A DNA stretch of 10,694 nucleotides, taken from a virus. Lineage: Duplodnaviria; Heunggongvirae; Uroviricota; Caudoviricetes. Below the pieces are notes generated by a model. It was not told where the DNA came from. It ran no database searches and saw only the letters and a program-made list of their open reading frames with translations. How positions within the stretch are numbered: the stretch's first letter is position 1; each line of letters starts with the position of its first letter. The DNA lies in IMG/VR virus record IMGVR_UViG_2711768038_000002; one strand, 5' to 3'. The translations under genes and the position numbers were made by a program. Positions 1 to 10,694 of the stretch are shown piece by piece.

Positions 1-1158
1 ATGCTCACCGTTAAGCAGATTGAAGCAGCAAAGTCGAAAGAAAAACCATACCGCCTTCTCGATGGTAATGGCCTGTACCTTTATGTCCCTGTATCCGGGA
101 AAAAGGTATGGCAGCTTCGCTACAAGATTGACGGTAAGGAAAAAATACTGACCGTAGGAAAATATCCGCTTATGACTTTGCAGGAGGCAAGGGATAAAGC
201 ATGGACTGCGAGGAAAGACATCTCGGTTGGCATCGATCCGGTAAAGGCGAAAAAGGCTTCGTCTAACAACAATTCATTTAGTGCGATTTACAAGGAATGG
301 TACGAGCACAAGAAGCAAGTCTGGTCAGTAGGCTATGCAACTGAACTTGCCAAAATGTTTGATGACGACATTTTACCCATCATCGGAGGTCTTGAGATTC
401 AGGATATTGAGCCGATGCAACTGCTGGAAGTAATCCGCAGATTTGAAGATCGCGGTGCAATGGAGCGAGCCAACAAAGCCCGCAGAAGATGCGGCGAGGT
501 TTTTCGTTACGCTATTGTCACCGGAAGGGCTAAATATAACCCGGCACCTGACCTTGCAGACGCCATGAAGGGATACCGCAAGAAGAACTTCCCGTTTCTT
601 CCTGCAGACCAGATCCCTGCATTCAACAAAGCACTGGCAACATTTTCAGGAAGTATCGTATCGCTCATTGCGACCAAAGTTTTACGCTACACTGCCCTAA
701 GAACGAAAGAGCTTCGTTCCATGCTATGGAAGAACGTCGATTTTGAAAACAGGATTATCACCATCGACGCCAGTGTGATGAAGGGACGCAAAATTCATGT
801 GGTCCCGATGTCAGACCAGGTGGTTGAACTTCTCACTACGCTAAGCTCAATCACCAAACCAGTATCAGAGTTTGTTTTTGCCGGGCGCAACGATAAGAAG
901 AAGCCAATCTGCGAGAACGCGGTATTGCTTGTGATCAAACAAATCGGCTATGAGGGTCTGGAAAGCGGTCACGGATTCAGGCATGAATTCAGCACGATTA
1001 TGAACGAGCACGAATGGCCCGCTGATGCTATTGAAGTGCAACTGGCACATGCCAACGGCGGTTCTGTGCGTGGAATTTACAACCATGCTCAGTATCTCGA
1101 CAAACGCAGAGAAATGATGCAGTGGTGGGCAGACTGGCTTGATGGGAAGGTTGATTAA
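1..1158 (+). CDS. intS: Tyrosine recombinase / P4-family prophage integrase (IntS-like, argW-targeting type)
   Basis: Uninterrupted 385-aa ORF starting at position 1, stop TAA 1156-1158. C-terminal tyrosine-recombinase signatures are visible (HGFRHEF box with HxxR; GIYNH with the catalytic Tyr candidate). The N-terminus MLTVKQIEAAK...YRLLDGNGLYLYV matches the P4-like integrase arm-binding region. Length and sequence match my recollection of E. coli CPS-53/KplE1 IntS; not verified by search. Confidence 0.9.
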   Translation: MLTVKQIEAAKSKEKPYRLLDGNGLYLYVPVSGKKVWQLRYKIDGKEKILTVGKYPLMTLQEARDKAWTARKDISVGIDPVKAKKASSNNNSFSAIYKEWYEHKKQVWSVGYATELAKMFDDDILPIIGGLEIQDIEPMQLLEVIRRFEDRGAMERANKARRRCGEVFRYAIVTGRAKYNPAPDLADAMKGYRKKNFPFLPADQIPAFNKALATFSGSIVSLIATKVLRYTALRTKELRSMLWKNVDFENRIITIDASVMKGRKIHVVPMSDQVVELLTTLSSITKPVSEFVFAGRNDKKKPICENAVLLVIKQIGYEGLESGHGFRHEFSTIMNEHEWPADAIEVQLAHANGGSVRGIYNHAQYLDKRREMMQWWADWLDGKVD

Positions 1159-1349
1159 AGAACAATAACAGCGCGTTGCAGCAATTACAGGAAACATCTT
1201 GTTACATACTTGGTTTTATGTCACTAACAAACTAGAGAAATTATGCATGAATAGACATATCGATCGTTATTTTTGTTGGTGATATACTTAACTGAATTTT
1301 ATGCACAACCATGTTGCGAATTTACCACATCATTACAAGGCAAACGGAA

Positions 1350-1667
1350 ATGAATAAGGATAAATGCTTAAATATAATTATATTAATAATCATTATAACA
1401 ATAATTGTTATTTCTTTTTATCCTATGTCATCAAGCTCAAAAGGGCATGATACGCAAAGTATTTCAGGTGACAACTTTAAATTAAGATCTTCTTTCTCAA
1501 GAGAATATTCATCATGCATATCAAACCTCAAAATGATAGCGCTAGACTTTGCTGGTCATAACATAGATTTCAACAGCCATAGCCAGTTCATAGCTTCAAG
1601 TGGCGAGGAAAAAATATTAGTAAAATGCACAAAAGATAATAAGTTACTATACATGCAAAATAAATGA
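1350..1667 (+). CDS. Hypothetical small membrane-anchored protein (moron), 105 aa
   Basis: ATG at 1350 with a weak GGA-type RBS; an in-frame ATG at 1311 has no RBS. The N-terminus has a single hydrophobic segment (LNIIILIIIITIIVISFY) followed by a hydrophilic Ser-rich domain. The gene is very AT-rich and is followed immediately by a strong hairpin terminator. No recognisable family. Confidence 0.4.
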   Translation: MNKDKCLNIIILIIIITIIVISFYPMSSSSKGHDTQSISGDNFKLRSSFSREYSSCISNLKMIALDFAGHNIDFNSHSQFIASSGEEKILVKCTKDNKLLYMQNK

Positions 1668-1673
1668 GAATTT

Positions 1674-1700
1674 CCGCACGCTTATCGCGTGCGGTTTTTT
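1674..1700. terminator. Rho-independent terminator between convergent genes (canonical for + strand, weaker for - strand)
   Basis: Perfect 8-bp stem CCGCACGC / GCGTGCGG (1674-1681 and 1687-1694) with loop TTATC, followed on + by TTTTTTATTTTTT. It sits between the stop of the small + ORF (1667) and the stop of the - strand membrane-protein gene (1699-1701). Confidence 0.65.
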
Positions 1701-3066
1701 ATTTTTTAGGTAATATATAGTATATTACCTTATATGAAAAATAGACAAATGATACAGTTATTATATTTTTCAAGAAAATAAATAAAAAGAATTCAAGACT
1801 CTCCCTTGCCATAAAAAATGAAAAAGGCATTGTCATAAGTGCAGCTATTTGTAATACACCAACTCTCCTCATCAATATGATTTTATCAAGAAATCTAAAA
1901 ACAACGCCTGAGATAACATATGAGCACCAGAAAAAATACTTTCCGAAAATAACAAGCGATGACCCAAGCAAAGTTGATGCCATATTCAATCCATTGCTAA
2001 GACCAAGAGCACTCACGGTAAAGTAATATGAGCTATTCATTGTGACAATTGGTTTGTCAGACCATATGAATCTTGGGATAAACCCTGAAAATTGAGTAAA
2101 GAAATAATAAATACCACCAACATTGCGATCATTGCTAAAGTATTTAACAGCTATACTCTGATAATTGATAGGAGATACGCTATCAGCTAAATATCTGACT
2201 ATAATGCCAAAAAGAGAGCCAGACGCTGAAATATCAACATCTGAGTATCTCACTATAGCCATTACACCAATTAGAATTAAGCACACAGAGCCTATGCATA
2301 TTAATTTCAACATGCCAATTAAGCCTCTAGAGTGGCAAATAAGAGCAACAATAAACATTGCCGAAAACATTACATTTCTTGAGCCACCAATAAGTACGTA
2401 ATATGCCATCCCAAATAACAATGACATTATAATTGATTTAACGAATACATACTTATCGTCAGATGTAATTGCATACACTATAACAGCAGAAACAAAAGAT
2501 GACATTATCATTATAATGACACCACTACCAGCATTCCCGCCAAGCTTTAAAGCATAATCATCAGAATTAAAAGATATGCCGTTTATGGCATAAAAAGCCA
2601 TCATCCCAACAAAACTTAAAAACAACGTTGTTCTTACAAATAATTTTGGGCTACCAATAAAATATTTATCAGAAAAAGTTATTTTATTTCTTCCTGCCGC
2701 TGTATGAGAGAATACATAAAACAAAACTATACCAATAAACGACAACGTAGACACATCATTTATATATTGATACGGCATATATTCTGCAGAACTAACTTTT
2801 GCCCCAACTCTAAACGGAAGCGATATATACCCAAAAAAATGAGTAAAAACGAGGAATAACATCCCAACAGATTTGAATGACACGCCATGTTTTTTGAATG
2901 ACACGGCACTTAGATATATTAATATTATGGCATACAACGCAGGTAGCACATAAGTAAAAAATGATTCATAAATATTCATAATATTGTATGTAAAAATGAC
3001 TATTTTTACCCGATCTTTAAAGAAAGTACAGGATGATAGCGCGTTTCTACGCGCCATCATAGTCAC
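1699..3066 (-). CDS. Polytopic inner-membrane protein, putative O-antigen modification enzyme (Wzy-like polymerase candidate); lysogenic-conversion position
   Basis: 455-aa ORF with at least 10 long hydrophobic segments and a roughly 60-aa loop rich in Arg and aromatic residues between TM blocks. Very AT-rich compared with neighbours (by eye). The start ATG (3066-3064) overlaps the tailspike stop TGA (3065-3063) as ATGA; alternative in-frame starts lie near 2979. It occupies the position immediately downstream of the tailspike where P22-like phages carry oac or gtr conversion genes. The family call is inference only. Confidence 0.6.
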
Positions 3067-5246
3067 CTTACAACAAATTTGCCATTGCTAATGTCGTTAA
3101 CTAGTGTTGCCACTATGTTAGCAACATCCTTCGTAGATAGGGTGTTTACGTCTCCACCGCGTAACGCACCGGAATTGGTAAATGGATACTGCTGAGGTTG
3201 TGAGCTATTGGCAAACTGGTTGTTAGCCTCATAACGTTTTGTTGGTACAGGGTTGTACCCAATACTGCCTGTGGTTGTGTCAGGAGCCACGCAGTTCGTA
3301 ATGTTCACTATAGCGGCAGAACCACTACCATTTGTATATATTGGCCTGTTAACTGTCCCGAATGGTTGCACAGCTACCAGTCTGTTAACAATAACACTAT
3401 GTGTGGCTAGTGCCTGTAAATAAGATTCTGCGCTCCCGTTGCACCCCCTCAAGTTCACATTATCAACCTCTATGTGGCGGCAGTTAATGGTGACGATATA
3501 ATGACCATTTTCTGTGTTAGGGTAAGCGCCTACTATGCGAACATTTTTTAATGTTAAATCTGTGGTTGGCACCGCAGCAGGCCCACCGTTGAAAACAAAC
3601 CCTTTTGCACCATTTGCAAGTGCGTGTATCGTAATGCCGTCAAACTCGATGTCGGCAAGATTAGTCGTGGTATTGGCTGAGTTTGCCAAAAAATAAACAG
3701 CCTCAGCAGAGCAACCTGATATCAAGAAGTTAGAAAAACGCATCCTTGTGTTTTCTACCGGATAGAAGCGGCATAACAAACCCTGCGAGCAGTTACGAAT
3801 AACAACGTTATCATAGGATACGTCACTAGCTCCTTCAATTGCGACACCTGCATTCGAACTTTCTACATATAGTCCAGTAACTACTCCATTACGGAAATTC
3901 CCACGAAGCCCGTGGCTTTCACAGTTTTTGATTGTGGCGGCGTTTATGTTAACTCTTGTAATAGCTGTCCCTTCCCCGCTTCCGTTCACAAGGTCGTCTG
4001 ATTGAACACGCAAACCGTTACCGCCAGAGGTATTAATGCTCACATCGTGAATCATAAGATTAAGAGTACGGTTTGGCCGGTGTGATGAGAAGAACAAAGA
4101 TGAGGCCCAAGTGTTTCTGCAACGGATATGATGGACGTGCGCCTCTGTAGGGTCATTGACAATGATCGCCATGCCAGTGCGGTTGCTGCCATCTGGATCT
4201 TGAATTTTCCCACGACCACAATCATGTGAGTACAGATTATCGGCAAGAACCCATCTCCCATAATCCATCGTTACGTTGCTATTCCATGCCCCCTGCAATT
4301 CACACCCTGAAAGCTCAAGTGTACCTGCAGATTGCATGGCCAAACCAACCCCTGGGTCAAATGAAGCATTCTGCCGATAAAAATCAAACAAGAAATTACC
4401 GACAATGCGTATATCATATGGAGTATAGTCAAACTCTTGATTTGATTCGTTCCATGTCCGTGGGGATCTGAGCCATAATTGTCTGGAATCTACCGTCACT
4501 TTTGGCAATAACGGCTTTATGAGGATGTCTCCCTGAATATTAAATATACCTTCTACAGTTACGGGAGAGTAAGCGATCCCGATATTTCCAGATAGTGGAA
4601 GTAGTCTACTAAGTTGAGCGTCATTTTGTGCAATTTTCCAACCAGAATTAACCTCATTAAAAAATGATATTGGGTAAAGTTCAATATTATCATTAATTAC
4701 AGTTGAGTCATAACTGGTAATTGTCAATGGTGATGATAATGGTGTGCTCATCATCATAAGGGCGCCATCAAGCCTAACGAATCTTACACCTTCGGGAATT
4801 AAGTCTCCTATTTTTGCATCAATTCCAATTTTATTAGGATAAACCTCACCACCTAAAAATCCATTCATTCCTCGAAGCCAAGATAGATTTAACATGACTG
4901 ATAACTGATCTGGATCGTACTTCAGCACATTAGGGAAATAGAACTGCTGTGATCCATATGCATCGTACACAGCCATAGAATGCCCTTGTACAGTAACGAA
5001 CTTAGCAATCTGTCCGTTATATACAGGGTAGCCAGCAGCGTTAATAATTATTGGTTGCGAAACGGGAATGTGAGAGCCGTCTTCGTTCTCCACATAAACC
5101 TGAATTTGGTTTTCAGGATTTACCGGGTCCGTGTCAATTTTACCGATATAAATTTTGCCATTGGCTACGGCTTTAAAAGAACGAGCCATAGTGAAGAGTT
5201 GCGAAGGCATACTCACTACAACATTGGCATTTATTGAATCTGTCAT
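3063..5246 (-). CDS. P22-family tailspike protein (conserved N-terminal head-binding domain plus divergent beta-helix receptor-binding/depolymerase domain)
   Basis: 727-aa uninterrupted ORF with GGAG 8 nt upstream of ATG 5246-5244. The first ~110 aa ([59 protein letters not shown]...[17 protein letters not shown]...NVLKYDPDQ) match the P22 gp9 / Sf6 / HK620 tailspike head-binding domain as I recall it. The remainder shows repetitive N/G/V-rich beta-helix-like segments. Confidence 0.9.
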
Positions 5247-5304
5247 TTAATTTGCTCCAGATGCAAGGAATCGCCGCAGCATGGCTACGGTGAATTTTGG
5301 GCAT

Positions 5305-5327
5305 AAAAAAACCCAGCCGAAGCTGGG
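5305..5327 (-). terminator. Rho-independent terminator acting on - strand transcripts, upstream of the tailspike gene
   Basis: Stem CCCAGC (5312-5317) / GCTGGG (5322-5327), loop CGAA, flanked on + by a 7-A run (5305-5311), which is a U-tract on the - strand immediately after the hairpin. Confidence 0.55.
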
Positions 5328-5379
5328 TCGTTGCGTTGGTTATCTGTCAGTAGTTATGCACTGGCTGAAGGATTTGTAC

Positions 5380-5409
5380 AAAAAACCACCTGACGGTGGG
5401 TTAATTTTT
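5380..5409 (-). terminator. Second hairpin terminator candidate (mainly - strand; weak on +)
   Basis: Stem CCACC (5386-5390) / GGTGG (5395-5399), loop TGAC, with a 6-A run upstream on + (U-tract on -) and TTAATTTTT downstream on +. Confidence 0.45.
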
Positions 5410-5427
5410 GCATTTACCTGGGCCATA

Positions 5428-5456
5428 TTGACTACTTATAAAATGAGATCAATATT
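5428..5456 (+). promoter_or_regulatory. Candidate sigma70-like promoter for the small basic protein gene
   Basis: TTGACT at 5428-5433, a 17-nt spacer, then AATATT at 5451-5456, about 35 nt upstream of ATG 5493. Pattern match by eye only. Confidence 0.25.
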
Positions 5457-5492
5457 TAATCGCCCAATAACGGGTGTATGTTGAGGTATATC

Positions 5493-5672
5493 ATGGCGAA
5501 AAAACCAGGTGAAAACACAGGAAAAAACGGCGGAATATACCAAGAAGTTGGCCCACGCGGCGGTAAGAAAGACAATTTTGCCACCGTCAAGGACAACGAA
5601 AGGCTTCCACCAACAACAAAGCCAGGTCATGGCTGGGTATTGGATAAGCGAACTCCAGACAGCAAAAAGTAA
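5493..5672 (+). CDS. Hypothetical small basic Lys/Gly-rich protein, 59 aa
   Basis: ATG 5493 is preceded by GAGG (5483-5486) at 6-nt spacing; the upstream in-frame ATG at 5478 lacks an RBS. Stop TAA 5670-5672 is followed by a hairpin terminator. No family recognised. Confidence 0.45.
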   Translation: MAKKPGENTGKNGGIYQEVGPRGGKKDNFATVKDNERLPPTTKPGHGWVLDKRTPDSKK

Positions 5673-5678
5673 TAATCA

Positions 5679-5700
5679 AGCCGGTTCACTCCGGCTTTTT
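5679..5700. terminator. Hairpin terminator shared by the convergent small-protein (+) and zincin-like (-) genes
   Basis: Stem AGCCGG (5679-5684) / CCGGCT (5691-5696), loop TTCACT, followed on + by TTTTT. The stop codon of the - strand gene (5686-5688) lies in the loop. Confidence 0.5.
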
Positions 5701-6051
5701 GATATGTCGCTCGCAGAACTCAACAAGCCTGCTCATTAAGTAGCAGTAAGTCTCGTTGGCTCTTCCTGGTTCAACATCAACACCTACCCTTGAGCAGATA
5801 TCGAATGCCATGTGAGCGCACTCATGGGCAATAGTAGATAGTTTGCCATTGAACACGCCTATCACATGCAAAACACCATTCTCGCTACTCATTGTATGAG
5901 ACGCTCCGTTGGCGTCCGAGTCATGCACGTCAACGCCAAGTTTTTGATGCAGGCGTTGCCATTCTGGAAAGTCTCTACAAAACACAATTGTACCGCTCTC
6001 AAAGAGCGGAACGAGCATCTTTGGTACGTTTCCAATGTTAACTTTTTTCAT
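5686..6051 (-). CDS. Putative zincin-like metallopeptidase (HEXXH motif; ImmA/IrrE- or SprT-like), 121 aa
   Basis: ATG 6051-6049 with AGGA 4 nt upstream. The protein contains AHECAHMAFD (H-E-x-x-H zinc-binding motif) preceded by a LGVDV...NGKLSTIAHE arrangement resembling ImmA/IrrE-family peptidases. The family call is from motif recall, not search. Confidence 0.55.
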   Translation of the reverse strand: MKKVNIGNVPKMLVPLFESGTIVFCRDFPEWQRLHQKLGVDVHDSDANGASHTMSSENGVLHVIGVFNGKLSTIAHECAHMAFDICSRVGVDVEPGRANETYCYLMSRLVEFCERHIKKPE

Positions 6052-6085
6052 GGTATCCTGCGCAAAACTAAGGAGAGTTAATTAT

Positions 6086-6571
6086 ATGAAAAAATCACTG
6101 TTAATTATCCCGCTTCTGCTGGCTGGGTGCGCAAAAGTAAGCGACTATCAGGCAAGTTGCGAGCAACGCTATCCAAAGCTTAGCGATATGGCTAATTGCC
6201 TTGATGCCAGCTTGAAGAACGACTCTCGCATGGCATCAGCACCAACACCTAAGCTTTATGTCCTTGCTGCGAAGATGCTCGGGCAAGGTGTCGATGAAGG
6301 CAAGATAAGTGACACACAGGCAAGACTTGAACTTCAGAATCTTTATGTTCAATTACAAAGCCAAGAACAAGCACAACAAATAGCACAAAGCCAAGCATTC
6401 CAGCAGGCTTTATTGAATTATCAGGCTGTAAACACAATGCAAGCGATCGAGCAAAAAGCGCGCCAGCCTGTTATAACTCAACCTTACCCAACACGCGTTG
6501 ACACATATACAAACTGCAATTCAGGATTTGGAAACACGGTAACATGCAACAGTAGCAGTAATATAAGATAG
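6086..6571 (+). CDS. Lipoprotein (signal peptide with lipobox LLAG-C), Gln-rich central region; candidate superinfection-exclusion or moron product
   Basis: ATG 6086 is preceded by AGGAGAG (6071-6077). The N-terminus MKKSLLIIPLLLAGCAK is a classical lipoprotein signal peptide with lipobox. The mature part has a Gln/Ala-rich, probably helical segment and several Cys. The ORF-track start at 6035 lacks an RBS and would bury the signal peptide. Confidence 0.7.
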   Translation: MKKSLLIIPLLLAGCAKVSDYQASCEQRYPKLSDMANCLDASLKNDSRMASAPTPKLYVLAAKMLGQGVDEGKISDTQARLELQNLYVQLQSQEQAQQIAQSQAFQQALLNYQAVNTMQAIEQKARQPVITQPYPTRVDTYTNCNSGFGNTVTCNSSSNIR

Positions 6572-6584
6572 TTATATCTTATTT

Positions 6585-8432
6585 TTATTGCTGTTCTGCT
6601 GTAATTTGGCTTGAAAGTATAGGGCGTATCGCATTTGCAGCATTATTTAGCGCTCTTTCATAGGCTGGTGTTCCTGCTTTGGTGTTTGCCAAACGTAAGA
6701 GAGCATTCCTTGCTGCTTTTGACTCATACAAGCGCATCATTGCACCGAAACCAGCCTCAAGCCCCATTGATACGCCAAGAGTCGCAGTTGCGCCAATCGT
6801 CCTTATCCTGTTGGCTTGCGATTGCCCCGTCTGAGTTACTACATTTGCGGTGTCTGACCTTGCTGTTTGCTGTAGAACTTCATGAAGAGAATCAAGCTCT
6901 TTCATGTGCTTTCCAGAAAAAATAGTGTTGTAAATTTCACCGCCTGACTGAGATTTCAGCTTATTAACTTCAGTGATGAACTTGGCTGGAGAGTCACCGG
7001 CCTTTTCCGCTATTTTGCTGACGTAAGCTGCACGCATAGCATCTTTCCCTTTATCATCCAATGCGCTCCAGATTCGTTTCACGTCAGATGGTTTTCTGCT
7101 TAATACAACGGTATTTATAAGTTCAGGACTGGCTTCACTGCTTGCCTTGTTGAGCTTGTTAGCAATGTTTTTATTAAGCACCTTATTATAAACGTTTGCA
7201 TAATCGGAATTTGCTTTAAGGTATTTTGCTGCGTCTGATGCACCGAGGTTTTTAGCAACTGCGTTACGAAGGTCTTTTGACATTGCATTCTCTACCATAT
7301 TGGTAGCTGCTTTTGCCTGGTTGGGGAAGACCATAGCATCTCCCTGAACATTAGATCTAAATGCTGTTCTGTGCTGACGCAAGAGATCAAACGTAACATC
7401 CAAATCAGTTGCAGGGTTAGCTAATTCTTCACGTAGGTTACGCAAGGATGTAAGCAGGCTTTGATTGGCTGAAGTCCCAAGCCGTTCCTGTCTTGCGATC
7501 GCTGCATTCAGAGCATTCATGGTATTTGTGGTATCAACTGCGGCATTACCCATTTTATTGGTGACGTCATTGATAACAGCGCCAGCAGCATCCTTCCGCC
7601 CCCTTAACGTGGTGGTCAGAGATTTCACCACATCATCAGGGTTGTACTCACCAAAACGGTCAAAATAATTGCTTACCAGCTTACTACGCGTTGCATATTG
7701 CTCCGCTCGCTTTAAGCCTGTCCCGAGCAAAGCCCCCTCGGCATCCTGAGTAAGGCCGCGAGTGAAAGCATTTTTCGGCGGGATAACATCAGATGTCATT
7801 GGTGTCACGCCCATCGATTCTGATGTGGCAATTTTCTTCGCCACTTCTGGCGCAATATCACCTTTTATAGCCGTTATTCCACGCCCTATTCCCTTTGCTG
7901 CTGCGGAAAGAACCCCCTGAGCGGCAAGGTTAACTCCGGCATTTTTGGCTGCATTTTGTGCGAAATCGCCTTTCTGATTTGCGGCCTCTGCCAGTGATCC
8001 AATAGCCATGCTTCCTGCCGTTCCAACGCCTGGAACTAAATACCCGCCAATTGTTTCACCGGCTTGCGCGTAAGGGTCGGTCGGTCGATCTACTGGACGA
8101 TAGACATCGTCCAAAACCTTGGGGCCACCAAGCCCCTGGCTGATTGCATTAATCAGACTTGCGCCACCCTGCAATACGTCAAATGGTATGTTTACCAGAC
8201 CACGACCAGCCTGCTCTGCAATTTGCCCTGCACTTTGCCCGCCTGTGAGCCAATCGCCAGCTTGTTGCATCAATGATGGTTCTTCACGTGCTGGTTCATT
8301 ATTGGCCTGATTAACTGTTTGTTGCTGAACAGCCTGACCAGCAAAATACTCATCAATGGCGGTGCCAATATCTTCCGTGCTCGTACCATCAGGGAAGGTA
8401 AATGTCTTACCGTTTGCAGTTACTTTCATCAT
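6585..8432 (-). CDS. P22 gp16-like ejection (DNA-transfer) protein
   Basis: 615-aa ORF. The N-terminus [33 protein letters not shown] matches my recollection of P22 gp16, and the size is close to P22 gp16 (about 609 aa). Start ATG 8432-8430 overlaps the stop TGA 8431-8429 of the upstream gp20-like gene as ATGA. Confidence 0.85.
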
Positions 8433-9896
8433 TCCACCGTAAATTGAATTCCTGATTTTGAGGTATATGATCCGGATTGACTCTGCTGCTGTTGGGTATT
8501 TGCCGGTTGTTGGCTATTGCTCTGTTGTTGACTATTTGCAGCACTTGAAACCACCAAAGCATCATAAACGCGACCAGACTGACCACGTAATGAGTTATAT
8601 TGGCCCTGCATTTTTCGCATTTTTGTTTCAGTAGCAGCCTTGGAATCACCGGGCTGAGGCAGGTACATTTTGGAATACTCCTGCATCTCTGGCAGAGTAA
8701 TTGCTGCACCTGTTTCTGGGCGCAAAATTGCATACAAGGCGTCTCTCGCATTTACCATATATTGCTGCTCCGCTGGTGATAGGCTTAAATTTGCAATAGT
8801 CCCATCACCAAGAGAGCGATTTATTAATGCAACTCGCTTAGGGTCAATGCTTTTACTAAGCTGATTCATTGAGTCCATTGAATCTTTTAATCGCAAAGCA
8901 AATCCTGCCGCCTTCTTGGAACCCTCATTAGCCTTATCTATGATGCTTTGCGCTTGTGGCAAGCTAATTGGTTTAATGCCATCACCAGATATAGGTTGGT
9001 TTAGTTTTCCGGCTTCCTCGCTGCCATCGGTGTAATACTTAGTTACCGAGCCATCAGGATTGGTTTCAACCTTAAGTAATTTCTTAGCATTGGGATTAAT
9101 TCCCGCCGCTGCCGCAAATGCCGCTGCACCATTTGGATCCGCCTTTAACATTTGCGCGTACTGATTGTAATTCTGCATTGCAGCTGTTGGTGCATATGCT
9201 GACGTTAACGCATTTGCTCGGCTAATATCCTGCCCTCTCGCCTGAAGCGCCTCGCCAGCCTGATTGCTGCGAATCGTCTCTGCCAACTCGCCACGCTCAA
9301 TATCCCGACCAGCCATCTTGTCCTGAACATTGAAGTAATCAATCGGACCAAGAGCAGCCATTCCAAGGTGATCAACAAACTCACCAAATCCTGAAGGGTT
9401 CTGCTGATACATCTGAGCAACGCTGTTAGGGTCAACACCGACGCGAGTCAGTTCCTTGGCGTTGTTTTGCAGCCATGATTGCATTGCTTCTGGAGACGAT
9501 GACGCAAGGCGTGCGCCAGCCGCTAAGGTGCCGATAGAATTACGCTGGTCTTCATCAATGAATCCCATGCCTTTACGAACGGATTCAATCTGGTCTGGAT
9601 ATTGAGTAGCCAACTGACGCAAAGCACCGCGATCACCAGACGCATAAGCATTAGCGTACGCCTGCTGAAATTCTTTCTGCCGCTGAGCCTGCTTTTCCTG
9701 CTGAACCCCCCCCCGCAATACCTGAAAGGCCTTGCAAAGCAGTCAGCCCAACATTGTTAGCGCCTGAACGCTCAATATCATTGTTCTGCCTGATAAGCTG
9801 AAGCGTATTGCCGATGTCATTTACGCTCGGAGCGTTTGAGTTGACGCCGCCGATACCAGCCAACAATCCGCCGTTTGTTCCTTGCCAAGTAGCCAT
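8429..9896 (-). pseudogene. P22 gp20-like ejection protein gene interrupted by a frameshift in a homopolymeric tract
   Basis: Two overlapping - strand ORFs in different frames: 9896-9651 ([10 protein letters not shown]..., 81 aa, ATG with a GGGG RBS) and 9718-8429 (429 aa, opening on a TTG codon). They meet at a run of 9 C on + (9706-9714), which is 9 G on the coding strand. Removing one G gives a continuous reading ...[13 protein letters not shown]... of about 489 aa, comparable to P22 gp20. Confidence 0.75.
9706..9714. repeat. Homopolymeric C9 tract (G9 on the - coding strand) at the gp20-like frameshift site
   Basis: Direct count in the sequence: ctgaa ccccccccc gcaata. Confidence 0.9.
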
Positions 9897-9905
9897 GATT
9901 ACCCC

Positions 9906-10184
9906 TTAAAACAACGAGCCAAGCAATCCGATACCAGCACCAATGCCAGCGCCCCAAGGCGTTGATGTTCCCAAAAGGCTGGCAAGACCTGCACCGGCAA
10001 TCGCACCAGACGTGCCGCCGCTAATTGCAGTCTGAAGACTTGATGGTTTATTGGCATTTGCAGCGGCAAGAGCTGCGCTTTGCTGTGCAATGCTGCTCAT
10101 GTTGTTGGCGTACGTCTGCCCGGCGTTTGCCTGACCTTGCAGAGCACCAAGCCCAACGTTTGCCAGATTGTTGTAATTGCTCAT
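9906..10184 (-). CDS. Small Ala/Gly/Asn-rich protein with C-terminal Gly-rich hydrophobic segment; positional equivalent of ejection protein gp7 (possibly 5'-truncated)
   Basis: ATG 10184-10182 (the ORF track extends to a GTG at 10208). Stop TAA 9908-9906 lies 9 nt before the gp20-like start and overlaps its RBS. At 92 aa it is much shorter than P22 gp7 as I recall it (about 229 aa). An in-frame stop lies at 10226-10224, and upstream of it the late operon is absent. Confidence 0.5.
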   Translation of the reverse strand: MSNYNNLANVGLGALQGQANAGQTYANNMSSIAQQSAALAAANANKPSSLQTAISGGTSGAIAGAGLASLLGTSTPWGAGIGAGIGLLGSLF

Positions 10185-10268
10185 CTGGTTTGATAACAAT
10201 CCTCGCACTCGCGGGGATTTCTTTTATCTGAACTCGCTACGGCGGGTTTTGTTTTATGGAGATGATAA

Positions 10269-10436
10269 ATGCACTTCCGAGTCACAGGTGAATGGAATGG
10301 AGAGCCATTTGACAGGGTTATCGAAGCAGAGGACATCAACGACTGCTATAACCACTGGATGATATGGGCGCAGATAGCACATGCAGACGTAACCAATATT
10401 CGAATTGAAGAACTGAAAGAACACCAAGCCGCCTGA
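10269..10436 (+). CDS. Hypothetical small protein, 55 aa
   Basis: ATG 10269 with GGAG (10258-10261) upstream; sequence MHFRVTGEWNGEPFDRVIEAEDINDCYNHWMIWAQIAHADVTNIRIEELKEHQAA. The stop TGA 10434-10436 sits in the loop of a strong terminator hairpin. It falls below the ORF-track size cut-off and has no recognised family. Confidence 0.4.
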   Translation: MHFRVTGEWNGEPFDRVIEAEDINDCYNHWMIWAQIAHADVTNIRIEELKEHQAA

Positions 10437-10448
10437 TGGCGGTTTTTT
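10429..10448 (+). terminator. Rho-independent terminator
   Basis: Stem CCGCC (10429-10433) / GGCGG (10438-10442), loop TGAT, followed by TTTTTT (10443-10448). Confidence 0.65.
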
Positions 10449-10458
10449 ATTACCTGAT

Positions 10459-10474
10459 TTGCAGGTTCGATTCC
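10459..10474 (+). other. 16-nt segment identical to the T-arm region of tRNA-Arg (argW): candidate att core or recombination scar
   Basis: TTGCAGGTTCGATTCC matches tRNA-Arg(CCU) ...AATTGCAGGTTCGATTCCTGCAGGGGACACCA, with the tRNA sequence recalled from memory. Identity stops on both sides; the 3' T-stem strand and acceptor end are absent, so this is not a tRNA gene. It lies between the terminator and the excisionase gene. Confidence 0.5.
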
Positions 10475-10493
10475 CTATTCGGAGATAGCACTC

Positions 10494-10694
10494 ATGCAAC
10501 ACGAACTACAACCTGATTCACTGGTTGATTTGAAATTCATCATGGCTGATACTGGCTTCGGTAAAACCTTCATCTATGACCGGATTAAGTCCGGCGACCT
10601 GCCAAAAGCCAAAGTTATCCACGGTCGAGCAAGATGGTTATATCGTGACCATTGTGAATTCAAAAATAAGCTCTTAAGCCGCGCCAATGGGTAA
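10494..10694 (+). CDS. torI: Excisionase / recombination directionality factor, AlpA-family winged-helix (TorI-like)
   Basis: 66-aa ORF with GGAGA (10481-10485) upstream of ATG 10494 and stop TAA at 10692-10694. The central FIMADTGFGKTFIYDRIKSGDLPKAKVIHGRARWLYRD fits the AlpA/Xis DNA-binding pattern. Length and sequence match my recollection of KplE1 TorI; not verified. Confidence 0.8.
   Translation: MQHELQPDSLVDLKFIMADTGFGKTFIYDRIKSGDLPKAKVIHGRARWLYRDHCEFKNKLLSRANG

Follow-up and report, generated by a model that had tools for sequence, protein, structure and literature searches.

The element analysed here resembles KplE1 (CPS-53) of Escherichia coli K-12, a 10.2 kb remnant at the argW-dsdC locus with a duplicated 16-nt core and with its integrase and recombination directionality factor (RDF) genes at opposite ends, whose recombination module had reportedly been described by Panis and colleagues. 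The interior of KplE1 comprises gtrABS (yfdGHI), the tail-fibre and tail-fibre-assembly remnants tfaS/yfdK and the early genes yfdM-T. Excision of KplE1 in vivo has been reported, and the IntS/TorI/attL/attR module is both conserved in HK620, Sf6 and CUS-3 and common to many mosaic argW-using phages (PMC2951348, PMC3509656). In Sf6 and HK620 attP lies between xis and int, and the genes follow the order int, conversion slot, tailspike, accessory genes, gp16, gp20 and gp7, with the xis end opposite.

The window, i.e. the whole stretch of 10,694 nt that we analysed, has this same gene order. It opens with the start codon of intS, closes with the stop codon of torI and is real DNA, since it is 100% identical over its full length to a stretch of the 470 kb E. 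coli contig CXWZ01000004.1 (GCA_001268525.1; here L008). There argW-yfdC and dsdC enclose the element, and host genes flank it on either side: argW, yfdC, mlaA and fadL beyond int, and dsdC, dsdX and dsdA beyond torI. It is integrated at the 3' end of argW, and the 16-nt core CTGCAGGGGACACCAT, identical to that published for KplE1 (PMC2951348), occurs twice outside the window, 176 nt before its first base and 73 nt after its last, giving a core-to-core length of 10,943 bp. The attL and attR regions are K-12-like (232/236 and 99/100 nt identical, respectively). intS starts 161 nt from argW on the same strand and reads away from attL, placing its promoter across attL, while torI is the last gene before attR. 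The features recognized in the window are:

1..1158, + strand: intS, intact tyrosine integrase of the KplE1/Sf6/HK620 type, 385 aa (Pfam Arm-DNA-bind_3, Phage_int_M, Phage_integrase)
1350..1667, + strand: ORFan small protein, 105 aa, one hydrophobic segment, convergent with wzy; gene status uncertain
1674..1694, no strand: terminator-like hairpin, GC-rich and with a T-run, separating the small ORF from wzy (8 pairs, of which 7 are G-C, in the terminator scan)
1699..3060, - strand: wzy, WzyE-family oligosaccharide (repeat-unit) polymerase homologue, 453 aa (PF06899 WzyE, E 1.6e-17)
3063..5246, - strand: tailspike, 727 aa, P22-type head-binding domain (PF09008, E 4e-65, residues 4-114) and a distinct receptor-binding domain
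5493..5672, + strand: 59-aa accessory ORF, equivalent of HK620 HkcD and P22 orf59a (phrog_3202, E 7e-31)
5686..6051, - strand: 121-aa accessory protein, HK620 hkcC homologue (phrog_1365, E 2e-39; HK620 alignment)
6086..6571, + strand: predicted lipoprotein, 161 aa, lipobox LLAGC (phrog_6067, E 3e-109)
6585..8432, - strand: gp16-family DNA ejection (transfer) protein, 615 aa, intact (precomputed PF26808 Phage_P22_gp16)
8429..9896, - strand: gp20-family ejection protein pseudogene, +1 frameshift in a G9 run (PF16928 Inj_translocase)
9906..10197, - strand: gp7-family ejection gene, 3' fragment comprising roughly the last 97 codons (phrog_598, profile positions 134-232 of 240)
10193..10197, no strand: deletion junction with the 5-bp microhomology ATAAC (parental sequences on both sides)
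10269..10436, + strand: 55-aa ORF, last gene of the early-left operon in relatives (phrog_676, E 5e-39)
10494..10694, + strand: torI, RDF (excisionase) and TorR inhibitor, intact, 66 aa (K-12 TorI identity; phrog_66 excisionase)

At the DNA level CPS-53/KplE1 of K-12 matches the window only at 1-1151 (96.5%) and 10444-10694 (98.4%), with no match anywhere in the interior. IntS is full length with all integrase domains, and 382/385 residues are identical to K-12 IntS and 379/385 to Sf6 gp16; TorI is identical (66/66) to both K-12 TorI and Sf6 gp18. Judged from this sequence conservation, the element should still be excisable by IntS and TorI, because its module is near-identical to that of KplE1, which excises in vivo. 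The deletion described below removed pL, and 9800-10694 showed no promoter-like site ahead of torI; the 55-aa ORF, annotated in strain ECCWS199 directly upstream of torI, is followed by a terminator-like hairpin (10426-10445; terminator scan). A preliminary description of the window had recognized the outermost genes as the IntS/TorI pair, had ascribed gtr-like genes and tail-fibre remnants to KplE1 and had set the interior apart as a P22/Sf6/HK620-like distal late region, all of which agrees with the data given here, including the PF09008, PF26808, PF16928 and phrog_598 matches.

The interior corresponds to the attL-proximal end of an Sf6/HK620-like prophage and finds its best phage matches in Sf6, HK620 and newer Lederbergvirus isolates. 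Identity with Sf6 and HK620 is 95.7-96.3% in int and 98-99% in the xis region, and window 4903-6075, which covers the tailspike head-binding domain together with hkcC and the HkcD feature, shares 95.7% identity with HK620 33649-34821. The receptor-binding domain of the tailspike differs from those of Sf6 and HK620: matches to PDB structures (Sf6, P22 and HK620-type tailspikes) are limited to residues 1-119, and the tail protein family phrog_12242 spans residues 139-705. The translated hkcC homologue contains an HEXXH motif (HECAH). The lipoprotein gene, the homologue of which in the prophage of E. coli O104:H4 is likewise annotated 'lipoprotein', occupies the position of sieA in P22-like phages, a position held by SieA in the relative L007. 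In the ejection set three families are present, namely gp7, gp20 and gp16. The gp16-like gene is 98.3% identical to its copy in E. coli 90-1 (pN/pS 0.04). The G9 run of the gp20-like gene (C9 on the + strand, 9705-9713) is G8 or G11 in other isolates, both in frame, and deleting a single G gives back an open frame of 488 aa whose alignment with Sf6 gp12 begins at residue 1. The gp7-like gene has lost its 5' part and is cut to its C-terminal third.

This int-to-ejection gene content is the same as that of the complete phages Sf6 and HK620, as it would be if the window were one uninterrupted part of an ordinary and complete P22-like prophage. However, torI begins 297 nt past the gp7 fragment, with attR and dsdC directly after it, and the element has none of the coat, scaffold, portal, terminase, lysis, Q, O/P, cI and N genes, nor the lysis, replication and immunity modules of the P22 type. 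The preliminary description had named flanking head and early genes as what would speak against its own reading; the flanks being host genes, this did not refute it, and a whole prophage is rejected as extremely improbable. The small size, along with intact int, RDF and att sites, could also suggest a PICI- or P4-like satellite parasitising a P22-like helper. Against this, no ORF contains a replication-initiator or primase domain or one for redirecting capsids or packaging, regulatory genes are absent, the genes present are ordinary helper-type structural genes, two of them broken, and the terminase region is missing; the pac site of P22-like phages lies within the small-terminase gene. A satellite is thus scarcely credible, and the element is a defective Lederbergvirus prophage remnant that is not a functional member of the P22-like podoviruses.

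The junction at 10193-10197 is exact. Homology to the left-hand parents (E. coli 90-1, L007 and Sf6 gene 11) stops at 10197, inside the gp7-like gene, and homology to the xis-proximal early-left end of the right-hand parents (ECCWS199 and Sf6) starts at 10193, so that the gp7 fragment is joined to the DNA directly upstream of the last early-left ORF and torI. At the break the left parents read GGTTTGATAAC and continue with CAAGAC, the right parents read GGTGAATAAC and continue with AATCCTCGC, and the window reads GGTTTGATAACAATCCTCGC. In Sf6 coordinates 9961 is joined to 18871, with about 30.1 kb absent (18872-39043 plus 1-9960). The identical junction is present in L004, L006 and L008 and in the Logan contigs L009 and L010, which are independent assemblies. 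We considered an assembly artefact, i.e. a mis-join or collapse in a draft genome: the junction was not found among 5,426 complete E. coli genomes, nor among GTDB species representatives, the assemblies that carry it are possibly all short-read, and L009 and L010 break about 80 nt past it, at 10275. Yet at least three assemblies at NCBI have it, as do several Logan runs that were assembled independently, on contigs of 267-470 kb, and 5 bp of shared sequence is too short for assembler collapse, which makes an artefact very improbable.

These observations lead us to the proposal that the window is, very probably, the body of a cryptic prophage, formed when an Sf6/HK620-like phage at argW shrank by a single deletion of about 30 kb. 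As suggested by its anatomy, IntS would have integrated a temperate podovirus of the Lederbergvirus group into the 3' end of argW, at the 16-nt core; because attP lies between xis and int in this group, intS then borders attL and torI borders attR. The junction sequence shows that illegitimate recombination at the 5-bp microhomology then removed about 30 kb. This deletion starts inside the gp7-like gene and stops shortly before the last early-left ORF, and with it went the head, terminase, lysis, late-control, replication and immunity genes and most of the early-left ones. The element keeps both att sites, intS, torI and the wzy slot, as well as the tailspike, three accessory ORFs and, of the ejection genes, two and a third. 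A single event is the most economical reading and is not proven, since the parental sequence to the left of the junction and that to its right were found in different relatives; none of the relatives recovered was a full-length, closely matching parent with both sides. The resulting remnant would make no virions, be inherited clonally and be decaying. Consistent with this, the host flanks of the remnant-bearing assemblies are near-identical (99.96-100%), and decay shows in single copies: gp20 is frameshifted in the window and has a nonsense mutation in L004, and in L006 an IS interrupts intS. Overall, the mutations by which the copies differ are too few for a test of selection. The preliminary description had thus rightly suspected a P22-like prophage reduced by deletion; its 'host-beneficial subset' finds no support, since the genes kept are those contiguous with attL/int and torI/attR and include a truncated gp7, a frameshifted gp20 and a tailspike that is useless without virions.

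Comparable elements occupy argW elsewhere. Measured from intS start to torI stop, they span 9,966 bp in K-12, 16,175 bp in ECCWS199, 21,240 bp in 90-1 (with IS5 and IS911) and 27,546 bp in O104:H4 (with IS1), and they are independent deletion remnants of different sizes. The prophages of ECCWS199, 90-1 and O104:H4 share with the window element the locus, the end genes and P22-like late genes beside int, and that of 90-1 also the same wzy-tailspike block (98-99% identity). Their deletions, unlike that in the window, join gp20 to N (ECCWS199), join the portal gene to the early-left region in association with IS5 (90-1) or remove the central region in association with IS1 (O104:H4). KplE1 and the window element are likewise both deletion remnants without an immunity region, but of different parent phages and by different deletions; the interior here carries a WzyE-family polymerase, a P22-type tailspike and ejection genes. 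Their resemblance arises because the module is common to many mosaic argW phages and internal deletions spare both ends.

Two further relatives at the same locus, L005 and L007, have identical tailspike and wzy genes and still possess gp7, gp14, gp26, gp10, gp4 and coat genes. The SNPs that separate the window from them (32 and 28, respectively) are restricted to intS nt 30-783, with only one further SNP up to about nt 5283, which places a recombination breakpoint inside intS and implies that the stretch reaching from the 3' end of int across the small ORF (118 aa if started from the ATG at 1311) and wzy to the tailspike has recently moved onto different int 5'/attL backgrounds. The same pattern could be taken to mean, as the preliminary description had also suggested, that an intS/torI/att chassis persists at argW and exchanges its interior with incoming phages, so that the interior would be an acquired cassette; L005, with a host flank 99.97% identical and yet different ejection genes, and the int-tailspike slot, in which the gene differs in each relative compared, point the same way. 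However, the interior is collinear with Sf6 and HK620 and ends in a truncated gene at a microhomology, the signature of a deletion rather than of cassette insertion. Moreover, exchange at conserved flanks is ordinary lambdoid and P22-like mosaicism, which can take place during phage growth with no resident chassis, and the conserved module has already been described as a shared phage module (PMC2951348, PMC3509656). We therefore hold the persisting chassis to be improbable: mosaicism around a known module survives from that suggestion, a dedicated exchange mechanism does not, and the breakpoint inside intS is ordinary homologous mosaicism.

The slot between int and the tailspike holds oac in Sf6, whereas HK620 has there, on the opposite strand, a gene for a putative O-antigen polymerase that is PF01901-like. 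In the deletion remnant it is occupied by wzy, of 30-34% GC, its start 2 nt from the end of the tailspike gene. The product, with at least 10 hydrophobic segments, is a multi-pass membrane protein that matches nearly the whole PF06899 profile (64 bits; cut-off 25), and it should not carry the name of the ECA polymerase, the equivalog of which it matches at 70 bits, far under the 510-bit cut-off. A homologue in Vibrio cholerae (38% identical) lies within a wza-wzb-wzc polysaccharide cluster. Relative to the 90-1 copy pN/pS is 0.16. Adjoining the tailspike as it does, wzy could alter the O antigen of the carrying lineage.

Serotype conversion by polymerase swap, with small polymerase inhibitors, occurs in Salmonella phage epsilon15 and Pseudomonas phage D3. 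PMC8787464 cites D3 and the epsilon15 iap. The window resembles these phages in having a phage-borne Wzy-type polymerase gene beside a receptor-binding protein gene, although here the polymerase is of the WzyE (ECA-type) Pfam family. By analogy, the small membrane ORF beside wzy could parallel their inhibitors. Its position would suit such a role; it has a single TM segment, lies in 30% GC DNA and is intact in every relative carrying wzy. No homologue of the inhibitors was identified in the window, the ORF has no match in Pfam, PHROG, NCBIfam or PADLOC, and its only database relatives are copies of itself. In L013, L019 and Enterobacter phage CobraSix this position is taken by other, non-homologous small membrane ORFs. 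In CobraSix a WzyE-family polymerase gene directly follows the receptor-binding protein gene.

A tentative extension, which we consider unlikely as a whole, is that the intS 3' end, small membrane ORF, wzy and tailspike form a functional, self-contained cassette for O-antigen polymerase swap and host range that spreads among argW prophages, with the O-antigen change and resistance to the cognate tailspike having become fixed, through the cryptic remnant, in a clonal E. coli lineage. Such a cassette would spread through homologous exchange within intS and within the conserved stretch that lies upstream of the tailspike. If this were true, a WzyE-family polymerase directly after a receptor-binding protein gene would be a recurring conversion design of podoviruses and siphoviruses.

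The IntS/TorI module and the mosaicism around argW phages are already known, and the element is an ordinary defective prophage. It is best annotated as a defective Lederbergvirus prophage, and its importance beyond annotation is small; the linkage of a WzyE-family polymerase to the tailspike is the sole lead here worth an experiment. It does provide a clear case of how a KplE1-like '10-kb int...xis' element arises: with attP between xis and int, the recombination genes come to lie at opposite ends of the prophage, and thus any internal deletion leaves an int-cargo-xis shell, the content of which is set by the parent phage and the deletion end point.

The element is a previously uncharacterised defective Lederbergvirus (P22-like) prophage with a KplE1-type recombination module, and its kind is well known. 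An exact look-up of the tailspike protein in public assemblies led to contigs holding the entire window, among them the 470-kb E. coli contig CXWZ01000004.1 (GCA_001268525.1), which is 100% identical to it; database labels give E. coli for the proteins of this cluster, and a literature search on the assembly accessions found no mention of them. The head and early genes of an unremarkable prophage do not flank the window: its neighbors are the host genes argW, yfdC, mlaA, yfdF and fadL 5' of intS and dsdC, dsdX and dsdA 3' of torI, i.e. the argW-to-dsdC position of the K-12 cryptic prophage KplE1 (CPS-53). A 16-nt core, CTGCAGGGGACACCAT, lies at the argW 3' end 176 nt upstream of the window and recurs 73 nt downstream of it, giving an element of 10,943 bp from core to core; the published KplE1 core is the same (PMC2951348). 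The attL and attR regions are identical to those of K-12 at 232/236 and 99/100 nt, respectively. As the preliminary description had recognized, the outermost genes are the IntS/TorI pair of KplE1: IntS shares 382/385 aa with its K-12 counterpart, and TorI is identical (66/66 aa) to both K-12 TorI and Sf6 gp18.

KplE1, HK620, Sf6, CUS-3 and many argW prophages share the highly conserved IntS/TorI/attL/attR module, in which attP is located between the RDF (TorI) and int, and excision in vivo has been reported for KplE1 (PMC2951348, PMC3509656, PMC8787464). Given this position of attP, the RDF and int come to lie at opposite prophage ends, and therefore any internal deletion leaves an int-cargo-xis shell. 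The window was mapped from six-frame ORFs, composition and family searches:

Features of the window (coordinates, strand, description)
1-1158, +, intS
1350-1667, +, ORFan ORF with a single TM segment
1674-1694, strand unassigned, hairpin terminator
1699-3060, -, WzyE-family polymerase, 453 aa, 30-34% GC
3063-5246, -, tailspike, 727 aa, with P22 head-binding domain
5493-5672, +, 59-aa ORF
5686-6051, -, 121-aa ORF
6086-6571, +, predicted lipoprotein, 161 aa
6585-8432, -, gp16-family ejection protein
8429-9896, -, ejection gene of the gp20 family, broken into two ORFs
9906-10197, -, gp7-family ejection gene, C-terminal ~97 codons
10269-10436, +, 55-aa ORF with a terminator behind it
10494-10694, +, torI

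The window contains no tRNAs, and an Rfam scan across its whole length returned no families. K-12 KplE1 matches it only at 1-1151 (96.5%) and 10444-10694 (98.4%); the KplE1 interior, from which the preliminary description had set the window apart, indeed consists of gtr genes and remnants of tail-fibre genes, together with early genes, and shares nothing with it. The interior of the window is instead matched piecewise by Lederbergvirus phages, which bears out its earlier reading as a P22/Sf6/HK620-like distal late region: Sf6 matches at int, in the head-binding domain, across gp20/gp7 and around xis, and HK620 at int (95.7%), from the head-binding domain through hkcD and hkcC (95.7%), and in the xis region (99%).

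The late genes and the xis-proximal end meet at a deletion junction. Homology to longer relatives (the argW prophage of strain 90-1, the longer argW prophage L007 and Sf6 gene 11) ends at 10197, within the gp7-like gene, and xis-proximal early-left homology (to the ECCWS199 element, and to Sf6 between genes 20 and 19) begins at 10193. With a slash at the break, the left parents read ...GGTTTGATAAC / CAAGACTG, the right parents ...GGTGAATAAC / AATCCTCGC, and the window ...GGTTTGATAACAATCCTCGC; the parental sequences overlap at the join by a 5-bp microhomology, as is typical when recombination is illegitimate. On the Sf6 map the join connects 9961 with 18871, and ~30.1 kb of the 39-kb genome is missing: the rest of gp7, gp14, gp26, gp10 and gp4, the coat, scaffold, portal, terminase and lysis genes, Q, nin, O/P, cro/cI and N, and the greater part of the early-left genes. 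The proposal of a P22-like prophage reduced by deletion thus holds. A repeat search recovered short chance-level repeats only, with no IS ends or additional att-like repeats at the junction. The exact 44-nt junction has no hits in GTDB species-representative genomes, a collection of one genome per species that says little here, and no contiguous match in 5,426 complete E. coli genomes, where LR-31, the sole record with >80% coverage, has a different two-piece arrangement. Directly right of the junction, 5' of the 55-aa ORF, are two terminator-like hairpins (10198-10219 and 10230-10249, +). Both are also present, conserved, in the early-left sequence of the parents, and the right-hand end point of the deletion adjoins the base of the first. 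A reading of the element as a phage satellite is rejected, as it lacks replication and packaging genes.

That the join might be an assembly artefact is rejected on the ground of its identical occurrence in independent assemblies: it is shared by assemblies L004, L006 and L008 (the source contig) and by the Logan contigs L009 and L010, with 0-4 differences from the window and near-identical host flanks (99.96-100%). Most loci read have this remnant form, while this locus is occupied in two (L005 and L007) by longer prophages whose tailspike and wzy are identical, both retaining gp7, gp14, gp26, gp10 and gp4, and L005 also the coat gene. The remnant is a real, clonal element in decay. A homopolymer hot spot (C9 on the + strand, 9705-9713) lies in the gp20-like gene; its G-run is G8 and in frame in L004 and L006, G9 and frameshifted in the window, L008 and L010, and G11 and in frame in L009, among copies otherwise almost identical; Sf6 lacks the run and reads AGGGGTGT there. 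In L004 the same gene also has a nonsense change (8488), and in L006 (GCA_903981285.1) intS is broken after nt 240 of the window by an IS with an rve transposase. The int-side flank of L006 beyond this IS is rearranged, with several IS elements. Within the remnant clade wzy shows one synonymous change, and there are not enough mutations overall for a test of selection on the genes that were kept; hence the suggestion that a host-beneficial subset was kept is unsupported. The retained genes are those adjoining the two ends, and more than half are virion genes, useless without a head.

All the chromosomal argW elements opened are int-cargo-xis shells, each with its own size and junction, in a sample ascertained via int/torI similarity that is uninformative on the frequency of end loss.

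Element sizes, measured between the intS start and the torI stop
K-12, 9,966 bp
This window, 10,694 bp
ECCWS199, 16,175 bp
90-1 (with IS5 and IS911), 21,240 bp
O104:H4 (with IS1), 27,546 bp

The K-12, ECCWS199, 90-1 and O104:H4 (FDAARGOS_349) prophages are independent deletion remnants. IS elements or truncated genes lie at the break in three of these four, and the O104:H4 outbreak-lineage element lacks the lysis-to-immunity region. Comparison of the window with L005 and L007 gives 32 and 28 SNPs, respectively, in intS nt 30-783 and then a single SNP to ~5283, so that SNP density drops inside intS from ~4% (1-783) to ~0.02% (784-5283). The drop marks a breakpoint of recent homologous recombination in the integrase gene: the block that begins at the int 3' end and takes in orf118, wzy and the tailspike has recently recombined onto int 5' alleles and sets of ejection genes that differ. 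Module exchange is thus real, but it is ordinary lambdoid mosaicism at conserved flanks and no evidence for a dedicated swapping device; the idea of a cargo-exchanging chassis stands in its published sense only. The observation in the preliminary description is confirmed, and its interpretation partly supported.

Among the accessory ORFs, PADLOC defence models and NCBIfam gave no matches. The 121-aa protein (5686-6051, -) is a homolog of HK620 hkcC (phrog_1365), and its HEXXH motif (IAHECAHMAF) is a hint that this small accessory protein may resemble zinc metallopeptidases. The 161-aa predicted lipoprotein (6086-6571, +; lipobox LLAGC, phrog_6067) occupies the sieA site of P22-like phages and is a candidate superinfection-exclusion moron, with no PADLOC matches of its own.

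The gene between int and the tailspike differs from relative to relative: oac in Sf6, an acyltransferase in O104:H4, gtrABS in K-12, a DUF6395 protein in ECCWS199, a putative O-antigen-polymerase-like protein on the opposite strand with a weak PF01901 match in HK620, and, as in the window, a WzyE-family polymerase in 90-1. No similarity is detectable between the HK620 'O-antigen modification protein' and the Wzy of the window. The latter, with 64 bits in Pfam but 70 bits against a 510-bit equivalog cut-off, is a distant WzyE-family member that does not warrant the name ECA polymerase. The late promoter and Q were lost in the deletion; sigma-70 promoter scans found 18 candidates in 1100-6700 against 18.3 expected, i.e. 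chance, and none in 9800-10694, and are uninformative on wzy and torI expression in the remnant.

In all contexts examined a small membrane ORF lies convergent with wzy just 3' of it, with no mutual homology detected among the four:

Small membrane ORFs beside wzy
Window, 1350-1667, +
L013 (metagenome contig), 3603-3740, -
L019 (a further wzy context), 1366-1521, -
L020 (Enterobacter phage CobraSix), 6252-6493, -

A homolog search with the 105-aa ORF of the window returned itself only, making it an ORFan. By analogy, these ORFs could be counterparts of the small inhibitors of polymerase that D3 and epsilon15 encode, or mean nothing.

Relatives of the window Wzy are few. In L013 a 58% identical Wzy directly follows a tailspike with a 70% identical receptor-binding domain, and in the temperate siphophage CobraSix a 56% identical one directly follows a tail-fibre gene that is not homologous to the window tailspike, and in which no receptor-binding domain shared with it was found; Vibrionaceae have copies 34-38% identical, the V. 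cholerae one examined lying in a wza-wzb-wzc cluster. Thus wzy is found directly 3' of a receptor-binding protein gene in unrelated phage backbones: the P22-like podovirus of the window (1699-5246), its metagenomic relative L013 and the siphovirus L020 (18833-22304). The two genes may form a recurring conversion/host-range pairing, and it is a reasonable, if unproven, hypothesis that the polymerase brings about conversion by polymerase swap, as in epsilon15 or D3.

Follow-up and report, generated by a model that had tools for sequence, protein, structure and literature searches.

WzyE is the ECA polymerase of Enterobacterales (PMC10030265). Phages that seroconvert their host by means of a polymerase of their own are known from Salmonella (epsilon15) and from Pseudomonas (D3) (PMC12004945, PMC7685785); conversion by D3 involves Iap together with Wzy-beta (PMC12004945). 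For Acinetobacter baumannii K127, a phage-encoded Wzy is reported to polymerise the K units (PMC9241936), and a related lysogenic capsule conversion has been reported in the same species (PMC13228068). Finally, a second wzy and an inhibitor, both located outside the O-cluster, were offered as an explanation for E. coli O118/O151 in a 2019 review (PMC7685785). Conversion by a phage-borne Wzy is an established process in epsilon15, D3 and Acinetobacter, and in E. coli it has only been proposed as a possibility (PMC7685785). No description of the module reported here was found in the literature searched.

We analysed a window of 10,694 nucleotides corresponding to the integrase-proximal end of a P22-like prophage. 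The argW-proximal prophage end carries the gene of an IntS-type tyrosine integrase (positions 1..1158, plus strand; Pfam Phage_integrase and Arm-DNA-bind_3), and the same argW-intS context is seen in strain J31. A P22-type tailspike is encoded on the minus strand at 3063..5246 (Head_binding PF09008, E = 4e-65), and Pfam recognised two P22-type ejection proteins, Inj_translocase at 8429-9718 and gp7 at 9906-10208. The gene under study, named wzy hereafter, lies between the integrase and the P22-type tailspike, immediately behind the latter, in agreement with the position given to it in an earlier note made from the sequence. Apart from wzy, the interval contains only a small open reading frame. 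Neither gtrA/gtrB nor an acyltransferase-3 gene was found between integrase and tailspike, using Pfam and the list of open reading frames, and the remark of the earlier note that no gtrA/gtrB accompanies the gene is therefore correct. In an O104:H4 prophage, the slot held here by wzy is occupied by an acyltransferase gene. The matching arrangement in complete E. coli genomes is located at the tRNA-Arg gene argW. In STEC306-308, the whole module sits in another prophage location, beside bioA-ybhB. The J31 prophage is truncated by IS1, and wzy is kept even in prophage remnants.

The uninterrupted wzy reading frame extends over 1699..3066 on the minus strand, which represents 455 codons when counted from a GTG. 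Together with the small open reading frame, it forms a low-GC island at 1200..3050, which we consider as the cargo module. The composition profile gave a GC content of 0.28-0.36 over this region, as compared to 0.43-0.50 in the integrase and tailspike genes; for the wzy reading frame, the values are 31-36% GC and 45-50% on either side. About 11-12 hydrophobic segments were detected in the wzy product by a Kyte-Doolittle scan. One large hydrophilic loop of about 90 residues, rich in arginine and aromatic residues, is located at approximately residues 253-341 of the 426-aa form of the protein (see below). The AT-rich composition, the polytopic membrane topology and the internal Arg/aromatic-rich loop that had been noticed beforehand were thus all retrieved. 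Between wzy and the convergent small reading frame, the terminator scan revealed a GC-rich hairpin (1674..1694; 8 pairs, 7 of them GC, then TTTTTTATTT). The T-run of this hairpin is on the plus strand.

The start of the gene probably differs from what had been assumed. According to the earlier note, the start codon overlapped the tailspike stop as ATGA and the gene was translationally coupled to the tailspike gene. The overlap is actually GTGA, with the GTG at 3066-3064 and the tailspike stop TGA at 3065-3063. The letters ATGA come from an ATG-ATG sequence at 3060-3055 (ATG codons at 3060 and 3057), downstream of the tailspike stop. Starting from GTG 3066 or ATG 3060, the frame is open over an upstream extension at 2980..3066 (minus strand). 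Conservation of these 29 N-terminal extra codons is not seen in the 61%-identical relative described below, and the CobraSix and Vibrio relatives lack them altogether, their alignment beginning at Met-30 of the long form. In CobraSix, the frame ends at a stop codon located 21 nt before the start. In addition, the start chosen by PGAP is inconsistent, being ATG 2979 (426 aa) in J31 and ATG 3060 (453 aa) in STEC308.

The extension coincides with a structured RNA element located between tailspike and wzy (2993..3069, minus strand). This element is composed of an inner terminator-like hairpin at 3060-3033, for which the terminator scan gave 12 pairs, and of an outer stem in which 3069-3059 pairs with 3003-2993, thereby sequestering the AAGGUGA/AUG 3060 region. 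Its minimum free energy is -30.5 kcal/mol (z = -5.25), and 0 of 200 shuffled sequences folded as well. Comparable GC hairpins with a T-run are found behind the tailspike stop in the contigs of the 61%-identical relative and in CobraSix. Because the extension is not conserved, is covered by a hairpin and is inconsistently annotated, translational coupling is not supported. Taken together, these observations make ATG 2979 the likely start of wzy, which defines a core coding sequence at 1699..2979 (minus strand, 426 aa, stop TAA 1701-1699) containing the Pfam WzyE match. For the 2980..3066 segment, a role as structured non-coding leader is more likely than one as N-terminal coding sequence. Upstream of ATG 2979, only weak matches to sigma-70 promoters were observed, none of them convincing, and no clear Shine-Dalgarno sequence was found before this codon. 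With a terminator-like hairpin before the gene and no convincing promoter, its expression in the lysogen is putative.

The earlier note had favoured a Wzy-type enzyme over Oac or GtrABC and had suggested a comparison with Wzy, ligase, GtrC and acyltransferase-3 profiles, a match to an unrelated transporter being one outcome that would speak against its proposal. With Pfam, WzyE (PF06899) was the sole family in the wzy reading frame, at 64 bits for a gathering cut-off of 25. The match spans residues 39-451 of the long form and positions 10-429 of the 447 positions of the profile and is therefore near full length. Wzy_C/O-antigen ligase (PF04932), GtrC and Acyl_transf_3 gave no Pfam match at E <= 1, and the wzy product had no significant match to a transporter family, so that the adverse outcome named in the earlier note did not arise. 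In a 66-sequence full-length alignment including Salmonella WzyE, all the family-invariant positions are kept, namely Y142, G199, R201, R244/Y245, P270, P302/R303, W306, K309/P310, T321, T336 and R392/E393; three invariant arginines (R201, R244, R392) are among them. The WzyE match and the invariant residues uphold the choice of a Wzy-type enzyme at the level of family and fold. Public annotation already names the product 'WzyE family oligosaccharide polymerase', or 'common antigen polymerase' in older records, though the family name was absent from the earlier note.

The score obtained with the NCBIfam ECA-polymerase equivalog NF002820 was 69.8 bits, below the cut-off of 510, and the protein is about 19% identical to Salmonella WzyE. 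Moreover, the prophage gene is not flanked by wecF and wecG as in the wec/rff operon, the authentic ECA context seen in another of the loci (L018). On these sequence grounds, the protein is to be regarded as a member of the WzyE family and not as the ECA polymerase itself. When 1.84 billion representative proteins were searched exhaustively with HMMER, only 86 relatives were obtained. The protein cluster of wzy counts 260 member sequences.

Word-indexed homologue searches gave 5-6 relatives, so that the structure model (pLDDT 64, pTM 0.68) rests on a shallow alignment. The best fold matches of this predicted structure of moderate quality were the lipid-linked glycan polymerases FtsW and RodA, and the predicted model appears structurally similar to solved members of the Wzy/SEDS/WaaL class. 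Foldseek against the PDB with the wzy model gave nothing significant, and searching the PDB by sequence, with a single sequence and with a 7-sequence profile, yielded no solved relative. The wzy alleles differ by 13-22 synonymous and 9 non-synonymous codons; this synonymous excess indicates purifying selection. Overall, wzy very probably codes for a functional WzyE-family polymerase of the Wzy type.

The module is carried by 27 of 5,426 complete E. coli genomes (0.5%); a scan of GTDB genomes confirmed no locus. In 24 of the 27 carriers, the chromosomal region between galF and gnd contains the same six genes, wzy-wzx-orf3 (496 aa)-GT4-pssD-pssE. The whole his-linked region was inspected in 7 of these 24 genomes, and the other 17 were found by search. 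Overall, 67 of the 5,426 genomes (1.2%) possess this cluster. It also occurs in non-lysogenic strains, for example AMA1167 and SCEC020026. The Fisher test for co-occurrence of module and cluster gives p = 4e-45 with genomes counted singly and clonality ignored; because a single lineage seems to account for the majority of the 24 concordant genomes, the independent associations are few (about 5-6 lineages). We take the main carrier lineage to be the ST410 O8:H9 clone. ST410 is typed O8:H9.

The polymerase of the host cluster also belongs to the WzyE family (73.8 bits) and is 31% identical to the prophage protein over 317 residues. In these 24 of the 27 carriers, the phage-borne wzy therefore resides in a host having its own Wzy-dependent polymer and its own wzy, the latter mostly intact. 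An O8/O9-type mannan cluster with wzm/wzt was present in 4 of the 5 carriers inspected far enough (J31, XH2172, 114 and N1083). In the fifth, strain 90-1, the galF-gnd Wzx/Wzy cluster is present and the mannan cluster is absent. Since the ABC-transporter mannan pathway needs no Wzy, the mannan cannot be the substrate of the phage enzyme. The substrate is likely a second, Wzy-dependent polysaccharide, distinct from the O8/O9 mannan. By its gene content and its position in O8 strains, the galF-gnd cluster resembles, in our view, the K40 group-4 K-antigen cluster, reportedly described by Amor & Whitfield (1997/1999), the 1999 paper being cited in PMC13463779. The UniRef representative of orf3 is O30628, an accession of 1990s style, which we take as a lead for the K40 identity of the cluster.

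All three exceptions fit a polymerase linked to the cluster. N273 has an O131-type cluster, and the adjoining upstream genes wzxC, wcaK, wcaL and wcaM share protein ids with those of other carriers; this looks like a switch of the O-cluster after lysogeny. E94 has an O180-type cluster, and its prophage wzy has lost 10 nt, so that ATG 2979 is missing and the frame is shifted. E92 shows an equally shortened wzy match and is presumed to have an O180-type cluster like E94.

Relatives of wzy were also found in other phages. A 61%-identical homologue, present in metagenomic contigs (L002), directly follows a tailspike gene; the receptor-binding part of the window tailspike is 70% identical to that tailspike. 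Homologues of 56% identity directly follow tailspikes in the cultured Enterobacter phage CobraSix as well as in five IMG/VR prophages related to it, and these tailspikes are unrelated to that of the window. Tailspike and wzy are thus neighbours in each case, and in three phage lineages the polymerase gene moves together with genes for host recognition. The CobraSix protein, gp26, is annotated only as a hypothetical protein. In place of the small reading frame, the CobraSix group has kept gp27 and gp28, which are convergent and encode small hydrophobic peptides. When the phage collection was searched with the wzy product, only CobraSix and weak WzyE-like matches were obtained. Kapi1, an argW phage that modifies O-antigen, was discarded as a match: the module has no DNA match in that collection, which is expected to include Kapi1. 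The receptor-binding part of the window tailspike shares 68% identity with the tailspikes of G7C, MK-13 and fGh-Ecl02. The receptor specificity of G7C gp66 was not found in the literature searched, and no target could be inferred for the window tailspike.

Outside phages, a wza-wzb-wzc capsule cluster of V. cholerae is collinear with the E. coli galF-gnd cluster, all six proteins being 32-51% identical. The polymerase of this capsule cluster is 38% identical to the prophage protein. Collinearity of the clusters, together with the 38% identity of the polymerase, ties this branch of the WzyE family to a repeat unit of the galF-gnd type.

The second gene of the island (1350..1667, plus strand) is of low GC content and convergent with wzy. 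It encodes 105 aa from ATG 1350, or 118 aa from ATG 1311, with a predicted single N-terminal membrane span followed by a tail of about 70 aa. The 1200-1698 region is present in exactly the 27 wzy-bearing genomes of the 5,426, including the bio-ybhB copy of the module. Its identity is 99.2-100%, as compared to 97.6-98.3% for wzy, and the small reading frame is therefore the more conserved of the two. The exact 105-aa protein occurs on 320 contigs, where it is named only 'hypothetical'. No family was found for it in Pfam, NCBIfam or PHROG, and no homologue was found beside the 56-61% related phage wzy genes. A homologue of a known host-polymerase inhibitor was looked for in the module and not found. 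We also considered that the small protein might be a Wzz mimic like D3 Iap. This was rejected, since its similarity to WzzB is insignificant, with 16 of 300 shuffled sequences scoring as well. By analogy with known systems, we regard the 105-aa membrane protein as a candidate for a partner of the polymerase or for an inhibitor; the inhibitor role, suggested by likeness to D3 Iap, is speculative.

We propose the following model. The prophage would carry, as a cargo ('moron') module, the gene of a functional inner-membrane polymerase of the WzyE family. In the lysogen, the phage enzyme would take Und-PP-linked repeat units from the host galF-gnd Wzx/Wzy cluster and polymerise them on the membrane's periplasmic side, via an inter-unit linkage unlike that made by the host WzyE-family polymerase. 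As the latter belongs to the same family and is found in the same cells, it is presumed to compete for the same substrate, and the 105-aa membrane protein may bias this competition. The converted polysaccharide would then escape recognition by the phage's own tailspike as well as by the tailspikes of related phages, as in lysogenic conversion of the epsilon15/D3 type. We favour, with moderate confidence, the view that the enzyme acts on the host galF-gnd repeat unit with a different linkage and that phages bearing this tailspike are thereby excluded. The earlier note had called the gene a probable O-antigen conversion enzyme. A Wzy-type polymerase located beside a tailspike, in carriers enriched for one Wzy-dependent cluster, agrees with this idea; O-antigen conversion itself is what we infer from these sequences. 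More tentatively, and with considerable doubt on our part, the two-gene island may be a self-contained cassette that rewires a second Wzy-dependent polysaccharide (probably a K40-like group-4 K antigen or O-antigen capsule) in O8-typed E. coli, including the presumed pandemic carbapenem-resistant ST410 clone. The small protein would then be a new, non-Iap modulator switching polymerisation from the host to the phage enzyme.

Several other explanations were weighed against this model. The phage enzyme might be a back-up or replacement polymerase, forming the same linkage as the host Wzy or acting as the sole polymerase when the host gene is broken, and restoring long-chain polymer in either case instead of converting the serotype. 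Acinetobacter offers a parallel, with a phage-encoded Wzy by which the K127 capsule is completed. However, the idea that the host wzy is broken as a rule in lysogens had to be dropped. The gene is intact, with 413 aa, in 6 of the 6 inspected carriers having the ST410-like allele (N1024, N1083, XH2172, 114, STEC308 and Eco_23-3571), most carriers are intact, and the frameshift allele of J31 is also found in the non-carrier A10. Nor would one expect the two enzymes, which share 25-31% identity, to form an identical linkage, and we regard a back-up function as unlikely. Decay of the gene deserves consideration too, since wzy could be intact cargo that is not expressed, or that has no substrate, and that hitch-hikes with the tailspike. 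The terminator-like hairpin upstream and the lack of a clear promoter or Shine-Dalgarno sequence before ATG 2979 would agree with silence, as would the degradation of the prophage in several hosts, including the IS1 truncation in J31, and the deletion of the wzy start in E94/E92. Nevertheless, the substitutions show the pattern of purifying selection, all invariant residues are kept, the tailspike-wzy synteny persists at 56-61% protein identity in other phages, and wzy is retained even in prophage remnants. Silent cargo is thus quite improbable.

The name of the family, and the older annotation as 'common antigen polymerase', could suggest that ECA is the target. In that case, an altered ECA would be produced from ECA lipid III by the enzyme, acting as its polymerase, and ECA would be the target of the tailspike. 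ECA units, like many O units, begin with a WecA-derived GlcNAc (PMC10030265). Against this, the protein scores far below the ECA equivalog cut-off (69.8 versus 510 bits), has about 19% identity to Salmonella WzyE, and belongs to a family whose polymerases clearly serve non-ECA clusters. Besides, ECA is universal in E. coli whereas the module occurs in 0.5% of genomes, where it tracks one O/K cluster. We therefore hold an ECA-directed enzyme to be very improbable. Wzy, WaaL and SEDS proteins have a general architecture in common, and a fold search alone cannot separate their activities, so that another enzyme of this fold class might be envisaged, for example a ligase resembling WaaL or a modifying transferase resembling GtrC. 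This possibility appears extremely slight, because the profile match is specifically to WzyE, with none to Wzy_C/O-antigen ligase, GtrC or acyltransferase-3 at E <= 1, and because homologues fill the wzy slot beside wzx in two polysaccharide clusters having no other polymerase candidate.

The preferred reading, a phage polymerase acting on the host galF-gnd repeat unit with a linkage of its own, would have several consequences. If the inter-unit linkage changes, strains identical by in-silico typing would differ antigenically. They would also differ in their sensitivity to tailspike-bearing phages, among them those relatives of G7C and MK-13 in which the receptor-binding domain is the same. 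It would then be necessary to see in WzyE a family of polymerases in general and not 'the ECA polymerase'. If, further, the two-gene cassette reading is true, E. coli would have its first documented case of seroconversion by a polymerase, and with it a source of hidden antigenic variation missed by in-silico O-typing. In any event, the module is a concrete candidate cassette tied to a defined host gene cluster, in genomes that appear to belong to the ST410 O8:H9 high-risk clone.

Compared to the WzyE ECA polymerase, the prophage protein matches the same Pfam family over its full length, keeps the invariant Arg, Pro, Trp and Tyr residues, and has the same size and a polytopic inner-membrane character. 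It differs in being encoded by a prophage gene next to a tailspike instead of in the wec operon, and in following one O/K cluster instead of being universal. The host galF-gnd polymerase is closer, being a WzyE-family protein of 31% identity from the same cells; in contrast to it, the prophage gene lies in a low-GC phage island. The prophage protein is also nearer to the V. cholerae polymerase (38%) than to the host one, which places it in a different lineage of the family.

Among phage genes, gp26 of vB_EclS_CobraSix is a close counterpart. It shares 56% identity over 94% of the protein and directly follows a tailspike gene, from which a terminator hairpin separates it; convergent genes encoding small membrane peptides come next, in the same way as wzy is followed here by the convergent small reading frame. 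However, CobraSix is an Enterobacter siphovirus, its tailspike is unrelated, and gp27 and gp28 are unrelated to the 105-aa protein. The likeness to epsilon15 and D3 lies in gene arrangement, with no sequence relationship expected: in each case, a temperate phage has its own wzy with one or more adjoining genes for small membrane proteins, in a host that is already Wzy-dependent. Here too, the linkage may be changed. D3 has Iap, whereas no Iap homologue was found here and the 105-aa companion displays no significant Wzz mimicry. As for the A. baumannii phage Wzy, it resembles the present enzyme in that a prophage-borne polymerase acts on units for which a polysaccharide locus of the chromosome is responsible. 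It belongs to another genus and to another Wzy family, and in K127 the phage Wzy is reported to be the enzyme polymerising the K units, whereas in most carriers of the present module the host wzy is intact.

The 22 to 31 differences between the window and the full-length alleles compared with it all lie within the core coding sequence of the prophage wzy gene (1699-2979). Those alleles do not differ from the window in the 121-nucleotide upstream flank (2980-3100), and many carrier genomes match its 499-nucleotide downstream flank (1200-1698) exactly. This localises the divergence or recombination to the polymerase gene. In strain E94, the prophage wzy (L019:4001-5392) carries a 10-nucleotide deletion between direct repeats TTATGAAT, by which the ATG at 2979 is lost and the frame is shifted; E92 is presumed to carry the same deletion. 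Among carrier lineages, an O180-type O-antigen cluster was found in the E94 lineage only, E92 being presumed alike. The E94 deletion is consistent with decay of the gene where its cognate substrate is absent.

On the host side, the galF-gnd cluster of carrier XH2172 (L010:20108-25986) was compared with a wza-wzb-wzc capsule cluster of V. cholerae (L005:10001-17086). The two are collinear over six of six genes, with 32-51% identity, and both include an unannotated protein of about 497 amino acids that has no Pfam domain and is 46% identical between them. The mannan-cluster manC contains an internal stop in XH2172 (L010:31192-32607), 114 (L013:23374-24789) and N1083 (L028:20682-22000). Because of this stop, these three 'O8' strains may make no mannan O-antigen, and their main O-chain may be the galF-gnd polymer, mannan being possibly absent altogether. 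In the lineage of J31 and A10, where the host wzy is frameshifted, the 496-residue orf3 of the host cluster is also split into two ORFs (L008:35433-36804, L023:1-588). The whole galF-gnd cluster may be decaying in this lineage.

Tailspikes of three virulent phages, the N4-like G7C, the Shigella phage MK-13 and the Enterobacter phage fGh-Ecl02, share 68% identity with the receptor-binding part of the tailspike (window 3066-4886), the alignment spanning 99% of that part. Judged by coordinates, the matching G7C tailspike is probably gp66, for which the papers searched state no receptor specificity. The host association of the module suggests a candidate target for this part of the window tailspike.

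In STEC308, the tailspike-wzy-small-ORF module adjoins bioA-ybhB instead of argW (L020:3461-7545 and L036:15040-18376). At argW, this strain has a degraded P22-like remnant. There, the tailspike lies directly against a truncated intS, and no wzy is annotated between the two. Together, these two arrangements show that the module moves between prophage backbones.

A WzyE-family polymerase is also encoded by Enterobacter phage CobraSix as gp26, annotated as hypothetical (L007:6923-8493, covering gp26-gp28). In CobraSix and five related IMG/VR prophages (L030-L034), two conserved genes come next in convergent orientation, encoding hydrophobic peptides of 51 and 29 amino acids. Across the group, wzy and the peptides are conserved and the tailspikes are variable (68-99% identity). 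Finally, when window 1-10197 was compared with E. coli O104:H4 genomes, the homologous argW P22-like prophage of the outbreak strains listed an acyltransferase-family gene under the matched region, which suggests that the site is an exchangeable position for conversion cassettes. In E. coli K-12, the corresponding site carries gtr genes.

Follow-up and report, generated by a model that had tools for sequence, protein, structure and literature searches.

A lipoprotein gene in the sieA slot of a defective P22-like prophage, and the probable mosaic structure of the gene 16/gene 9 interval

The interval between gene 16 and the tailspike gene of the window (the whole 10,694-nt stretch of viral DNA analysed here, IMG/VR record IMGVR_UViG_2711768038_000002) is probably a mosaic of three independent pieces: the scar of an immI deletion, a pair of backbone genes (hkcC and orf59a), and a lipoprotein gene whose proposed role is that of a SieA analogue. 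A first-pass annotation had treated these three genes as one accessory island. Its observation is confirmed, in that three intact genes and three hairpins were found by ORF listing and terminator scan at the coordinates it gave; its interpretation is partly supported, as described below.

Organisation of the interval

The flanks of the interval are those of the moron hotspot of P22-like genomes, as had been claimed. The tailspike gene (gene 9 homologue; 3063-5246, minus strand) was identified by its match to Pfam Head_binding (E = 4e-65), and gene 16, encoding the ejection/DNA-transfer protein (6585-8432, minus strand), by its match to phrog_770 (E = 6.6e-279); the product of the latter is 74% identical to P22 gp16. 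The prophage is defective, with gene 7 truncated, gene 20 frameshifted and the early region absent. The orf59a, hkcC and lipoprotein genes are genuine coding genes, each under purifying selection: in comparisons with diverged homologues, pN for the three genes was 0.11-0.41 and pS 0.72-0.98, the latter values reflecting saturated synonymous sites. The terminator scan revealed six terminator-like sites, versus 1.4 +/- 1.4 expected from shuffled sequences.

The content of the interval had been described as unrelated to that of P22. That description does not hold, since positions 5364-6079 are 97.9% identical to P22 13834-14549, the basic protein is P22 Orf59a, and the protein with the HECAH motif is HkcC, of which P22 has an intact copy. 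Positions 5247-6079 are 97.8% identical to HK620, and the DNA identity to both phages is bounded by sharp breakpoints. The statement that none of the three products resembles the P22 proteins known for this slot is correct for the lipoprotein, which is the only one of the three encoded by a gene foreign to P22, and incorrect for Orf59a and HkcC.

The first 117 bp of the interval (5247-5363, minus strand) match the 3′ ends of annotated ant (antirepressor) genes in many E. coli prophages. This segment includes a terminator hairpin at 5310-5329 (tANT in HK620), with a T-run following it on the minus strand; the HK620 record labels its equivalent 'terminator associated with remnant of P22 ant gene'. 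Homology to P22 begins within the last ~30 bp of mnt, and the mnt 3′ remnant (5364-5399), identified from that homology, the HK620 annotation and the terminator scan, contains a second hairpin at 5386-5399 (tMNT in HK620). The P22 immI module (mnt, arc and ant, with Pant/Pmnt) is not present in the window, where only the ~117 bp of ant and ~30 bp of mnt are left, and a tblastn search with Mnt gave no match in the corresponding loci with this scar. These results show that mnt-arc-ant has been deleted in the window, the deletion being the same as that in HK620. The two hairpins, previously taken to insulate the block from the tailspike gene, are instead remnants of the deleted ant and mnt.

The convergent hkcC and orf59a genes

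The orf59a gene (hkcD in HK620; 5493-5672, plus strand, the prophage or mnt orientation) encodes a 59-aa protein that is 98% identical to both P22 Orf59a and HK620 HkcD and that matches phrog_3202 (E = 7e-31). Its basic character, noted in the first-pass annotation, is evident from 13 K/R residues against 7 D/E. Comparison with the Pfam YjzC-like family (PF14168) gave 19.4 bits (E = 1.3e-3), short of the 25 bits required for gathering. The alignment is full length (profile positions 8-54 of 55), and E values of 1e-3 to 5e-3 were obtained with Orf59a and two diverged homologues; this is suggestive of a distant kinship only, and it is mechanistically uninformative, because no function has been assigned to the YjzC family. 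In P22, orf59a is read together with mnt, and production of Orf59a in the lysogen is therefore proposed.

The hkcC gene (5686-6051, minus strand, the late-operon orientation) encodes a 121-aa protein that is HK620 HkcC and that matches phrog_1365 (E = 1.7e-39). P22 contains an intact 121-aa ORF, unannotated in BK000583, whose product is 99% identical. The residues of the HECAH motif (codons at 5812-5826) that correspond to HExxH, namely H76, E77 and H80, do not vary among 19 close and 42 distant relatives, the latter being 25-43% identical. E100 is likewise invariant in both sets, and N99 is nearly so in the 19 close relatives (N99-E100 codons at 5752-5757). Gluzincins are defined by a Glu zinc ligand on the next helix, about 18-25 residues downstream of HExxH. 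In the AlphaFold2 model of HkcC (pLDDT 89.3), the order of elements is strand-strand-helix-strand-strand-helix(HExxH)-helix(NE), with E100 at the start of helix 100-116, the expected position of the third ligand, making HkcC a candidate mini-gluzincin. The invariant HExxH...E residues and the model together support the zincin-like character proposed earlier for this protein.

Weak similarity to zincins and SprT-like proteins recurred across searches. Labels of SprT-like or metalloprotease recur among the Foldseek and Pfam neighbours, with two Foldseek neighbours in BFVD called SprT-like. For Pfam SprT-like (PF10263), the gathering threshold was not reached: the HkcC of the window gave no match and 7 of the 42 relatives did, with a best E value of 0.014. 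HkcC is most likely a small cytoplasmic zinc metallopeptidase of the zincin or SprT-like kind, for which catalytic activity would be expected. The family comprises 514 representative clusters, none of them annotated. HkcC is a widespread, uncharacterised candidate phage metallopeptidase, and its presence in P22 itself makes it directly accessible to the best available genetics. As its orientation matches that of the late operon, expression late in lytic growth is proposed, although this is unlikely in the window, where the prophage is defective.

The two genes are convergent, with stops 13 bp apart (5673-5685), and are served by one bidirectional terminator hairpin at 5678-5697 (tORF59A in HK620, 'mnt terminator' in P22), which was recovered by the terminator scan; both the spacing and the shared hairpin had been read correctly from the sequence. 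The convergent arrangement of Orf59a and HkcC homologues is maintained down to 41-44%/53-61% identity, siphovirus prophages included, and hkcC and orf59a are also found inside siphovirus tail operons. All 80 orf59a loci have an adjoining hkcC, and orf59a is present at 70 of 80 hkcC loci. HkcC relatives at ≤34% identity have no Orf59a partner and occur alone, co-directional with packaging or head-tail genes, which indicates that pairing with Orf59a is not general in the HkcC family. These data show that hkcC-orf59a is a conserved backbone pair of P22 and HK620. A type II toxin-antitoxin system was considered and rejected: the genes are convergent and not co-transcribed, hkcC lacks orf59a in 10 of 80 contigs, and the distant relatives are always alone.

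The pair might instead constitute a two-component switch, in which Orf59a from the lysogen is an inhibitor or a substrate of the late protease HkcC, or in which the convergent transcript silences hkcC, with a role in the lysis-lysogeny decision, anti-defence or abortive infection. The retention of the pair over such divergence and across phage morphotypes, the asymmetric dependence of orf59a on hkcC, and the opposite transcriptional programmes suggested by orientation to the late operon and to mnt are in keeping with this idea. Any interaction between HkcC and Orf59a is putative, however; the more distant HkcC relatives are solitary, and adjacency may simply reflect the shared terminator, the pair having moved as one recombination unit. 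Such a switch is, on balance, judged unlikely.

The lipoprotein gene and the sieA slot

A region equivalent to PsieA, mapped from the P22 annotation, lies at 6022-6052 (plus strand), overlapping the 5′ end of hkcC in part, and alignment places a Shine-Dalgarno sequence, AAGGAG, at 6070-6075. The promoter, termed 'putative' in the literature, was not picked up by the promoter scan of the window. The start codons of hkcC and the lipoprotein gene are 34 bp apart (6052-6085), as annotated previously. Near-identity among the three sequences (the window, P22 and HK620) extends as far as AAAACTAAGGAG and is lost directly after it. A single copy of sieA with 85 bp of upstream sequence was sufficient for exclusion; SieA blocks DNA delivery via gp16/gp20, and only 22 of 66 P22-like phages carry the gene (PMC10883804). 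The corresponding interval of phage BTP1 specifies an antisense RNA that acts in exclusion (PMC7067206).

The gene that occupies this slot in the window (6086-6571, plus strand; MKKSLLIIPLLLAGC, with its ATG at 6086) encodes a 161-aa protein in the position of sieA/hkcB. The lipobox LAGC (aa 12-15; Cys15 codon at 6128-6130) conforms to the rule [LVI][ASTVI][GAS]C, the cysteine being preceded by the signal peptide MKKSLLIIPLLLAG. In 25 homologues (51-87% identity) G14 and C15 are invariant, which bears out the lipoprotein assignment of the first-pass annotation, and C25, C38 and C154 are also conserved. There is one signal peptide, at the N terminus, and TM helices are absent. Under the Lol-avoidance rule of E. 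coli, the lack of Asp at position +2 directs a lipoprotein to the outer membrane. At this position Ala was found in 23 of the 25 homologues, Val in two and Asp in none, from which sorting of the lipoprotein to the outer membrane is predicted.

Searches yielded no Pfam or NCBIfam match for the lipoprotein, and PHROGs gave only its own family of unknown function, phrog_6067 (E = 2.9e-109). A scan for defence systems with the PADLOC-DB v2 HMMs, as had been suggested, found no match at E ≤ 0.1 for the lipoprotein, HkcC or Orf59a. Homology of the lipoprotein to SieA (types A-C) was considered and rejected, as the SieA motif FxRYPxEAxxFNK and the 4-5 TM helices of those proteins are absent, and tblastn with P22 SieA found nothing in lipoprotein-bearing loci. 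The gene does have the genomic position typical of sieA, between genes 16 and 9, in prophage orientation and behind PsieA.

A cargo ORF was found 25-34 nt from the hkcC start in all 80 hkcC-bearing phage contigs. These ORFs fall into 12 unrelated families, one of which is SieA; the lipoprotein is the most frequent of them in the contigs sampled. Eleven families, which account for 79 of the 80 contigs, have a signal peptide or a membrane anchor at the N terminus, and the remaining one is soluble. This shows that at least 12 unrelated cargo genes, the lipoprotein gene among them, occupy the place of sieA behind PsieA and its Shine-Dalgarno sequence. With 12 unrelated families in the slot, 11 of them bearing signals for export or a membrane location, the lipoprotein is best regarded as a candidate exclusion protein of the outer membrane, expressed from the prophage.

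In its most likely role, the lipoprotein would be made by the prophage, receive its lipid at Cys15 and come to sit on the outer membrane facing the periplasm, where it would hinder DNA delivery by superinfecting P22-like phages. It might mask a secondary receptor in the outer membrane, or it might keep gp7/gp20/gp16 from assembling properly into their trans-envelope conduit. It would, in either case, be a functional analogue of SieA and not a homologue.

A broader proposal, possible but doubtful, is that the 30-nt junction behind PsieA is a site at which P22-like phages exchange cassettes for unrelated envelope proteins, each a distinct exclusion factor against the gp7/gp20/gp16 conduit or its entry point in the outer membrane, and that HkcC-Orf59a is, separately, a protease-plus-partner module mobile between podovirus and siphovirus late operons. 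Were this proposal true, the 161-aa protein would be the first example of an outer-membrane lipoprotein that excludes short-tailed phages. Should other occupants also exclude phages, the slot would represent a ready-made panel of natural probes, capable of revealing the route of the ejection-protein conduit through the outer membrane and periplasm, and it would predict the phage-therapy host range of E. coli and Salmonella lysogens.

Two other accounts of the lipoprotein were weighed. It could be a host-fitness or virulence moron comparable to lambda Bor or TraT, with a part in, for example, adhesion, envelope stress or serum resistance. Such a role would suit a prophage-expressed lipoprotein of outer-membrane type that lacks homology to known exclusion proteins and whose gene is intact in a degraded prophage and carried by pathogenic lineages such as O104:H4 and ST131. 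Against it, the gene in different genera keeps strictly to the sieA slot beside the ejection-protein gene, no similarity to the Bor or TraT families was found in Pfam or PHROGs, and the sole characterised occupant of the slot is an exclusion protein (PMC10883804). This account is considered quite improbable.

Alternatively, the prophage-sense transcript through the gene could function mainly as an RNA antisense to the 3′ end of gene 16, like STnc6030 in BTP1 (PMC7067206), with the protein secondary. The stops of the lipoprotein gene and gene 16 are 13 bp apart, with just an AT-rich hairpin between them (6560-6585; an inverted repeat with 11-nt arms, 91% complementary), which is possibly a weak terminator. 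Selection on the protein is strong, however, with dN/dS of 0.07 relative to the O104:H4 copy and conserved amino acids despite saturated synonymous sites; the lipobox and cysteines are invariant, and the same lipoprotein is paired with several unrelated gp16 types. A primarily antisense function is very improbable.

The preferred reading, a candidate exclusion lipoprotein independent of its neighbours, also bears on the earlier suggestion that all three genes form a single exclusion, anti-repressor or anti-phage module. Superinfection exclusion was a reasonable guess for the lipoprotein, but in the synteny comparison the three genes do not behave as a unit. Among 5,426 complete E. coli genomes, the lipoprotein gene occurs in 182-186 (O104:H4 and ST131 strains included) and hkcC with orf59a in 113-132, while all three are adjacent in only 18; about 10-16% of the carriers of one part also have the other. 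In E. coli O104:H4, strain 2012C-4606, Serratia and Morganella (60-98% aa identity), the lipoprotein gene adjoins gene 16 convergently without hkcC/orf59a. The tight packing of the genes, with closely spaced divergent starts and a shared terminator, and the recurrence of the arrangement in those 18 genomes and in 18 of the 80 phage contigs, leave the single module with a negligible likelihood when set against four genera with the lipoprotein gene alone, the association of hkcC/orf59a with 11 other cargo genes, with sieA in P22 itself and with siphovirus tail operons, and the PADLOC result; judged by gene distribution, it is largely refuted.

Comparison with known systems

HK620 (AF335538) is a close counterpart, having the same immI scar, hkcD/orf59a, bidirectional terminator and hkcC as the window. 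Where the window has the lipoprotein gene, HK620 has hkcB (109 aa, with an N-terminal membrane anchor and a coiled coil), the divergence falling right after the shared Shine-Dalgarno sequence. P22 resembles the window in orf59a, the bidirectional terminator, the hkcC ORF and the PsieA region, but it retains mnt-arc-ant, the region deleted from the window, and its slot contains sieA, whose product is a 4-TM protein of the inner membrane that the lipoprotein of the window does not resemble. With the zincin and SprT-like metallopeptidases HkcC shares the HExxH helix followed by a helix with an invariant Glu, and its model has a core of beta-sheet plus helices.

SieA and the lipoprotein have the same slot, orientation and upstream region and are both assigned to the envelope, and both genes adjoin gene 16, whose product SieA targets (PMC10883804). 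They differ in that SieA is a polytopic inner-membrane protein with the FxRYPxEAxxFNK motif and the lipoprotein is predicted to reside in the outer membrane, with no likeness in sequence or topology. T5 Llp, phi80/N15 Cor and Streptococcus TP-J34 Ltp are lipoproteins, expressed early or from a prophage, that stop DNA from passing the envelope; they act against siphoviruses via FhuA or the tape-measure protein. Homology between them and the lipoprotein of the window is not detectable, PHROGs returning phrog_6067 only. The analogy proposed here is a functional one, in which the target of the lipoprotein would be the delivery of podovirus ejection proteins.

Gene content of the prophage and of the interval

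From its gene content, the window is a segment of a P22-like prophage. It opens with the integrase gene intS (1-1158, + strand) and closes with the excisionase gene torI (10494-10694), and between the two are situated P22-like tail-end genes instead of K-12 content. These comprise the tailspike gene (3063-5246, - strand), gene 16 (6585-8432, - strand) and, beyond it, gene 20 and a fragment of gene 7 (9906-10208). The whole looks like a defective prophage of approximately 10.7 kb, of the KplE1/CPS-53 type, at tRNA-Arg (argW). The stretch from int to the tailspike gene holds two further ORFs: one of 118 aa that is hydrophobic near its N-terminus and matches no family (1311-1667, + strand), and one encoding a WzyE-family O-antigen polymerase (1699-3066, - strand; Pfam E = 1.6e-17). 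The pair is probably a serotype-conversion module, like the HK620 'O-antigen modification protein'.

The virion genes of the window are in decay. Gene 7 is truncated, with residues 135-230 of 230 retained and homology to other prophages ending at 10197, and residues 1-59 and 68-491 of gene 20 lie in different frames, the reading being broken near 9700-9726 by a frameshift or a sequencing error. The window has neither an early region nor a late activator.

Three ORFs occupy the interval between the tailspike gene and gene 16, as the first-pass annotation had described: orf59a, for a 59-aa basic protein (5493-5672, + strand); hkcC, for a 121-aa protein containing the motif HECAH (5686-6051, - strand); and a gene for a 161-aa lipoprotein beginning MKKSLLIIPLLLAGC (6086-6571, + strand). 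The spacings claimed for them, 34 bp between start codons and 13 bp between stop codons, are exact, and a terminator scan placed the claimed hairpins at 5310-5329, 5386-5399 and 5678-5697. That scan returned six terminator-like sites, in comparison with 1.4 expected in shuffled sequences. The three ORFs are real genes: measured against diverged homologues, all show saturated synonymous differences (pS 0.72-0.98) and non-synonymous differences of 0.11-0.41, and for the lipoprotein gene and its copy in E. coli O104:H4 dN/dS is 0.07. Since the prophage is defective, with genes 7 and 20 damaged and no early region or late activator, expression of hkcC from the late operon is unlikely in the window. 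The lipoprotein gene, orf59a and wzy are in the prophage sense and could still be expressed from it.

A promoter scan of the interval did not recover the sieA promoter, PsieA. Its sole promoter-like site, at 5428-5456 (+ strand), is a sigma-70-like TTGACT-17-AATATT sequence 37 nt upstream of orf59a that is kept in P22. With Pmnt deleted, this site could serve as a promoter for orf59a itself; a single match, against 2.5 expected, is within chance.

Relationship to P22 and HK620

In megablast searches of phage genomes, window positions 5247-6079 were 97.8% identical to phage HK620, and positions 5364-6079 were 97.9% identical to P22 13834-14549. The HK620 record gives the matching stretch two terminators, one 'associated with remnant of P22 ant gene' and one with the 'remnant of P22 mnt gene', as well as hkcD, hkcC and a bidirectional terminator; the P22 record gives it orf59a together with the terminator of mnt and the promoter of sieA. 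These identities and annotations equate the basic protein with P22 Orf59a and the HECAH protein with HkcC. The reference P22 records annotate no gene opposite the sieA promoter, and hkcC is unannotated there. The P22 ORF is nevertheless intact (BK000583 13861-14226, complementary strand; 3324-3689 of the P22 locus, L001); its 121-aa product differs from the window copy by one substitution (99% identity), and the annotated sieA promoter falls within its 5′ end.

Window positions 5247-5363 match the 3′-terminal part of ant as annotated in many prophages of E. coli. Together with the HK620 remnant annotations, these matches identify the two hairpins previously read as insulators as scars of the deletion of immI (mnt-arc-ant), a deletion identical to that of HK620.

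When the window, P22 and HK620 were aligned, the three sequences were nearly identical across the PsieA region as far as AAAACTAAGGAG and then diverged totally, a few bases ahead of the point where the lipoprotein gene, sieA and hkcB start. Of the three genes in the window interval only the lipoprotein gene is a replacement, with a precise swap point; orf59a and hkcC belong to the P22/HK620 backbone. The interval has an HK620-like arrangement, in which known ORFs of the P22 family are joined by a single alternative cargo gene in the sieA slot. The earlier view that its content is foreign to P22 holds for the lipoprotein gene but not for orf59a and hkcC, which have P22 homologues.

The interval is not a novel three-gene island. 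Among 5,426 complete E. coli genomes, the lipoprotein gene is present in 182-186, hkcC with orf59a in 113-132 and the whole interval in only 18, and the three genes are not inherited as one unit. In several other prophages the lipoprotein gene adjoins gene 16, convergently, without hkcC or orf59a. The order is ant-arc-mnt-hypothetical-lipoprotein-16 in an E. coli O104:H4 prophage and mnt-lipoprotein-16 in that of strain 2012C-4606; a Serratia marcescens prophage encodes the lipoprotein at 83% identity, and in a Morganella prophage (60% identity) no other gene separates the tailspike gene from gene 16. A tie between the lipoprotein and a single gp16 type was considered and rejected, as it occurs with at least four. 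None of the three proteins matched a known defence system. The first-pass observation is confirmed, and its interpretation partly supported.

HkcC and its association with Orf59a

HMMER, run against 1.84 billion representative proteins, placed HkcC matches in 514 clusters at E <= 1e-3; among the 150 matches listed, nearly all are stand-alone proteins of 60-190 aa, mostly 110-140 aa. Among 42 diverse members sharing 25-43% identity, the invariant residues are G49, H76, E77, H80 and E100 alone, which is the gluzincin pattern of an HExxH motif with a Glu further downstream. AlphaFold2 gave a confident model (pLDDT 89.3, pTM 0.83) with the order strand-strand-helix-strand-strand, the HExxH helix, and then a helix starting at N99-E100. 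Foldseek comparison with viral models returned many uncharacterised phage proteins and a few labelled SprT-like or metalloprotease, and sub-threshold SprT-like Pfam matches were observed in 7 of the 42 relatives. The HkcC profile matched no PDB sequence, and HkcC falls within no curated family. Very probably, HkcC is one of the zincin-type zinc metallopeptidases, and a small one.

Orf59a belongs to phrog_3202. It aligns over its full length with Pfam YjzC, at a sub-threshold 19.4 bits (gathering score 25), and matched PDB sequences at chance level only. A literature search yielded nothing relevant on hkcC, one passing mention of orf59a (in the SieA paper) and nothing useful on YjzC.

A scan of genome contigs for HkcC gave three loci. 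Siphovirus-type prophages of Klebsiella oxytoca and Rosenbergiella keep the convergent arrangement with orf59a, and there the pair has the tape-measure gene on one side and tail-tube or chaperone genes on the other. The arrangement is also kept at a Xenorhabdus locus and in metagenomic contigs, in the latter at 41-44% (HkcC) and 53-61% (Orf59a) identity. All 80 Orf59a loci retrieved have HkcC adjacent, and Orf59a is missing from 10 of 80 HkcC loci. More distant HkcC relatives (<=34% identity) lack the partner and run in the same direction as terminase or head-tail genes. The late-operon sense is always that of hkcC, and orf59a has the mnt sense, which is the prophage orientation. A toxin-antitoxin pair was rejected, as the genes are convergent rather than co-transcribed and hkcC occurs without orf59a.

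Functional coupling of the two is plausible: for instance, Orf59a may restrain HkcC or be processed by it, or there may be transcriptional interference between the genes. The presence of a conserved pair of a putative mini-zincin and Orf59a in P22 itself is of moderate interest.

At two metagenomic loci (L097 1330-1968 and L098 1229-1867), a diverged pair (41% and 61% identity) adjoins a second, unrelated metallopeptidase gene (Pfam PF18894, PhageMetallopep). Near the pair in siphovirus prophages and contigs (L011 10241-11854, L100 3135-3612), two kinds of accessory gene were seen: a ParE toxin pair, and a SNIPE/T5orf172 nuclease-like gene beside genes of the Arc family. With such accessory genes nearby, the pair occupies moron-rich neighbourhoods.

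The sieA slot and its lipoprotein cargo

The position behind PsieA was surveyed in 80 IMG/VR contigs bearing hkcC (L017-L096), a sample skewed to close relatives of the window HkcC. In all 80, a cargo ORF diverges from hkcC, with 25-34 nt between the two starts (locus coordinate ~5970). These ORFs represent 12 unrelated families with a common start position behind the PsieA region: the window-type lipoprotein (18 contigs), SieA (13), a 129-aa secreted protein (12), HkcB (8), a 75-aa protein with two TM segments (8) and seven rarer families (21 together). An N-terminal signal peptide, lipobox or membrane anchor is found in 11 of the 12 families and 79 of the 80 contigs. The slot thus has the appearance of a cassette-exchange site for envelope proteins, a pattern that is clear despite the sample bias.

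The lipobox residues G14-C15 are invariant in 25 lipoprotein homologues from at least 11 genera of Enterobacterales. The +2 residue is Ala in 23 of them, Val in two and never Asp; sorting to the outer membrane is therefore predicted. C25, C38 and C154 are also invariant, and the window protein has a fourth cysteine ten residues past C154, giving a second pair, consistent with periplasmic disulfides. No match was found in Pfam, NCBIfam or PADLOC, and the profile matched PDB sequences at chance level only. The sole family match is phrog_6067, to which PHROGs assigns no function, and the role of the protein is therefore read from its position, orientation, promoter and export signals. Most plausibly, it would be a prophage-expressed outer-membrane protein that hinders the entry of P22-like phages.

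SieA is the only one of the 12 cargo families with a known function. A single copy of sieA with 85 bp of upstream sequence is sufficient for exclusion (PMC10883804), and that 85-bp stretch is conserved in the window. In phage BTP1, the equivalent of this interval between gene 16 and gene 9 encodes an antisense RNA that gives superinfection immunity (PMC7067206). The lipoprotein is of moderate interest as a candidate non-homologous analogue of SieA, in a slot that exchanges at least 12 cargo families.

Follow-up and report, generated by a model that had tools for sequence, protein, structure and literature searches.

HkcC, a small conserved zincin-type protein of its own family encoded in the moron region of P22-like phages

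HkcC, a 121-residue product encoded by an accessory gene of P22-like phages, is concluded here to be a zincin-type protein that forms its own family and is neither ImmA/IrrE nor SprT-like. The gene was analyzed in a KplE1-like defective prophage that has lost its late promoter, referred to here as the window (the whole stretch of 10,694 nucleotides deposited as IMG/VR record IMGVR_UViG_2711768038_000002). The protein carries a conserved zincin active site, and its family, counting more than 500 sequence clusters, extends over both temperate and virulent phages whose hosts span several bacterial phyla. Its most probable role is that of a standalone zinc peptidase of the lytic cycle representing a new family, a reading to which we assign a probability of roughly 0.6. 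The identification of the gene is far more secure than this proposed mechanism. A sequence-only reading of the same DNA had presented the gene as an ImmA/IrrE-like zincin without its repressor partner; the observation behind it was largely right and the framing was wrong, the label "ImmA/IrrE-like" being an interpretation and not an observation.

The open reading frame has an ATG start, a TGA stop and 121 codons for amino acids, with AGGA 4 nt upstream of the ATG; both the short frame and its HEXXH motif, as previously described, can be read directly in the DNA, the motif being HECAH. The product shows 99.2% identity, at equal length, to HkcC of phage HK620 (AAK28904) and to the product of the P22 ORF at 13861-14223 (NC_002371). 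The window copy is intact and differs from that of HK620 by one substitution, while the DNA at 5250-6079 is 98% identical to both phages, nucleotide similarity extending to position 6079. In the HK620 record, hkcC is annotated as "unknown" between gene 16 and gene 9, adjoining "HkcD/orf59a", a bidirectional terminator, and the terminators that mark the ant and mnt remnants. The P22 equivalent is unannotated or "hypothetical" in most records and is located between sieA and orf59a-mnt-arc-ant. The order 16, variable gene, hkcC, orf59a, remnants, 9 is common to the window, HK620 and P22, and orthology with HK620 hkcC is borne out by identity, neighbors and terminators alike. Sequence and synteny both identify the window gene as hkcC, one of the accessory "moron" genes carried by P22-like phages. 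The sequence-only reading overlooked this known gene, as well as the fact that the adjacent "small basic protein" is its conserved convergent partner, orf59a.

The variable region has been termed the "ant moron", and hkcC and 59a were listed there with unknown function in the 2008 epsilon34 genome paper (PMC2629481). In the literature searched, nothing on hkcC function later than that comparative analysis was found, nor was any functional study addressing the function of hkcC, orf59a, phrog_1365, YjzC or the "ant moron". P22 and HK620 are classic model phages, and hkcC and orf59a still stand without a function in their well-studied immI region. Equating hkcC with the published P22 pid ORFan (Pid/dgo locus) was considered and rejected, since pid sits between orf25 and orf80. 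The features discussed below are collected in Table 1.

Table 1. Coordinates of hkcC, its sequence motifs and the neighboring features of the window.
Feature	Position	Strand	Description and basis
Tailspike gene (P22 gene 9 type head-binding N-terminus)	3063..5246	minus	Late-operon gene downstream of the moron
Two terminator-like hairpins	5329-5310, 5399-5386	minus	Terminator scan; match HK620 tANT and tMNT positions
Sigma-70-like promoter candidate TTGACT-17-AATATT	5428..5456	plus	Upstream of orf59a; consensus scan
orf59a (HK620 hkcD region)	5493..5672	plus	59-aa YjzC-like product; phrog_3202 at 1.3e-31
Bidirectional terminator hairpin AAGCCGG-loop-CCGGCTT	5678..5697	both	Terminator scan on both strands
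hkcC	5686..6051	minus	121-aa minimal zincin-like protein, PHROG 1365; ORF call, phrog_1365 E 1.7e-39
N99-E100 codons	5752..5757	minus	Predicted third zinc ligand, start of helix 100-116
H76-E77-C78-A79-H80 codons	5812..5826	minus	CAT GAG TGC GCT CAC; predicted zinc-binding/catalytic motif, helix 71-88
P22 PsieA equivalent	6022..6051	plus	Inside the first 10 codons of hkcC, towards the lipoprotein gene; homology only
Lipoprotein gene, 161 aa	6086..6571	plus	Lipobox LLAGC; phrog_6067 at 2.9e-109
P22 gene 16 homologue (ejection protein)	6585..8432	minus	Late-operon gene upstream of hkcC; synteny with P22 and HK620
torI	10494-10694		Last window gene; AlpA/excisionase-type DNA-binding; phrog_66 2.7e-8, weak HTH_17 match

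The two neighbors of hkcC had been described as a lipoprotein and a small basic protein, and both descriptions hold. The product of the divergent gene, whose start lies 34 bp from that of hkcC, begins with the lipobox sequence MKKSLLIIPLLLAGC, and the frame on the other side, which in its longest form starts at 5478, encodes a small Lys-rich protein. The lipoprotein gene fills the slot occupied by sieA in P22 and by hkcB in HK620. This exchange and the truncated KplE1-like prophage around it distinguish the window from those two phages, with which it shares the place of hkcC between genes 16 and 9, the convergent orf59a and the terminator. The lipoprotein gene is not linked to hkcC; E. coli 90-1 carries a hypothetical gene of similar size and position in the same slot without hkcC. 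PsieA is annotated at 13861-13891 in P22-pbi, which corresponds to codons 1-10 of hkcC.

The window begins with intS and ends with a gene annotated torI in E. coli genomes, the pair of genes for integrase and excisionase that KplE1/CPS-53-type prophages carry at argW. Compared with the intact relative in E. coli 90-1, gene 7 retains about 100 C-terminal codons, with the joint near 10198-10205. Gene 20 is split over two reading frames near 9700-9726, and gene 16 is intact, its protein being 99% identical to that of the E. coli 90-1 prophage. The window has no head, lysis, regulatory or repressor genes, and the Mnt, Arc and Ant genes found in P22 at the hkcC site persist only as remnants, as in HK620; the hairpins at 5310..5399 lie in what is left of ant and mnt after their deletion. 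The earlier statement that the island contains no HTH gene stands for Xre-type repressors and fails for torI, which encodes a DNA-binding protein of the AlpA/excisionase type.

Sequence conservation supports the zincin assignment. A HEXXH motif is expected by chance in a random 121-aa protein with an estimated probability of about 0.004, and HExxH is kept in 141 of the 145 PHROG 1365 family representatives listed; four lack it, namely three fragments or frameshifted sequences and one full-length protein with HKAAH. H76, E77 and H80 occur without exception in the close homologues (43-78% identity), and N99-E100 in every intact one. HExxH is also invariant in alignments A1, A2 and A3, although the members of A3 had been selected for the motif. 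A 123-member alignment whose members were not selected for E100 retains this residue in 122 sequences, together with G49 (122/123), Y104 (118/123) and C103 (100/123). The gap between the second His and the Glu measures 19 residues in 81 of 120 members and 18 in another 30, so that 111/120 show one of these two spacings. When HkcC alone was compared with PDB sequences, the only matches were thermolysin and neutral protease, which are not significant (E 0.09-0.7) and align HExxH on HExxH and NE on NE. The 134-member profile gave only insignificant metzincin matches around HExxH (myroilysin and BMP1; E 0.04-0.1).

The AlphaFold2 model, built from an 18-sequence alignment, is confident (pLDDT 89.1, pTM 0.83) and predicts strands at 11-13 and 21-25, a helix at 28-37, strands at 49-56 and 59-66, and helices at 71-88 and 100-116. 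In this E-E-H-E-E-H-H order, helix 71-88 carries HExxH and helix 100-116 carries E100, and the predicted layout is that of a minimal gluzincin catalytic domain. The zincin signature, a conserved HExxH on one predicted helix and a downstream Glu on the next, is present. The sequence-only reading had made its case depend on conservation of the HEXXH residues and on a zincin fold; the former is documented by the family representatives above, and the latter is what the model predicts. Foldseek searches of the model against the PDB returned chance-level matches only (GTPases, aminopeptidases). Against BFVD viral models, the same search recovered 26 phage proteins at E<=1e-3, the best TM being 0.83; most of them are uncharacterised, two are labelled SprT-like and one is labelled metalloprotease.

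HkcC matches phrog_1365 over its entire length (residues 1-121 on profile positions 3-120 of 127), as do all 134 relatives tested; PHROG 1365 is a phage protein family annotated as function unknown. An exhaustive profile search collected 546 clusters at E<=1e-3, nearly all of 100-140 aa. A scan of viral sequences with alignment A2 returned only near-identical P22-like copies, and a genome scan for hkcC-related loci gave 11 loci. Searches of HkcC against Pfam, NCBIfam and PADLOC matched no family and gave noise only, such as lantibiotic models on "HEC", and hkcC, orf59a and the lipoprotein gene were all without a match to the PADLOC-DB 2.0 defence models at E<=0.1. A paralogous clade with 38-40% identity comprises ST64T Orf-129, epsilon34 gp70 and phage L Orf129. 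It shares with HkcC the PHROG 1365 membership, the motifs and the character of a late-operon passenger, but lies outside the ant moron, between the lysis genes and dec or terminase, and has no YjzC-like partner. Some phages carry both paralogues. The member from coliphage mEp044 also lies between lysis and terminase genes, and further members occur in the N4-like phages phCDa and ECBP1, in Vi1-like phages such as Det7, and in phages of Ralstonia, Achromobacter, Serratia, Flavobacterium and Enterococcus. The N4-like and Vi1-like carriers are virulent phages. A link between the Orf129 clade and the decoration protein Dec was rejected because Dec is adjacent only in ST64T and epsilon34; it does not follow the Orf129-type gene in Kluyvera, Citrobacter, Mixta and Atlantibacter prophages.

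The convergent hkcC-orf59a pair, reported here as new across eight genomic contexts, makes orf59a the constant neighbor of hkcC in the HkcC clade. Orf59a gives a weak match to PF14168 (YjzC) and is 98% identical to 59-aa proteins of P22-type phages. It is strongly conserved, with the motif GGIYQEVGPRGG...LPPT, and AlphaFold predicts a small beta protein of three strands (pLDDT 85.9). A convergent gene for a YjzC-like protein of 59-61 aa lies 6-37 bp downstream of each HkcC-clade gene examined (43-100% identity). An HMM screen of the fetched loci found this arrangement in 83 of them, the window and the non-P22 loci L088-L097 among these. The contexts include the P22-like ant morons of Salmonella and E. 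coli phages and Morganella P22-like prophages (60.5% identity). The cassette is found within tail-gene clusters, immediately ahead of the tape-measure gene, in prophages of Rosenbergiella, Klebsiella and Xenorhabdus. A Proteus prophage has it flanked by tail genes on one side and, on the other, by a gene for an Arc-type repressor accompanied by two Bro-N genes. In a Pasteurellaceae prophage it occupies the early region, with replication genes to one side and terminase to the other, and one metagenomic contig also carries it. In all contexts hkcC is oriented with the surrounding lytic genes and the YjzC-like gene is opposed to them. In P22, Morganella and Proteus, the gene that precedes the YjzC-like one in the same orientation encodes a ribbon-helix-helix protein of the Arc/Mnt type; its predecessor in the Pasteurellaceae prophage is a small ORF that appears Arc-like by eye and has no Pfam match.

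Both genes of the pair share one hairpin, AAAAAGCCGG-loop-CCGGCTT, which holds the hkcC stop codon and the last K-K-P-E codons; on the opposite strand it has the form of a textbook terminator with its T run. HK620 annotates it as tORF59A and P22 as t mnt, and an equivalent hairpin is present in every diverged cassette. Because the orf59a terminator lies inside the 3' end of hkcC, the two genes would be hard to part by recombination. The association does not hold in reverse, as S. bongori prophages and one non-phage chromosomal context contain YjzC-like genes but no hkcC, so that the pairing may be functional or may be kept by the built-in terminator. The Orf129 clade and the distant members checked (ST64T, epsilon34, mEp044, phCDa, Det7 and ECBP1) have no YjzC neighbor.

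How these data bear on function depends first on the kind of zincin concerned. An ImmA/IrrE-type anti-repressor protease with its substrate elsewhere, be it Mnt, Arc, C2 or another prophage's repressor, is suggested by the HExxH with a downstream Glu, the frequent location of the cassette in an immI-type module near Arc/Mnt ribbon-helix-helix repressors, and the Ant, Bro-N or KilA-N antirepressor-like genes found near it in many phages. Like the ImmA/IrrE peptidases (MEROPS M78, PF06114), HkcC is a small cytoplasmic HExxH...E zincin on a mobile element. However, PF06114 gave no match to HkcC at E<=1 and is absent among the 25 Pfam families listed for 134 relatives in a scan at the same threshold. 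IrrE-labelled phage proteins reach only E 0.03-0.07 and TM 0.27-0.41 against the model, whereas SprT-like-labelled neighbors reach E 5.6e-5 and TM 0.72. The absence of an adjacent HTH repressor, correctly noted from the sequence, extends to all contexts examined, none of which has an adjoining Xre gene; the nearest repressor, where there is any, is a ribbon-helix-helix Arc/Mnt protein encoded two genes away. Moreover, hkcC is kept where mnt, arc and ant have been deleted (HK620 and the window), and sieA alone is enough for exclusion, which works without HkcC (PMC10883804). The occurrence of relatives in strictly virulent N4-like and Vi1-like phages makes cleavage of a lysogeny repressor unlikely as the purpose of the family. 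These results leave the ImmA/IrrE label very improbable and favor the alternative also named in the sequence-only reading, a different zincin family with a different role: the motif, its conservation and the predicted fold are upheld, and the protein falls in PHROG 1365. A protease of the SprT/Wss1/Spartan kind, acting on DNA-bound or DNA-crosslinked proteins, is suggested by the nearest Pfam signal and a similar HExxH helix: in the Pfam scan at E<=1, PF10263 matches 33 of the 134 relatives weakly (best 1e-4), some BFVD structural neighbors bear the SprT-like label, and 4-5 of 145 relatives have Lys/Arg-rich C-terminal tails that could bind nucleic acids. Yet these alignments span the HExxH helix only (profile positions 63-78 or 63-96 of 108), all remain below the Pfam gathering score of 25.6 bits, with 14.6 bits for the family consensus, and HkcC itself has no match to PF10263. 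SprT-type enzymes use His as the third ligand and often carry a C-terminal zinc ribbon, whereas the candidate ligand in HkcC is E100, and the alignments of the family revealed no conserved His after H80 and no Cys4 or ribbon segment; HkcC also has no DNA-binding domain. We regard a SprT-like function as improbable. Thermolysin-type gluzincins (MEROPS M4) resemble HkcC in the HExxH-19-NE spacing and in the layout of the active-site and glutamate helices, but they are two-domain proteins of about 300 aa with NExxSD, while HkcC has 121 residues, no second domain and no SD; HkcC does not belong to M4.

A second set of alternatives concerns what the protein does with its putative active site. The metal might serve another reaction or a structural purpose, for example in a small inhibitor or adaptor of a host protein. 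In favor of this, the domain is unusually small, no solved zincin is close in structure, and binding is the mode of many small phage accessory proteins. Nevertheless, E77 is as invariant as the metal ligands and is lost in a single full-length representative (HKAAH), the pattern expected of an active hydrolase, which makes a non-peptidase role distinctly improbable. HkcC and Orf59a could instead form a functional pair with opposite expression, Orf59a being produced by the prophage and HkcC during the lytic cycle, in which HkcC would remove or neutralise Orf59a by cleaving or binding it, or Orf59a would inhibit HkcC. The convergent gene found beside every HkcC-clade gene examined in eight contexts, its direction against the lytic operon followed by hkcC, its frequent position behind an Arc/Mnt gene, and the predicted fold and high conservation of Orf59a all point this way. 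The hairpin is nonetheless physically part of the hkcC 3' end, so the linkage may be mechanical, and the solitary YjzC-like genes and the partnerless Orf129 clade and distant members do not fit; the pair is, on balance, an improbable reading, though the likeliest of these rivals. Somewhat more speculative is the proposal that PHROG 1365 proteins are effector proteases, each removing a specific conserved protein (Orf59a in the case of the HkcC clade), or a widespread anti-defence protease. Under the effector proposal, virulent phages would make PHROG 1365 proteins from among their clusters of small genes without known function, and temperate phages would make them together with their lytic genes. 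If HkcC does remove Orf59a, hkcC and orf59a would constitute a two-gene switch, "lysogeny factor plus lytic-cycle eraser", with no described precedent, and an effector or anti-defence protease would provide an annotation for hundreds of "hypothetical" phage genes. Otherwise, the result still corrects a tempting ImmA/IrrE mis-annotation.

The preferred reading, a standalone zinc peptidase of the lytic cycle, can be outlined as follows. HkcC would be a small cytoplasmic protein of 121 aa and about 14 kDa, its entire length predicted to form one minimal zincin catalytic domain in which a small sheet, a backing helix, two strands, the active-site helix and a "glutamate helix" follow one another. 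One zinc ion is predicted to be held by H76, H80 and E100, E77 would act as general base to activate a water molecule, and the substrate chain would lie against the edge strand, giving a putative cytoplasmic peptidase activity. At 121 aa and lacking the lower subdomain, such a zincin may depend on a partner, or its role may be non-proteolytic. The top-ranked substrate candidates are Orf59a, on account of its genomic linkage to hkcC, and a conserved protein of the host or of a rival phage, on account of the presence of the family in virulent phages.

Expression would follow from the position of the two genes. The promoter candidate upstream of orf59a is the only promoter-like site between 5200 and 6700 and is no more than expected by chance, since shuffled sequence yields about three such sites. 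In P22, orf59a sits between mnt and the terminator annotated t mnt, an arrangement suggesting that it is read from Pmnt and thus expressed from the prophage; mnt is missing in the window. On the minus strand, the crude consensus scan found no promoter-like site in 5200-6700, and an internal hkcC promoter is possible given the nature of that search. RNA polymerase starting at PLate reads through the moron into the tailspike gene (PMC2629481). The orientation of hkcC with the lytic operon, together with the lack of a detected promoter, suggests that in an intact phage the gene would be transcribed by late-operon read-through during lytic growth. The copy in the window is intact, yet has lost the late promoter that ordinarily would transcribe it and is probably little expressed.

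Bounded exactly by intS on one side and torI on the other, which code for the integrase and excisionase of a KplE1/CPS-53-type prophage with its site at argW, the window is therefore a defective P22-like prophage of 10.7 kb. What has been retained is limited to ejection genes, the ant moron (the variable region between gene 16 and tailspike gene 9), the tailspike and O-antigen cargo. Decay is also evident within individual genes: the gene 20 homologue is broken across two frames at 9700-9726, with residues 1-59 in one and 68-491 in the other, while the gene 7 homologue is reduced to its last ~100 codons. Toward the torI side, the deletion joint lies near 10198-10205. Many E. coli genomes keep the 55-aa ORF adjoining torI, and in the window this ORF is followed by a strong hairpin and T run (GCCGCCTGATGGCGGTTTTTT) directly upstream of torI.

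Features of the prophage remnant, with their positions in the window
Feature	Position	Strand	Match or remark
intS side	1-1158		window end
118-aa ORF with hydrophobic segment	1311-1667		inside low-GC segment
WzyE-like O-antigen polymerase gene	1699-3066	-	PF06899 at 1.6e-17; inside low-GC segment
orf59a	5493-5672	+	YjzC-like
hkcC	5686-6051	-	PHROG 1365
Lipoprotein gene, 161 aa	6086-6571	+	lipobox LLAGC; phrog_6067
55-aa ORF	10269-10436	+	phrog_676 at 5.4e-39 (family of unknown function)
torI side	10494-10694		window end

The segment at ~1250-3066 has a GC content of 30-34%, against ~45-50% in the rest of the window, and is likely serotype-conversion cargo of outside origin. A further gene encodes the 161-aa lipoprotein, a product without a Pfam match, and occupies the exact place of sieA in P22 and of hkcB in HK620. 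Judging from the P22 similarity, which ends 7 nt short of its ATG, this gene appears to be an alternative cargo under a PsieA-type promoter, and its product is a candidate exclusion factor expressed from the prophage.

The cassette formed by hkcC and the convergent orf59a also occurs outside P22-like phages, still near immI-like parts (L093, 10241-12221; L096, 4656-6837; L095, 4836-5594). These parts comprise genes for Arc-type repressors, Bro-N or KilA-N antirepressor-like proteins and a SNIPE/T5orf172 nuclease, an association suggesting that the immI-type module transfers as a whole between podovirus and siphovirus genomes. In a metagenomic contig (L088), the gene following the cassette (1330-1968) encodes a protein of 212 aa that matches PF18894, 'putative phage metallopeptidase', at 3.3e-44, placing two unrelated metallopeptidase-like genes side by side.

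The YjzC-like Orf59a family (the window and loci L111-L116) is strongly conserved, with the motif GGIYQEVGPRGG...LPPT and a predicted three-stranded beta fold. It extends well outside phages, including a chromosomal site adjoining ychF, and no function has been described for it in the literature searched. The zincin-like HkcC ends in a conserved K-K-P-E (5686-5697; AAA AAG CCG GAG TGA), whose codons double as the stem of the opposite gene's terminator; its conservation may therefore stem from RNA structure rather than protein function. Among PHROG 1365 relatives, a few (P0049, P0063, P0067, P0116 and P0133) carry Lys/Arg-rich charged C-terminal tails of 45-75 residues, and P0094, at 283 aa, is extended considerably at its N-terminus; in some members the core domain is thus joined to further modules.

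Follow-up and report, generated by a model that had tools for sequence, protein, structure and literature searches.

Phage T5 Llp and phi80/N15 Cor are much smaller than the lipoprotein described here (about 60–80 residues) and have the protein receptor FhuA as their target. Because O-antigen is what P22-like phages adsorb to, a lipoprotein encoded by their prophages must have a target other than that of Cor and Llp. P22 itself encodes the exclusion protein SieA, whose gene is carried by about one third (22 of 66) of the sequenced P22-like phages (PMC10883804); 85 bp of DNA upstream of sieA are enough for exclusion-competent expression (Leavitt 2024, PMC10883804). A further precedent is Ltp of Streptococcus phage TP-J34, a prophage-expressed lipoprotein that, in the account cited in PMC10883804, blocks DNA injection via the tape measure protein. 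Here, a lipoprotein gene was analyzed within a stretch of 10,694 nucleotides of viral DNA, referred to as the window.

The window is a defective, heavily deleted P22-like prophage remnant of the KplE1 type. An int gene stands at base 1 and xis ends on the last base, an arrangement that raised the suspicion of a circular mini-element. This idea was dropped once the two products were recognized as IntS and TorI, whose genes lie at the two opposite ends of KplE1-type prophages.

The lipoprotein ORF runs on the plus strand from ATG 6086 to a TAG at 6569–6571 and encodes 161 residues. The start is assigned to ATG 6086 because an AAGGAG lies 10 nt ahead of it and because every aligned homologue begins at the MKK... 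position. An alternative start at ATG 6035 is unlikely, as it has no Shine-Dalgarno sequence and the extension that it adds is non-conserved. A total of 90 homologues were found at E ≤ 0.001, and the PHROG 6067 profile covers positions 1–161 of the 161 residues (E = 2.9e-109). The dN/dS of the mature protein is 0.04–0.06 in close pairs and does not exceed 0.14 in any region; the lipoprotein is under strong purifying selection. The homologues, the low dN/dS and the full-length PHROG match together identify the ORF as a real, conserved gene and not a chance ORF. Recent import marked by atypical base composition was considered and rejected, the gene having 44% GC and its neighbours 46–47%. The gene is on the strand opposite to the tailspike, gp16, gp20 and gp7 genes and is convergent with ejection gene 16, so that both the strand and the position beside the ejection-protein genes given in the earlier note are confirmed (Table 1).

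Table 1. Positions of the lipoprotein gene, its parts and its flanking features in the window.
Feature	Position	Strand	Basis and remarks
hkcC homologue, divergent neighbour	5686..6051	-	In conserved P22/HK620 module; outside the cassette
Stretch equivalent to putative PsieA (TTGGTA, 19 nt, TTTCAT)	6021..6051	+	P22-pbi annotation and ungapped alignment
Shine-Dalgarno AAGGAG	6070..6075	+	10 nt ahead of ATG; last block common with DNA upstream of P22 sieA and HK620 hkcB
Lipoprotein CDS	6086..6571	+	161 aa and TAG stop; ORF reading, PHROG match, homologues, dN/dS
Signal peptide with lipobox LLAG-C	6086..6130	+	Direct sequence reading; Cys15 codon 6128-6130
Conserved N-terminal helical-bundle domain (predicted), residues 16-95	6131..6370	+	Alignments; AF2
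Long helix (predicted), residues 76-125	6311..6460	+	Distal Gln/Ala-rich part is the stalk; composition, family alignment, AF2
Pro-rich linker (residues 126-137), then predicted C-terminal β-hairpin (138-160) with C144/C154	6461..6568	+	AF2
gp16 ejection protein, P22 type, 74% identical	6585..8432	-	Convergent with the lipoprotein gene; stop codons 13 nt apart

The key context of this gene, which is not in the earlier note, is the sieA slot. The lipoprotein gene lies where sieA genes do in P22-like prophages, in the interval from gene 16 to gene 9. Window positions 5250–6079 are about 98% identical to P22 and HK620 DNA, and an ungapped alignment of positions 5960–6075 with the DNA upstream of sieA in P22 or of hkcB in HK620 contains one mismatch in each case. 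Similarity to both phages stops right past the AAGGAG, placing a mosaic junction at 6075/6076. From this near-identity through the Shine-Dalgarno sequence and the abrupt divergence that follows, the lipoprotein gene is recognized as a cassette that precisely replaces P22 sieA, set behind the putative promoter and Shine-Dalgarno module of that gene. One and the same upstream module precedes sieA in P22, hkcB in HK620 and E. coli YP3, a gene for a YobH-family membrane protein in E. coli HCM-25C-3, or the lipoprotein gene. The putative PsieA stretch and the start codon of hkcC, the divergent gene, overlap; no sigma-70 site was found directly ahead of the lipoprotein gene in a consensus scan, and PsieA stays putative.

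Homologues with 50–97% identity adjoin gene 16 in convergent orientation in every P22-like context examined, and their hosts span ten genera (E. coli, Salmonella, Proteus, Morganella, Serratia, Klebsiella aerogenes, Yersinia, Pectobacterium, Providencia and Tatumella). At least 145 of 5426 complete E. coli genomes carry the gene, among them that of the Crohn's-associated strain LF82. A scan of genome contigs, restricted by its narrow peptide patterns, returned only five loci. No P22-type SieA was detected at 13 P22-like lipoprotein loci by tblastn with a type A query, and no extra SieA-sized gene was called in the gene tables of 16 of 19 P22-like contexts, SieA types B and C being excluded solely through this absence of extra called genes. 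The lipoprotein gene follows mnt, a lysogeny-maintenance repressor gene, after a 17-nt gap in Serratia prophages and in Proteus phage Brookers, and it ends an arc/mnt-led operon in Pectobacterium. The gp16 proteins encoded next to lipoprotein homologues measure 615–906 residues. The idea that the lipoprotein varies together with one gp16 type was rejected, since a single subfamily is found beside gp16 types that are only 29–35% identical at the lowest.

The copy in the Gally prophage of LF82, GALLYPH_13, is 97.5% identical to the window lipoprotein. RNA-seq of LF82 grown in LB places GALLYPH_13 second among the Gally prophage genes, behind the c2 repressor gene, with 70 normalised counts versus a median of 15.6 (PMC9928086 S1 Table); this level is modest, about 4.5 times background, and is under the authors' threshold for a moron (PMC9928086). 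In macrophages the gene reaches log2 10.3, and the adjoining injection-protein genes log2 2.3–4.2 (PMC9928086 S1 Table). The Gally copy is thus transcribed in the prophage state, uncoupled from the late genes. This expression transfers only partly to the window copy because the upstream region of the Gally copy differs from that in the window; prophage or early expression independent of the late structural genes is known from the Gally copy.

Compared with LB, GALLYPH_13 is up about 16-fold at 1 h and about 5-fold at 6 h in macrophages, and about 4-fold in DMEM (PMC9928086). Induction that is strongest in DMEM and macrophages counts against superinfection exclusion in that it fits host interaction or envelope stress equally well. 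It would suit a lysogenic-conversion factor in the style of lambda Bor, which would benefit the host independently of phages by altering the envelope, with effects on stress, host or macrophage survival, or adhesion. Such a factor would also be in keeping with wider-family members being found at a conserved site of the Pectobacterium chromosome and on an element that has an RND efflux system as cargo, and with the lipoprotein gene being still intact in the heavily deleted remnant of the window. However, expression of the entire right end of Gally increases in macrophages, mnt and the tailspike gene included (PMC9928086), so that the induction of GALLYPH_13 is regional and not gene-specific. 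The enterobacterial subfamily was seen only in the P22-like sieA slot in all contexts examined, which would be odd for a general fitness gene, and a Pfam scan revealed no similarity of the lipoprotein to the Bor, Lom or TraT families. A conversion function of this kind is unlikely.

The lipoprotein signal claimed earlier can be read directly from the protein, which contains an MKK n-region, a hydrophobic SLLIIPLLL segment and an L-A-G-C lipobox with Cys15. The sequence MKKSLLIIPLLLAG followed by Cys15 matches the lipobox consensus [LVI][ASTVI][GAS]C, and Cys15, predicted to be lipidated, would be the N-terminal residue of the mature protein. Ala follows at +2 and Lys at +3; the lipobox Cys is kept in 108 of 115 family members, and none of these 108 has Asp at +2. 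Given Ala at +2, the E. coli Lol sorting rule would direct the lipoprotein to the outer membrane. The mature protein has no hydrophobic segment and ends in a hydrophilic C-terminus (TNCNSGFGNTVTCNSSSNIR).

The N-terminal domain contains the invariant C25 and C38 and a DxQAR.ELQ.LYV motif in the alignments, and AF2 models residues 21–100 with pLDDT values of 90–96. Gln and Ala make up 13.6% and 10.9% of the mature protein, respectively, and residues 76–125, predicted as a single continuous helix, include 15 Gln in 50 residues. The Gln/Ala-rich probable coiled segment of the earlier note therefore holds as a Gln-rich helix; its heptads are weak by eye, and an oligomeric coiled coil is at most a possibility. 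The length of the stalk varies within the family, the linker measuring 17–67 residues. The T-x-C..G...C-x-S motif of the hairpin is conserved among homologues. Comparison of the window with Serratia locus L006 gave a dN of 1.05 in the C-terminal module and 0.026 in the stalk; the module is one that subfamilies exchange. The protein, described earlier as Cys-containing, has five cysteines (15, 25, 38, 144 and 154). C25 and C38 are invariant (115/115 family members) and the C-terminal Cys pair is found in 101 of 115; the two conserved pairs probably form disulfides.

These features also bear on a role in lysis or another late step, in which the product would be an o-spanin, a u-spanin or a release helper shielding progeny from cell debris. 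A phage-encoded lipoprotein with a predicted outer-membrane location could fit such a role, and T5 Llp also protects progeny phage. However, the protein lacks the C-terminal transmembrane segment that a u-spanin needs, and no i-spanin partner is adjacent or embedded. The lysis cassette is distant from the lipoprotein gene, which is encoded on the strand opposite to the late operon and has hkcC and gp16 as neighbours, and Gally has a holin-lysozyme-Rz cassette elsewhere. The absence of the lipoprotein gene from P22, HK620 and most of their relatives marks it as non-essential, and the Gally copy is transcribed in the lysogen while the late genes are silent. Homology to a spanin or other lysis component, which the earlier note regarded as evidence against its own proposal, was looked for in PHROG and Pfam and was not found. 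Lacking a spanin match in either database and placed outside the lysis cassette, the protein is highly improbable as a lysis component, and a spanin or lysis identity is largely refuted.

Searches beyond close homologues agree with the earlier view that the family is of unknown kind. Pfam and NCBIfam scans with the lipoprotein and ten distant relatives gave no match; PADLOC-DB v2 defence models gave 0 families at E ≤ 1 for the lipoprotein and none for the ten relatives; and the sole PHROG match, 6067, is of unknown function. A sequence-profile search of the PDB returned noise only (E > 0.7), and a Foldseek search of the viral structures in BFVD returned nothing at E ≤ 0.001. Homologues with known function, which the earlier note advised seeking, were not found by these sequence and structure searches, and literature searches for the lipoprotein, for accession numbers and for a lipoprotein at this locus produced no functional data on any family member.

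The window lipoprotein, a full-length member of PHROG 6067, belongs to an unnamed wider family of at least 238 clusters at 50% identity. The common architecture is a lipobox, a two-Cys N-domain, a variable linker and a C-terminal Cys hairpin. The window protein is in a long-stalk enterobacterial subfamily tied to P22-like prophages, whereas many relatives are 120–140 residues long, have short linkers and reside in other mobile elements or in chromosomes. Distant homologues are located where core genes give way to cargo genes in serine-recombinase/primase elements, some of them directly adjoining restriction-modification, AbiU-like, TIR or Dsr1-like genes. As the family also occurs outside P22-like phages, a target limited to P22-type ejection proteins cannot hold family-wide. 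One alternative kind of target is an enzyme or toxin acting in the periplasm, which the lipoprotein would neutralise as an immunity or inhibitor protein. The candidates are peptidoglycan hydrolases (the SLT domain of phage gp16, gp4, or a T6SS or bacteriocin effector), and precedents exist in T4 Sp, which inhibits gp5 lysozyme, and in lipoprotein lysozyme inhibitors. We consider this possibility quite unlikely.

The lipoprotein may instead be a superinfection-exclusion factor that acts after adsorption and fills the role of SieA at the outer membrane, a proposal that we hold tentatively, as falling somewhat short of an even chance. Circumstantial support comes from the sieA slot and promoter, from transcription in the prophage state and from the defence-gene neighbours of distant relatives; the envelope features, namely the lipobox, the absence of Asp at +2 and the invariant Cys pairs, also count in its favour, as do the purifying selection, the constant position beside gene 16 and the operons shared with mnt. 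As an accessory cassette ('moron') of a P22-like prophage, the gene would be transcribed on its own through the sieA promoter and Shine-Dalgarno module, apart from the late operon. Sec export and processing by Lgt, LspA and Lnt would yield a mature lipoprotein of 147 residues (about 16 kDa), which the Lol system would carry to the outer membrane and place in its periplasmic leaflet. In that position, a disulfide-stabilised helical bundle would lie near the membrane, with the Gln-rich helical stalk presenting a disulfide-stapled β-hairpin toward the peptidoglycan. We infer an exclusion phenotype and a molecular target from this layout and context: the lipoprotein would bind to, or get in the way of, the DNA conduit that gp7, gp20 and gp16 of incoming P22-like phages are building across the envelope, or would act on a host component, in the outer membrane or the periplasm, on which the conduit depends. 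In both cases, DNA delivery by adsorbed phages would be blocked. The gp20 dodecamer forms the pore in the outer membrane, with a helical bundle directly below (bioRxiv 10.64898/2026.09.03.749273); a lipoprotein in the inner leaflet of the outer membrane would sit at this place, which is therefore a plausible target site.

A broader proposal, possible but doubtful when taken as a whole, is that the wider family represents a new envelope-level class of defence against phage entry with the window protein as its founding functional example, acting from the periplasmic side of the outer membrane on the podovirus conduit or other DNA-delivery machines and being cassette-interchangeable with SieA. 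If the exclusion role is true, one conserved promoter module would drive interchangeable barriers at the inner and the outer membrane, and the lipoprotein would provide a natural probe of the gp7/gp20 conduit, newly described in structure, in its part close to the outer membrane. A function would also be provided for an unannotated family of several hundred sequence clusters. The gene may influence phage susceptibility and phage-therapy host range in E. coli.

Among known systems, P22 SieA (types A–C) shares with the lipoprotein the slot between genes 16 and 9 (tailspike), the orientation convergent with gene 16, the upstream promoter and Shine-Dalgarno module, an envelope-located product and the status of an optional accessory of P22-like prophages. 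The two proteins themselves differ. SieA spans the inner membrane several times and has a FxRYPxEAxxFNK motif on the cytoplasmic side, whereas the window lipoprotein is secreted, has no transmembrane segment other than its signal peptide and is predicted to be located in the outer membrane. No sequence or fold similarity between them was detected; tblastn with P22 SieA matched P22 alone, and the motif was not found in the lipoprotein. Of the two, SieA is the one with demonstrated exclusion.

The alternative genes of the slot, HK620 hkcB among them, lie behind an identical promoter and Shine-Dalgarno module, and each is predicted to encode an envelope protein. HkcB combines a transmembrane segment at its N-terminus with a coiled coil, and the gene of a YobH-family protein can also occupy the slot. 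In a Pectobacterium prophage, a C-tail-anchored protein is encoded upstream of the lipoprotein in one operon, and a second, unrelated lipoprotein is encoded before gene 16. The sequences of these cassettes are unrelated to the lipoprotein.

T5 Llp and phi80/N15 Cor resemble the window protein as small phage lipoproteins with a lipobox and Cys, a predicted position on the periplasmic side of the outer membrane and genes away from the structural operon. The comparison with Cor and Llp drawn in the earlier note is sound as an analogy, but PHROG, Pfam and BFVD Foldseek searches gave no sequence or fold relationship. Ltp is unrelated in fold and sequence as well, and differs in its Gram-positive host, its anchoring on the outer face of the cytoplasmic membrane and its siphovirus target. 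Nevertheless, as portrayed in the paper that cites it, Ltp provides the closest precedent, namely a lipoprotein directed against the injection machinery, through a virion protein of the entry channel, and not against the receptor.

Upstream of the lipoprotein gene, a stretch of the window ∼98% identical to both P22 and HK620 leads into different genes. In P22 the next gene is the superinfection-exclusion gene sieA, in the same orientation as the lipoprotein gene and convergent with gene 16; in HK620 it is hkcB. Ungapped alignment over the last part of this stretch revealed one mismatch each with P22 and HK620. The matched sequence takes in the 31-nt putative PsieA, as annotated in P22-pbi, and the AAGGAG, and the three genomes part company at the base right after it. 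This near-identity followed by abrupt divergence identifies the lipoprotein ORF as a precise cassette replacement of sieA. The same 120-nt module precedes hkcB in E. coli YP3, a YobH-family small membrane protein gene in E. coli HCM-25C-3, and a lipoprotein gene encoding a 100% identical protein in E. coli Ecol_881. Elsewhere the cassette is joined to other upstream DNA; phage VSe13 keeps only the last ∼40 nt of the module and Gally, the P22-like prophage of E. coli LF82, only the SD. SieA is necessary and sufficient against DNA injection by P22-like phages, which escape it only through changes to the C-terminal portions of gp16 and gp20 (Leavitt et al., 2024; PMC10883804). The 85 bp 5′ of sieA, with the putative PsieA, are enough for full exclusion from a single chromosomal copy, and sieA is present in only 22 of 66 sequenced P22-like phages (PMC10883804). 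The lipoprotein is mentioned neither in that study nor in the other literature searched.

Positions of features in the window and in compared loci
Feature	Position	Strand	Remark
intS	1-1158
Lysogenic-conversion module	1311-3066		GC 30-32%
Tailspike	3063-5246	opposite to lipoprotein gene
Stretch shared with P22 and HK620	5250-6079
orf59a/HkcD-like ORF	5478-5672
Terminator-like hairpin	5678-5697	bidirectional	AAGCCGG...CCGGCTT
hkcC homologue	5686-6051	-	121 aa
Ungapped alignment with P22 and HK620	5960-6075
PsieA	6021-6051		putative promoter
AAGGAG (SD)	6070-6075		10 nt 5′ of ATG 6086
Lipoprotein ORF	6086-6571	+	161 codons, stop TAG
C-terminal module compared with Serratia	6461-6568
Serratia counterpart in that comparison	L006 6001-6474
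gp16	6585-8432	opposite to lipoprotein gene	stop 13 nt from lipoprotein stop
gp20	8429-9718	opposite to lipoprotein gene
gp7 fragment	9906-10208	opposite to lipoprotein gene
GALLYPH_21-region homologue	10193-10448
torI	10494-10694
GALLYPH_13	L014 19971-20486
Slot cassettes	L019 2623-2952; L020 2488-2829; L024 4254-5846
Elements with distant homologues	L028 5883-10848; L029 6001-8797; L032 4633-9580; L030 7001-14135

The slot behind the conserved promoter module holds differing envelope-protein cassettes, among them HkcB, with an N-terminal transmembrane segment and a coiled coil, and the YobH-family protein. The adjoining hkcC homologue belongs to PHROG 1365 (function unknown) and has no Pfam match. 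Its sequence IAHECAHM fits the HExxH motif that zinc metallopeptidases typically carry, and whichever cassette comes next, the protein shows 99-100% conservation across P22, HK620, and E. coli prophages. The hairpin between the orf59a/HkcD-like ORF and the hkcC stop matches the tORF59A terminator annotated in HK620.

The position of the gene is conserved across genera. In all 19 further P22-like contexts (17 prophage loci plus Gally and VSe13), a homologue 50-97% identical to the window protein lies between the convergent gene 16 and the mnt/hkcC/tailspike region. The hosts include Morganella (L003-5), Serratia (L006-8), Providencia and Tatumella (L010, L011, L013), E. coli (L018, L023), Klebsiella aerogenes (L021), Yersinia ruckeri (L022), and Pectobacterium (L024), together with phages Gally, Brookers, and VSe13 (L014, L016, L017). 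The adjoining gp16 proteins are diverse, ranging from 615 to 906 aa, some with SLT domains and some only 29-35% identical to the window gp16, which is of P22 type (74% identity); the lipoprotein thus goes with more than one type of ejection protein. Type A SieA was found by tblastn in none of 13 lipoprotein-bearing P22-like loci, and gene tables for 16 of the 19 contexts show the slot free of any further gene for a membrane protein the size of SieA. In Serratia prophages and phage Brookers the lipoprotein gene follows mnt after a 17-nt gap, and in Pectobacterium it is the last of four genes in an arc/mnt-led operon. Since Mnt maintains lysogeny as a repressor, the lipoprotein is predicted from this arrangement to be expressed in lysogens. 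The Pectobacterium prophage also encodes a 91-aa C-tail-anchored protein upstream in the same operon, and an unrelated second lipoprotein (117 aa, lipobox LSAC) between the homologue and gp16.

The lipoprotein N-terminus, MKKSLLIIPLLLAG followed by Cys-15, contains a basic n-region, a hydrophobic core, and a canonical lipobox, with Ala at +2 and Lys at +3. A start at ATG 6035 was rejected; it lacks a ribosome-binding site and is used by no homologue. The mature protein of 147 residues contains 13.6% Gln and 10.9% Ala, with 15 Gln among the 50 residues 76-125, and four cysteines beyond the lipobox (positions 25, 38, 144, and 154). The features described in the earlier note, namely the lipoprotein signal, the Gln/Ala-rich segment, the cysteines, the location beside the ejection-protein genes, and the strand opposite the structural genes (tailspike, gp16, gp20, and gp7 fragment), are all confirmed. 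AlphaFold2 modeling gave a mean pLDDT of 66 with a 28-sequence alignment and 84.2 with 115 diverse relatives. In the model, helices 18-28, 32-44, and 53-70 and the start of helix 76-125 form a compact bundle (pLDDT 90-96), the remainder of helix 76-125 juts out as a stalk, and a Pro-rich linker (PVITQPYPTRVD) connects it to a β-hairpin (138-160). The model puts C25 and C38 on neighbouring helices, and each hairpin strand carries one of C144 and C154, making two disulfides likely. The exception is the coiled segment proposed earlier: its heptad pattern is weak, so a coiled coil as oligomeric state is conjectural.

The protein matches PHROG 6067 (function unknown) end to end (E = 2.9e-109), and Pfam, NCBIfam, and PADLOC scans gave no match even at E ≤ 1, in line with the earlier note, which gave the family as unknown. 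A word-indexed protein search returned 90 relatives, all named ones from Enterobacterales, including two near-identical clusters of 871 and 153 member sequences. The gene is present in at least 145 of 5426 complete E. coli genomes and in five deposited phage records: Gally and vB_EcoP-720R6 (Escherichia), VSe13 and MS2 LVA (Salmonella), and Brookers (Proteus). The ORF is a real, conserved gene: pairwise dN/dS between close pairs is 0.04-0.06 for the mature protein and at most 0.14 in any region. An exhaustive profile search extended the family to 238 clusters (50% identity) at E ≤ 0.001, 94 of them at E ≤ 1e-10; ten distant members all matched PHROG 6067 only, and none matched Pfam. Most members are 120-170 aa long and share a common plan: a lipobox, an N-domain with two invariant cysteines and a DAR.EL..LYV helix, a linker, and a C-terminal T-x-C...G...C-(S/T)-(Y/R) hairpin. 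In the 115-sequence alignment, the lipobox Cys is present in 108 members and the terminal Cys pair in 101, C25 and C38 are invariant, Asp at +2 is absent throughout, and the linker spans 17-67 residues, the window protein being a long-stalk form. Members of the enterobacterial subfamily swap their C-terminal ∼30 residues as a unit: the window and Serratia versions differ little in the stalk (dN 0.026) but strongly in the C-terminus (dN 1.05). The gene is internally mosaic, with three C-terminal types that share only a C..G...C.S motif. In P0089, a 167-aa E. coli protein annotated as a recombinase (Pfam ERF PF04404), residues 13-62 match lipoprotein profile positions 1-52 (E 3e-8); fused genes, a wrongly called start, or a join made in assembly may explain the match.

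Distant homologues extend beyond P22-like phages. A chromosomal copy in Pectobacterium atrosepticum adjoins a holE-like theta gene. Because theta genes also flank the tailspike region in P22-like prophages of Morganella and Proteus, this copy may have been left behind by a prophage. On metagenomic contigs, homologues ∼25% identical have a constant place in small elements, at the border of variable cargo: a serine recombinase gene comes first, then primase/helicase and two small genes, then the lipoprotein gene in divergent orientation. The cargo is a BamHI-like restriction-modification pair with AIPR/AbiU-like (PADLOC 2e-36) and TIR/ThsB-like genes in one element type, a Dsr1-like gene (2e-37) in a second, and an RND efflux system in a third. 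These settings indicate that the wider family is borne by mobile elements, often, not always, beside defence genes.

The window opens with the ATG of IntS and closes with the stop of TorI, annotated in RefSeq as 'response regulator inhibitor TorI'. It is a defective prophage of the KplE1/CPS-53 type, in which the integrase gene stands at one end and the excisionase gene at the other. Of gp7 only the C-terminal ∼98 residues remain, fused at ∼10197 to a counterpart of the GALLYPH_21 region of Gally, next to xis; the head, lysis, replication, immunity, and recombination genes, ∼28 kb in all, are missing. The remnant has no late-gene activator and the lipoprotein gene keeps its own putative promoter, which is compatible with continued expression. 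The tailspike, gp16, and gp20 are also intact, so an intact lipoprotein gene is not by itself proof of selection. The conversion module between intS and the tailspike encodes a predicted membrane protein of 118 aa (+) and a Wzy/ECA-polymerase-like protein of 455 aa (-; NCBIfam 2e-19). The start codon of the latter and the tailspike stop overlap by 4 nt, and a similar O-antigen polymerase-like gene occurs in HK620.

Misson et al. (2023; PMC9928086) re-analysed RNA-seq data of E. coli LF82, where the Gally copy, GALLYPH_13 (LF82_138), is 97.5% identical to the window protein. In stationary LB its normalised counts were 78 and 62, compared with a median of 15.6 for the prophage, 4.5-fold over background and second among Gally genes to the c2 repressor gene (PMC9928086 S1 Table). 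Gally was called 'devoid of morons' (PMC9928086), the value falling just below the authors' 5-fold cut-off. Log2 fpkm in replicates 1/2 was 6.3/6.0 in LB, 7.9/8.2 in B1, 8.0/8.2 in B6, 10.3/10.3 in MB1, and 8.7/8.5 in MB6 (B, DMEM; MB, macrophage samples per the table caption; MB6, THP-1 macrophages 6 h post-infection), and the three adjoining injection-protein genes stayed at 2.3-4.2 in all conditions (PMC9928086 S1 Table). The Gally copy, whose upstream region differs from the window's, is thus transcribed from the prophage independently of the late operon. In macrophages, both GALLYPH_13 and the divergent gene beside it, GALLYPH_14, climb to log2 10-11 (PMC9928086 S1 Table). Position, strand, and expression all argue against a spanin or other lysis component, as do the missing partner and C-terminal transmembrane segment; the lipoprotein is dispensable and Gally has a separate Rz cassette, and such a role is effectively excluded. 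Induction in DMEM and macrophages and the family members outside phages would suit a phage-independent host-fitness factor, an unlikely identity for the lipoprotein.

The simplest reading is that a prophage-expressed protein of the envelope stands in for SieA. Post-adsorption exclusion of incoming phage is the likeliest of its candidate roles, at a probability just short of even, and the earlier note's exclusion idea is partly supported: the sieA-slot context is much stronger than that note knew. According to the Lol rule of E. coli, lipoproteins without Asp at +2 reach the inner leaflet of the outer membrane, where this one is predicted to reside. In an in situ structure, gp20 and gp7* form an outer-membrane pore with a seven-helix bundle directly under it, and the channel then crosses the peptidoglycan to gp16 (bioRxiv 10.64898/2026.09.03.749273). 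A stalk of ∼4-5 nm with a terminal knob would be well placed to cap or misdirect gp20-gp7* assembly; alternatively, the target could be a host component needed by conduit assembly. Action on either is what we infer for the exclusion factor. A periplasmic immunity or inhibitor protein is quite improbable, and would merge with exclusion if its target were a phage hydrolase. The lipoprotein is a concrete, cheaply testable exclusion candidate, not a surprise: its protein family is uncharacterised, and the setting, prophage-encoded envelope exclusion and the sieA cassette slot, is of a known kind.

Follow-up and report, generated by a model that had tools for sequence, protein, structure and literature searches.

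The reading frame of a gp20-family DNA-ejection gene is interrupted by a run of nine guanines, and the gene resides in a 10.7-kb remnant of a P22/Sf6-like prophage of E. coli that is inserted at the tRNA-Arg gene argW (the KplE1/CPS-53 site). This remnant makes up the window, i.e., the whole 10,694-nt stretch of DNA that was analysed. With a probability of about 0.88, replication slippage added one G to a run of eight in a gene that was no longer under selection and that is now a pseudogene. Genuine decay of a defective prophage, one of the readings put forward by the first-pass annotation, is supported by the loss of ~30 kb that includes the N-terminus of gp7, and by an independent nonsense mutation in a sister lineage of the same remnant.

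Organization of the argW prophage remnant

The gene order was established from annotated relatives together with a blastn comparison against the whole Sf6 genome (Table 1). Small immI-region ORFs are located between the tailspike and gp16 genes. The missing ~30 kb of the P22/Sf6-type genome extend from the 133 N-terminal codons of gp7 round to the gene that neighbours torI. The lost Sf6 equivalents include the gp7 N-terminus, gp14, needle, gp10, gp4, coat, scaffold, portal and terminase as well as the lysis, Q, replication, immunity and early-left genes. The remnant cannot make virions, and it is a cryptic element from which ~75% has been deleted. The junction at 10193-10197 is spanned by no complete RefSeq E. 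coli genome.

Table 1 Features of the window (coordinates in nt of the 10,694-nt window).
Feature	Position	Strand	Remarks
intS-type integrase	1..1158	+	Adjoins argW just beyond the window
WzyE-family O-antigen polymerase	1699..3060	-	Holds synonymous SNP 2446 (window T, G8 sub-lineage C)
Tailspike, P22-type head-binding domain, intact	3063..5246	-	
gp16-family ejection protein, intact	6585..8432	-	615 aa (614 aa if started at the second ATG)
ATGA overlap of gp20 stop (TGA) and gp16 start (ATG)	8429..8432	-	
gp20-family (Pfam Inj_translocase) DNA-ejection gene, frameshifted pseudogene	8429..9896	-	With G8 encodes 488 aa
Downstream frame	8429..9718	-	Remaining 425 gp20 codons; mechanically listed as a 429-aa TTG ORF
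Q470* site in gp20	8488..8488	-	Sister sub-lineage with G8; G>A (coding strand C>T)
N-terminal fragment ORF, 81 aa	9651..9896	-	Native 1-63, Gly64, 17-aa out-of-frame tail, TAA
G9 homopolymer	9706..9714	-	Last base of Ala61, Gly62, Gly63 and an extra Gly codon; +1 insertion site relative to the G8 allele
Truncated gp7 gene	9906..10197	-	C-terminal 97 residues only; Pfam P22_gp7 profile 134-230 of 230
Deletion junction	10193..10197	.	Sf6 homology jumps from 9961 (inside gp7) to 18871 (beside gene 19); alignments overlap by 5 nt
torI / Sf6 gene 18-type excisionase (RDF)	10494..10694	+	Last gene before attR

The boundaries of the element can be seen in GCA_001268525.1, which is 100% identical to the window. 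In this assembly the element lies between the tRNA-Arg(CCT) gene argW and dsdC, and a 21-nt repeat of the 3' end of the argW tRNA follows beyond torI, such that a 10.9-kb element is bounded by argW and the att repeat. The 21-nt direct repeats that flank the remnant occupy positions 8936-8956 and 19879-19899 of the GCA_001268525.1 contig, just outside the ends of the window. Besides the att repeat, 16 nt of the argW tRNA sequence (GGAATCGAACCTGCAA) recur without mismatch at ~10459-10474, just upstream of torI.

The argW locus is the KplE1/CPS-53 site with its IntS/TorI recombination module (PMC3509656). KplE1/CPS-53 of E. coli K-12 and the window remnant share the insertion site at tRNA-Arg CCT, between yfdC and dsdC, as well as an intS-type integrase as the first gene, torI as the last gene, both att repeats, a defective state and a length of ~10 kb. 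In contrast, the cargo differs from what we take to be the K-12 gene set, as the window remnant carries the tailspike, WzyE-family polymerase, gp16, gp20 and partial gp7 of a P22/Sf6-type phage. The torI protein matches TORI_ECOLI entries exactly and, with both intS and torI intact, the remnant may be excisable in the manner of KplE1. The wzy gene (1699-3060) occupies the place of the Sf6 O-acetylase, and the retained WzyE-family polymerase may alter the O-antigen of the host.

The G9 tract and the gp20-family gene

The first-pass annotation had placed the split of a gp20-like frame at a run of nine G within 9700-9720. Positions 9706-9714 of the plus strand indeed read C9, i.e., G9 on the coding minus strand, and no other homopolymer among the 10,694 nt of the window exceeds 7 nt. 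Dinucleotide-preserving shuffles give an expected mean of 0.09 runs of at least eight G per window, and a run of nine (two overlapping matches) appeared in 2 of 200 such shuffles. The 81-codon ORF starts with the ATG at 9896 and stops at 9651-9653; gp20 homology resumes in the next frame and continues down to the TGA at 8429-8431. The gene callers used for public assemblies annotate the 429-aa TTG ORF (8429..9718) as such.

Deletion of one G yields 1467 nt, or 488 aa and a stop codon, and the repaired protein is identical, letter for letter, to WP_040073222.1/KIG99991.1. The earlier statement that one G fewer restores a protein of about 489 aa is therefore accurate once the stop codon is counted. 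The closest intact homologues carry G8 at exactly the position of the 9706-9714 tract. Likewise, the coupling of the downstream gp16-like gene through ATGA, which had also been proposed, corresponds to the overlap found at 8429-8432.

The repaired protein aligns with the Pfam model PF16928 (Inj_translocase) with an E value of 1.1e-74 and a score of 251 bits, with residues 10-225 covering positions 1-217 of the 218-position profile. G9 shifts the frame after codon 63, leaving no intact full-length ORF for a gp20-family ejection protein, and the break at codon 63/64 falls inside the Inj_translocase domain (residues 10-225). An explanation in terms of a split gene or a domain boundary was rejected because of this location within the Pfam domain. 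The window copy of gp20 thus belongs to the P22 gp20 family as a pseudogene. No match was obtained when the PDB was searched with the sequence of the repaired protein.

The order of gp7 fragment, gp20 and gp16 is the canonical P22-like order and is the same in Sf6 and in the O104:H4 prophage. The likeness to P22 gp20 and Sf6 gp12 comprises a match to the whole PF16928 model, the gp7-gp20-gp16 order and the overlapping stop and start codons. At the nucleotide level, the first 640 nt of the window gp20 gene, encoding the N-terminal part, are ~95% identical to Sf6 gene 12, whereas the C-terminal half is mosaic and unlike both P22 and Sf6. The differences from P22 gp20 and Sf6 gp12 are that the window gene is frameshifted after codon 63 and that the remnant is devoid of head, portal and terminase genes. 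Ejection proteins are located inside the virion, infectivity depends on them, and they act only as virion components (PMC8954989).

Tract length in copies of the remnant and in homologues

Many E. coli assemblies contain the same remnant, and these copies hardly differ outside the tract. Among the contigs that were read, intact G8 was seen in nine, G9 in seven, G11 in two, and G8 combined with Q470* in at least five. The comparison of tract length across isolates, which the first-pass annotation had suggested as a check, thus reveals G8, G9 and G11 in otherwise near-identical remnants.

The G8 remnants include GCA_000818985.1, GCA_903981285.1 and the Logan assemblies ERR4507143, SRR15852952, SRR7724767 and ERR11477349; across as much as 10,694 nt, their differences from the window are confined to G8 and the synonymous SNP at 2446. 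The G9 contigs were located through the 429-aa downstream ORF, which is a product of G9 only and is recorded in seven contigs, including GCA_001268525.1, SRR36072334, SRR22582849 and SRR23198460. The SRR23198460 G9 contig occurs in four samples and has gained a further SNP, at position 882 of the window. The 81-aa N-terminal product itself had no exact match, and the public gene calls on G9 contigs list only the 429-aa ORF. The G11 allele, found in GCA_052428175.1 (NCBI) and SRR33822304 (Logan), preserves the frame, adds one Gly and encodes 489 aa; elsewhere the G11 strain equals the window across 21 kb, host flanks included. The Q470* allele encodes a 469-aa product and was found in at least five contigs, namely GCA_028325085.1 and at least four further assemblies. 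Look-ups for the G6, G7, G10, G12 and G13 products of the remnant returned none, a weak negative as short N-terminal ORFs are often left uncalled. The 4-kb Logan contigs ERR14218623, SRR34902450 and SRR34878097 are 100% identical to window positions 5181-9354, and they stop 350-500 nt short of the tract, leaving its length untypable there.

These contigs bear on the possibility of a homopolymer miscall, according to which the strain would truly be G8 (or G11) with an intact ORF. Several platforms are prone to errors in long G runs, tract length alone (G11) separates the closest relative from the window, and G9 is found in no complete RefSeq E. coli genome. Moreover, the G7 (2548876525_000003) and G10 (SRR3578158) copies of an O104:H4-type prophage, seen in single assemblies, could be errors of this kind. 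Nevertheless, such a miscall is improbable. The seven G9 contigs come from one NCBI assembly and from at least three distinct SRA runs that were assembled with a different assembler, and one G9 contig lineage has since diverged by the further SNP at 882. The same pipelines consistently give G8 and G11 in other strains, and comparison of the window with its relatives revealed no other frame-breaking indel. Because the identical length was obtained from different runs and assemblers and was kept in a diverged strain, G9 is an inherited mutation; the sequencing or assembly error that the first-pass annotation had listed first among its alternatives is largely excluded.

The tract was also compared among 124 sampled homologues. 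It is interrupted in 110 of them, reading GGGGGTGT in 78 and AGGGGTGT in 32, and only four of the 124 have an uninterrupted tract (two G8, one G7, and the G9 of the window, which was counted separately). Within IMG/VR, only two contigs have at least seven uninterrupted Gs, and a metagenome collection scanned for at least seven Gs in the tract context contained none. A scan of genome_contigs, which holds one genome per species, recovered a single E. coli contig in which the tract is interrupted. Judging from these sequences, the G8 run is a rare derived allele, with two T>G changes from GGGGGTGT that convert AGVF to AGGV. The homologues are single ORFs of 431-491 aa, contrary to the case, considered earlier, that homologues in other genomes are normally split at the same point.

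Tract length is also recorded in other prophages. The O104:H4-type prophage has G8 in 12 of 12 complete genome assemblies. Its G7 copy (IMG/VR 2548876525_000003) shows 0 mismatches in 4195 nt and its G10 copy (SRR3578158) shows 2 mismatches in 7467 nt, which puts the copies at 99.9-100% identity to the reference; with a single assembly for each, these may be real variants or platform errors. The unrelated metagenome contig ERZ27235471 has G9 too, as seen in a short-protein homology search that listed mostly truncated or partial proteins and that also brought up the G10 contig SRR3578158. In E. coli ETEC1730 (NZ_CP122832.1), a 21-nt in-frame deletion corresponding to window positions ~9693-9714 has removed the tract region; this shorter 1446-nt gene is common to several pig ETEC genomes and is labelled a partial pseudogene in RefSeq.

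The survey of homologues is pertinent to programmed recoding, in which +1 ribosomal frameshifting on GGG GGG G, or transcriptional slippage that loses one G, would restore full-length gp20. Going by the sequence, tRNA-Gly slipping by +1 at any point of the run would bring back precisely the wild-type AGGVQQ, and some low-level leakiness at such G runs is plausible. However, the homologues are single uninterrupted ORFs, mostly without the run, the immediate parent allele G8 is in frame, and no two-ORF architecture is conserved. A programmed frameshift entails conservation of both the two-frame architecture and the slippery site, and neither was found; because most homologues have the interrupted GGGGGTGT and a single ORF, recoding of this kind is highly improbable. 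To our knowledge, efficient slippage by E. coli RNA polymerase is documented on A/T runs rather than on G/C runs.

The polymorphism among close isolates is what would be expected of a contingency tract, whereby reversible slippage toggles gp20, and gp16 by polarity, to the benefit of the phage or the host. Outside the tract, the remnants differ at no more than one of the 10,694 positions, yet they differ in tract length, and such variation between otherwise identical copies is seen both in the lineage of the window (G8/G9/G11) and in the O104:H4-type prophage (G7/G8/G10). In addition, an in-frame G11 allele exists and the ATGA coupling to gp16 is real. As in the contingency loci of Neisseria, Haemophilus and Campylobacter, a coding poly-G tract varies in length among isolates and toggles the frame. 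In contrast to those loci, the tract is not conserved within the family (78/124 GGGGGTGT and 32/124 AGGGGTGT), the product is neither a host surface protein nor a restriction-modification component, the element itself is defective, and nothing points to fast, reversible switching. An uninterrupted tract is rare, with GGGGGTGT in most of the 124 homologues and two IMG/VR contigs with at least seven Gs, the gp20 product is virion-internal with no cell-autonomous role, and no virion is formed here. The nonsense allele Q470* also segregates, as neutral decay predicts, all 12 of the O104:H4 assemblies hold G8, and the alleles are clonally inherited and unmixed as far as the assemblies show. An adaptive switch is therefore very unlikely. 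Of the earlier suggestion of a slippage-prone tract that gives on/off expression, the mutability stands, given G8, G9 and G11 in otherwise identical copies, whereas functional switching does not, as the tract is absent from most homologues and there is no virion.

A broader form of the same idea is that the uninterrupted tract, arising from GGGGGTGT, is a recurrent hypermutable switch of an essential ejection protein in P22-like prophages, with the lengths of G7-G11 in two prophage lineages as its footprint instead of neutral noise. This is likewise very unlikely. If true, the switch would produce, in a heritable manner, sub-populations of lysogens whose released particles are non-infectious, or it would modulate gp16 by polarity.

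Probable slippage and decay of gp20 in the remnant

The reading that accounts best for the G9 allele is replication slippage in a decaying gene. Slipped-strand mispairing during replication would add one G to the run gcG GGG GGG Gtt. The ribosome would then read Gly64 and 17 wrong residues and halt at 9651, 18 codons past codon 63, and the remaining 425 codons would stay untranslated save for a rare spontaneous +1 slip or reinitiation. Because the remnant cannot build virions, the gene would be free of selection, and the long G run, its most mutable site, would drift in length (G8, G9, G11). We infer that slippage was the mechanism, that the change is neutral and that the gene is not transcribed.

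In E. coli, the indel rate of a homopolymer increases exponentially as the run becomes longer, and G:C runs of 8 bp are hot spots (PMC8510543). The change from G8 to G9 resembles these hot spots in that a G:C run of 8 bp, the site class with the highest rate (PMC8510543), has undergone a +1 indel. As in other slippage pseudogenes of E. coli, length variants are found among near-identical genomes, the sole notable difference being the expansion to G11.

Q470* and G9 constitute two independent disruptions in a clone with few differing positions, which fits a gene that no longer matters. The remaining genes (int, torI, wzy, tailspike and gp16) are intact, as is expected in a recent clone, and the case for decay thus rests on the big deletion and on the two disruptions in one gene. 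Selection for an open frame is formally possible, given that the in-frame G11 exists and that G8 is kept in many strains.

The cluster of gp7 fragment, gp20 and gp16 is probably silent, with the late promoter and the Q region deleted. Upstream of the gp7 fragment, a consensus scan of the minus strand, in itself a weak means of detection, found no sigma-70-like promoter. A polar effect of the frameshift on gp16, raised by the first-pass annotation, is structurally possible by virtue of the ATGA overlap. Because the late promoter and its activator region are deleted, such an effect is probably moot, with no obvious consequence in an element that makes no virions.

The appropriate annotation of the locus is a frameshifted gp20-family pseudogene in a deleted argW remnant, rather than two genes or a sequencing error. 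Frameshifts by homopolymer slippage in cryptic prophages are a well-known form of ordinary decay, and the finding has little importance beyond annotation. The G8/G9/G11 series in otherwise identical DNA is its only mildly interesting point. Tract length (G8/G9/G11), Q470* and SNP 2446 provide handy markers by which sub-lineages of the carrier E. coli clone can be told apart. The series is also a clean natural example of how, once a prophage gene is released from selection, a homopolymer is the first site to break and then keeps changing.
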